NCBI GenBank assembly: GCA_965287045.1
Contig: OZ336872.1
Coordinates: 27,404,001 to 27,468,000 of the forward strand
Direction of reading: 5' to 3'
Length of the DNA stretch: 64,000 bases
DNA from: Carcharhinus amblyrhynchos
Lineage: Eukaryota
Notes under the pieces: model-generated
What the model saw: the letters and a program-made list of their open reading frames with translations, nothing else
What the model was told of the DNA's origin: nothing
The model's database searches: none
Translations under genes and position numbers: made by a program
Part shown: positions 1 through 64,000 of the stretch, piece after piece
Position numbering within the stretch: position 1 is the first letter of the stretch
How the letters are laid out: every line of letters begins with the position of its first letter

Positions 1-352
1 TCTCCCCCCCCACCACCAATCATCAGCAGCGTCAGTGTGACCCCGTCCCCCACTGTCATTGCTGGCATCAAGGCACCAGATTCACCCCATCTCCCACTCA
101 CCCTTGTATTGGTACAACTCCGCCCTTCCCCTGCATCGTTGCCCCCTTCCCCAACATAATGGGAAGACAGGTTGGCACTGCCATGGTGCCCTGGCATGTC
201 CTTGACCACCCGGGGACTACACTGGCCTCCATGCCCCTGAAGTGATCACCTTGACTGCTGGAGAGCAGCACTGATGTCATGCCTGCAAGAGGGGGATCAT
301 CTGACACCATCAGCGGAGGGTGATTTCATTTTGACATCTCCCCAATGCAAAT
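1..352. repeat. Fragment of GC-rich interspersed repeat (internal part of putative PIF/Harbinger-type MITE family)
   Basis: Shares ggcactgcc/gtgccctggca/ggggact motifs with copies at ~4320-4500, ~16430-16500 and ~25860-26000. Confidence 0.45.
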
Positions 353-659
353 CCTGTTTTGTTTTTAGTTTTTTACTTGATCTTTGAAGTTACAAATGCT
401 CAGCATGGACTAGTCAGACCCAAATCCATTCCTTGCTCACTCAAAAACCAAATTCAAAATCCAATTCATGATCCACATAAAAGAGACAAATAAGATATTA
501 CACCCCATCTTGGGCTTGATCTGACATGATGCTTGATCTTAACCAAAAGGCCAAGAAGTGATCTCGTTATCGCCCTATTGCAAGAGTTTGTCGCCATAAC
601 AGGATTTCCGCCTGGGGCAAGTGGAGGAAAGGGTCTGATAAAAACAAGTCCACGTAGAA

Positions 660-3600
660 ACACTTCCCACATTAATGTCACTGGGATGCATATGATGTTC
701 CATGTGCGAATTCTAGGACATTTCCTGTGTCCTGGATAAACATAACTGCAGGAAGTGTTGTTGCAGGAGCTGCAGTTTTCAACTTTGAGCAGCAGCTGGC
801 ATCACATCTGTGATGTTGAGAGCTTTGTGGATAGCACATTTATAGATGTGGCACCCCACAGCATAGGAATATAGGGAGAGAGGGAATGGATGACCACCAG
901 GTAGTCAAGAAGGAATAGGCAAAGGTACAGGAAATCTCACTCTCTAACCAGTTTTCAATTCTAAAATACTGATGAAAGTGATGGTTCATCTGTAGAGTGC
1001 AGCCAAAGCCAAGTCCATGACACCATAGGTAACTCAGCTGTATATACGGCCACAGGAAGATAACTAGAAAAGCAATAGTGAAAGAAGATTTAATACGGAA
1101 TCAGTGATTCCCATGGCTGCAGGCTGCAGGAGAATGGACATGTACAGAATAGATGGGTTGCACTAAACAGACCAATTTCCTTGCAAAGCAATTTCTTCCT
1201 GCTATTGGGGAAATACTAAGCAGGGTGGGGAAAGCAGGATGTAATATTAGAGAGGGATAGCAAGATGCAATGAGTATTGGGAGAGACAAATTGTAGTTGA
1301 GTATAAAATAGTAAGGTATTGGTTGGGTTAATTGCTCGAGGGAAAGTAATAAAGACAACATCAGGGTTTTGGTGCATGTACTTGATAAATAGGATTGCTG
1401 AATTGCAGATGCAGATAAGCATGTGGAATTATGATGTTGTAGCAATAACGGAGACTTGGATCAAGGAAGGGCAGGATTAGGTTTAAATATTCCTGTATAC
1501 AAGATGTTGAGGAAAAGAGGAGGGAGGGTGGTATTGTTTAGGGAGAACATTGCAGTGCTGGAGAGAAATGGTTTCTTTGAACGGTCAAGAACAGAATCTA
1601 GTTGACCAGAGCTAAGGAACAAATTTCTTGGTGTAGTCTATCAGCCACCAGGTCATGGGAAAGATATGGAGGAAGAAATTTGTAAAGGAATTACAGAGAC
1701 ATGCAAGATTTATAGAGCAGTTACAACGGATGACTTTAATTATCCAAATATAGACTGGGATAATAATAATGTAAAGGGCAAAGAGGGGCCAGAGTTCCTA
1801 GGGTGTGTTCAGCAGAATTTTCTAGGGAAGTATGTTTCCAATCTAACAAGAAAGGAGGCACTGCTGAACCTAGTTCTTGGAAATGAAGTGGGCCAAATGG
1901 ATCAAGTGCCAGTGGGGGAACACACCACTGACAGTGATCATTGTATCATAAGGTTTAGATTGGCTATGAAAAAGGGTAAGAAACAATCCAGAATATGAGT
2001 AATGAACTGGAGAGATGCCAACTTCAGTGGGTAAGAAAGGATCTGGCTAAAATGAAGTGGAAAGAAAGATTAGCGGGCTAAATTGTAACTGAACAATGGA
2101 CTGTTCTAAAAAAGAGCTAGTTCAACAGTCAAGGTATATTTCCATGAAGAGCAAATAAATCGAGCGCTCTCTGGATGACAAAGAGAGATTAAAATGAAAC
2201 AGAAAGAGTGTGTGTACAACAGAAATCAGGTGGATAATACAATTGAAAACCAATGCGAATTTAAAAGGTTCCAATAGGAATTGGAAAAACAAATAAATTA
2301 ACCAAAGAGTATGAAAAGAGACTGGCAGCTACCATAAACAGGAATCCAAAAGTCTTCTCCAGGCAAATAAATAGTAAGAGTGGTTGGAGGAGGAATTTGA
2401 GCAAGACAGGGGAATCTTAGGGGCCATGGCTAAGGTATTAAATTAATATTTTGCACCTATTTTTACCAAGGAGGAAGATGCTATCCAGGTCATGGTGAAA
2501 AAGGTTTTAAAATTGTTAAGCAAAAGATATTGAATAGGCTAAAGTTTAAAAGGCACCAGGGTTGGATGAGATTCATCCAATGATATTGGAAGAAGTGAGA
2601 ACCGGAATTGTGGAGGCACGTACCTTAATTTCCCAATCTTCCTTAGATACAGGGGTGACGTCAAAGGATTGGAAGAATGCAAATATTATATTCTATTCAA
2701 AAATGGGCATTAGGAAAGGCCCAGTAACTACAGGATAGCTAATGTTGACTTGGTAATGGTAAGAGAGCTTTCAGAAGTGATACTATAGGAAAAAATTCTT
2801 ACAGTACTTTGGCAAGTGCAAATTAATTAAGGAAAGCCAGCATGGATTTGCTGAGAAAAAATGATGTTTAACTAACTTTTTTGACATTCTTTTGTTAAGG
2901 TAACAGAGGGTTGATGAGGGTAATGCTGTTGATGAAGTGTACATGGACTCCTAAAAGGCAGATAAACTGCTACACAACAGACTTGTGAGCAAAGTTATAG
3001 CTCATGGAATAAAGGGACAGTAACAACATGGACATGAAATTGGCTGAGTGACTGAGTAGTGGTAATAGTTGTTTTTTTTCAGAGTGGAGAAAAGTTTATA
3101 GTGGAGTTTCCCAGCAATTAGTGTTAAGATCCCTGCTCTTCTTATTATACATTAGTGACCTGGACCTTGGTGTACAGTGCACAATTTCAAAATTTGCAGA
3201 TGATATGAAACTTGGAAGTATTAGGTGGATAGTGCAGAGCATCAGAAGAATACATCTAGGTTAGTGGAGTGGATGGACAAGTAGCAGATGAAATTTAATG
3301 CAGAGAAATGTGAAGTGATTAATGTTGGTAGGAAGAACACGAGAGACAATATAAAATAAGAGGTACAATTCTAAAAGAGCAGAGAGAACTTCTGTTACAT
3401 AGAAAGATTGGAGAAATTATGACTGTTCTCTGTGGAGAAAAGAAGGTTGAGAGGAGACTTGATAGAGGTCTTCAAAATCATGAGCAATATGGACAGAGGA
3501 GAAACTCTGCGAGGATACAGATTTAAGGTAATTGGCAAAGGAAGCAATGATGACATGAAGAAAAGTATTTTCATGCAGTGAGTGGTTGGGATCTGGAATA

Positions 3601-3800
3601 TAGTATCTGAGAGTGTGGTGGAAGCAGGGTCAATTACAATTTTTTATCAAGGAATGGATCATTATGTGAGAAGGAAAATATTTTAGGGCTATGGGAAATG
3701 CTGGGGGAGTGGCACTTGGTCAAATGTTACTTCAGAGGGTCAGCAGAGGCATCATGTGTCAAATGGCCTTCTGTGATGTAACCATTCTATGATTCTATTT
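660..3800 (+). mobile_element. Decayed near-full-length CR1 LINE (ORF1 zinc-finger remnant, ORF2 endonuclease + RT pseudogene)
   Basis: ORF1-like Cys motif ~700-760. EN motifs YDVVAITETW (~1430-1460), DFNYPNIDW, LVLGNE and SDH (ORF 1666-1998). RT motif ISKFADD at ~3184-3204. Many stops and frameshifts. CR1 3' tail cattctatgattct at ~3783-3796. Confidence 0.92.
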
Positions 3801-4019
3801 ATTTGGGAATATCAAATGTCTGTATAAAAAGCATAGATAGATGTTTAGTACAAATACATTTAGGATGCGAACTTGAATTTCATGAATTATACTTTCCAAA
3901 CTAAAATTTTGATTGCAATCCAAGCTGATCATATACCCTGGGGATGACCTTTCTGAAAATCAGATCCTATTTCTGGGTGATTTCAAATCTGCTATCTTAT
4001 CCACTTAGAGTTAAAAAAT

Positions 4020-4510
4020 CCTCAGACAGTTTCTCGCCAGTAGGGGAGGTGATGGGGCTTTAATCGATGGCTGAGAACAGCAGAGAGCACAATTGCGCAT
4101 ATGCAGGTCTCTAGTAGCAGAGACCTGCACCCTGTCGCAGCTGTTGTGGGAGATCATGGTCTATCGCGACCACTCCATCTGCCCCAACTGATCAACCCTG
4201 TGATCAGGGTGACCCCCATGGCCACCCCAATCACCCCCCTTCCTCCCTCCATCAATCCCTGATGCAGACTGCACAATAGCCACTCCCCCACATTACTGAC
4301 CATCTGCCCCAATCTCTACAGTGCCCTTGGCACTGTCCTGTGGTCACTGTCAGGGTACAAGGCTGGCACTGCCCAAGGGGTAACCCCCTGCCCCTAACAT
4401 CCCTGGGGGGTCTCAGTGGTCTCTGGTTCTACCAGTGTGGCCATCGTGACTGGTACCAGTTGCTGGGGACTAGCTGTGATTCTTGCCAGAGAGCACTTTT
4501 CCAGGCAAGG
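4020..4510. repeat. GC-rich interspersed repeat (same family as 1-352 and 25205-26420)
   Basis: Shared gtgcccttggcactg...ggcactgcccaagggg motifs and C-rich tracts. Confidence 0.5.
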
Positions 4511-4514
4511 CCAC

Positions 4515-4582
4515 ATGGGCAAGTGGACTCCGGAAGGATGTTTCCTCTTGTTGGGGAGACTAGAATCAGGAGACATAAGGAA
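4515..4582 (+). mobile_element. Short CR1 ORF2 C-terminal fragment
   Basis: Translates VDSGRMFPLVGETRIRRH, matching the CR1 ORF2 C-terminal RMFPLVGE.RTRGH motif. Confidence 0.7.
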
Positions 4583-4587
4583 AGATC

Positions 4588-5400
4588 TGCTATAAAGTGT
4601 TTATATGGGGAAGCTGGGTGGAGGCACATCAGGTTCATCTATGATTTTGTCCATGGTTGAATAACTTGTCAGCTTTGATGATACTGTGCCTTTAAGAAAT
4701 ATAGTTATAGTATGTTTCTTGTAGGAGTTGATTTGTCTGAAAGAACATAGAGCTCCATGCTGAGACTGCAGGTTAATAACTAATCTTACTAATGGTGTTT
4801 TTGTCGAAATATAGTTAATACAACTGTTAACTTGATTTTTCCCCTAGGATTTCAGAGTAGGGTTTTGATTAGATTGATGACAGGGACCGAATCATGTGCT
4901 AATGAGCGGAGCTAGGTTTTCAAGGAAGATTCCGAGTTCCTCTTTCATTTTTTAAAAAACATGTAGTTTGTTGCCTGGTTCCGAAAGAAGTAAGACGTGT
5001 GTCTTCTCCTTCTTTCTCAAAGTACTTTGAGAACACTAGGACTGGCACCCTAAGTACAGGTGTGTAGGCCTGTGTTTGGCTAACTGATTTTTAAGAGGGG
5101 ATTTAAGTCTGTAAAAGGGATATTGCTTGAATTGGAACTTATCGGGATAGGTAAGCAGTTAAGAATTACATCCTGTTGTATTTAAATATTGTTCAGTTGT
5201 AAAATGTTAAGCTAATTCATTTGTTATAATTGAACTATGTTGTTAAATAAAATTTGTTTTGATAAAAGCTTCCCAGTTTGTCAGTAGAATTGTACCTGAA
5301 GTGAAAAATCATGTCCTCACATTAATGCCAAAGTAGAAAATTGTTGTGGTCTAGTTTAACTTCACAATATAGCTCCGGATTTCTGATCCATACCCTAACA
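4588..5400 (+). mobile_element. Probable solo LTR
   Basis: TG...TAACA termini, AATAAA at ~5246, LTR-like organisation similar to 18712-19792. No clear TSD seen. Confidence 0.55.
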
Positions 5401-6099
5401 CAACACTGAGCATAAATAAACACCATGTGGACAAACTACCAGAATTTTGTCAGTGCCTATTGAGTTGTATCCTAGCATCTCATAGCACCTTTAAGAGACA
5501 AAAAGGCAAAATTGAGAGGGACAAGAATGTTGCATCAACATTCTTCTTCTCTGCTATAACAGTAGCATATGAGGCTTACCATTTCTTCCACTGCTTTTAT
5601 ATTCAGCAGATGATGCTTTGTATTGTTTCTGTGATAAATGCTACTTAATACTTCGTTTAACTGACTTAGGGGAGTTAGTTAGATACAGTGAAGTGTGGTC
5701 TCAACACTCCACTCCTACCAGACCCAAGTCCTCCACTGGATGTCAACCCAGCATTCAGAGATTGGATCACTGTCTTCTGAAGCTGAGCTCTTGCGTAGAA
5801 GATTCTGAGGCAGAAATGCTATCATAGCGCCAATATAGGTGCCATTTAATTCTATTATTTGATTAAGTGATATTAAGTGATTATTTTAGCTCAGGGAAGG
5901 AGGGGAAATTATCAGAAGTATATTAAATCTTCATTTTACTGCTTTACTTCAGGAAGTGAACGCAGAAAATCATGAGATTATGCAACTGAAAAACCACTGA
6001 CACTTTCAAAATCCCAAACTTAGTTGACTTTTGCTGAGCAAAGCATGGATTTACCCTGATCCACTGAAATATGAAAATGAACTAAGTCATTGCACTTTG

Positions 6100-6197
6100 A
6101 AAAAAAAACAAAATTCTGGAAAATTTCAGCAGGTCTGACAGCATCTGTGGGGAGAGAATAGAGCCAACATTTCAAGTCAGAATGATCCTTCTTCAGG
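6100..6197 (-). mobile_element. Fragment of Penelope-like palindromic short repeat with hammerhead-core motif
   Basis: Reverse complement of 6161-6196 reads CTGAAGA-AGGATCATTCTGACTT-GAAA-TGTTGGCTC. Flanks match the copies at 22069-22252 and 62225-62430. Confidence 0.6.
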
Positions 6198-6449
6198 ATT
6201 GATCATATCATCTTACTTTGACCCAGTTTTGGCTTTACCCCCAATCAGATATGAATATTACATAAGAATAAAAAAAAGGCATAGAAGTGCACCTTCAAAA
6301 GCAAGTTAACCTCTGTATAGTATCAGGGTAGGTTTCACAAAGGAAATTATTTCTCCAAGAATAAGGATCAGTGTACTTTCTATTGTGCAGTAACCTTTGT
6401 AGTGTCTCTCAAGTGCAAATGCCTTCCAACCCAATAACAAATCAACATT

Positions 6450-6935
6450 GCACATACTAAACATCCAGCTTGTGCTGAGTCAAAGAAGATATATCATGAT
6501 TCGCTATTACTGTCTTTGAGGCCAGGGATTTTCAGGGTAGCTTCGTCAGCAACTTATCGATGTTCACTCTTTGAAAAGACACTTGGTAGTGACAGAAAAT
6601 TATCAGAATGTGCAGATAGATTGACTGAGTAGCAGGGACAAACATGTTATGGAGATATCCCATCTGGATGAATACTGCATAATGTGCCAGATTGTGATCG
6701 TATGTCTACTTTACCAAGGAGATTCCTCCACATTAACAAATTAATTATTTATTCACAGGCTTGAATCACTTAGCCTACATTGATTTACTTACATTGCATT
6801 TCCTTTCATTCGCAAGTCATTTAAAGCTTAATTCTTGCTTAACATACCAATGCAATAGTTTAGTTCAATAGTTCTGTCCATACTTATAAAGAGTGGTCCT
6901 GTGTGACAATTGAATCTTTGATTTTATCCAGATGT
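6450..6935 (+). repeat. Distal copy of diverged direct duplication (partner 9590-10050)
   Basis: Collinear matches such as aagacactt, cagata, tttaccaa, gattcctc, aattaattatt and ttgcatttcctttcattc in both copies. Confidence 0.8.
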
Positions 6936-7559
6936 GAGGGATCAGGCCCTTCATCAGAAACCTTTAGCTTTGTTAAAGACGAATGAGCCATGCAAAGCAA
7001 TGTGAATTCCATTAGTCCTTTCCTTTAACAATTCTAAGGAATACGTGATGTTTGTCTGTAAATTGAACAAATATAAACAGCCATAATCCATCAGATGAAC
7101 AGAAACAAATGTTGTGTCATACCAAATGCAGTGAAATGTAAATGGAACAGGCTAATGAATGTTGAAAATGGGTGAAGTCCAATATAGAAAATGAAGTATT
7201 TGCAATATTCTCTGCAAGACCAGTGCCAAAAATACAAAGGTGCCACTTGGTTACAGAACACATAAATAAATGCTAATGAAATGAAGCAGGAACAAGAACT
7301 AAGATGGAACTGGCATGATGATCTTGCACTTTCTAGCTTATGAACAGCAGAATTATACAAATACAATGCAACAGCTATTTGCATTTATATGCCATTTGTG
7401 TTGCAAAACATACTTCATACAAATAAAGGGGGTTTGGAAACTAACACAAAAAATGAAGTTAGGATTACTGTTTGAACAAGTACTGAAGTATATGACATAA
7501 GACGTAGGTTTTGAGAAAGTTTTTGAAGTTAAAAAGATGTACAAGCAGGGAAATTTACA

Positions 7560-8990
7560 ATAATTTACAATTAAATGTTTCACAATAGGATGGGTGCACC
7601 CTTGAAGGGTGTAAACATGAGGATGAAGTCTTTCCATTTGAGATATTGGGGCAAAGACAGAAGCAATGGGTGAGCATGATTTGGCGTGGAAGGATATAGG
7701 CAATATGGGATGTCCTGAAGTTCATGGAGTGTGGAAAATGGAAGGGTCAGCCAAGTGAGCATTGGAATATCAATTCTAGAGATGACAGAAGGATTAAGAT
7801 TTTAGTAGTAAATGGGTTGAGGTAGAGGTGGGGGTTGGTAATGTTACACAGGTGAAAATAGGTGATCTTTGTGATTAAAAAGTAAATTCAACATGTGGTT
7901 TAACAGGAACCTCAAAGTTTGATTTAGTGGAAGGAGATGAAGAATGTGATTAATAATGCTATATAGTTTGTGCTGGGGGTGGACAGACATTGGCTTTGTC
8001 TTCCCGACGTTCATGTAAAGGGAATTGCAACTCATTCAAGATTATCATTCAAGAAGCCTGATAGTACAGAAGCAGTAAAGAAGCCTGATAGTACAGAAGC
8101 AGAAAATAAGTTGAATGAGATGGCAGAAAGGTAGAATTCGATATCACCAGCAAACAGGTGGAAGTTGAGCTCGTGTCTGCAGATGATGTAGCCAAAGGGC
8201 AGCGTGTGAAAGAGAAAGAGTTCAGAAATAGATTTTTACAGTGCAAGACCACAATTGATGGATCCATGCGCCAAGTCTTTGGATGAGTTTCAGTTTATGG
8301 AGGGTGGACAAACAATGTGCAGAGCATTAACAATGGCATTAAAGTAAGGATAGAGGTAAATTCTCTTACAGTCTGTGAAATAAGCTAGCTCAGTAAAGGG
8401 CAGATATTGGGTAATGACATTTAGATCAGGGTCAAGGAGAATGGCAAAGTCGTTCCCTGTTTAATTTGAGCACACTGCCATAGAGGGCAATGGAATCAGT
8501 ATGGAATATTTTTCATATTTTGCAAACAAGGTGCAATAATTGTGGAATTACGTTGGCAGAGGTAGTGACTGTTACTGAATGACAACACACAGAACAAGCC
8601 TAAAAGATGAATAAGGTTTGTATCTTGGGAGACGCTGGAAGTGGTCACACATGGGAGGTAAAAAGCAGAAATTACAGGACATGTGTTAGCTGATTTGGAC
8701 AAGTGCAGTGGAATTATGTGAAGGTGTTATGACAGTGATGTACCATAAAGGCCAAATAACGGAGCAGTAGACTGTGCTGAATAGCACAGGTAGATTACAG
8801 AGTACAAGAAGGAAAAATGCACTCCAGATGCAGTCACAAAGGATATAATTGGCATTAACTAGGGTAATCTCAGTGCTGTACAGTCGAAAAATCAGGTGGA
8901 AACAATTTGAACAGCAAATAATAGAAGTATTGAACCTGGAGTTTAGTGATGAAAACACCTTTGAGAAAGGAAAGGAGGGAAGCTTTAACA
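7560..8990 (-). mobile_element. Old L2-type LINE RT remnant
   Basis: Minus-strand translation FRLYSTEITLVNANYILCDC..AFFLLVLCNL..FSTV resembles L2 RT (GFRP.HSTETAL..V.NDIL...D.....LVLLDLSAAFDTV). LPFSTLHELQ resembles the L2 ORF2 C-terminus. Confidence 0.7.
8051..8104. repeat. 27-bp tandem duplication
   Basis: aagaagcctgatagtacagaagcag(ta/aa) twice in tandem. Confidence 0.9.
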
Positions 8991-8991
8991 T

Positions 8992-9220
8992 TCGATTTGA
9001 TTTGATTTTTTATCACAGGTATTAGCATACAGTGAAAAGTATTGTTTCTTGTGCGTTCTACGGACAAAGCATACATTTTGTAGAGAAGTAGACAAGTGCA
9101 AAATGTAGTATTATAGTCATAGTTAGGGTGTAGAGAAAGATTAACTTAATGCAAAGTAGGTCCATTCAAAAGTCTGACGGCAGCAGGAAAGAAACTGTTC
9201 TTCAGTGGGTTGGTACTATA
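8992..9220 (-). mobile_element. Rex1/Babar LINE 3' end fragment
   Basis: Minus strand TNPLKNSFFPAAVRLLNG plus 3' UTR ending in (aaatc)n. Reverse-complement homologue of 15040-15392. Confidence 0.75.
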
Positions 9221-9589
9221 CGTGACACATAACACTATAGTTGGGGAGCATGAAGAAGTTGAGGTTGTATTAATGGAAGAGAGGACCGATAACAGTATTT
9301 TTGATGAGGGAACAGCGCCCGCACAATTGAAATCTAACAAAAGACCAGCTTGAATTTTGCACCACTTGGGCAAGGATGAACAGCGCAATTACAACAATAA
9401 TTTACTTTACAATTATGACAAAATCCAGGCGATTGATAACCAACATCTGATGATGATGATACTGTCTGCAGGACTTCCTCATAACATTCCAATCAAAGCC
9501 TGAAGGGGTCTGTTTACTCAAGTGCGGCAACATGAGATCAAAAGGAGTTAAAAAGCGGATAAGTTCCTCTGGTGAGATCCAGTCTGACC

Positions 9590-10050
9590 ACCGATATGCA
9601 GCACATTTGCCAAGCCACAGAGCCAGTAATGCGATGCGCTGTTTCTGTAGTTGAGAGGGTGAATTGTCAGGATAATTTTGTTAATAATTTCTTGGAGTTC
9701 AACCTTTAAATAAGACACTTCTCAGGAAATTGTTCACACAGAAAATAATTGAAATGTACAGATACATTGTGTAGCGGGAATGAACAGGCGAGAGAGATGT
9801 CCCAAATGAACAGACATTACGTTGTGTTAGCTTGTGATCTTATACATACTTTACCAAAGGGATTCCTCTACATGAAGCAATTAATTATTCATTCGCAGTG
9901 TTGAGTCATTTAGCCCGCGTTGATTTACTTATGTTGCATTTCCTTTCATTCATAAGCCTTTTTAAGTCTTCATTTTTTCCCTTAACACTCCAATGCAGTC
10001 ATTCTGTACTACAAGACTTAATTGAATTTGTTGCAGACCAGACTGTGCAC
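9590..10050 (+). repeat. Proximal copy of diverged direct duplication (partner 6450-6935)
   Basis: Collinear with the distal copy, and lies immediately upstream of the CACNA2D3 5' region. Confidence 0.8.
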
Positions 10051-10079
10051 CTGAAAAGGGTCTGCTGTTTTAAAGATGA

Positions 10080-10935
10080 TTTTAACGTGGCTCGGCACTG
10101 GAAATCCTATTTTCCCCTGTGATAATTCTCCTTTGAGTGCGTGCGCTTATTTTTGTCTTGAGAGTTACTCGATTCACTTTGTAGTCAACTCCACCCCGTC
10201 AGCTGAATACGAAAAGATTTCGAGCAGCGGCGCACGAAATGAATTGGGACGTCTCCAGTGGGTGTTCACCATCTCAAGTGTAAGGTCCGTGAGTCACTTT
10301 GAGCTCAACCCCCCTGTCAGCCCTACAGCAAAGTGCTTCTCACTCAGCCCTGCTATCAGTCCTGGAAGAGGCATTGTGTCACAGTTTTTTTTCTCCCAGT
10401 GCTCTTACTGCCTTTCATCAGCACTTTCCATTAATGCCTGCTCCGGTGAACCAGCGCTGCATGACTTGATGTGGGATGAATGCTCGAGGTTACCAGGAAG
10501 ATAAAGGGAGCCTGCAGGCAGCTTTACATCTATACAGTGAACATTAATTGTGAGAAGATAGCTTACTCTGTTGAAATCAATAGACTCTTGTGGCCTGTAG
10601 CAGAGGGCACACCGGACCGGCAGTAGGTCACTGAATGATGATATTATACAGGGGACTGCATACTGCAGAGTTGTTAAGAAGTAAATGCAACTGCCTGCAG
10701 TAAAGGTAGAATCGGTCTGACTACCGAGGATCTAATACCAGCAGCAACATTTTGAACTCACTGAAGCTTTTCAGTTGCTTCCCTGTTTTTTTTGTCTCTC
10801 TTTTATCTGGGATGTCCCAGAAATGAAAATGAACTGACAATCTATTTTAAACCCCGAGACACAGCGCGGTATACCATTAGCAATCAGCTTTATTCTAATT
10901 GTGCACTTCGTTCTGATCTGTGGAAGTACAAAAAA
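10080..10935 (+). promoter_or_regulatory. CACNA2D3: Putative promoter / 5' UTR region of CACNA2D3
   Basis: Repeat-free and locally CpG-retaining (e.g. gcagcggcgcacg, cagcgcgg), directly upstream of the start codon. AP-1-like TGAGTCA at ~10290. TSS cannot be determined. Confidence 0.55.
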
Positions 10936-11054
10936 ATGCAGAGAGACATGCATATTTTACAAGCTTTCTGTAGCTTTTCTGTAATCGTGTGGACATCTTT
11001 CAGTATTACACTGACACAAGCGAAAGAATCTCAGCAACAAATTCCCCTAAATGT
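10936..11054 (+). CDS. CACNA2D3: CACNA2D3 coding exon 1 (signal peptide), voltage-dependent calcium channel subunit alpha-2/delta-3
   Basis: aaaATG start. MQRDMHILQAFCSFSVIVWTSFSITLTQAKESQQQIPLN-(V) is a hydrophobic signal peptide followed by QQIPL, as in mammalian CACNA2D3 (EQQIPLSV). Phase-2 donor GT|gtaagt at 11055. Confidence 0.9.
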
Positions 11055-11434
11055 GTAAGTCTTGATTTCTGTTCTTTTTGCATTTCATATCCAGTCAGTT
11101 GATTGTGTCTGCAGTTAAGTGAATGAACGTTGGATTAAATTTAAACTTGGTTTAATACTAGTGTTTTGCAACGCTGCAGAATCTCTATGGTTCATAAAAC
11201 ATAACCTCATGTTCTGCGTAATAGCCCGAAATCTATAGTTTAGTCTGATCTGATGTATTGCACACCAACATTTGGATCTCAAAAATGCTTGATAGGTAAA
11301 AAAAAATCTTGTGTGATATGACAAAATTAATTAAAGAAGAAACAACAGGATTACTTTCTATTGATTACAGTTGGAAATCAAATTGTTCTCTCTCTTTCCA
11401 ATGTTACCATCCACATATTAATGTCTTTTTTTAG

Positions 11435-11516
11435 GGTAAAACTATGGGCTTCAGCCTTTGGAGGGGAAATCAAATCTATTTCGGCCAAATATTCAGGCTC
11501 ACAATTCCTGCAGAAG
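11435..11516 (+). CDS. CACNA2D3: CACNA2D3 coding exon 2 (82 bp)
   Basis: tttttttag acceptor. (V)VKLWASAFGGEIKSISAKYSGSQFLQK is nearly identical to recalled human VKLWASAFGGEIKSIAAKYSGSQLLQK and unlike CACNA2D4 (VKLWADTFGG). AAG|gtaaac donor. Phase is compatible with exon 1. Confidence 0.96.
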
Positions 11517-13094
11517 GTAAACAGCCTCTTCTCATTTTTTAATGTTAGAATTATTGTCTGATTGTTTTCGAACTTAATAGTCACTTAACAACTGATTGGA
11601 TTTTAAGTAACTGACCCTCTTCAATAAGCTATGATATTTATCATTCCATTTTAACTGATGCGTATTTAATTGAACATGTTTGGCAGTCCTTTCGATTGCT
11701 GTCCGCTTGCAGAAGCTAAGATTTATGTCACCCCATCATGACTGATACTGATTTAATTGACCATTCTTGGCTCAGTTAGCAGAGTCTAGGGCTAACTTTC
11801 ATTGTTCTGACCGGCAACCGTTTAACTTTTCACTTGACTTTTTGAAAATATTTTAGTTTGGAAAAACTAGCCACATACATAGTTGGTGTGTGATTTTTTT
11901 GCAGCCCATACAGTGCGCTGACTTCATCCCGCTGTCATTTCGCCCCAGCGCTGGGATGTATTACACCATTACAGATAAGAGAAATGAGTATCTTATCTAA
12001 CTGTTCAGGTGCATAGCTGGATAATATTCTGGTGCACTGCTACAGGACTCTGAAAAAGAATTGTTGCACAGTCCATTAAATTGCTATTGAAATGAAGAAT
12101 AGGAGTTAAAACCTATGCCAAATGAGTAACTTTTTCGCAAAATAATTATGTGCTGTAGTAATTGTAAACAGAATGAATTGCATGTTTTTAGTCGGCCTAT
12201 TGTTTAAGATACATCGAAATGTTGGGCAATTAAAATGTTAACATTAGAATATGATTTTATAAGATAAAGTAACTGAATTAAATAAGTGCAAACAGGCCAA
12301 TTCACAATATCATAAATGCATAATGATGCATTGTGGGGATTTTTCACAAAGCGTGAAAGACCCATATGTCACACAGATCAAAGCAATAGTAGTATAAGAT
12401 CATTATTCACACGAATGAGAGAATATCACAATAAAGTATGCTCTTTTCACAAGTAATTATACTATGGGGTGATATGGTGATTTTGTTTATTACATGGTGT
12501 ATTTTTAAACATGGTCTGAAGTACACGTGATGAGTGATTTAGTTAATTGGTGACTAGCAATAGTTAGGCTATTTTACTTTTACAGTCACCAGAGTAATGA
12601 AAATATTAATAGAATCCATGTGATAAATTTAAACAAATAAAACATATAGTCAGTTCTTCTCCATGATTTTACCTTATCCTTATCATTAGTCTGCAAATAG
12701 TTTTGGCTGTTCTCCTGCGTTATACCCAAACACGGAAAATGTCCAATACCAGAAAGATATGTTTCTCGTTTCTTACTGTGATGGCCCAGCTCTGTGCTAT
12801 TTTATAAGATTGTGTAATGACGTGCTGACAATAATTGTGAATTTAAGAGTATTAAAGTATGAAGAAGCATTTTTTAATCTCTTGGAACACATGCGGTGCA
12901 ACCTACATCATAAAAAGAGAAAAGTTAAAGAATTTGGAGCATCTTATATTTTGGTACTTGACAATGCCACCTAAGTGGTTCTGTATTGCCAAGGAATGCT
13001 TTTATGGAAATACAAAAATAATGAAATATATAAAGATAGTGATTCAGATGGAAAAATGTACTAGGCCAAATAGATGTTGGTCTAAATCTAGAAT

Positions 13095-13265
13095 AATATT
13101 TTTTAAATGCAACATTGTAAGCGTTGCAAATATAATGGAATAAAATGGTGGAAATTGTGACAGGCCCTTGCTGCTTGCAGGGTTACACCAGAAATGTAAA
13201 CCTATCTTTTCCGCTGATGGATGTGACAGACCTCCTGTACGTTTCCAGCATGTTGCGTATTATTA
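13095..13265. mobile_element. Degenerate Penelope-like palindromic short repeat
   Basis: aaaatggtggaaatt...gatgtgacagacctcctgtacgtttccagcat resembles the 22069-22252 family. Confidence 0.4.
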
Positions 13266-15039
13266 TAGGCATCACCTTAACTACAGTCTCAGATTCAATC
13301 GCTCAAACAAATTTTATCTTGATTTATAAACTGTCGACTTATGCATTGGTGTGATGATTCTGGGTAATATACCAGAGAACTGATTTATGGAAAACTGCTT
13401 CTATATTAGATATTCTCCTCTCTCTCTGTCTCTCTCTTTATATATATTTTTTCTGTGAAACAAACATAGCTAATTTACAAGGTTTTTACAGTTGTCATGT
13501 AGATTTCACAGTGTGAAAGAGATTGTCAGCCTCCCACAGAAGGCCATGCTTACATTGCAAAAGACTTGGTAAAACCATCCCTGCTTACTAATGCATCTTT
13601 GACAACATATATACATAAATAAATTTGCATATAAAGCACCATCTTAAACTACTAATTTCAAAACTAGGTGCAGAGTTTTCAAATAATGCCCGAAAATACT
13701 TAAAAATGGAACTATCATACTGTTGCCATTTTACAAGTTAGTTCTTCCTTTTATTGAGAAAAAATGCATTCGAAGAACAATTATTGAGTTTTCAAGTGAT
13801 ACACAGGATGAGTGTGATAATCTTGCAATCAGATACATTGGTTATTCAGAAACAGTTGTTTTTCTTTCACTTTTTAAATTTCTTGATCAATCTTTTGCTA
13901 AGGAATTTATTGTCAGTTTTTGAATGGTTTAATAACACTGTTGACTATCAGCAAGATTATGTGAGTTGTAATAATAACATTAGCAGAAACTGGGATAAAT
14001 GAGAAAAATATCACTGTGTTTATAGTATAACAGATAATAAAATGATCATACTTGAGTTGGAAAATGCATTAGATTATATTAGTTGAACATTTGAATCATC
14101 AGTGGAACTTTGCAAAGTATAATATCAGTAAATGATATTGCAGGGTAATATATCTAAAATGTTGAATAACTCAATATCTCACTTTCTCTTAGTCATAATC
14201 AAAGACATATGTTTGATAATATCTTAATACTTGTATATGTTCTGCATTGATGGAAATTGGTGAGTTGTTGAAAAAACAGTTGCGTCAAATATATTGGCAT
14301 GGATTTTGCTCTCAGCAGCAAATGAATGGCCTTTGCCAGTTGTGTCATGAACCTTTGCAGGCTTGTCAGTGGAGAATTCCATGAATCCAGCATCTTTTCC
14401 AAAGTGGTTTCCTCTACAGTGCATCTGTGGCACTGTGAACAGGGCAACAATAATGAGGCTCTTCAACCAATCAGGTTGAATAATTTTTACTGAGACACAC
14501 AGCTTCAAAACGAAGAAATATAAAACATAAAATATAAATTAGATTTTCATGATGTAGAAAGAGTGAAATGGAGATTAGAAGAAAATTAAATGTGAAGTAC
14601 AGCTAAAGAGATAAGCAGAAAAAAAGCAAAAAATATTATATAGTATTTAAATTTGCAACATCAATTTTCTGTTGAGGGAATGAGAGTCTACACTAATAAA
14701 AATAATTTTTCAGGGCCAGAGAGGTTGTTCAGCAATATATATCACTTGAATTAATCAGTTAAAAACTCACTACTAAATGTGTCACCTTTAACTTTCTCAG
14801 CCACCATCTGTGTGGAACTAATGAACAAAGTCTCCAAAGTTCACTCCATTGCAGTGACTCTATTAGCAAAGATTACAACAGCATGTCATTTGGAGGAGTG
14901 AGTCAATTCTAAACTTCTGGATTTTCATGTATATCTAATTTGTGCAGATGCTGGAATTTGCTTTCAGGTTTATCTTGCAAAGATGGTAAGTTTTGATACC
15001 CTCACCTTTAATATCACAGTAAAATCCATCCACTGACTC

Positions 15040-15392
15040 TGTCTATACTTCCTGCTGCCTCAGCAAAGCAGCCAGCATAATTAAGGACCCCACGCCCCCC
15101 AGACATTCTCTCTTCCACTTTCTTCCTTCGGGAACAAGATATAAAAGTCTGAGGTCACGTACCAACTGACTCAAAAACAGCTTCTTCCCTGCTGCTGTCA
15201 GACTTTTGCATGGACCTACCTTACATTAAGATCTTTCTCTACACCCTAGCTATGACTGTAACACTACATTCTGCACTGACTCATTTCCTTCTCTATGAAT
15301 GGTATGTTTTGTCTGTATAGCACACAAGAAACAATACTTTTCACTGTATGTTAATACACGTGACAATAATAAATCATATCAAAATTCAAAAT
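15040..15392 (+). mobile_element. Rex1/Babar LINE 3' end
   Basis: Translates YTSCCLSKAASIIKDPTP..HSLFHFLPSGTRYKSLRSRTN*LKNSFFPAAVRLL, followed by 3' UTR and aataataaatc tail. Confidence 0.8.
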
Positions 15393-15938
15393 CTGGGCCT
15401 GTTCATGTATGTCAAAGTCAGTAACACAGTTTTGAGTTTCAGATAATGTGGAAGAAGAGCTCAACTTGACCCCAGGTGGGACTTGTATATAACTTGATTG
15501 CTTTGATTGTACCACTAATTTTTTACCTGCTGATTATTTTTTGTGTGATTAAAAGATGAATAGATTTGAACAGGGTCCTTTCAAACATGCTTATTTTTGA
15601 TAATTTACTATGATCATCTGTCATCTGGCTTGTTCTATTATCATAACCTGAAAGGAAGTAAACTTAAAAATAAATAAATTTGGCAGCAACGTATGCACTT
15701 TGTAAATGTATGCGCTATAAAAAAATGTAAATATATGTTCTATAAAAAATGTGTTGTGTACAAGGGATGATTCTTCCCTATATTAATTATAAAATTATTG
15801 CTTCATGTGAATATACATAGCTAAAAATAAAAATAATGGTTAGCCTCTGATGAATTGATAATTCTCAAATTCCAATATTTCCTCAAGGGGTTTGGTAATG
15901 TTAGTCTTTCCCATTGTCTTGGGAACATATAATATAAT

Positions 15939-16745
15939 GGGCTAGATCTTACCAAAAAATGGCAGTTGTGTTTCTGGTGAGTTTTCACTCCAGATCTTAC
16001 AACAGCTTACCAAAAAAAATCAAGGGGACATGTGACATGTCATCATATGTGGGAGGGAGGATGGGGGTGGTATCATGGCGCAGGGCCTCAGCAAGCTGGT
16101 AAAACTTGGCTGTACAGAGGTCAGGGCACCATCTTTAAAGGGCACCCTGAACATAACTTGAGTAAATCTTTCCCCAAGTCCACCATGGAGGTCTCAGGTG
16201 CTCCCTTCCGCCCCCCTGATTAGAGTCAGCCTTTCTCTACTTGCTCCTCTATCTTTGGCCCTTTCCACTCCCCTCCCCAAACCCCCATCACACAGCCTGA
16301 GCCAGCACTCACATCGTCCCACCTGCATATCTCCCCCCCCGCCCCCGCCAAGTCATTGCCAAAATCCCCAGGTCCTTCATCTGCTCCCAGTCGCCGCCAC
16401 ATCTATATGAATACCCTCTCTGAGACTCCCACTGGGGCATGCCCCTTGGGACAGATTGGCATTGCCTTGGTAGTGTCAGCCTGTGCCAAGGGGATTGCCA
16501 GAAATCCATAGAAGTTGAATTGGCTGGCATCTGTCACGTCACCACAGTGTCAATATACAGTGGGGGTGTCAATATCTGGCAAGGGGCAAGTTAATTTTAT
16601 TAAAATCCATTCAAATGCATGTAAAGCAGGTTCATGCCCATTAAATTGCAAACCCGTCGGCAAGAACTATAACTTCTGAAACTTGAGCCTGTGCCAACAT
16701 TCGCATAGGTGACGAGCATGGGCTCAAGCTCACCACCATTAAGAA
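15939..16745 (+). mobile_element. Non-autonomous TIR element (PIF/Harbinger-like MITE), one end truncated
   Basis: Starts GGGCTAGATCTTACCAAAA. An inverted homologue at ~46595-47365 ends ttggtaagatttaatcc and shares ggcaccatctttaaag. Confidence 0.55.
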
Positions 16746-16784
16746 AGAATATTGCTGGATGGAGTTTTCAGGCCCTTACTGTTG

Positions 16785-16970
16785 GTGGAATCTTCTGGTC
16801 CCACTGAAGGGAGATCCCCCACTCCCCATGATGGGTCCCTGGCAGCAGGACAGTTGGGCCATATGAAACACTGTAGATTTTGGTGGAACAGGAAGAACAG
16901 CTAATGGCCAATGGTGAGCTGCCTGCACTGCTGGAAAATACATTGCGGGGAGGTGAATAAAATCTGGCCC
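16785..16970. mobile_element. Short MITE
   Basis: ggtggaatctt...aaaatctggccc termini. Related copies at ~23487-23690, 27057-27262 and 52138-52325. Confidence 0.5.
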
Positions 16971-17286
16971 GATGGTTCCTTAAAAAAAATAAATTAGTAC
17001 TTGAAAATTTCCAAGTAAAATGGTGACCAATTCTTTATTCACTGTATTTGAAATTGGTATTTTTCCTGAGAAAATCAATAGTCCTTTCAACAGAATCATA
17101 ACGACTCAAAAGGAAGTAATGTCTGGAAACTACTTCTTGTTTGAAGTTCTTCTCAGTATCTGCCTGGGATTTACAAATTATTTTGTTATATTGACTCTGA
17201 AGGCTGTAAATTCTGCCAAGGAAGAGGCACTATTTTTTTCATGCCTTTTCCCTCCTTGATTTGTAGCCTTTTTTTGGAGGGATATT

Positions 17287-18605
17287 GGGCCCAATTTTAC
17301 CAACACTTTGCGCCTGTTTTCTGGCACGAAATCGTGGTAAATTCGGGTGTGAGACCTTTATCGCAATCTGCACCCGTGTCCGTGTAGATCACCACTTTAT
17401 CAAGACCCGCGAATGGATCCATTCTGTGTCCAAATTGGGCATTTGTATGCATTTAAATTGAATTAATGAACTGCCCGTCCAATTCTATCAGCCTTTCCCC
17501 CTTTACCACCATGTTTGTTGATCCGGAATCGTACTTTTAGGGACATGCTGAATAAAAGTCTGAGTCGGGTGCTCCAGCCTCTGAAGAGAGCGTTCAGTGT
17601 TCTCTGACTCAGATCAGTGTTGGGGGTGGAGGGGGGGGGAGGCGGGTCAGATCATTCTCTGGTTGGAGGAGGGGAATGAGGTCAGATCATTGTCTGGTTG
17701 GGGGGGAGGAGGAAGAGGTGGGTCAGATGTATCTCTGGCAGTGGGGGGGGTGCTGATCATTGTGTGGGGGGAGGCCTGATCATTGTCTGGTCGTGGTGGG
17801 AGAGGCCTGATCGTTGTCTGGTGGTGGGGGGGAGGGCTGGATCATTGTCTGGTGGTGGGGGAGGGTAGGAGGCAGGTCAGATGTTCTTCTGGAGGGGAGG
17901 GAGAGTGAGGCCAGATCATTCTCTTTGGGGGGGGGGGGGGGGGGAGCACAGCAAGTTCGTTGTCGGGGGTGGGGGGGGGGTGGAAGTAAGGCCAGATCAT
18001 TGTTTTGGGGGGGGGAGGAGGATGGAGGCGGGTCAGATGGATCTCTGATGGGGGGCAGGGGGATCCGCTGCAGTTTGCGGGTGATTGGTCTGGGCAGTGG
18101 GGGGGATGGATAAGGGGGCAGTCATGTGCATGTGTCCCCCTTATCTACCCCCCTGCACTACCCACACACATCAATGCCCCCCTTATCCACACCCCCACTA
18201 CCCAGATTGATCGTCATCCCTGCCCCCCTCTCCTTCATCGATTGCCCTCAGAGAGGAAGCGGACCCCCCTGCCCCCCACCAGAGATCCATCTGCACCCCC
18301 CAAGATACATCTTACCCGCCTCCCTCCTCCACCCCCACCTAAGGTATATCCTCGCTCCCAGTTTTCGCTCCTGCTTTCTCCGCTTTCTACGACTCGGGAG
18401 CGATCTGACACGGGAGCGCTTTTTCCAAATTTTTTCTAATTGTAGTTCAGAGCTCTGTTCGTTCCGGCAGCACTAAGCTCCACCCACAGCAGGAATCAGA
18501 CTGGAGATGGCTGAGAGCGTATGGGGGCACCTGAAAGCAGGTTTCTAAGTCGGATCTGTACTACGCCCAGAATCAGCACTTAGAATCAAAATGGTAAAAT
18601 CGTGG
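17287..18605 (+). mobile_element. PIF/Harbinger-like MITE with internal G-rich minisatellite
   Basis: TIRs GGGCCCAATTTTACCA / TGGTAAAATCGTGG. Inverted homologue at 45596-46469. Confidence 0.65.
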
Positions 18606-18711
18606 AATACTTTCCATAGATGAACATTCTGGAACAATTCAGGAAATTCAAAGGGAGACTTTTGATGGTGGTTCACAGGGCACGTGATTTCTGATAGGTA
18701 ACAAATACATT

Positions 18712-19792
18712 TGTTATACCATATATTTACCGCCAAATGGACTGTGGATATATTCCCATTGTTTGGAAATAGTGCTGCTTTAAAGAACTGATAGCTATAT
18801 TTGTGAATATTAGAAATGAGGTATAAGATTAAGCTTAAGATTAATTTTCAGTTAAAACTTGAGCTAGCTTTGTGTTAAACAAAGATGCCTGCATGTCAGT
18901 GGATTTGATTTCACTTTAAACTGTGCCTGCATTGTAATCGAAGATTTATGACATAAAATCAGTTACGGGGTGAAAATACTAAGTGTTGCTTAGCAAACAT
19001 GAGGCATATGCTGAAGAATAGAAGCATTTGGGTTCAGTTTGAAACCAGGTGTCTGAGAACAAGGTAGTTCTGTCAAAAATCACCAGTCAGACAGGACAAT
19101 AGAGTAAGGGACAGAAACTAAGTACCACAAGCTAAAGAGTAATTAGTTCTAGAAACCAGATGGTGAAAGTGGAGTCACAGGAAGACTGAGTCAAAGGATG
19201 AAGAACTGGAATCTGAACCAGTTACTGTTCACTGAAATTAAGACACTCCCAGTCACAGACAGAGCTGTGCGGTGCAGATTTGATGAAGTGGTCAGCAAGA
19301 AGTCAGGCATTTGAAGTAATCCTAAGGTTCTGGACACCTTAATACAGCTTGTGAAGCAGTGGTGTTTTGTTGGCATGGCTGGGTACCAAGTATCTGGGGG
19401 AGGTGACGAGAAATCCATAGAAGTTGAATTGGGTGGCATCTGCCACTTGGTTTCAGAGTGTGGTATGTTTGACCTATTGGTCTACATGAACTGTGTATTT
19501 ACTGAGAATATTAAAGTAGAACATTAGAGTTTAAGACATTTTGTATCTTGTGTAATGTTTATAGATCTGTGTGTATCTGTGAAAGTGTATGGAAGTGAAG
19601 AAGTTGTGTATTATAGTTAATTTTTTCTTGCTGAATTATTGTTTTATTCTTTTGTTAAAAGTCAACCTGTAGTCTTGCGACTCCGTTCATAAATACTTCT
19701 AAATAAAAAAGTAGAAGTAATGATCCACTGAGCCAAATGGTCTGTTCTGGGATCTGACTGTCCAATAGTAACGTCAGCTGGAAATTATAACA
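18712..19792 (+). repeat. 5' LTR
   Basis: TGTTA start, TAACA end, AATAAA at ~19702. Roughly 80% identical by eye to ~23715-25044. Confidence 0.85.
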
Positions 19793-20037
19793 GAAGCAGG
19801 AACTCTTGTGGGATTTTTTGAAATTTGAGAGCAGAGTTTTGGATGCTGATTAATAATAATTCATCAGGATCTTTCGATATATGGACAATAAGTTACTGGA
19901 CACTAGATAGCAAAACTGGGTGTGGGATTAATTGTCATTTAGTGGGATCTGTGAATCCTTAAAGAAAAGGTCTGTGGCGGTACTGGACATGGGAACTAGA
20001 GTTGCTGTGAGGTAAATTATATGGGTTGGAATCCAAA

Positions 20038-21670
20038 ATGGCATTGGAAGTTGCTAAGGCTTTTCTAAAGATGGAAGATGTAATCCTGCCTTGTTTATGG
20101 AAAGTAATAAAGAGCCAGTGGGGTGAGAAGATCAGTTGCAGTTAGGATTACCTGTAAGGGTGAGCAAAGCAGACGTAGTTAAAATAAAAGTGCAGCATTT
20201 GAAATTGCAAGGTATGCCTGAGTGACAAACTTCTACAAGAGATGATGCACTTGATTTGGCTAGGATTCAATTAGCAATGAAAAGAAAACCTGAACTGGAG
20301 GCAAAAGAAAAGGAAAAAGAGCACGTCAAATGGAACAAACAAAAAGACAAGAGAAAGAAAAACAAAGGGAATTTGACATGTGAAAACTTAACTTGCAGAG
20401 CTGGCTAAGGAGGAATGAGAGAAGGAGAAAGACCCGGAGGTGAGGTAAAACTTATTTCCGGATAAGAGGCCAATGAGAAGCTTAAATTTAAAAAATTTAA
20501 ATTTATAAAAGCTCTTCCAAAATTTGAGGAAAATGATATAGATGATTCTTCATTATATTTGAAAAGGTAGCTAAACAAATGGAATGACAAAAAGAAATGT
20601 AGAAATTACTATTACAAAGTAGGTTTGTAGAGCTCATGAAGTGTCTGCATCAATACCAGAAGAGGCATTTGTAAAATATGATGCAATTAAAAAAAGCTAT
20701 CTTTAATTCGTATGAATTGGTTCCCGAGGTATTCAGATAGAAATTTTGGAATATACGGAAATGGCCCAAAAAGATCAACATTGAATGCAAAAGAATAAAG
20801 CAAAATAATTTTGATCATTGGATGCGGGAATTAAAGGTAGAAATAACATGGGAAGCTCTGAGGAAAGTAATTATCTTGGAAGAATTTAAAGACGCTCTTT
20901 CTTTGGCATCTGGGACCCATGTTGAAGAATAGCAGTGTTAAAATGGCAAGACAGGCAGTAAATGTGGCTGGTGACTATGAACTGGTCCATAGAACCAAAC
21001 CTTTGTCCCATCATCTTTACAAACCTGAGAAGGATAGGAAATGGAATGGTGAAAGGAAGTGAGGTAGCCCGGGAAGAGAAGAAACAGTTGGGAATGGTCA
21101 AGAAATTTCTGCTTAGATCAAAAAAGAAAGCACCGAGGGTGGAAGTGCCATTCAGAGGCCTATATGTTTCTATTGTAAGAAAGTAGGACATATTCGGGCT
21201 GGTTGCTGGAAACTATATGGGAGGCCACTTGCAGTAATTGGAAAGGTGGCGCCTGAAAAGGAAATGGCTGTTAAAATTGTAGCAGTGGTACACGTGAAAC
21301 ATTCTCCCTCAGAATCTCTGAGAAAGGGGGAATATGGTTCATGATGTTTCAGAGAATTCCTCAAATATTGGTGAGTGAGATCAGGCTATTCGAGACTTTG
21401 TTTTGAAGAGAGATGTGTTCCTTTATTCCTCCAACAAAATAAGTAAACAAACCAATTTTCTGAGAAATGTTGGGATAGAATTCTTGTTGATAGCGCCTGA
21501 GAATACACTTTATATTCCAGATAGCTTTATATTAATAAGGAAGATTAATTGAATGTGTCAACTTAATTTAAGAAGTGACTTTGTAAAAGGAATTGTTATT
21601 GTGAGAATTATTTTAAAATTGCCTGTGGGGAAATAAATGTTATCCTGATTAAAAAATGATTTGGCTAGTG
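20038..21670 (+). pseudogene. Decayed gag (SCAN-like capsid + CCHC knuckle) and protease of the LTR element
   Basis: MALEVAKAFL start. ALPKFEEND, EKVAKQME, YELVPE.FR.KF and EALRKVIILEEFKDAL are SCAN-like. CFYCKKVGHIRAGC at 21165-21206. Protease-like LRSDFVKGIVIV..LPV..NDLA at ~21570-21670. Confidence 0.85.
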
Positions 21671-21780
21671 AAGATGGTAGTGTGGCGACAACAATATTGC
21701 AAGACAGTTGATCCTGTTGATCTTAACTGATTTTTCAAAACTAATGTAGACAAAATGAGACACTTGTTGCAGATAACAAA

Positions 21781-22376
21781 CAATTGAAAGAAAATCTGAT
21801 TAACATAGAAAATTAATTTTCATGTGTGAAAGAGGAGTTTGCTAATGAAGAAAAAGAGAATTGATGAGAATAATTCAGAAGCAATCATGGAAAGTGGAAT
21901 ACTTGACTGAGCACTTGAATTGTCTAAATGATGAACTTAGAAAAGCAAAGTTAGCAAGGTTGATCTTCAGTTAAAATTTGATGAAGTTAAAAGTATCTTA
22001 AGTCTCTATGAAGTACTGCAGAAAATATCTTGAACAGGAATAGGAATTGTTAGTAAATCAGCATACTTCATTGAATAAAAGCAAAATATTGCGGATGCTG
22101 GAATCTGAAACAAGAACAGGAAATGCTGGAAAATCTCAGCAGACCTGACAGCAGTTCTGACAAAGGGTCATCTAGACTCAGAACATTGGCTCTATTCTTT
22201 ACCCACAGATGCTGTCAGACCTGCTGAGATTTTCCAGCATCTTATGTTTTTGTACTTGGTTAAATGCAGAATTGAAAAACAAATTTAGTGGACTGTTAGA
22301 ACTTCATTATGAAAAGAATAATGAAGTCCTTGAACTTCAAAGCAGACTGGAGAAAATGAAAGAGAAGATGGAGGTG
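21781..22376 (+). pseudogene. TPR: Intronless, decayed fragment similar to nucleoprotein TPR N-terminal coiled coil, captured in the LTR element
   Basis: Frameshift-corrected translation [101 protein letters not shown] aligns collinearly with recalled human TPR [104 protein letters not shown]. Confidence 0.8.
22069..22252. mobile_element. Palindromic Penelope-like short element inserted into the TPR-like fragment
   Basis: Inverted arms atgctggaaaatctcagcag / ctgctgagattttccagcat. TACTT direct repeats at 22064-22068 and 22253-22257. Removing it restores the NQHT-WLNAE frame. Confidence 0.8.
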
Positions 22377-22581
22377 GGGGGTATGGATTAAAAGCTATCT
22401 CTTTTAAAGTTGCTCCTGTGAATAAAAACAAATGGCTAAATCTTTATCTATTTGAGTAAAGAATTGATGCAAGTAATATTACTGAAGTGGATATCAGCAA
22501 TGGACAATAGGAAAAGAACTCAAGTACCTGCAAAATTAGAAGTTACAAAAAGTCAACGAAAAGGTCTGAAATTATAATATT

Positions 22582-22709
22582 GGCCAGAATTTTCTCATCC
22601 CACCTGCCACTGGAATTTTAATGGTTGGGTTGAGGGCAATGTGAAACCCCCTTAACAATTGGGTGGGAATTTCCGGCTTGTAGACTAGCGTGGCTGGAGA
22701 ATTTTGCCC
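22582..22709. mobile_element. Short MITE
   Basis: ggccagaattttct...agaattttgccc terminal inverted repeats. Confidence 0.55.
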
Positions 22710-23365
22710 TCCAGATCAATGACCTGGGACACTGATTTAAAGGTGTTTGTCAGTAGGAATACACATGATGTAGATGTTTGGATATCGGCAAATGGGCAGT
22801 TTGTAAAATATCATTCAAAACCTGTTGAGGACTGGACTGATGTAGTTCATATATTATGTAAAAGAGTTGAAGAGTTAGAACAAAACCATGAAACTTCAGA
22901 GGGAGAAGGTAATTGATGATGCTGAAAAGAAGTTGAAAAGGTGATGGGATTTGGAGAAACGAAAAAATCATTTATAAGTTCAAAGATCAAACTGAGCTGA
23001 AATACAAAACACTTGAGTGAATATAAGAAGCTTCATAGCAACATCCTTGAAACAGCTAGCAGATTTTGACCAGAAAATAAGTGACTTTGCTAAATCAATA
23101 TTATGGTTTACCACATTTGAGTTCAACAAATGCATCAAAGAATGGAACTATGCCTTTAACAAAAAGGATGATTGGACAGTGAATTTAAGTGAAACATTCT
23201 TTTCCAAGTTAATAGAAAAACTGGGAATAAGAAGAAAAAGACTTCTGTTGCAAAATTGCTGTTAGGTTTATTGCCTTTGTTGTGGTTAAATCTTTGCAAT
23301 GATTCAATATGATGCATAGTTTATGAAATAAGGTAGAGCGATTACTTCAATGAAAGACACAATGG

Positions 23366-25044
23366 TGTTATGCATTGAATGGTGTTAGGAAAGAGAGTTG
23401 GTTTAAATAATTAGTATTTGTGTTTATTAGAATGAAGTATAAGTTAAACTAATTTGTATTTCTCAGGGGTGGGGGGGGAGGTGAGAAGGCAGGATTCTCT
23501 GGTCAATCCTCAATGTGTTTTGCGTAGCAGGAAGTGGCACTCCATTTTCCAGCAACAGGATTTTCTGGTCACTGCTGTCAATGGGATTTCCTATTGACTG
23601 CACCCCATGTCTCTGGGAAGCCCATGGTAGTGGTACATCGTTGGTGGGTGCAGGAGATCCCACCAGTGTGAACACTCGGACAATTCAGGCACGGCACTCA
23701 TGTGCTAAGAAAAGGTTAAAACTTTAGTTAGCTTCATATTGAACAAAGGTACCTGCATGTCTGTGGGTTTTGGTCTCACTTTAAACCATGCCTGCTTTGT
23801 AATCAAAGGTTTACGCTGTAAAATCAATTGTAGAGGTAAAATAATGGGATGTTGCTGAGCAACCAGAGACCCACACTGAAGAGTAGAAACATTTGGGTTT
23901 ACTTTGGAACCACGTATCTGAGAAGAATACAACTTTCACAGAAACTGCCTGAAATAAGGGACAGAAACCAAATCCTAGAAGCTAAAGAACAGATAGTTCT
24001 CGAAACTAGGGGATGAAAGAGGAGCCCCAGGAAGACTGAGTCCAAGGGACCAAGAACTAGAATCTGAACAAGATACTGTTCGCTAAAGTTAAAGGGGCAG
24101 AGAGAGAGGCTTTCAGTTAAAGATAGAGCTGCAATGTGTAGACCTGATGAAGTCAGCTAGCAATAAACAAGACATTTGAAATAATCTTAAGGTTGGTGAT
24201 ACCTTAATTTAGCCTGTGCAACAGTGGTGTTCTGTTGGCATGGCTGGATACCTGCAAGATTTCTATGAAGCTTGGATACATGTGAAATCCAAGGCAGAGA
24301 TATATTAAAAGGAGAGTTTGAAATCCTGGATGTGGAACCCTGGCGAAGACGCCTAATACAAAACATTGTATGGGAGAAGATTTCAAAGTGTGTTCTTTGA
24401 GACTGGTGATTGGAAACCGGTGTGTGGAAGTTAAAATTCCAGTGAGACAGTTGGTTCACAATGTAACAAGCGTCTGGGAGGATTTGATGAGAAATCCACA
24501 GAAGTTGAATTGGTGGCATCTGTCACTTTGTTTCAAAGTGTAATGTGTCTGGCCACATTTCACTTATTGGTTTACCTGGACTGTGTACTTACTGACAGCA
24601 TTAGAGTTTAAGATATCTTGTATCTTGAGTAATCCTTATAGATCTGTGTCTATCCGTGAAGTTTTAGTGGAAGTGAAGGAGTAGTGTATTATTGTTAATC
24701 TTTACTTGTCGAATAAAAGTCCAAAGTCGCGCAGGTCAGATGGATTGATCATGCCAAACTCCTCTTTAGAGTCCTAAAATTTATAGATTATGGGGATTAG
24801 CAGGGATAGAGCCTGGGTAAAATTCTCCTTTGGAAAGTTGGTGCAGACTCAATGGGCTAAATGGATTCTTTCTGCACTGTATGGATTCTATGAAAAGTTT
24901 TATTATTTTGTTAAAAGTCAATTGGCCATGCCCTGACTCTGTCATACAGATCTCCAAACAAAATATAAAAGTTATGATCTATTGGGCCAGGATTCTGTTC
25001 CGAGGTCTGACTGTCCAGCAATAATATCAGCTGGGACCGTAACA
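23366..25044 (+). repeat. 3' LTR (left boundary uncertain: 23366 or ~23481), interrupted by a MITE (~23487-23690) and a SINE fragment (~24718-24893)
   Basis: Collinear homology with the 5' LTR, ending cgtaaca. The purine run at 23465-23480 could be the PPT. Confidence 0.75.
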
Positions 25045-25204
25045 CCATTTAAGTAACTGACGTTGACAATGTAAGCAGTTGCAGGGCTAACTTCATTTAA
25101 TTATGGTATGTTGTTAAAAATAACAGTATACATGAATCAATGGATGGAAACAAAACAATAGTTGCATATCCCGGATAATGCAAATTTATTTACGCAAGGG
25201 AATA

Positions 25205-26420
25205 CTGGGGGGGGTGAGTGGTGATTCTCCCAAAGAAATTCTAAGTGTTGAATTCATGTGAAAACTGGACTAAATCACGCTGTTTTTTTTCAGCGGGAGT
25301 TTGAAAATGAATCTCCCACATTCCGTGCACTGCAAAGTGCACTAGCGTAAATCACACTGAAAACCAGTGGGTAGGACTGGAGAGGCTGGCAGCATAGCGC
25401 TGAGTGTACCCGGTCAGGCAGCACAGAGATTGGCCCTTGCCTACTGGCCTCCCGATCGCTGGCTAGCTCGATCATTGACCAGCCCTGTGACCACCCCCTC
25501 CACATTGCTGGCTGTGCGACTCCCCTATGGCCCAATCACTGGCTCCCAGACCATATCCAGGCCGAGCTACGAACCCCTCTCTCCCCAATACCATCACTGC
25601 AGTGCCAACCCTCCCCGCCTGCAGTCCTGCCCCCCTCATCCCCAGACCACCCTGATCTTGACCTCCCTCCTTCCCGCTTCAATGCTGTCTGCAGACTGGC
25701 AGCAGGACCCACCGATTGTCCCACCAATGTTTTCTATTAGGGGTCTTCGCCAGGGATCCACATCCAGGATTTCAGACTCTCCTTTCAATATATCTGCCTT
25801 GGATTTCACATGTATTCAGGCTCTGCCCCTATCAGGCCTCACCCACCCCCCCCATATGCTCTGCGTCCTTGGCACTGCCCCATACCTGATGGGCAGTGCC
25901 AAGGTGCCCCCAGTCATTGGAATTTTCCCCCTTGGGCAGAGCCAGGGGCACAGACTGGCACTGCCTAGGTGCCAATGCCCAGTGGCACCCCCTGCTGATC
26001 AATCCTGTGGGGGGCCCCAATTCCATCCTTCCCTCCCCCCTTCACTCCAGCAGGATCAGGCCATCAGCTTCCTGAAAGTGAGGAGTTATTGTAAACTGTG
26101 CTGGAGTGAAATACTCCTAGCTGGAGACATGGTGGGAGGGGTGGGGAGCGTAGGAGGAGTGTTGAGGGAGTGGCTAGCGGGCCCAGAGGCTTCAACCCCT
26201 GGCCCGCTAATCATGTTTAAATTATACTAAAATCTGCCCCTGCATACCTAAAGCAAATCTGCACCTATTTTTGGCGTGGAGCTGATGGCGCCAGAAATCT
26301 GGCACTGGAAGAGGTGCTCAGGTCCGGATGCTTAGCGTGGATTGGGCTAACCTGGACCTGCTGAAATCTCCCAGCCCACTGCAGTAATAAATTAGCACAA
26401 TGGGATGAGAGAATCACCTG
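25205..26420. mobile_element. GC-rich MITE-like element containing an inverted piece of the neighbouring LTR
   Basis: ggtgattctccc / gagagaatcacc inverted ends and family motifs as at 4020-4510. Insert at 25725-25820. Confidence 0.6.
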
Positions 26421-27056
26421 CAGATTCCTAGGTCAGAATGTTTGTTCTTGAATTTGCTGCATTTTGGTCTGAACCCATGAGACATTGGCTTCAAACTCCC
26501 GATATGATTTTTGAAGGATAGACAGTTAGTGGCCAGAAAGTACATTTGCCATCCAGTTAAGGACAGTGGGCAAGCTCCTGAGGTCTGAGGATCATTTGCA
26601 GGCCCTCCAACAATGAGGTATCAGTAAGCCCAATCATCAGAAGTGAGAGCTGCCGATGCGAGCAGGATAGGGTAAAGTGAAAAGAAGCATCATCAAAAGA
26701 CTTTGTTAAAATATGAGGATAAAACTGGCTACAGATGCCAGACCAGTACTGTGGAGGGCACTTCTCCTTGAGGCAGCCTGAGGCTGCAGCTGTGGCTATC
26801 TCACATTTGTGGTTATGGGGTGGACAGGGGTGGGATGGTGGTGGTTGTGTTCAGAAATGTTGGATAAAACACCAGTCCCCCCGGTCTGCACTGTGCCCTC
26901 AACTGGTCTATTAACGTCCTTAATTAGCTAACCAATGCTTGCAGTTAACACGGTAGGCATCATCATCCTTCAGTCTATCAATCACCCACTGCTAAAGCGA
27001 CCCTGAGCTGGAAAATTGCCTGCCCACCTGCTTCCATTCTCTCCTTCATAGCCTTA

Positions 27057-27262
27057 GGGTGGAATTTTTCGGCTGTTCCCATCAGTGGGATCTTTCGGTC
27101 CCACCAGAGGAGACCTCTGCATGGTTGGTTCCCTGGTTGCAAGACAGGTAAGCCATGCAAAATGCTTAGATATCAGCAGGACCAGAAACTACTGCTGGCC
27201 ACCAATGACAAGCTGTCTCCACAACTGGAAAACATGCCACAGGGGGACTGGAAAATTCTGCT
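27057..27262. mobile_element. Short MITE
   Basis: gggtggaattttt...ggaaaattctgc termini. Internal similarity to 16785-16970. Confidence 0.5.
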
Positions 27263-28155
27263 TTAGATCTTTGTGCAGATGTCATTACCAAGATGCATAG
27301 TTATTTATAAAGCACAGTTATTCAACTTTATTCTTGAATATGTGTATCTGCCAGAAAAAGTGAGGACATGCCTTATTTTAAAAGTATAAGTTTTCAGTGC
27401 CTTGATCTAAAAGAGAGGAAATATAAAAATACAAAGTTTAAAGAGAAGCATTGCAAAAAGAAAATAATTAGAAAACATTACACTTGTAAATTAATTATGG
27501 CAGATTGTCTATGATTTGTAGGTTGCAACATTATCCTTTAGCCATGAATGAAAATTTTCAAAATGCAATCAAACATATATAACATCTCAGAGATGTTCTT
27601 TTGTATATTTGGTATAGTGAACTGGTAAATTGCTTTAGAACGATACTGTTCATAATTTTGCTATAACTAATACACAGAGGAATTTTCCCTGCACAGTTTT
27701 GTGAGTGGTTTCACTATAGCTACACAATGATGCCTATCTTTCATTTAGACAATGTTACATGTTATGAACTGGATACATGGGTTCTAAGTGCTGGATTTCC
27801 CCAATTCCGCCTCACAGGTTTTCGAATGTGAGCCACCCCGGCCCTGCTATTAGGTTGCTCACTCTCCTTCACAATCCATTGGATTAAACAGTCAAACTGT
27901 TTGGTGTTCTTTTTGTATAGACAGTATTCATAATTGTAATTAATAATTTCACTCTGGCCCATTAGCTATTTGGCTTGTTTTACCATTTATTATGAAAGAT
28001 GAAGCAAATGTTTATACACAAATTGTTTGATGTGACAATAAAAAGTGTTTTAAGATAAATAGCACCAGTTAGTGTAATGCCTAGCGGTGCACAGAACACA
28101 AAGTATTGAAGTATTATCTGACTTGTCTTTCGTTAGTTTGATGTTCACGGTGCTA

Positions 28156-28440
28156 GGGCAGCACGGTGGCACAGTGATTAGCACTATTGCCAGGGTCCCG
28201 GGTTCGATTCCTGGCTTGGGTCACTGCCTGTGCGGAGTCTGCACGGCCTCTCCCTGTCTGCATGGGTTTCCTTCAGTGCTTCAGTTTCCTCTCAGTTCGA
28301 AAGGCATGCTGGTTAGGTGGATTGGCCATGCTAAATTCTCCCTCAGTGTACCCGAACAAGTGCTGGAGTGTGGCGACTAGAGGATTTTCACAGTAATTTC
28401 ATTGCAGTGGTAATGTGAGCTTACTTGAGACTAATAAATA
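28156..28440 (+). mobile_element. tRNA-derived V-SINE (HE1-like head, alternative tail)
   Basis: A-box tggcacagtgattagc, B-box ggttcgattcc, V-domain ggtggattggccatgctaaatt. Tail ggcgactag..gattttcacagtaa..aataaa. Confidence 0.85.
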
Positions 28441-29299
28441 ACCTGAAAATTAAAACGGATTTGATAACATTGTGATGATCTATGTTCCTGATTTCTTGTT
28501 TTAAGAGCTATTTATTTATATTTTTTAAATGTCAGGGTGTGCAACATTACTGCATATATACACGTAAATCAATTTTGTGGAAACTTTATGTTAAACATTG
28601 TTTTCAGTATTCGCTCTAATAGTTGTGTGAACATATTATCAACTATCTGGAAGACCTTGCAGCAGATCTGATTTTTATTGCACGAGCTCATAAATTAAAG
28701 AAAAGAAAAAGGCATCAAGCGTGATCTTACTGGCTGTTTATGATATGCTTCCACTGCAGCGAGGTCGGAGAATTTGACACCCAGTCAAATCTCTCTTCAC
28801 TCAAACGGGATGGGAAAATTCTGCCAGGGTGAACGGTCATAACAGAAAATAAGTTTGAGTGAAGCGTTAATAATGATGCAACAAGATAGTAAAAATGAGA
28901 ATAACAGGGAGATGCAAAATACAATGTACATGCAATGATGGGAAAAATACATTAGAGGGATAAATTTCCATGAGTCAGATTATTCTGTCGGAGTCTCTTT
29001 TCCATTGCATTTATGTTGAATTTAAATTTGCGCATACAACTGTGCACACTACCTTGTGAAAGCCATGATTTGAAACAATTCCATTCTATATAAGGAACTA
29101 ATTAGAATTTTCACATTAAAAAAACAAGCAAGTTTTGAAATTGTGGAGATTGGCTGGATGCACAGTGATTAATATGTGAAAATAATTGTCATATATCCTA
29201 TGGTTTGAATGATATGCTGCATCAAAGTATGTTACTCACGAACTGTACACGAGTGTAAAAAGTGCATTTAATTATAACACAATACTCAAGTGTCCATTT

Positions 29300-29845
29300 G
29301 CTTCAAGCAAAATTTGAAAACAAACCACCTTAAGAAATATTTAGAGCCAATGGCTAAAATCTTGGTCAAAGAGGTAAGTTTAAAGTATATCATAGAGGAT
29401 AAAAGAGAGGCAGCGGGGTTTCGGGAGAGAATTCCTGAGCATTGGGGCTCAGCAACAGAGAGAATGGCTGCCAGTGTTGAAGCAATTAGGGATGCTCAAG
29501 AGGCCAGAATTAATAAACCACAGATATTTTGAAGAGTTATGTGGCTGGAGGAGATCACAGAGATAGGGAGGGCTGAGGCCAAGGAAGAATTCAAAAGCAG
29601 TGAATCTTAAGATTGAGGTATTGCTTAACCCAGAACTACTGTGGGTCAGTGAAGATAGGGACAATGGATGAATGGAACTTGGTGTGACTTTGCATGCAGG
29701 AAGCTTTGAATGGCCAAAAGTTAACAGAGGGAAAAACATGAAGGCTGACCAGACGTGCAATGGAACATTCAATGTGGAGTTAATAAAGGTATGGGTGAGG
29801 CTTTCAGTTAAACTGAGGTGGGCTGGAATGAGGCAATGTTGCAAC
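29300..29845 (-). mobile_element. L2-type LINE 3' remnant
   Basis: Minus strand HLSLTESLTHTFINSTLN and GLSPPYLCDLLQPHN are typical of the L2 ORF2 C-terminus. Confidence 0.7.
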
Positions 29846-30309
29846 CAAAGTTCAAAATCCTGAGAGGGTTTAACAGACTAGATAGGGATAAATTGTACCC
29901 AATTGTGGAAGGTTGAAGAACCAGAGACATTGATATAAGATGAATGGCTGCAACCAACAGTGGCATGAGAAAATAGTATTCCACAGAGAGTGGTTAGGAT
30001 CTAGAATATACTAAGTGTGTGTTAATACCCATTTAAAGGCTGTTTGAAAACCAGTGATAGGCAGGAAACTTGTTGGATAACTTTGTGGTCAAGTGAGTTG
30101 GGGTTGGGGTTGGTGTGTGCCTAATCATGGGACCCAACATTAGAAGGGGTGGATTGGAGATACACTTAAAGCCACCTTCTTTACTCTTTGCTCTGAACCC
30201 CCACCTCCCCACCCTCTGCTGTCCCTTTTCAGTGGCAATGTAATTTGCCAGCTCCTGATTGGACAATAGCTCCCTGGAGAAGAATTTTCTCTCCACACGG
30301 ACATTCCCT

Positions 30310-30580
30310 AAGGAGCCTGGAATGGATCTGGAGTCATGTAAGACCAGATTAGGTAAGACTGGCAGATTTCCTTCCCTTCAGGACATTAGTGAACCTGATG
30401 GGTTTTTAGGACAATCGACAATGGTTTCATAGTCACCATTAGACTTTTAATTCTAGATTTTTGCTGAATTTAGATTTCACCATCTGTCACGGCAGGATTT
30501 GAACCCAAGTCCTTAGAACATTATCTTGGGTTTCTGGATTATTAATCCTGTGACAATGCCACAATGTCCCTGCCTCCTCT
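30310..30580 (-). mobile_element. Deu-domain SINE (SacSINE1-like) fragment
   Basis: ggcagatttccttccc..aggacattagtgaacc.gatgggttttt core and B-box on the minus strand (ggatttgaaccc). Homologous to 42320-42990. Confidence 0.7.
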
Positions 30581-33079
30581 AATGATTAACTTGGGGTTCC
30601 CAGAGCAAGTTGGCAGGGATGCTGCCAGTTTCGGTGGGATTCTTACCAACCTATAACTCCAAAGATGCAAATAAGCTCTCTTAGTGTTGGGGCTGTTGTG
30701 TGTTCAAAAGGTCACCTGGGATCAGTAGTAAGAGCAAAGCCGAGAGCAGCTGATGCAACTTCAGACTGTTTCCAAGGTGAGGGATGGAGTTGGTGGCTAG
30801 AGAACAGAGATAATAAACCTGATTATTGGAGAAAAATCACTAATGCTGAGGAGCAGACATAGGTGAGCTCTTGAGAAGTGGTAGTAGCAGTGATTAATAT
30901 TAAGACAGTTGGTTAGTTGTAGGGGATACACATCTTACTAGGTTAACATTCCAGTTGATGATACAAATCAAGCAGCAGTATACACTGTAAATTAGACATT
31001 AATGTAAGCAAATTCATTGCCTTAGGTATTCACTGTCACCTTTAATACATGTGATGTTGTACAACAGTTATTTGTACTACCATTTGCAACACCAGTGGCG
31101 TCTGCCAATGGGATTCTTTTGCGACCCATAAGCACATGAAGAACATCTCTCATTGGTTGTTTTGATATTGCTGTGGATACTTTTTGCTGTTGTCGGTTCA
31201 CTGGGACAACAATGTTCTGGCCCTTAATTGTAAGAAAGATCAGTGGATATCATCAGGAGATGCCCTTTAGCAGTGGAATACATGGAGCAGTGCAAAAGCT
31301 GCTGGGGTAATACTGCTATCAGCAGATGTTCAGTGTCATCACAGAGCCTGTATAAGTGAGAGTTGATGCTGACTCTGGAAGCGGTGGGCCCACAGCAACT
31401 CCAGCAGAAGATGTGCTCAGATTTAATCACCCTTATAACCCTTGCAACTCTCTACTTCCTCTGTTCATTCATCTACCTGAGGGAACATTTAGTCACAATG
31501 CATATGGACTGCCAATATGAAGTTCATGACGCACTACAGACAGGCACAACAGAAAAAGCATTAGATACATGCACGACAAGCATTGAAAATGCAATAAAAT
31601 TAAATTACCTTTAATACTTGATGCAGTCTGCTTGCTTTTTCTTTGTGGTGAACTCCAATGGTAGTGCACAGCAGATGGTTAACTGTCCCTGCAGGTCTTC
31701 CTGGATCAGGTGAGCCTAAAACCCCTCATCCATAAACTCCTAATCAATCCCAGGTGATACACCTGCTGCTTGGGCTAATACTGACCACAAGTCATGTGTA
31801 CCCTATACCTCTGTGCTCCAAGTCCCCCCTCACAGCCCATGCTGTCACAGAAAAATGTCTGAATATTTAATTTTGGCATGGATTTATACAGTTTTTTTCC
31901 AGGAATCAATGCATCCTCAAATAGCAACTGGCAATACTATTTTGTAACTAATATTTAAGTGTCAAAATAACATAATTGGCTAATTAGACACATTTGAAAA
32001 GTCCAAATCAAATTAGATACCCTTCTTTTGGTATAACAAGAGTTGTGTGGTTCCCCTTTCTTTTAACAACTTTTTGTCTTTAACCCCCAATATCTTTCTC
32101 GCACTAAAATATTTCCTTCTTCCTTCCCACCTCTTTAATCAAGGCACCTAACCACATTCCCAGCCGAAAAGTAGTTAAAAGAGCTTTTCCTTTCTGTGCA
32201 GTTGTGCAACAAGCCACTGGGAGGTGCATGAGAGCTGATTACACTGGCCACTTTCATTTCCTCTAATGCAACATTTCAGTTCTGCTTGATGCCCTCCCCT
32301 GATAGTCCCAGAAAGAGATTGTAACTTTGTTTGTTGTTTTATTGATATTTTATAAGAAAGGGAACTCTTGTAACATAATTTTATTGTCATTTACTAGAAC
32401 TCATTCAGTATACTCGAATTGCAATTGTGCTTTTTTTAAGAGTCTTTCTTGGATCTATGATCCTTCATTGTGACAAACATAAAGTCAGCCGCCCAACAGC
32501 TTAATTCATATCAATGACACATTTTGAGAATGAGCATGGAGTAGCAAAATAAATGAGTAAAGATTTACTCTATTCTCAATGGGATTGTCAGTCCATCGTT
32601 CTCAGTTTAGTAATACTACTTTTTACTGCATTCTTTCAACCCCAGAAAATATTTTAATGACGGTAAATCTCGCTCTTCAGTGATTCATTGAATTTTTCTT
32701 AGAAATTCTGAGCACAAGGTTAGAAGACTTAGCCTTCTGTTTTTAAGACTATTTTGTTCAGTAAATGGGCAGATAATAATAAGCCGACAATGCAAGACAC
32801 TCCTGAGAGAAGCTCTAATAAGTCATACAAAGAGGCACTAATGAAACTAAAACCAATTAATGTTACTTTTTTGAATTTTTAAAATTGTAGATCGAACTAA
32901 GTATATAATAAAGGTACAATAAAAATAAAAATATGTAAACACTGGAGATGTAAACCAAAAACAGGAAATTTCTGAAAATACACATTCTGTCAGAACAGAA
33001 AGGTCAATATTTACAATACCGTCTCCAGAGTTATACCCAAAATATTAATTAAGTCTTTGCTTTCCATAGACACTAATTT

Positions 33080-33385
33080 GGGCAGCACAGTGGTTAGCAC
33101 TGCTGCCTCACAGCACCAAGGACCCAGGTTCAATTCTGGCCTCAGGTCACTGTCCGCGTGGAGTTAGCATGTTCTCCCTGCGTCTGCGTGGGTTTCCTCC
33201 GGGTGCTCTAGTTTCCACCCACAGTCCAAAGCTGTGGGGGTTAGGTTGATTGGCCATGTTAAATTAACCCTAGTGTTAGGGGGATGAGTAGGGTAAATAC
33301 GTGGGGTTATGGGAATAGGGTCTGGGTGGGATTGTGGTCGGTGCACACTCAATGGGCCTCCTTCTGCACTGTAGGAATTCTTTGA
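33080..33385 (+). mobile_element. HE1-type V-SINE with CR1-like tail, nested in a degenerate palindromic element (~32930-33430)
   Basis: A/B boxes, V-domain and tail aatgggcctccttctgcactgtaggaattct. Confidence 0.85.
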
Positions 33386-34878
33386 TCTTCTCTGACACTC
33401 AGTCAATTTCCAGCATTTTCTATTTCCTAAAGTAATCTTTTCAAACATAGTCACTGGGATTATTTAATCCAAGCTATTGCTGATGTAGTATGTTGTATAT
33501 TTTTTCAGTAAGTCTCGGCAGCAATGTTGCTCTTGAAAATGTGCAGCTTTTGCAATATATCCCTTCTTTAGTGGAAACCAGACCAGGTACAAGATCACAG
33601 CTTTGCACCCATATTTTTACAAAGGCCTGGTTGGGATGGAGTTACTGTCTTCTGACAAGTTAATTGACATGTGAGTGGTAGGTGCACTCAGGGCAGGAAT
33701 TAGGGGGGGTGCTCATTGATGGCTATGGGATCAAGCTGTTTTAAGGCGCAGATCCCTGAAAATCTGGTCATCATTATATTTTTAAATTGCAAAGGAAGCT
33801 GAGAGTTATTATTTTCTTTGATGGTGTTAAGAGACTGGATTTGAATATAACCCCCAATCCTGATTATTCAAATTGACAGTAGTGTCAGTGCAGACCAGAG
33901 GGGCCAAAGGCCTCTTCTGCGCTGTAAGAATCCACGATTCCATACTTAGGGTAGTGCCCCATATACTCTGACTCTGCTGAAGGTATTTAAGTTTCAAGAT
34001 CTCCCCATATCTAGCAATCTTTAATAGGATTAGTAGCTGTCAAGAACACTTAAACTAAGTTGTGTAGCCTCCTGGATTCCCAAAATCTTTATCTCCTGCC
34101 CATGAAGATACAGGGCAAAATTTGGATTTTTGTAATTCTTATCATTTTGAGATTAGGTGAGGGGAACCTGTGCTAACTGTAGCTTGCTGTATAATAATGA
34201 AATGATGGCAGCATCATCTTTGTAACAGTGAGGCAGTTTTATACAGTGCTGCTTTGGGAATAGGAAATCCAGTAAGAAATGTGTTTTACTTTACCGGAAA
34301 GCCGATTCTGATTGCCCAACAAGTAATGTATTTTCTAATGACCAATTATATTGTGATACATTAGTAGTTCAAATACAATGGCAGTATCGACAACTAGAAA
34401 ATGCTAGTCTTGCAGCTGCTGTGCTTATTGAGCACAATACCATTGATTAATTTAAGAGGTTCAAGGTGAATCGGGTTCAGTGAAGTGCATTTTTTAAAGT
34501 AACTTAGGTGGAGTTATGTGTGATTTCAGGGAATTAATTTGCATACTGGGTATTTGTAGTTTTGCTTGAAAAATTCTGTCTGCTAAAGAAATTGACACTC
34601 CCCCCACCACCCCCACCGCCCCCCCCCACCCCCAGCAGATATAGATAATTCCTTATCTAAGAAGTAGTTAATTTTGAAGCAAATTTTTCACCTACTGTAG
34701 GCTCTGTCATAAAATAGCTGAAGACAGATTAATTACCTTTGTGGCTTTTATGACTTGAATATTGAATTCTTTTGAGCATGCACTCAGTTGAAGAATCTTT
34801 CAACAGAGATGCAATGTGACAAAGTCCTTACACTTCGGTTTCCATTCCATTTGGGATACAGTTTGGGTGAGGGTCTAT

Positions 34879-37290
34879 GACAAGTGAACGATCAGCCCTG
34901 CCTGAAATCACCTAGGTGGTGATGCTGGAAATTTAACCCACTATACAGATACTCATTCACCAGTTTAGAGAAAGCACAACTCATTTATTTACAGTTAAAC
35001 TATGCAGAAGTGGCTGCAATCAGCCCCTGAGGTGACTGGGTGCAGAAGCTTGTGCTTACAGGGGATGCCCTACCCTGCTCCTCGATTTCCAGGGTCATGT
35101 GACCCTTACTCAGCAGATTGATCCTTAAAGGGACAATCATCTCACTCTTTCCCCTCAAAGTCCCTTTATGTCACTACTCAATTTACACTGTCCCAGATAA
35201 TTAAATATTTAGTACATGGATTTTGTCAATTTATAAAGCAAGGGTGGGATTGTCTGGCCTTAAGACTTGCCCACCTTCATGTGGTCCTCTGAATTTTCTG
35301 CCTCGTCCGTTACGATTCCCACAGTTGGGAGAGTTTCAGCCCAAATCTTTCCGAATCCTTATGTAGCGGTGGTATAAGCTCTCTTTCTGGGGCATTTCCA
35401 CAGGATTGCTCTCAGCTGAAACCACAGTGTCTCTTCAGGTAATTCAGCTCTGTTTCCATAGAGAAACATTGTGCTTGCCACAAGATGACCAGAAAATTCA
35501 GTGCTAAAGCAGTCAGCAACATTCCCTGATACTTCCTGATGGCAAAACTGTTTGCTCAAATGGTCTATGTGTTTTCAGCCAATCCTTTCTCCTATGGTCA
35601 CTTGATAGGACAGGAGTCCAGTTTTAGAGCCATCGATTCCAGGGACCCAGCTCCACCTACTTCCAAGATTCCTCATGGATCATCCACCATAAAAGACATG
35701 TTGGCTGCCATTAATCATGACTTGCCTTCCGAAGGCCTTGACTGGCCTCGACTCTCCCCGGCAAATTTGGAAACACGAGGCTCAGTCTTGTTCATAGATG
35801 ATGGTTCATTAACAACTCTGCTGGTGGGACTCCTGTTGTTCCTAGGGAGTGACCCTATAGCCAAGAAGGAAATGTGAAACTCTGGTCTCAAGTTCCTCCT
35901 GACTGCTTCTTTAGACCAGGCTGAAAAGTTTGTATGGTTCGCACAGCTAGTCCGTCCGGTGGATGCTGGGTAGTAAGGTGGTGTTATAATGTGCATTATG
36001 TAATAGAGTATGGTGAAGTTTTGAAACTCAGCACTTGTAAATACTGTTCCATTGTCAGATGCCATGGGCAGGATCTTGAGCCCACACTCTTCATCTGTGA
36101 GATGATCAGTGGGGCCGCAAGACCCAGCGAAACCCAGAAATCCCGAATCTCAGTGATTGGGGTACCTTTTAAACATGTTCCCAGAAATGTCTTGCGCTCA
36201 AATGTATTTTTGAGAACTGGTGCCTCCTTTATAGCCTTACCTTGTGTAGGGTTTTTTTCAGAGGCTAAGTATTGAGCTTAACTTTAGTTAATACAAAGAC
36301 TTGCAGCTACAATGTCCTGGTGAAAGACATTCTTTATTGACCAATGTACACTGGGAGAGAAGGATTAGGTGAGGCAACACTTCTCTGAAGTTACATTGCG
36401 GTGGCAATACAGTTATATAACTTTGCTCACCCACTGGCTCCTCCCAGTTGAAAATGAATCAATCATCATTAGTAAATGTCATATACCTTGGCCAATTACA
36501 GATATTTTCTGACAGCATGGGAACAATAAGTTTTAGCGGTTTCTGCCTGATTTTCCCATGGCCACCTGTTGCCTATTCCAGACTCCCTTACCTGGTTAAA
36601 GGCTTTGTCAATTCATTAGGCCATCTGAGTTTGCTAGCTTTGCCCTTGGCTTATGAATGTTCTTTTCCTAAAGACTGTCTAGAGTCCATGCTGATAAGAG
36701 ATATGCTTCTGTGAGTGTACTGTTGTAAAAAATTGGTTCGCTTTGCTGGCCTATTTCCCATGATGCCTTAAAATTCTGTGCCATTAGCCAAGCTGTAACT
36801 TTTCAGAAATACATGTTTAAAATCTCTAACTGTGGTTATATGTGATTCTATGCAGATAGTACCTCTGTGAAATATATGTATAAGGCATCTATGATTCTTA
36901 CCCCAAGTTAATCTACTCTGTTTTATTAATCTTTATTAGTGTGTTAAATCCCAGAGTATTTAGAAGTTCTCTAATACCTTGCCTTCCAAGGGTTACAATC
37001 CTTGCCCATCTACACAATACCTCAGCTAGATTACCTCATTGGCTTTAAAACCACATTTCTTCTCCATGAGGCAAACTCCAACCTCCTGAAATCTCTTCAG
37101 CACTTCCTCTAACTTTGCTAGATTTTCAGTTTCTGCCAATCCAGTTATGAGAACATCACCAAGGTATACCACAACTAGTGGCAGCTCCTGCAGTAGAATC
37201 TCCATTGTCCTCTGGAAAATTGTACTTGCAGAAGACACACCAAAAAACAAGCACATGCATTGGAACAATCCTTTGTGTGTGCTTATCATG
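34879..37290 (-). mobile_element. Gypsy LTR retrotransposon remnant (RT, integrase, PPT, probable 3' LTR)
   Basis: 37026-37289 ISTHKGLFQ..FGVSSASTIFQRTME..VVVYLGDVLITG (RT). 35715-36065 SDNGTVFTSAEFQNF..HIITPPYYPAS (integrase). Minus-strand PPT ~35146-35160. Confidence 0.85.
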
Positions 37291-38154
37291 ATGTAGGTTA
37301 AAATTATGCATGTTGTGGGGGAAAGATAGAAATACTAAACTTACACTGAAAAGCTGCTCTGAAGTTATTTTTGGAAAAGGGCAGATGAAAAGTTTCTTTT
37401 GATGTTGCTAGATATATTAGATTCATTCTTAAATAGCAGTAACATTATCAATTGATTCCTGTTTCAGGAAAGAGACTGATTTACTTTACTCTGACTTGTA
37501 CTGAAGGTCTCGTCCAGAAGCATTTGTTTCTGATACTTGTTGCCTAAAGTGGAAAATAATTCATTTTGAAGCACTGGTAGCCACTTTGAAAAGAAGAAAT
37601 TTTGTCTTATCCACCATAAACCTTAAACATTGGTTTTCAACTCCTAAAGGTCATTTGACTTTTATAAGTCATTTGATTTATAGTAAGTACCACTCAAAAA
37701 AATTGATTTCTATTGAAATGAACAGTGAAAAGTATAATAAATTAGTAAAGAACCAATTGTATGATCATTTTAGTTTAGCGTCACAGGATTATAATCGATT
37801 CCTTACAGATGTGGGTTGTTTGGTACACTGTTTTAATATAAGCTTTCCCAACAAAGTTTATTATTCATCATTTTTGTTACTTTAATTTCTTTTTGCAATT
37901 GTATAATGCTATCTAATTTTCTATTAATAATTTGTTATACTTCAAGAGTGTGGTAACTCTCTTGAATGAAAATATTTCTTCTAGTCTCTATGTTTCCAGT
38001 AATAATCATTGCTTTAATGCTTAATTGTCACCACTTAATTGACCAATGAAAATCATCTTTTACTCATTGTTGATGGTGGTGGCAGCTGTCTCTTGATTTG
38101 ATAATAATGTCTACTGAGCATCATGGGTTTCCGCCCTGGGTATTCAGATGACTG

Positions 38155-38277
38155 CAGTAAGAAGTCTCACAACACCAGGTTAAAGTCCACCAGTTTGTTA
38201 TCCACCAGGACTTTAACCTGGTGTTGTGAGACTTCTTACTGTGTTTACCCCAGTCCAATACCGGCATCTCTACATCA
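38155..38277. mobile_element. 123-bp hairpin insertion (probably Penelope-like terminal remnant) with 14-bp TSD
   Basis: Perfect 34-bp inverted arms at 38155-38188 and 38208-38241. tattcagatgactg at 38141-38154 and 38278-38291. Confidence 0.85.
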
Positions 38278-41100
38278 TATTCAGATGACTGAACAGAATG
38301 ATTCTTGACCTGCTGGTATTAGGGCAGAGCAGAAGGATATGGGATCTGGAGAACAGGATTTGCTTTCTCAGCTTTCCTTCTCTGCAGTCACTCAACCTCA
38401 TCATTAAGAGGTTGTGAATCAAGGAGTGATGCAGTTTTATGGACAAATTGACACTCTTTTGAATGAATGGTAGCAAGCTACTCGCAGCAGAGGGACATTT
38501 ATAGTTCATGGGCTCACGCTCATCCCCATTTTTGCACTACCACCACCCCCCCACCCCATCCCACCCTAACCTCACAGCTCCCACAGTATCCCCATTGTCA
38601 CAATCTCGCTCGCCTAGGATCTTCAATTCAGCCTCTTGCCTCACTCGTTGACTCCCTGTAGATAAGGCTTGATGCAGTGTCTCGTGTCTCACTATTGCTG
38701 GGCCTGCTCTGGGTTACTTTGTAAACCTGCCCGCCTCGCCTTGCCTGCTCCACAAGGTGGCTGATCTCACCTTGTGGCGGCTTTCAGCACCTCGCGCCTT
38801 GCTGTTTCTGGCCTGCCCTCCACCCAGGTTGAGCCACAAACCTGCTCAGCTTTCACAAAAACAGTAACACCTCAGCAGCCTCTGCCTCTTCCTCCTCACC
38901 TCATCACCTCTCTTCATCCCTTATATGTACACATCTCAAGTTAACCGTTCATACAGCTCAGACCAGTGTTTTCCTGCTCTTCAGACTCGCCAATTACAGC
39001 CTGACTTCTCTGCATTTTCTTCCTCCTCCTCTGGAACTTTGGTCATTTAAAAGTTGAGAAAGTCGGACCTAGCAGGGAGACAGCTTTCAGACAACCAAAT
39101 AAATCATCTTTTACTGACAAATTTTTCATACCTTTCCCAAATTATTTGTTTACTTTCCCATGGTTTTGGGGACTTTCTGTGCACAAATTAGATGCTATGT
39201 TTCATACATCACAGCAGTCACTACATTTCAAATCTGCTTTAAGACATCCTGAGGTCAAAAAAATGCTATATAAATGTAAGTCTTTTCTTTGCTTTTTGCA
39301 TTTTTGAAACTTCCCCAACCACTTACGTCTGTGATTGCTTTGGGAGATTACCCTCTGTAATCATTTTTTAATGTGAGGAACATTCAATATGGATTATAGA
39401 TATTTGGAGTAGGAATCGAATGTCTCTGGAACAATGTGATCTGCCTGGTGTCCATCTGTCTGTCCACTCCTTCTTCTAAACATATCAGATAGGAGAATTC
39501 TTATTGTCAACCATCAGGGATGTAGTGGTTCAATGGGCACAAAAGAACTGCATGGAGCTAAATTAAAACTTAAGCAGACAAAAACGTTAGACCTGAAAGT
39601 GGATTTAAAATTGCGCAGTCAATTTATTTACTGTACTCATTAAATGAACTAAACATTACAGCTGATCCTTTGAAACCCTGGACATCCATTATTCAATAGT
39701 GCAAACCTCGTTGAAAACCCGAAACACATGTACTTGAGGAAATGAGAAGCAGGGCATTCAAGGACTCCTTTTCTCTTTTTCATGTCTCACTGAAGCCCAG
39801 GCTGTTTCAGAGAGGCTCTCTCTTCTCTTGTTTCCCCCAGCCGGAAACCGTGAATTTTCTATTTTTGGAATTTCACTCCCGCATCAATGTTCCCCGATTT
39901 ACATGTGCCAAACTCGTGGTTAAATATCGACTTGTCGGTCGAAAACTAATCCGCACCTCAGTTACATTTCAGACTGATAATTGACTGCAGTGATCTAAAA
40001 TAAGACTCAAACGTTTAAAAATGTTCTGATCAGATGTTTGGATAAAAGCTTAATGAAAATACATCTTGAAACTGGATGGTTGACAATGAGGCACAGGGCA
40101 GTAATTCAATCTAATGGTTTCAATGATGTAATAAATCGCAAACGCAAATCTTTGACCAGTCGACGAATGTCGATAAGATCTCAAAATTAAATTACTTCAA
40201 CTCAATATGTTATATGTTCAATAATAGACTACATGGTACTTGCTTATATTTAACATTTTTAAGCTGATTCTGCATATGTGATTTGACATAACTAAATGGC
40301 TAATAAAGTTGATGTTGTCACTAGCTAGAGATATATCTGATAAGCTAAATAATACTTGTTTACTTTGATAGCAGCATGGACAGTCATCTATATTCTATTG
40401 AGATGATTTAATCCAGGCCGACTGGCTGGAGAGCTTGCATGAGTGCCATGGCTCCTCCTTCGAGGAAGACCCACCATATTGTGTGGCCTTCCCCAGGATT
40501 AAAGACCCATGGTAGAGGTTGGGGGGGCAGAAATCTTGCCTCACTGAAAACTTTCATTCATTCAGAGACTGGTAGGAGCGATTGTAGCTGTCAGCAATGC
40601 AACCACCTGATGCCTAGGATTGCGGAGGGATTCGGGCCACATGTCATTAGCAGGGTAGGGAGGAGGGAGCATGGGGAGGGGGTGGTGGGGGCATGGGGCG
40701 GGGGGTCAAAAGAATGGCAGTACTTCCCCATTCATGATACCAAGTCCTCCTTTAATCAGGCACCAAATGCCTGACAACGAGGGCCCTCCACCCAGGACTC
40801 AGCAAGCAAACATGACCGGGTTATGCTTTTCAGACTTCCTGCACAGCAACTCCCTGTCTGTTGTTGGTTGAACACCAGCGGCAATCAGACAAGACCATGA
40901 AGGCTTTAATTGGTGTTAGCACAAGAAGCCATTCATAGAAGCCAGCTCTGCTTTGGACTTAATTGGAACAGAGGCAGGAACGTGATGGGGTCCACATGTT
41001 GCACCCTTTGGTCCAATTAAATGCCCCACCACCTTCAACTTTGCCTCAAGGAGCGTATTAAATTCTATATTACTAAAGCAGAAATGTTCACTTTAGACTT

Positions 41101-41346
41101 TCATAGATTCATTGATTCCCTACAGTGCAGAAGGAGGCCATTCAGCCCACTGAGTTGGCACCAACCACAATCCTACCCAGGCCCTATTCCTGTAACCCCA
41201 CATATTTGCACTGCTAATCCCCCTAACACTAGGGTCAATTTAGCATAGCCAATCAACCTAACTTGCACATCTTTGGACCGTGGGAGGAAACTGGAGCGCA
41301 CGGAGGAAACCCGCACAATGCTAAACATTGTGCCACCATGCTGCCC
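41101..41346 (-). mobile_element. HE1-type V-SINE, internally deleted
   Basis: Reverse complement of HE1 tail and V-domain, ending tgtgccaccatgctgccc. Confidence 0.85.
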
Positions 41347-42319
41347 TCAACATACAACATACTTGTAGATATGTTATTCTCCACCTGAATCCCTTCAGAA
41401 ATTCCTACTATTGACTCTTCCAAAATAGTACACCATGTCTTTAGCACTTAAGTAATATACTAATGTAGTTTACAATAAAGTAACACAAATATTAAAAAAC
41501 TTTTTAAGGACCCCACCACCTAGACTCAGAGGATGACATATTGGTTTATTAGGGTTACATTGTCACCAATTTTCCATGCGTTGACATTAACGAGAGAGGT
41601 ATCTTGAGCAATACATCTGCAGTTTTCTGATAAATCAGCCAATGTTTGCAAGGCTATGCCATTGATGTGGGGCTCAGCACATTCCATTCATAGTAAAGAC
41701 GATAAGTAGTTGGAGACAATATAGAAATGAATATTCTGATATGTATTTTGAATCACCTTTGCAACCAAATGACAATACTTCAGCATTTATTTTTCAAAAT
41801 TGTGTTCAGTATTTATTAATCATTGGCTACCATGAATGACTGGTACTTTAATCTCACCTATTTCAGTTTTATACTATCTTGGAGAGCCGCACACATTATT
41901 AGCCTATCAAATAGTAAAGGATGATTCATTATGAATTAACATAGAGTTTCAGGATAATGACAAATACTACATGATCTGCTCTATGTAAAAATTAAACACT
42001 ATATTGGTTTAAAATAGTTTCTCGAAAACTTATAATGGTTTAATGCAGTAGCTGGAAACTACCACAGGGTGGTCATTTTTTTGTGGAATTACTGAATACA
42101 GGAAGTTCTCGTTTTACAGTGCACAACACGGAGACATTGCAGGACGTCGTCTGTGTTTATTTCCATTAATTTATCAGCGTAACCCATGGTTGAACAAATG
42201 CAAAGGATCGGGGAATTTTAAATGTAAACGAGTTAAGCCTAATATCACCTATGTTTGTCTTTTCTGAAAGATTTTATGCTGGTCCAAGATTCAATTCCAC
42301 CAAAACAGACCTTGAGTTG

Positions 42320-42990
42320 ATATGGTAAATATAAAATCACTGGACTGGTAATTCCAGAAGTTGGGGCTAATAATAAATCCCACCATGGTAGCTGAAGAAT
42401 TAACTAAATAAATCTTGAATAAAAAACTAATAAGTGGGATTCTCTGCTGCAGGAGGCAGCCCACCATTGGCTGCTGCCAGGATCGTCTGCTTATGCCATT
42501 GTCAATGGCATTTGAATCGTAGAATCCCTACAGTGCAGAAGGAGGCCATTTGGCCCATCGAGTCTGCACTGATCACAATCCCACCCAGGCCCTATTCCTG
42601 TACTATCCCTCACCCATATTTACCCTGCTAATCCCCCGACACTAGAATCAATTTAACAAGACTCATCAACCTAATCCACACATCTTTGGTTCATTAATTT
42701 AGTTAAAATTTAGATAAATCTGGAATAAAAAACTACTATCTGTCAAGGTGGCTTTAAAACTACCGGAGTGTCTTCGTAATCCATCTGCTTCACAAATGTC
42801 CTTTAATGAAGAAATCCTATTGTTTTTACCCAGTCTGGTCTTTATGGGACTCCAAGCTCACTGCAAAGTGGTTGACTTTTAACAGGTCTTTTAAATGGCC
42901 TTGCAAGCCACTCAGTTTAGTCCCATTGCTATTCTTGCAGCAATTCAAGAAGATGGGTCAGTAGTGATGCCCACATTACATGAACAAATT
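42320..42990 (+). mobile_element. Deu-domain SINE (SacSINE1-like) interrupted by a MITE fragment and a minus-strand HE1 SINE fragment (~42517-42690)
   Basis: aaatcccaccatggtagctg head and ccatctgcttcacaaatgtcctttaatgaagaaatc core. HE1 tail agaatccctacagtgcagaaggaggcc lies inside. Confidence 0.65.
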
Positions 42991-43589
42991 TTTTAAAAAG
43001 CCTTATGAATGCAAATTTCTCTGATGGTAGGAGATCAAATCAATTATCCACTCAACACTTCTGGTTGAAGATGTTTATATACAATTCGATCTTGTCTTTT
43101 ACACTCACGTGCTGGACTCCATCATTATCAATGTTGGGGATGTTCATGGAGCCCTTCTTTCCATTAGTTGCTTAATCATCGAATTTCATTCATAAAATTG
43201 GCAGGACTGCAGAGCTTTGAACTGATCCATTGGTGGGGATGATCACTTTACTCTTTCAAAGAGTTTTGCTTTTTCAGCCTTAAATACTGGGCCGGATTCT
43301 CTGACCTCATTTTTCCTCACCCCGCTGCGGTGAATGGAGATTTGGCTGAGTACCAAATTCTCCAATCTTGCTGGCAGCGGTGGTGAGGCATGAATGGCTG
43401 GAGAATTCTGGCCGCTATGGCTACAACTGCATTGAGCATCTTCTGACTTCCCAAGGTCCATCCCACTAACTAAGGCATAAGTAAGGAGTGTGATATAATA
43501 GTCTTCACTTAACTGCTGCTTTCACCATTCAGCACGCACTCAGTCCTGCTTTGTAGTTTCATAAGTTTTATTTTTAAATTTGATTCCTT

Positions 43590-44165
43590 TCTCATGATAA
43601 TGGAAAAGATTGGGTGTGTAAGTTGCAGCAAAAGCTACATCACCTTGCTGAATACTTCTGCTCCAGATCTGGCCACACCTCTAGTGAAGTTGTTCTAGCA
43701 CAGCCACTGGCATTTATTCAACTATGCAGAATGTTGCCCAGATATGTCCTATTCACAAGAATAGGACAAGTTCAATCCAACCAATTGCCACTCCTAATCA
43801 TCAGCATAGAGCAACCTATTGGTGACGGTGTTATCAATAGGCAGTTACTCATCAGTAACTGACTCACTGATATCAGATTGAGTTCCACCATGATTATTTG
43901 GCTCCAGGCCCTAATTACATCCTTTGTCCAAACATTGATAAAACGCCTAAAGTCCAGACATAAGGAGAGAATTACTGCCCTTGACATCAAGGCCATTTGA
44001 TGAAGCGAGATACCTAGGAGCGTTAGTAAAACTGAAGTCATTTTGGTAATAAGAGAAAATCTCTTTAGTTCTAATTTGCAAAACGTTATATGGTAATTGT
44101 TATTGGGGCCAATCATCTCAGTTCCAGGACATTGCTGTAGGAGTTCCTCAGGGTTGTACCTAACT
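43590..44165 (+). mobile_element. CR1-clade LINE RT fragment
   Basis: Decayed ..CPIHK..DKFNPTN....IIS....GVIN..QLLISN.LTDIR..FHH...APGLITSFVQT....ITALDIKA and GVPQG at ~44141. Confidence 0.7.
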
Positions 44166-44559
44166 TAAACAGCACAACTTCAAACTCCTTATCCGTGCCA
44201 CTTTCCATTGGAAAATGAGTGGAATCTCTAGTCCTGCGTATTAGTGGGGTAGACATTTTCAATTTAACATGTAAAGTCATAATTTTTAAATGTTAACTGC
44301 ATTTTCAATTATGTGAAATAAGGTTACTGTTTTACCTACTGCAAAAGTACAGACAAAGGTAACTGAAACTGGAACCATTTCACTTATGTGAACATAAGAT
44401 TTAAATTTTTAATCAACCTCCCATCTTTTGGAAATTACCTAGTCTGAATTAGTAAATCTAATTCACAATTTATGAATGTGAACTAGATTTTCTTATTGTG
44501 AACTAGAACTAGAACCATGAGACACAGCTCTCAGTTCAACTTGGCAATGGTAAATGACC

Positions 44560-45480
44560 CTGAAACCATTAAGAGAACTATTGTGGTGATACCAGGTCAT
44601 AACAATCACAAAGGATGAAGATGATTGATGCAACCTGGGACTCAGGGTTCCTGAGGATCAACCTGCCTCGTGTAATTTCTGAAAGGTCAACATCCAAGGA
44701 AATGATGAAAGAACGGAGACAGATTGACTGGGAGAAATTGTTTAATAACCCATGAATTGAGAACAAATGTCTATAAAAGCCTATACAGAATATAGCTAGG
44801 ACAAGTAAGCATTTATTAAACAAACACAACTCTAGCTAGGTTATCAGAACCCTCAAAATGGAATATGGAAGAAAACCTGTAAGGAAAAAGATAAAGAATC
44901 AAAATATAAAGAGCACAAGAACCTTGAGATATAGTTTAAAAGGATGGCCAGATTGGAGAAATAGGACCAAAAGAAAACAATAAACTGAAATTATTTTATT
45001 CAGATAATAGTAAAAGGAAACTATTCCAGCACTGTAACAGTCATGCAAGAGTTGGCAATCTTTAACAATGTTCATGGGAATGAAACTCATGAAAAGAAAA
45101 TAGTTAAAATGCTCAGTCATTACTTTATTAAAAATTTCACTAGGTAGATGATTCTATATTTCCACAAATGGAAATAATTAAAGCATACTTATGGACTTTG
45201 ATATCAACAAGATGAAGGTTAATGAACTGCTAATCATCATCATAAGACAGTTATTGATTACTGGATGGGTAACAAGCTAATTTCATCACATATTAATAAA
45301 CATCTCCAACCTAGTTCAGAAAATCACAGACCCATTAGTCTTACATCAGTAACAGGTTAAATGATTGAATCATTACCGGGACAGTTATTTAGAATATGAT
45401 AATCTTGAGTCTGAAAATAGATTGCAAGGTACAAACTCATCAATGGTTAATGTGTTTGCCTGGAATTTCTACCTCTATTC
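44560..45480 (+). mobile_element. Very old CR1-like ORF2 remnant
   Basis: ENHRPISLTSVTG.MIES at ~45320-45370 in an A-rich coding-like context. Confidence 0.5.
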
Positions 45481-45595
45481 TTTTAAGGGATGTATATTAA
45501 TATCTCCACCTTTGTATTGGAGAGGGAAATTTCAAACAGACATTCTCAGCTTTTGTGCCTTTTATAACTTCAGTATCTATCAAAAACCAGTCAAT

Positions 45596-46469
45596 GGACC
45601 CTATTTTACCATTTTGATTCTAACTGCTGGGCGGACTTGAATCTGGGAATGTTTCAGATCCGACTTTTAGATCCGTTCTCAGGTGCCCACCCTATATGCA
45701 CTCTGCCTTCAAAAATATCAGCAATTTCGAATCGCGCTGCACAAGCCTGTGGGTGGGGATTAATGCACCTGAAATCCTGCAGCTCCAATCAGTGCCTCCA
45801 ACTGTGTACGCGCAGAAAACGAATGATAGAGTGCAGCTCCCGTCACATCCTCCCAGGCCGGAAAATACCTCCCCCTGGCCCCCACAGACATTGCCCCACC
45901 TCCATAACATTACTGACCTCCTTATCCCTCCCACCCTCTCCACCACCCAGACCAATTGAGGGCCCCTCCCCCTCACCCCTTCCTCGTGATCTCAGGCAGA
46001 GTGGCAGTGGACCCCCCCTTTCACTCCATTGATCACAGGCAGAATGGCAGCAGACCCTCCTTTTCCCCCCACTGATCACAGGCAGGGTGGCAGTGGATTC
46101 CCCCCTTCTCCCTCACCGATCACAGGCAAAGTGGCAGTGGGCCCCCATTACCCCCCGTCTCATTGATCTCAAACAGAGAGTTGTCAGACGCTCGGCACTT
46201 ACCTCTTCACTAACTGGAGCAACCAAATTGGACTTCTGTGGAGCATGTCTGTTTTGCGCCAATTCTGGATGGGCAAATGCAGTGGTAAAGGGAGAATTGC
46301 TGGTAAAGTTGGGGCATACAACTCTTTAAGTTAATTTAAATGCATGCATTTTTGAGCATTGATAAAGGGGGAACCGGCGAGGAGGTGGGCGCAAATTACG
46401 CTTCTCGCCTTGCACTTGACTTTTTACTGAACTTTTCCGTGCCCAAAGTTTGATGGTACAATTGGGCCC
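45596..46469 (-). mobile_element. PIF/Harbinger-like MITE (inverted homologue of 17287-18605)
   Basis: ggaccctattttaccattttgattctaa ... tggtacaattgggccc. Confidence 0.65.
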
Positions 46470-46594
46470 AACATGTCTTCAAATGGTCACTGCAGGCAAA
46501 GCCTTCTTTGTCCCTTTCTAAAGTGTTCTCAAAGGATTTACCTGAGCAATCTGTTTGATTTCTCAGGTGGTCTTGAGCCCACACTTGCTGTCTG

Positions 46595-47365
46595 TGCGAA
46601 ATGCCAGCGAGGCTAGGGATCCGGATGTGGCAGCTCTCGCCAGCGAGTTCACGATCTCAGATCTTCCCCACCCCCTCTCTGTCCATGTTCACACCCGTTC
46701 ACCTGCTTTACATGCATTTGAATAGATTTTAATCTAATTAACCCACCCCTCACCAGATATTGGTTTTCTGCTGTATATTGACACCTTGCCAAATTGACAG
46801 GGCCAACCTGTACTAAGGGGCAGGCCCAATGGGAGTCCCATTGGGTGGGGGTGGGGTGAAGTGTGGAGGAATCACATAGATATGGTGGTGGCTGCGAGCA
46901 GACAGGGAATCTGGAGATGCCAGTGATGGCTGTTGAGGGGGCGGGGTGGGGGGGGCGTGGGGGGGAGGTAGGAGGGGTGTAGGGTGGGGGAGAGAAGAGA
47001 GGTGGGTGCCAGTGCAGACTGTTGTGGGGCTGGGGGCGTAGGAAGGAGGAGCTGAACATTGGTTGGGGGTGAGAAGAGCCAACTCTGAATGGGTGTGAGA
47101 AAGGGAGCTCCTGAGGCATCTGTGATTGGGGCATAGGGGGAGGTTTACCGAGGTTTTAATCAGTATGTCCTTTAAAGATGGCACCCCGGTCTCTGTACAA
47201 CCAGGTTTTGAGGCCCTATCCCCTGTACGACAGTATAACATCACCCCCCACCCCCGCACCGCCCCCTTCATTTTTATTGATAGAGTGTGTCTTAAGATCT
47301 AGACAGAAACATTCCAGTTTTCACGCCAGAAACAACATTGCCATGTTTTGGTAAGATTTAATCCT
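46595..47365 (-). mobile_element. MITE, inverted homologue of 15939-16745
   Basis: ctttaaagatggcaccc and the ttggtaagatttaatcc end match the reverse complement of the 15939 copy. Confidence 0.55.
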
Positions 47366-50300
47366 ATGGCTTGGTGCAGCTGAAATTTTGGAAAGCTTTT
47401 CAGAAAATTCTTCATGGCAGGCTTCAAGCTGTAAGAATTCATGGACAGACAGAAAATGGATCAGAGATTTACAGAAGGAAAAGAAGCAGTGTTTGTGGGA
47501 GTGGGGGTAATGTCAGTGTACTGGAAACGATTGGAGAGAATATCCGAGATATTGGTGTTGGAATCCTAACTATTTAAATATATATTGAGTCATTGGAGTT
47601 ATCTAAACACTTAGTGTGTTTTTCTCACTATCCTGAACAATGACTATCCTATGAAATATGGTGGATGCCCTGTAATACAGTATCGTGATTCAAGGCAGAT
47701 CCTCAAATGTCATTACAATTGCAGACGCATTGTGACTGTTGATATTAGCTTCAGCCTAGAATCAAAGTCCTTTGGGAACACAGTAAGAAAGGCCACATAG
47801 TCGCTCTCATCATTCTTCAATGTCAGCAAAGCCCAGTGTTGGTCACATTTGTGCTCTAGTAAGATGCATATCAAAACAGTTCAGGAACCTGGAGGCAGAG
47901 GCCCTGCCCGTTGAGAGCTGCAGGGCAATCTGAAATGGCAGCTCTGCTGTGCAGTGGTGCTACTGGGACAGTGGGGAGGTGATGGCCCTAACCCTGGTAT
48001 TGTCACTAGATCGTGCCCAGAGGTGAGTGATGGTGGACTGTGGTGGTGGGTCAGTGCATTGGCATCATGGGAGAAGGGCATTAGCAGCAAGGGCATGGGG
48101 CTTCAGTGGCACCCACTTCCTGATGTCAGGTCCTTTGATCAGTGCACTAAGTGCCTTTGAATGAAAGACCCTTTGCTGGAGCCTGGAATGCTTGTCATGC
48201 TCCCTGGATGGAAAGCCCCTTATCTGCTGCTGGATTAATACCAACAGCAGCAGGATGAAACCCTTAAGTTGGCATTTTGCCCATTTAAGTGCCTAAATTG
48301 GCCTTCCTGCCATGGACTAAACTGGAGTGAAGGTGGCAGGGTATCCGTATCCCACCCTCCTGCTTGATTAAATGCTTCCTGTCCCCGACTCACCACAGGA
48401 GAAAACTTAAGCTTCTGGCCCACGTATTTAAGTTCCTGGAGTGGGAATTGAATAACAGCCATCTGACTCAGTGAGGCAAGATTGTTACCACTGAGCTACA
48501 GGTGAACACCTGAGGATTTTTGTTAACTTCCTGTGCCTGCACACTAGGGGTGAGATTTTCCAGCCACACTTGCCCCAAGATCGGAAAATCCCACCCAAGG
48601 TCAACGGACCACTGCGTAGTCCACCCTCACCTGCTACAAATCCAATGGGATGGGGAAAATTCACTCCAACTGTTAGTAAGTTAGGTGTCTGGATACCCAA
48701 ATGCGTTTGCTCCCTCACAGAATGGAATCTTGTGCGCTGCCTCATGGTGAGTTTCCTGCGGGGAGTAGTTAACCAAGTGGGAGGGTGGCAGGTGGAGACT
48801 AACTTCCTGTTTCCACTGTAATTAAGCAGTATGAGGCCCATGGACGGCCTTCTTGCCCAGCCACTAATTGAGGCTTTTAGGTGGCCTCATTCTTGTGCTG
48901 CTGGTATTACCCCAATGGCAGGCATGGGGCTCATCAGGAGAGGATAGCTCTCAGGGGGTGTCTTATGCTCAGAGACATTCAGTGCCTGATCGAGGGACCC
49001 AGCATCAGTTCGGGGCTTGTGCCTGCTGAGAACCACATCCCTCCCCTTACAGCCAATAACTACACCCCCCCCCCCCCCAACTCTCCTACCCCCCACCTGC
49101 TTTGCTCCACTATGACCCTCCTTTCTGCCATCACTTATTTACCTGTACCTAGCTCCCTTCTTGATCTCAGGGCTCGGGTGGGTGTACTACTCAGCAGTCA
49201 TTCCCTTCCCAGTGGAGCCACTGAGTACAGATGAGTTACCAGCCTTTGATTAACAGACAGCTTTCAGCTGGTGGGACTTCTGTCCCCAGCATCCTAATCA
49301 CCTACTTTTTTTTGCCTTTTTGTATGAACTCTTTGCTGCAGTGAGCTGGTCAGATTGCTTGTGGAGCAAAAAATGGGGTTTGCATGCGTTTTTGCACTGC
49401 ATGCAATGTAACAGGCACTGTTTTGCCGGCAAGATCGGCTTCACACCAGGAACAACTACAGCCCAATTTTTCACCTGTCACACAATCTTACCACCGTGCC
49501 TTGCCGAACAACGGCCCATAGAAGTCTTTTTTTGTAAGATTGCACCCTTCTCCTTTCTCAAAATTCAGTACTACCATTTGAATGCTAATAGATTTCCTAT
49601 TCTGAACACTAGTTGCTGCTAATGAATCAGCGAAAAAGTTGGAAGGAATATTGCACAACGCATAGCTTCAGCTGCAGTGTTAGCAGCGAGTAACAGAATA
49701 AGCAGAATGCTGGAGTAGGTATGTGCAAAACAAAACAAACCCCAGGAGTAAAAGTGCAATACTAAACTATCAATCACACCCTTATAAATCAATCTCCTAA
49801 TGTCCTGTGTGTGAATTTCCAGTCCAATGAACAGGTGATAAAGATTAATAATTACTACAAAATAAAACGCACAGAATTACAAAGGCTGTAGTGAAGGCCG
49901 CCTCACTTCTTCCAGTCTTTCAAGAAGGAATTCGATATGTTTTTGAAATATCTAGGTCATTATGGCATACGAAGATTAGAAACAATTATTTTTGAACATA
50001 ACTGATTAGTTCAAGATCTTATGGGATTTGCCTATTTGTCTATGAGGCTACAGAAACAGATATTTGACAGAGCGCCCCTTAGTTGACAGCAGATAGAAGG
50101 ATAAGAGGGCAGAAAGATTTTGGAAAAGAGTGTTAGCATGTGGGCCTGAGGTCGCTGAGGGCATTGCTTCAACTTCAATGTTCTTGTAGGAAATTCAGAT
50201 TGTCACAGTAATGTCATTCAGTGTGGCAAATGCCTTGAGGTACCAACACATTGGCAGAGGATTAATATTTCTCTGAAATGCAGGCAAGTGGCAACATAAT

Positions 50301-50866
50301 GAACCTAAAGTAAACCTAATTAAATCTTTTACATTAGTAAAACAATTAGGCCGACTGTTAAATTCCTCTGGTTACTTTCAAAGCAACAACACCAGCAGCA
50401 TCAAATGGAATGCACCAGTACAGGAATATCATAACAACCTCTCAATATTGCCATGTTTGAAAAAAATTCTTTTTACATTGGTTTCCTCCCCATGTGTGGA
50501 ATCATAATTCATCTTGCTTAAATAATGCTTGCAGGACCATTGCAGGATTGAGGGAAGGTTTATTTTAAGCACTATGCATACCAAAATCGCAAGCCCATGT
50601 ATAAAAATTGTACTTATCTTTTCACTTCAGAAGAATTCTTCCCCTCATCCACCTCCACTAGTCTATTGGCGTAGTGTTTTTTTAAAAGGCTGGTGGCATA
50701 AATATGTTGGTGTCGTAGCAACTGCCTGATCCTGTCATTGAGCTCAAGTGCCTATCAGTTATTTTTTTCTGTTCCTTTTCCCCCAACAGCAATTTATCTT
50801 AAATTGCTAAAAGCCTCTGGTACTCAAAAAAATGTTTACTTTCAAAACAGTCTCCCTTATATTGCA

Positions 50867-51185
50867 CAGAATCCCTAGAGGACAGAAGAGGGCCATTCAG
50901 TCCATCAAGTCTGTACTGACCAAAATCCCACCCAAGTCCTACTCCTGTAACTCCACACATTTATGATGTTAATACCCCTGATACTAGATCAATTTAGCAT
51001 GGCCAGTCAATGTAACCAGCACATCTTTGGACTGTGGGAAGAAACTGGAACACCCAGAGGAAACCCACACAGACACAGGGAGAACATGCAGACTCCACAG
51101 ATACAGTAACCCTAGGCCAGAATTGAACCTGGGACCCTGGTGCTGTGAGGCAGCAGTGCCAACGATTGTGCCACCATGCCGCCCC
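50867..51185 (-). mobile_element. HE1-type V-SINE
   Basis: Full head (ends gtgccaccatgccgccc), V-domain and CR1-like tail on the minus strand. Confidence 0.88.
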
Positions 51186-51334
51186 ATAGTTCATAACTTG
51201 GTCAAATGACAACAATAGGCGGAAGAATGAATAGTATTAAAATAGGATTTAATTGTGCAATGTTCAATATCTCTTTTTCTTCGTTGTATTTTCCCCAATT
51301 TCCATTGGGCTTTTCAATTTCATTCAGAATACAA

Positions 51335-51673
51335 GGGCGGCACAGTTATTAGCACTGCTGCTTCACAGCTCCAGGGACCTGGGTTTGATTCCAAGCTTGG
51401 GTCATTTTCTGTGTGGAGTTTGCACATTCTGCTCATGTCTGCGTGGGTTTCCTCCAGGTGCTCCAGTTTCCTCCCACAGTTCAAAGATATGCGGGTTAGG
51501 TTGATTGGCCATGTTAAAAATTGCCCCTAGTGTCCTGAGATACATAGATTAGAGGGATTAGTGGATAAATGTGTAGGAGTGTAGGGGAAGGGCCTGGGTG
51601 GGATTGTGGTCAGTGCAGATGCAATGGGCCAAATGGCCTCTTTCTGTACTGTAGGATTTCTACGACTTCTATG
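51335..51673 (+). mobile_element. HE1-type V-SINE
   Basis: gggcggcacag head, B-box, V-domain and tail ctgtaggatttctacgacttctatg. Confidence 0.88.
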
Positions 51674-54137
51674 AGAGTTAAACAAAGCAAACATTAAGTA
51701 ATATCTGTGATAGCCTGTGGTACTCTGAAATGCATAATCAACATAAGTTAAACATGAAGTAACAAAGCAAATTGTGATTGATTATAAACTATAAATTGCA
51801 AAGTAAATGGCAGATACAGCTAAGACAGATCTTACGAATTGGCTGAGTAGGCCATCCAGTACCTATGTCATCAATCTCAGTCATAAAATCCTTGAGAACT
51901 CTGCCTTCCTCATAAAGAATTCCAGTTTCTCCTCCTCTAGGGTTTAACTTGATTCTTAGATGAAAGCAGTGCACAACCAATATGAGTTTGAAGGACACAG
52001 TCTTCACCCAAAATGGCACACATATGCAAACCCTCCTTAGCTCTGAATGGCGTAGATCCACCAATGTTATCATCAAGTGACAGAAACACTGGCAGCAATA
52101 TGTCATGGCCATATTCTCAGTTTCTGAATCTAGCTGCTGGCTGGAATTCTCTGGCCTTTCATGCCGGCAGGATCTTCCAGTCCCGCTGATGACATATGTT
52201 CTTCCCAGCAGCATGAGGGTGAAATCAATGGGAAATCTCATAGATAACAGTAGGACCAGAAGATTCCATCACCAATGACCTGTCACCAAGAGACACACAG
52301 CTGGGAGACCAGAGAATCCTGCCCTCTGTCTTTTCATAGCCTGCCTGTCTGCACCACTGAACTCATCATCTATGACTGAGCTCTATGGTTCTGTCACCTT
52401 TTATATGGTTTCAATTGGAAGTTATGCTTTCGAATCTCAGTTTCAGTCTTAGTTTCTGAAAAATTGGTTTCTTTTCTCAGTTTCTCTTTACGGTTTCTCT
52501 TTCCAGTTTCACTTTTCAAGCAAGGTCTATCTCAAAAATTACAAGCTTTGAAATTATGGATTTCATCACAATTAGTCTGAATAGATTTCCTCCAATCACT
52601 GAATCAAATATGATAGTCAGAAAAATTGCTACAATCTGCAATATTTCAGAACTATTTCATAAGAGTTTGTGCAACATAGTTAGCTTAGAAATACTACTCA
52701 TCAGTTGACCACGAAACAAAAGATAAGAGCCAACCAGTTCTGACACACTGGACTGGGCCACATCCTCAGATTTCATTTATAATTTTAAGGTAAAGGTGCT
52801 ATAAGATAAAGGTTCCTTATTCCTCAGGGACTAGCTGAGAAGAAATTACACCATCCTGAGAGACTGTTGCCCTATCTGTACCTCATCCTGCTTTCCTCTG
52901 GATATTGGATATCACTTGCCCAACAATCTCTATGGATACTGATGTTTGGACATCACTTTACATAGGCTGTCTCAGACCACACCCCTAATGTCTCTGAACC
53001 AGAAATGCCACAGGCACAGTGTTTGTCAGGGGAATAGGGTATCTTCTTTGGATCTGTCCTCAGGGCTCCACCGCAAATGTTTACGGAGTTGCTGTATGGT
53101 GAATACATGTTTCCCAATCCCTCTTGTACTACTGCACGGAGGAATACTTTTGGAACTCTGACTGTTGTGCAAGAACATGTAAACACTCTTAAATGACTGT
53201 GCAAATGCTCATTTTCAATATCAGCTACTTGCATAGTCAGATTTCTAATGCAAGAATCTACAATGGAGGAACACCTGGGCCCTGCCCATTGTTCGGGTTT
53301 GTTTAACTGTACAGTGTAGCCAACTGTATAAAGCAACTCTTTCAGAGCTACTCTCAGGATTTCCCTTCTCCTGCTATTCATTGCATTCCATACACTTCTG
53401 GAAAATACACATTAAAATCCTGAGTAAAATCTGATCTTGCAAATCTGTTGAAATCAGCTTTGCGCTGCATGAAGTGTCATAACCCATTTTGCCAGGTCTA
53501 CTCAATTGGCCCCTTCATACCAATGTTTAAAAATACATAATTGACTGTACCATTCAGACTGTTTGAAACAACTGCCCTGGTTAAGAAGTTAACTTGTCAT
53601 TAACTATTTTGATATTAGTAGCCACTAAAATAATTAAATTTTTTGGTTTTGATTGGACTTGAATTGAAATGGTTTGAATTGGAAAGGATCATATAACATC
53701 AATGAGTAACAATTTGTGCCCTTTTGGTAGGTTTGTATAATTTCACAATTTTTGCAGCGTTCCACCTAAGTATCTGATATAAACAAAATATCTATCCGAT
53801 CATACAAAGTTCTAATATCATAAGCACTTGTTTGAAATTACATATGGCTCATTTACTTTACTATTTTGGTATTTATGACAGCTCCATCATTGATATAAAT
53901 TAACAATATAAACAGGGGCAGTGAAGCAGCCACAGATGATGAGCAAATGTAATGGGCCTAGAAATTAGTTGGTGCTGCTCCCATCTTACATGCATAGAAA
54001 GTGCACCCGAGTGCTCAGTCTGGTGGGTAATGTGCATGCACCCGAATTGACCTCCACTTCCATACTGGATTGTGACCTTTCACAGAAGCGACAGGGCATA
54101 TGAGAGATATATAAAATAGTAACTGAAATGCCTAAAG

Positions 54138-55258
54138 CAGGCTTGTCCAATCTTTTCACGTGGGGGGCGTATTTTAAAATTTTCCGGGGGCCGAGGAGCA
54201 AATTTCAGAAAGCTAAAGCTTGACACAGCATTTAACATGAATTGTTTTTTTTAAACTGAGGAACGAAAAGAAATAACTTGCTCAGCAAAATATCAATGAG
54301 TAATAAATAAAAATGAGTATTGGATTGTTAGAGGGTGAGTGTGTTTATGGCTGCCACACTCCCAGTCTCTCACACTCACGGCTTTAGCCACTGTACGAGT
54401 GGGTGACAGTGCACGTTGGTTTGCGGGGGTGAGGGCAAAAGAGAGCCCTGAGACTAAGAGTGAACCAGATTTACGCACACTCTGCCCTCATACACACAAA
54501 CACTCTCTCTCTCTTTGTCTCTTTCTCCCACCTCACACACAGTGTGGGATTTTCTGGTCTCATCCATGGCGGGACCTGGTGTTAGTGAGATTGGAAAATT
54601 TGGCATTCCAGCCGAAACTCCGTTCACTTGCAGCTGGACCGGAAAATCACTGCCGCAAATGAGGATGGAAGATTTTGGCCCCTATCTCTCTTTCCCCCTC
54701 ACGCTCGCTCCATCTCTCTCCACTGCACTCTCTCTCTTGCCCACCCACGTTATTATCTCTACATCGCCCCCACGCACACTCTCTCTCTGCCCACACACAC
54801 AGTCTCTGGGTGGAATTTTCCCATTTTGGGACTAAATGCCATGGTGGGGGAGGGAACATGGAGTGTTTCCCACTGCAGAGGCTGATGGGAAATCTCTACC
54901 CCCCGGCAACACATACTTTCTCCCCCTGCCTGCCCACACCTCTACTCCTCCACACTTTCTCTTTCACATGCCATTTCCAATCACTCATATACTCAACTGC
55001 TAGAGGACCTCACTCTCACTGTCTCATCCTCTACTCACGCTGGCCTTGGCCCCCACCCAAATCCTGCGGCTTCATGCCTCATTCAAGTTCACCTGGGCCC
55101 TGTCGCTCAAGTTGCTTCAAGCTCTGGTCTCTGAACTTAACTCCAAAACTCACCTTCCCACTCTTTGCTGCTTGTCCAATCACGGGCTGGTGTCGCTCTC
55201 TCGACTGTAAATGTCGGAGACCACAACCAGACCACAGGCCATGAGTTGGACAAGCCTG
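54138..55258. mobile_element. Non-autonomous hAT (Charlie-like) DNA transposon with nested MITEs
   Basis: Perfect 13-bp TIR CAGGCTTGTCCAA / TTGGACAAGCCTG. 8-bp flanks gcctaaag / gtctaagt resemble the NTCTAGAN target. Confidence 0.75.
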
Positions 55259-55266
55259 GTCTAAGT

Positions 55267-55795
55267 GGGTGGCATGATGGCACAGTGATTCGCACTGCTG
55301 CCTCAGAGTGCTAGGGACCCGGGTTCAATTCCAGGCTTGGGTGACCGTGTGGAATTTGTACACTTTCCCCGTGCCCACGAGGGTTTCTTCCTTGTGCTCC
55401 GGTTTTCTGCCATAGCCCAAAGATGCGCAGATAGATGGATCTACAATTCTAAGTTGCACCTTAGTGACCGAAGATGTGTGGATGAGGTGGATTAGCTTTG
55501 GTCCAAAGATGTGTGGGTTAGTTTGATCGGCCATGTTAAATTTACCCTTGTGTCAGAGGGGTTAGCAGGGTAATTATGTGGCATTACAGGAATAGGGCAT
55601 GGGTGGAGTTGTGGTCGGTGCAGGCTCGATGGGCTGAATGGCCGCCTTCTGCAATGTAGGGATTCTATGATTCTAAATGTGTGGGTTTAAAAGGATAGGG
55701 TGGGGGTTAGGCCTGGGTAAAATGCTCTTTTGGAGAGTTGGTGTAGATTAGATGGGCTGAATGGGCTCTTTTTACATTGCATTGAGTTCTATGAT
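55267..55795 (+). mobile_element. Composite HE1-type V-SINE with internal repeats and a doubled tail
   Basis: A/B boxes, three aagatg(c/t)g..g.t.g repeats at 55420-55530, and two tails ending ttctatga (~55670 and ~55792). Confidence 0.8.
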
Positions 55796-57559
55796 AAAGC
55801 AAGTTCCTAAATTTGTTATAGGACACTTTTCTGAATCAAATTGTCCCAGCGCTTCACATGCTAAGCAATCTATCTTGCTGAAGAGTTGCAAAGACCCTTC
55901 AGCTGTGCTGTTTAAGAAGTGTATTCACTATATACAGATTGGTTGTTGATTTGTTATTTCACCACTTTGGACATTTTTTACTTCTATATCTTAACTCTGA
56001 GAAATTCCAGTAGATTTGATTCTTCACCCTATCTCTCTAATGAGTAAAAAGCAATCCTTGAAATTGAGGTCTTGAATAATAAGAATGCCATTTCCATTTG
56101 TTCTTTAGGAGTATATAGAGTCAAAACAATTATAATTATTGGGTTCTGCCAAACTAAAATATAACTTGAGTTAAAAATAGTGCTGTAATGAGACATTTCA
56201 CGGTTCATCTAATTTTGCCTTAGTTTAATAGCTGATTACTTCATTTTACATTATTCACTTTACAATATAGCAAATCCAAAATAATTAAGGAGAAAACAAA
56301 ACTCAAACAATAACCCAAACCACCAATGTAATTTTTCTAAAGGTTCATCTTTTGGGGTTTCTTAGCCACTCACGGTTAGTGTTGAGGGCTGAGAATCCCT
56401 TCTACTCTAACCTTGTCTGCCCTTTATGATATTAGAGTCAGTGTGGCCAACCTCAGAGCAGAATTTCCTATGGCACTCTTAGCAGGAAATTACTCTTGGG
56501 ATTTTGCCATCATGAGGGTGTCACTTCCCACCCACGTTACCTTCCAATCTGACTGGTATAGATTGAAATGCAAAAATGGGCCCAAACTGGAGGATGTCAA
56601 TGTAAACAATTAGGGCTCAAGGAAATGTTAATCGCACGGCTTATATCTGTTTCACAGGTGCGAAAATGGAAGTTTCAAGCCATCTAATGGTCATTCATGC
56701 ATATTAGACACAGCATGTTTAAGAACAAGCTGCTCCAGATGTACCCTTTTTAATCAATGGTTCCTGAGGAATGGCATCTGCATCTACCTGGAGTGTCTTG
56801 CAACATCTAACACAGAGTACTTAAAGCTGTCTCTGATTCCATCATCTGCTCATAGTTACTTGAGACAATGAATCATCAGTCATAACCCACCTAACTGGCT
56901 TATTGGTCCCACCAAAGTTCAAGTATCTGAGCTGAGCATGAGTCCTGTGACTTCATTGTTTTCAGCAGGTTGTTGGCCACTTATAACAAGATGCATGAAT
57001 GCCCTGTGAGAGAGAAAAGGCATGAATGAGTACTGACAAAATTACAAGGTTTGGCATCATCATCATACACATGATCATATTTCATTGACATCAAACCAAA
57101 ATGATTGAGTGTTATACACCACATGGACGTCCAATATTTATTTCAGTCTCCAGGTAATTGGGAGACCCAATATGCCCACCCAAAGGTCAGACAGACACTC
57201 CATTTGCTTCCAGCATCTTTTCCTTTACACTTGTTAGCTGTGAGATCTGTCAAGGACCACTTTTACCTCTCTGCCTCACCCCCATCTTCTGTACTCTCTT
57301 CTCTTATAATGAAAACAAAAGATACGTATAAGTGATAATTATGGCATGTGCTGAACAGATTGATGCAGAACACTTGCTCACAGGGACTATGAGGGAGAGG
57401 CATTTGGATGATGATCAGTATTACTGGTGGATAAACAGATGGGGATATGAGGAACTGTTTAAATAGAGAGGAACCTTTGTGGGTATCTGCAAGGTAAGTT
57501 GATATAGAAATATGAGTAGGCTTGGGAAAGCAGGTGGGTGCTTGGAATGATTTGCCTGT

Positions 57560-57800
57560 CAGAATGTAGGTGAATGGACCATTGCTCTGACCTCTCTTGT
57601 TTGCTCAGGTCATTGAACTGCTTTCTACATAGTATCCAGAAAATATTATGGCACCTCCTGCGAATTTCCTCCACCACCTCTAAGCATGGCTTCTCAGCAG
57701 CCTCTTCTTCCCATTGCTAGGAAGAGTACATTTCCCTGCTTCTTGACAATGCCCAGCAGCACATCCATGATGGGTTCACAGAACTAAAGTGCAGACTTCT
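57560..57800 (-). pseudogene. PIF/Harbinger Myb/SANT-like ORF remnant
   Basis: Minus strand MDVLLGIVKKQGNVLF...EVVEEIRRR...WILCRKQFNDL resembles the Harbinger Myb-like motif (W.QCRKRFNDL). Confidence 0.55.
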
Positions 57801-57867
57801 TGACCCCCATCGTCCCACTTCCTTCCCTTGGCCACACCCCCAAGGCCATCAAGTTGCATATTTGACA

Positions 57868-58152
57868 GAATCATAAAACTATAGAGTCCCTAAAGTGCAG
57901 AAGGAGGCCATTTGACCCATCAAGTCTGCACCAACCACAATCCCACTCAGGCCCTATCCTTGTAACCCCACCTATTTACCCTGAGGAGCAACTTAGCATG
58001 GCCAATCAACCTAACCTGCACATCTTTGGAGAGTGGGAGGAAACCAGAGCACCCGGAGGAAACCCATGCAGACACAAGGAGAATGTGCAAACTCCGCATA
58101 GTGACCCAAGGCTGGAATTGAGCCTAGGTCCCTGGTGCTGTGAGGCAGCAGT
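57868..58152 (-). mobile_element. HE1-type V-SINE
   Basis: Reverse complement of tail, V-domain and B-box region. Confidence 0.85.
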
Positions 58153-59199
58153 GCAGCAGCCCTTAAGTTTCCTGCAGTTGAAATTGTCCCAAGTGGGTCA
58201 TTATCATCATAGCCCCTGACATCATTTGGTTGGAGAACCTAGAAATGACCTGTTGATGCAGTGGCTGGGTTACAAAGCCACTGAGAAATGTTACACTGAC
58301 ATCTGGATTTCCCACACCCCACTGGACTTCCAGCTGCCAGCATGTTGAATTTTAAAATCCAGCCCTTTCCCTCTAAGGGAGTTTAAACTTAAGCTTATTT
58401 TCTGTCTGTTTCCTTGAACTACATTGACATTTGGAACTGTGAAAACAGCAGAATATTATCAACTCGCATCTGTGAAGTGCTGTTCTCAAAACATTGGACA
58501 GTAAATAATCTATCCCTATTCTGCATAAGTTAAATACTGCTACTTTAGACAATTTGGCATTTAGATGAAACTCTGTAATATTCATTAAACTATTCAAAGA
58601 ATCAACTGCTATAATATAGATAGAAAGCTTAGAATTAAAAATTTTAAAATGAACTTTTTTTACTAGATGGTTCCCTAATCTTTCTCTTTTATTAGTGGTG
58701 ATGGGAACAAAATCACCTTGATGCTGGGCTGTGCAGCTGACATTTACAATACTTAGGCTGTGCTTATTGTGTGAAAGGCTTAGTATGTACTCACATTAAT
58801 CTTGCTGTCAGTAAAGACATGCAAGGCCTATATTTATTATGTGAGGCGGGACATTATGAATAAATTGAATTCACTGTTGAAAAGACATTAGACACCTATT
58901 ATATAGTTGCAATTAATCATATTGGTTCTGTTTTATTAAACTGAAGTCTCAGAACAGTGATACTAAAGAAATAGAAAATGTGTTCTAACCAGTTTATAGA
59001 AAATTCCATAGGTAAAATTGTACATCTGTCGTGAATGAGTTTTGTAAGTTGTTTAGAGAAAAAAATGTTGTGTTTGAAGTCCCCCCCACTTCCCTGCTAC
59101 AGGATGTAAAAGGATCCATTCTTGCACAAACTGTGAGATTTATTTTCCATTATTGAGAGGAGATTTCACTGTTTCTGATCGCCAGCAATGGCTTCTCTG

Positions 59200-60590
59200 C
59201 CAGCTTCCATTCAATGACCCCCTGGTCTCCCCAAGGATTGATTGTTGACCTTTCTTATTTGCCATCTATATGCTGCCCCTCAGCGATGTCATCCAAAATC
59301 AGTCAGTTTCTGCTTGTGTGCTGATTATGCAACTGGATCTCACCATCACTTCTCTCTTGAGCCTCCACCATCATAATTTTTTTATACATTCATAGGATAC
59401 TGGCGTTTCTGGCTGGGCCAGCATTTATTGGCCATTCTTAATTGCCCTCGAGAATGTGGTGTTGAGCTGCCTCCCTGAACCGCTGCAGTCCATGTGGTGT
59501 AGACACACCCACAAGAAACCATCAGGAAACCCAGTCAACAGCAGTAAAATTTCGCATTTAGACTGACATAGAAACATAGCAACTAGAAGCAGGAATAGGC
59601 CATTTGGCCCTTCGAGACTGTCCCACCATTCATTTTGAGCATGACTGATCATCAAATTCAATATCCTGATCTCGCAGTGACAATGAGGTTTGTACCTCAT
59701 TACTGGATTTAATGCTCCATCCATTTCCTTGGAATGGATTAGTTAACCAGCCACCTCAGGCCTCAGTGAAAACAATGAATGGATAGGTTTAGGTTTAGAA
59801 ACTGATATCTGAAACTTTAACTAACACTGGATCCAAATCCACTCTTCTTTGAAGTTAAAATTTGGCACAATTCTGATGTACCCTTACAGACTAAATTACC
59901 TAGACACTGACTCTATCCCTCTGCCTGGCAACTGCCTTGACGCTGAACTGGAGTGTTCACAACCTTGATGTGATAGTTGATGCTGTGATGAACTTCTGAT
60001 CAGAGCTCCATACTATCACCAAGACTGCCTATCTCTATCCTTGTAACACCCAATTCTGATCCTGTCTCAATATCTGCTGCTGAAACCCTCATTTAAGCCT
60101 TTATTACCTCTAGACCCGATTATTCCAACACACTCCTGGCCAAATCTCCATGTTTATCCTCATGAATTTGAGGTTATTCTGCTGTCAATGCCCGAAATTA
60201 CAGCCATGAACCCTATCCTCACTGACCTACTTTTGCTCTTAGTTAAGTAATGCTTTGATGACTCGCCCTTTGCTATCTCTGGAATTGCCTCCAGCTCCAC
60301 ATCCCCTGAGATATCTGAAGATATCCTTTGACTCTGGTCTTTTTGCACCTTGAATTGCCTTCAGTTGTCTATAGGCCCTAAGTTCTGGAACACCCTTACT
60401 CGACCTTTCTGTCTCTCTACCTCTCTATCCTCTCTTAAGTCACTTGTAAAAACCTACCTCTTTGATCGAGTTTTTGGTCATCTGCCCTAATATCTCTATA
60501 TGTGTTTTGGTGTCAGACTTGACTTCATAAATGCACATCTTGTATTTTATGTTAATGTTAAGGGCTTTATATAAATGCAAGTTGTTGTTG
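59200..60590 (+). mobile_element. L2-type LINE RT/3' remnant interrupted by SINE/CR1 tails (~59380-59670)
   Basis: GLPQG...IYMLPLSDVIQ..VSFCLCAD at 59223-59325. AAETLI*AFITSRPDYSNTLLA at ~60075-60140. L2 tail gctttatataaatgcaagttg. Confidence 0.75.
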
Positions 60591-62224
60591 CTTTCCAACA
60601 TTGAAAACTTTTCTAATTCTGGTTGATGGTCTGCTGTTGGATTTTTAAACTATGATAAAGGGGGTAGCATAATAATGTAAACCTTGTAATGTGTTTAGAA
60701 ATGACAGCATAGTGTGCATTTAGTGTGCACAATGGGAGGTGTGGGGAAGTGAGGTTGTATTGTGACGAGAATATGAGATGCAGTGACTAAGAGCGTGAAG
60801 TCTAATGAATGGGTGTAGTGAATAAAAGAAAACGGTGAGAAGATTATCAGGTGTAATTTTATTTCTCCCACCAGCCATAGCCTGGCAGGTAGGGTGGGGA
60901 AGGGCCTAAATCTGGTAGGATACTGACAGGTGCCATGCCCATTACTTAACCCACCTCTGCTGGTATTTTACCAATGGTAGTGTCGGTGCTGGGCAGCCTG
61001 CTTGCCCTTAGGCCAATTGAGGCCCTTAAATGGCTATTTAAGGAACTCCTCCTGCCACACTGGTATTTTACCACCTTGCCGACCAGGAGGCCACCTGGTT
61101 AACTTTCGTGTTCGACTGTGGGCTTGGGGGTGAGCTACCCTCCAACGCCCAATGGAGTAGCATCCCTTACAGAAAAGGCTACCCTCAATTGACCCCCTCC
61201 CCACCCTTGGCTTTCTAACCTCAGCTTCTGGGCGTCTTACTGGCATCTACTTGGCTGGTCTGTAATAGCAACCAACATTTCCAAAAATAAATTTATGATT
61301 TGCACACAGACTTCTGACAGGTCGAAGAAGTAATTTTGTAGTTCCTTGTGTGTAAACATGTTCTAGATAATGAAAGTGTCCTCTGATCACTTTTTGGTCG
61401 CTTAGTTTCTAGCCCTATCTCCTTCAAGGCTCTTCATCGGGGACTGACTGCTGTTTCAGCAGTGGCAACTGATCCATCTGACATTGGACGTGGGACATCC
61501 CTTCACATGGGAACAGAAAACATAGGCAATAAGCTGCCTGATGACTATTAAATCTAGTTGTGGCTTCCTAGGCTGGTCAAGTTGGTGTCATCTCCATTTT
61601 TTCAGCTGGTTGGTGGTACCATGACCTCCATGTAAAACCTAGCCCATTGTGGACAGAGCCAGGGAGAAAAATCATAAGCTGTGGTGTTTTTCTTATTTCT
61701 GCACTAACCCATCCCCACCCATCCCACATTTAACCCTCCCCATCACAACGTTTGGTGCCCAGAGTTGGGAACCATAGTAACATTGGAGTGGAACTGTTTG
61801 TATAGGTTTATCAAAGACTTTTGGCTCTATTTATAAAGCACATTGAAAGCTCTATTTCAGAATGGTGCACTTTATAACCACAGCTTGGTCAGCCATTTAC
61901 AACACAACTTGGTCATTCATATTGTGCAACCAGCTCTGTTTTTTAAAATGAGGCCAAATGCGATATTCAGACAGTAACATCCAAAAGACTTAATTTCAAG
62001 TACCGTAAACAACAATCCCATGTCCAAAGAGAATATCTTGAATGAACAGTGATATCTTCTATTGGTGTTTAATGTTTCCTTTCACTTCTAAGTTTAAAAT
62101 TGGCAAAACTTTCCACTAAAATTGACATAACCATTTTCAACAGGAAAATTACTTCTTGGTATTGAGTGCTAAATATTTTTACATTTTAAATTGAAACTAA
62201 TCACACTTACAAATGCCCAGCATG

Positions 62225-62430
62225 AAGCACATACAGCAAAGTAGTGCAGATGCTGGAAATCTGAAATAGGAACAGAAAATGCTGGAAATACCTCAACAGG
62301 CAAGGCAGCACCTGTTGAGAAAGAAACCAGGTGAATGTTTGAAATGCACAATCTATACCCCTTCTGATGAAGGGTCAGGGCCTCTGTTTCTCTCTGGACA
62401 GATGCTGCCAAGTATGCTGAGCACTTCCTT
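62225..62430. mobile_element. Penelope-like palindromic short repeat
   Basis: gatgctggaaatctgaaata..aaaatgctggaaata / gatgctgccaagtatgctgag arms. ctgatgaagggtc at 62364. Confidence 0.65.
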
Positions 62431-62981
62431 TTCCTATTAGAACAGAAATAATGCCTTTCGCCTACCCTCTATAAAGCAAACAGATCCTTGTGAGCCTCTC
62501 ATTCCCAGTCAGCAAGAGACTCAACAACAGCTGCTGGAGATCTGGTTTGGCATAACATTAAACGTGAACTTAAAAAAAAAGGGTCTGAAGAAAAGATGCA
62601 CATTTCGCTGAGCCAAATAAGTCAATGCCAAAGTGGTAAATTGATTATCTTCTGGAGTATCATCCGATTATAGATCCTGGGGAACTGGGGTACTTCCTGG
62701 GTTCTGGGCCAAAATGTGTTAGCTGAATGTACCAGAGACCCCATCAACCATCCACTGTATTATGACAATTTCTCTTCCAAACTAAACAGGATGAATTTCA
62801 AAGTGTCAAAAGGCAACACAGGATGTGTAAATAACACCCCGCCTTGATTTGGCAAAGGCTTTTTAAACCTGAGCACAGCCATCTCTTTTTCTGTTTTAAA
62901 ACACCAAATGATGCTTTCAGAAGAGAGACGGTTTCATTTAGAGTTCATCAGAAAGCCGTGGAACTAGTCACAGAGCAACTT

Positions 62982-63178
62982 GGGCAGCATGGTGGTACAG
63001 TGATTAACACTGATGCCTCACAGCGCCAGGGACTTGGGTTCAATTCCTGGCTTAGGTAACTATCTGTGCAAAGTCTACATATTTTCCCCTACTGCCTGAG
63101 TGTGGCGACTAGGGGATTTCCACAGTAACTTCGTTGCAGTGCTAATGTCAGTGTACTTGTGACAATAATAAATAAACT
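62982..63178 (+). mobile_element. tRNA-derived SINE (HE1-like head, alternative tail), internally deleted
   Basis: A/B boxes. Tail ggcgactaggggatttccacagtaacttcgttgcag..aataataaataa as in 28156-28440. Confidence 0.8.
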
Positions 63179-63479
63179 TAAGCAGCCAAGGTAATAAATG
63201 TAAATGCCTTGAATGTGGGTGAAGGACTCTCTCCAACCTGTTCTAATTTTAAGTTCATCTGAGAACATATCTCTTGGAAATACAGCTGCAGGAAGGCTCA
63301 CAGCTCACTGAGAAGCCTCTGCTTACAAGACCCTTCACTTCAATTTAAACCTCAGCTAAGAAACTACAGGACTGCCACAAAAGAAAGACTGAGATTTGTT
63401 TCTTTTTCTTCATCTGATCTAACCAAAACTTGTGTGAGTGACAGTGTGCGCCAAGTGAGTGAGTGAGATGTTGTATTTT

Positions 63480-64000
63480 ATAAACCTCTGCTGCAATTTT
63501 AATGTGTGATAATAAATAACATTCTTCATTTGTAACCTCAGAAAAAAGCTTGCTGCTGGAATTATTTAAATTGGAACAATCACTGAGTGTACAAAGATAC
63601 ACGGACCTCACATACAAAACACATTGATCATGGGCAGAAGGGAAATACAAAAATTTTGTTTGTGACATGAAGATCTTGTCCCATACTACCAAGTATGCAA
63701 TGAAATGCTCGATGACAATTGTGTCACGAGTGGTTTTCTCAAGACTATACAGCAATGTGCATTAGATTTCATCCATGAAGGACATCTGGATGTTGTTAAA
63801 ATAAAACAATGATCCTGTGAAACAATAGATTGCAGAATAGAAGTGTTCATTAAAAACGGTGTAGCTTGTACACTCTGAAAAATCTGTTGAACCATATCCC
63901 GCATCTCTACAACTGACACCATGGCCAGCAGTACAATGGCAACAACTCAACGTGGATATTTTTGGAGATGAGTAAGCAGCCCCTAGCAATCAACATTTTT
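63480..64000 (+). mobile_element. Gypsy pol remnant (integrase zinc-binding region), runs off the window end
   Basis: DLVPYYQVCNEM, ALDFIHEGHLDVVKIKQ and PASLQLTPWPAVQWQQLNVDIFG match the Gypsy H2C2/integrase N-terminus. Confidence 0.75.

Follow-up and report, generated by a model that had tools for sequence, protein, structure and literature searches.

A decayed, non-autonomous Gmr1-type LTR element family in a shark genome with a captured TPR coiled coil in frame with its protease

Acutely transforming retroviruses carry Gag-onc fusions made from spliced host mRNA, have lost pol and need a helper. A different kind of fusion is represented by TPR-MET and TPR-NTRK1, in which the coil of the nucleoporin TPR forces the kinase into a dimer. 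In general, host-gene capture by vertebrate LTR elements is described as uncommon and mostly concerns signalling genes in a few retroviral copies (PMC4299795). The same account describes CrocERV29 and CrocERV31, germline LTR elements with captured host mRNA (KIT-ligand and nectin3, respectively) and signs of selection; these are retroviruses with 6-9 described copies, where a separate ORF at or near env encodes signalling or adhesion proteins, and it also mentions the loss of viral domains upon host-gene capture (PMC4299795). Finally, Gmr1 elements have IN placed before RT, according to 10.1101/2025.03.03.638093.

The family described here resembles each of these systems in part. Like Gmr1-like Ty3/Gypsy elements, it has a SCAN-type gag, a zinc knuckle and a protease in one frame; unlike them, it is non-autonomous, with host TPR and an orphan region, X, in place of IN, RT and RNase H. 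Like CrocERV29 and CrocERV31, it is a vertebrate germline LTR element that captured and copied a host mRNA. Unlike those two, it is a Gypsy element of at least 136 copies, the captured gene is a nucleoporin fused in frame to the protease, and several rounds of in-frame trimming followed. With the Gag-onc retroviruses it shares the joining of spliced host mRNA in frame with Gag and the loss of pol, but those are short-lived, somatic and carry oncogenes, whereas the TPR family is long-lived and germline. As in TPR-MET and TPR-NTRK1, an N-terminal TPR coil is joined to a dimeric enzyme. In contrast to those somatic fusions, where TPR is N-terminal to the kinase, here it is C-terminal to the protease, and residues ~31-103 are absent. 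The literature searched, which included few subscription journals, contained no account of a retroelement capturing TPR, and a Repbase or Dfam entry may exist. The family is a real, apparently undescribed variant of host-gene capture; the evidence for a long-lived in-frame fusion is good, and that for its function is weak.

The copy that was analysed lies in a window of 64,000 nucleotides, the whole stretch of DNA under study, at G000:C3:27404001-27468000 of Carcharhinus amblyrhynchos. Its features, in window positions, are the following.

18760-25044: whole element, of Gmr1 LTR type and decayed, flanked by a 4-bp target duplication
18756..18759 and 25045-25048: target-site duplication CCAT, flanking both LTR ends
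18760..19792, + strand: 5′ LTR, TG...CA
19796..19816, + strand: decayed primer-binding site
20200..21240 (start approximate), + strand: gag remnant with a SCAN-like capsid region and a CCHC zinc knuckle (21165-21206)
21420..21684, + strand: aspartic protease remnant, catalytic D-x-G column at ~21466
21685..21775, + strand: captured TPR residues ~1-30, starting at the position of the TPR start codon, in frame with the protease
21787..22076, + strand: captured TPR residues ~104-198, exons 3-6 joined
22077..22252 (176 bp), no strand assigned: palindromic repeat of very high copy number, inserted later
22253..22385, + strand: captured TPR residues ~196-237, including the PF25481 match, ending ~14 nt into host exon 7
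22386..23260, + strand: region X, an in-frame orphan coding region of ~250 codons
23383..25044, + strand: 3′ LTR with three later insertions

The two LTRs are 80% identical (K2P 0.23 over 1198 aligned nt), and a purine tract lies just upstream of the 3′ LTR in several other copies. The primer-binding sites of two copies, L103 and L121, are ones we take to be tRNA-Pro-like (16-17 of 20 positions, by eye), and no tRNA was called in the 2 loci scanned. Most of the 116 exact matches listed for a tRNA-Pro-like 17-mer fall within 0.1-3.7 Mb of contig G000:C43, probably a tRNA gene array. GC-rich tandem-like repeats are found on both sides of the element (17622-18600 and 25210-26200), which suggests that it inserted into an older repeat.

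The window gag is homologous to the SCAN-positive gag of the relatives L186 and L190. A gag frame from the family (L120) matches SCAN-positive relatives with an E of ~1e-14; taken alone, it has no Pfam match. The zinc-knuckle cysteines are kept in 75-84% of copies, and the catalytic column of the protease has D in 59% and G in 82% of 34 copies. Queries for IN and RT, taken from relatives, matched 0 of 88 TPR-bearing copies, and 5-9 of 20 relatives. The same holds for 20 loci selected by their LTR, mostly solo LTRs, where neither an IN or RT match nor an LTR-sharing helper was found. A single RNase H match (L093) is ~3 kb off and on the opposite strand. Judged by its sequence, the family is a non-autonomous LTR element without IN, RT and RNase H. 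A preliminary description of the window had placed the TPR fragment directly after the protease remnant, on the same strand and in place of pol. Its position, inside the LTR pair, is borne out; the replacement extends to IN-RT-RNase H, and the protease was kept.

The order SCAN-PR-IN-RT-RH is found in the relative L190, the only place where IN before RT was seen; both enzymes are absent from the TPR family. At L190, positions 1400-5600 hold a Gmr1 element that is broken but almost complete, with SCAN gag, PR, IN, RT and RNase H; many other relatives exist, in a genome with 1105 gag candidates. Elsewhere, L177 (128-3016, minus strand) has long open frames similar to gag, protease and RT, which point to another retroelement in a better state of preservation.

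The captured fragment is evidently TPR and not a generic coiled coil, because it matches both a TPR-specific profile and TPR itself. When 21702-22442 was translated with stops written as X, the Pfam family PF25481 (Nucleoprot-TPR) matched 22254-22373 (E 7e-11, 42.5 bits, cut-off 27). Whale-shark TPR aligns through residues 125-218 with 21852-22124 (E 1e-14) and through residues 196-234 with 22254-22370 (E 1e-7), and it was the sole match among 292 candidates in a database search with a better-preserved copy. Thus, the collinearity with TPR put forward in the preliminary description is upheld, and the profile searches returned specific TPR matches where generic coiled-coil matches alone would have spoken against it. 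A PDB search with the window frame gave no match, and a protein search with the PR-TPR frame gave no relative of similar length. The extent of the fragment had been placed correctly in the N-terminal region, but its beginning had been missed: TPR starts at the start codon, ~21685, with residues 1-30, followed by two in-frame deletions (162 and 39 nt) before residues ~104-237. A Met is present at the start-codon position in 50% of 44 copies. Residues 1-30 match above shuffles in 12/20 A1, 10/27 A2, 5/7 B3, 0/5 B1 and 0/11 B2 copies (the groups are presented below).

The insertion within the TPR part, first described as 184 bp with a TACTT duplication, is present but is better read as 176 bp with a diverged 13-bp target duplication (22064-22076 and 22253-22265), because 13 nt of the other copies align with both flanks. 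The repeat is absent from the other aligned copies, and its insertion appears to be specific to the window locus. The element insertion together with the inner repeat is also found in the genomes of two other organisms, at ~97% identity. This palindromic ~176-bp repeat also occurs at 6102-6201 of the window, and its copy number is enormous (summed contig depth >300,000).

The host TPR gene was located at C9:56.26-56.34 Mb, and its exons 1-14 were mapped with AG/GT boundaries. The alignment of the window copy crosses host exon junctions 3/4, 4/5 and 5/6, at which the host introns measure 8440, 1092 and 3265 bp, so the earlier remark that no intron-sized gap is present agrees with the exon map. 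Among copies covering both sides of these three junctions, the intron is absent from 40/40, 49/51 and 68/68; over the whole range from 2/3 to 8/9, the junctions are spanned in 9/9, 40/40, 49/51, 68/68, 32/32, 25/25 and 12/12 copies. The joining of several host exons without introns points firmly to capture of a spliced host mRNA. At the 3′ side, TPR homology ends within 1-3 nt of the end of host exon 12 in 5 of 16 copies listed (L076, L078, L083, L160 and L161), hinting at a capture junction set by a splice or an intron-terminated transcript. The B tail was also considered as a retained host intron 12, and no score rose above shuffles.

An intronless sequence could also be a processed TPR pseudogene inserted into an already dead element. 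This is almost certainly not the case, as the copies number at least 136 and have junctions and deletions in common, TPR is joined in frame at its start codon and is followed by coding-like sequence instead of poly(A), and TPR lies downstream in 10 of 20 loci picked by gag. What had been named as the counter-case, a single-copy piece with its own poly(A) and target duplication, differs from the at least 136 copies with shared junctions that were found.

Those copies were counted in the 2.9 Gb genome with host exon 6. Of 338 candidates, 150 were scored and 137 places were found, the host gene itself included; the family therefore has at least 136 copies. A total of 88 unique copies were examined, with the near-duplicates L010 and L144 left out of counts and 11 of the 88 in no group. 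When loci were chosen by gag alone, 10 of 20 had TPR downstream. Conversely, gag or PR lies upstream of TPR in 36/48 A copies by tblastn, and by profile in 3/5 B1, 7/8 B3 and 0/16 B2 copies. The captured TPR thus seems to have been propagated with the element, and the proposed transduction of spliced host TPR by a Gmr1-like family, as an intronless, in-frame Gag-PR-TPR fusion, is supported. Near-identical pairs of copies ~40-90 kb apart (L107/L005 at C12:17.87 and 17.77 Mb; L122/C3:109288561) suggest local segmental duplications.

When the TPR part is placed in a tree rooted on the host, subfamily A (50 rows, SH-aLRT 100) lies inside an older grade, B, and A plus B3 has a support of 91.5; the window copy falls, by its sequence, in subfamily A. 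Terminal branches are 0.14-0.24 long, and therefore every copy is old and broken. TPR extends to residue ~465 in B1 and B3 copies but only to ~237 in subfamily A. Deletions of 96 and 186 nt are shared across the B groups, and the 5′ deletions of A are common to B3, which points to one capture. The core, residues 165-233, is common to all five groups, including those with an altered upstream context; B2 has lost 39 codons of it. Upstream of TPR, B2 has other, unclassified sequence, with no Pfam match in the 3 copies scanned, which possibly represents a second vehicle or further captured genes. In four B2 copies (L077, L155, L074 and L170), the ~0.3-3 kb upstream is coding-like, rich in lysine and glutamate and common to subsets of copies, without detectable gag or protease.

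At sites variable among shark TPRs, the copies side with the galeomorph residues G101, I108, V139 and E211, and they do not have the host-side changes R101, T108 and N141. Because of these galeomorph residues, and because the X family is also present in a catshark, the capture most likely took place after the galeomorph-squalomorph split, with subfamily A in place before the catshark split, well over 100 million years ago. Transfer between sharks may be an alternative to descent.

Region X, which the preliminary description had not noticed, is a non-TPR coding region that continues the frame to ~23260 and is interrupted by another repeat at ~22580-22710. In the window's subfamily, it would have taken the place of the TPR tail beyond residue ~237. 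Its predicted fold is an unstructured start of low confidence followed by one long helix (pTM 0.40), and the TPR part retains heptad periodicity, which X shows as well. Searches with X gave no Pfam match above the cut-off, no PDB match and only low scores in a protein atlas. Its profile had 3 matches among 1.84 billion representatives, all of them predicted proteins of this family from Scyliorhinus torazame, a catshark, one of which begins with the TPR-X junction. X was also considered as an integrase or linker remnant, and this was rejected: the X profile had no match on 20 Gmr1 relatives, B copies or TPR proteins. A linker query from L190 matched 0 of 88 copies.

Across copies, gag, PR, TPR and X form one frame of ~830 codons, from ~20530 to ~23260, with no column where half or more of the copies have a stop; the other frames have 34-63 such majority stops each. 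Upstream of 20530, copy coverage is low and the frame register is unclear. The check for an open gag-PR-TPR frame thus yielded one that also includes X. Stop-free stretches persist in natural copies over gag-PR (L099), PR-TPR (L107, 173 aa) and TPR-X (L097). Where stop-type codons form the majority in B2 and B3, the host codon is CGA and the copies have a mixture of TGA and CAA, the pattern that CpG decay would give.

Of the eight deletions that copies share in the TPR part, seven have a length divisible by three and one is a 143/144 tie; among private deletions, some of which are variants of shared ones, the figure is 9 of 23. With a null of one-third, P is ~0.003. Nevertheless, microhomology in codon-periodic sequence favours in-frame deletions (46-60% for 3-6-mers), and consequently P weakens to ~0.06 under a 55% null. 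On the branch to A, 44-48 substitutions brought 0 fixed stops or frameshifts, compared with ~9 breaks per 100 in copy decay (Poisson P ~0.02); as the copies were partly found by TPR profile, the decay counts may be slightly biased. Fixed changes of A1 hit 9/67 TPR-invariant and 16/43 variable sites (p 0.005, or ~0.01 when weighted by mutability), invariance being that of bony-vertebrate TPR and only sites where the host has the galeomorph state being used. A2 gives 15/70 against 21/44, a result not independent of A1. Changes after insertion are near equal at the two kinds of sites (24% and 28%).

Amino-acid replacement rates are less telling. On element branches, N/S is 1.9-2.4, compared with 2.35-2.8 for neutral decay, without a significant difference (p 0.4-0.9); leaving out CpG sites, the ratios are 0.43-2.2, all non-significant. 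NG86 dN/dS values of 0.3-0.6 were discarded as a sign of purifying selection, since a neutral control gives the same values, and by BLOSUM the fixed changes show no significant leaning towards conservative replacements. For TPR104-233, the A1-A2 ratio is 0.72-1.9; for gag it is 0.37-0.58 and for PR 0.21-0.34, although the last two rest on small counts with p 0.04-0.44. Constraint looks stronger on gag and PR than on TPR and X, and the purifying A1-A2 ratios suggest that the protease apparently still mattered. Thus, the proposed comparison of dN/dS gave a divided answer: N/S is near neutral on the element lineage, but the frame and the residues invariant in TPR were retained preferentially. The picture is one of relaxed, structure-like selection on a translated coil.

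These data bear directly on whether TPR had any task. It might have been captured by accident and carried as a passenger, with the frame kept open since an early stop lengthens the 3′ UTR and leads to nonsense-mediated decay, or since X needs translation. Near-neutral N/S on the TPR part, its repeated trimming, including the 39 core codons in B2, and the replacement of its tail by X fit this explanation. It is, nevertheless, rather unlikely, although it deserves to be taken seriously: amino-acid changes avoid TPR-invariant residues, the 165-233 core is kept in all five groups, and a stop or deletion straight after PR would have been a simpler solution.

A task at the nuclear pore was part of the preliminary description, which proposed a docking module. 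In this scheme, the TPR piece would tether particles or pre-integration complexes at the nuclear basket. The mapped contacts of human TPR with the basket are the ZC3HC1-binding domains ZBD1 (aa29-88) and ZBD2 (386-481) and the NPC-binding domain NBD (450-606) (10.64898/2026.10.08.757499), and a Nup153 site is modelled on TPR 390-620 (PMC11392808). B1 and B3 copies do reach ~465, at the edge of the NPC-binding region that includes L458 (PMC3258255). However, ZBD1 is deleted, ZBD2 is cut in B by a 62-codon deletion, NBD is mostly or wholly missing, and TPR 110-377 showed no ZC3HC1 binding in a two-hybrid assay (10.64898/2026.10.08.757499). As subfamily A ends at ~237, the window's subfamily has neither ZBD2 nor the NPC-binding domain. 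Pore docking is accordingly very unlikely, and for subfamily A it appears largely refuted.

A dominant-negative decoy was the other proposal of the preliminary description. In this alternative, a released TPR coil could pair with host TPR and weaken the nuclear retention of unspliced element RNA. Depletion of TPR raises the export of unspliced CTE RNA, a control that needs localisation at the pore (PMC3258255), and the idea draws as well on PMC5035971. The kept TPR-invariant residues fit such pairing, and B2 keeps the core without gag. By contrast, the fragment contains no mapped docking domain, A2 differs from the host at ~35% of amino acids and is a poor fit to a heterodimer, and N-terminal fragments of TPR stayed mainly in the cytosol and restored retention instead of blocking it (PMC3258255). 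We regard a decoy as improbable. The same low standing is given to an anti-TPR weapon, a protease-released coil that would loosen RNA retention, even if it would explain how the coil outlived gag in B2 and moved between vehicles.

We favour, tentatively and at a little under an even chance, a reading in which the TPR coil of this decayed, non-autonomous Gmr1-type copy served as a self-dimerising polyprotein tail in place of IN/RT, over passenger, decoy and pore docking. The preference arises because the docking domains were deleted or never present, and what remains is a self-pairing coil after a dimeric protease. Spliced TPR mRNA took the place of integrase-RT-RNase H within one Gag-protease-TPR-X frame, and in-frame deletions trimmed successive subfamilies. 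Capture would have occurred by template switching onto co-packaged TPR mRNA, and an autonomous Gmr1 helper would have mobilised the element in trans. The parallel TPR coiled coil would pair Gag-PR molecules and so keep protease activation and particle assembly going once the dimerising domains of IN/RT were lost, the principle of TPR-MET applied to a protease. Both the self-pairing of the coil and the boost to the protease are predicted. Short N-terminal TPR fragments homodimerise (10.64898/2026.10.08.757499), and when a leucine zipper follows HIV-1 protease, both the multimerisation and the cleavage of Gag-PR increase (PMC3291649). The same zipper harmed particle yield (PMC3291649), which counts against a dimeriser, as do the near-neutral N/S, the BLOSUM result and the lack of an LTR-sharing helper among the 20 LTR-selected loci. 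Moreover, the 16 B2 copies that have the TPR core without detectable gag or PR are unexplained by a protease-dimerising role.

In practical terms, these copies produce more than 100 false TPR domain matches in the annotation of the shark genome. Beyond this, a Gypsy element took a nucleoporin, fused it to its protease in frame and replicated it through at least five sequence groups. The result is a fossil record of the trimming and retention of a captured domain, and a counterpart in nature of the oncogenic fusions of TPR. The family makes two questions testable: does a Gag-PR element that is non-autonomous require a substitute dimeriser, and does TPR hold retrotransposons in check in the germline of vertebrates?
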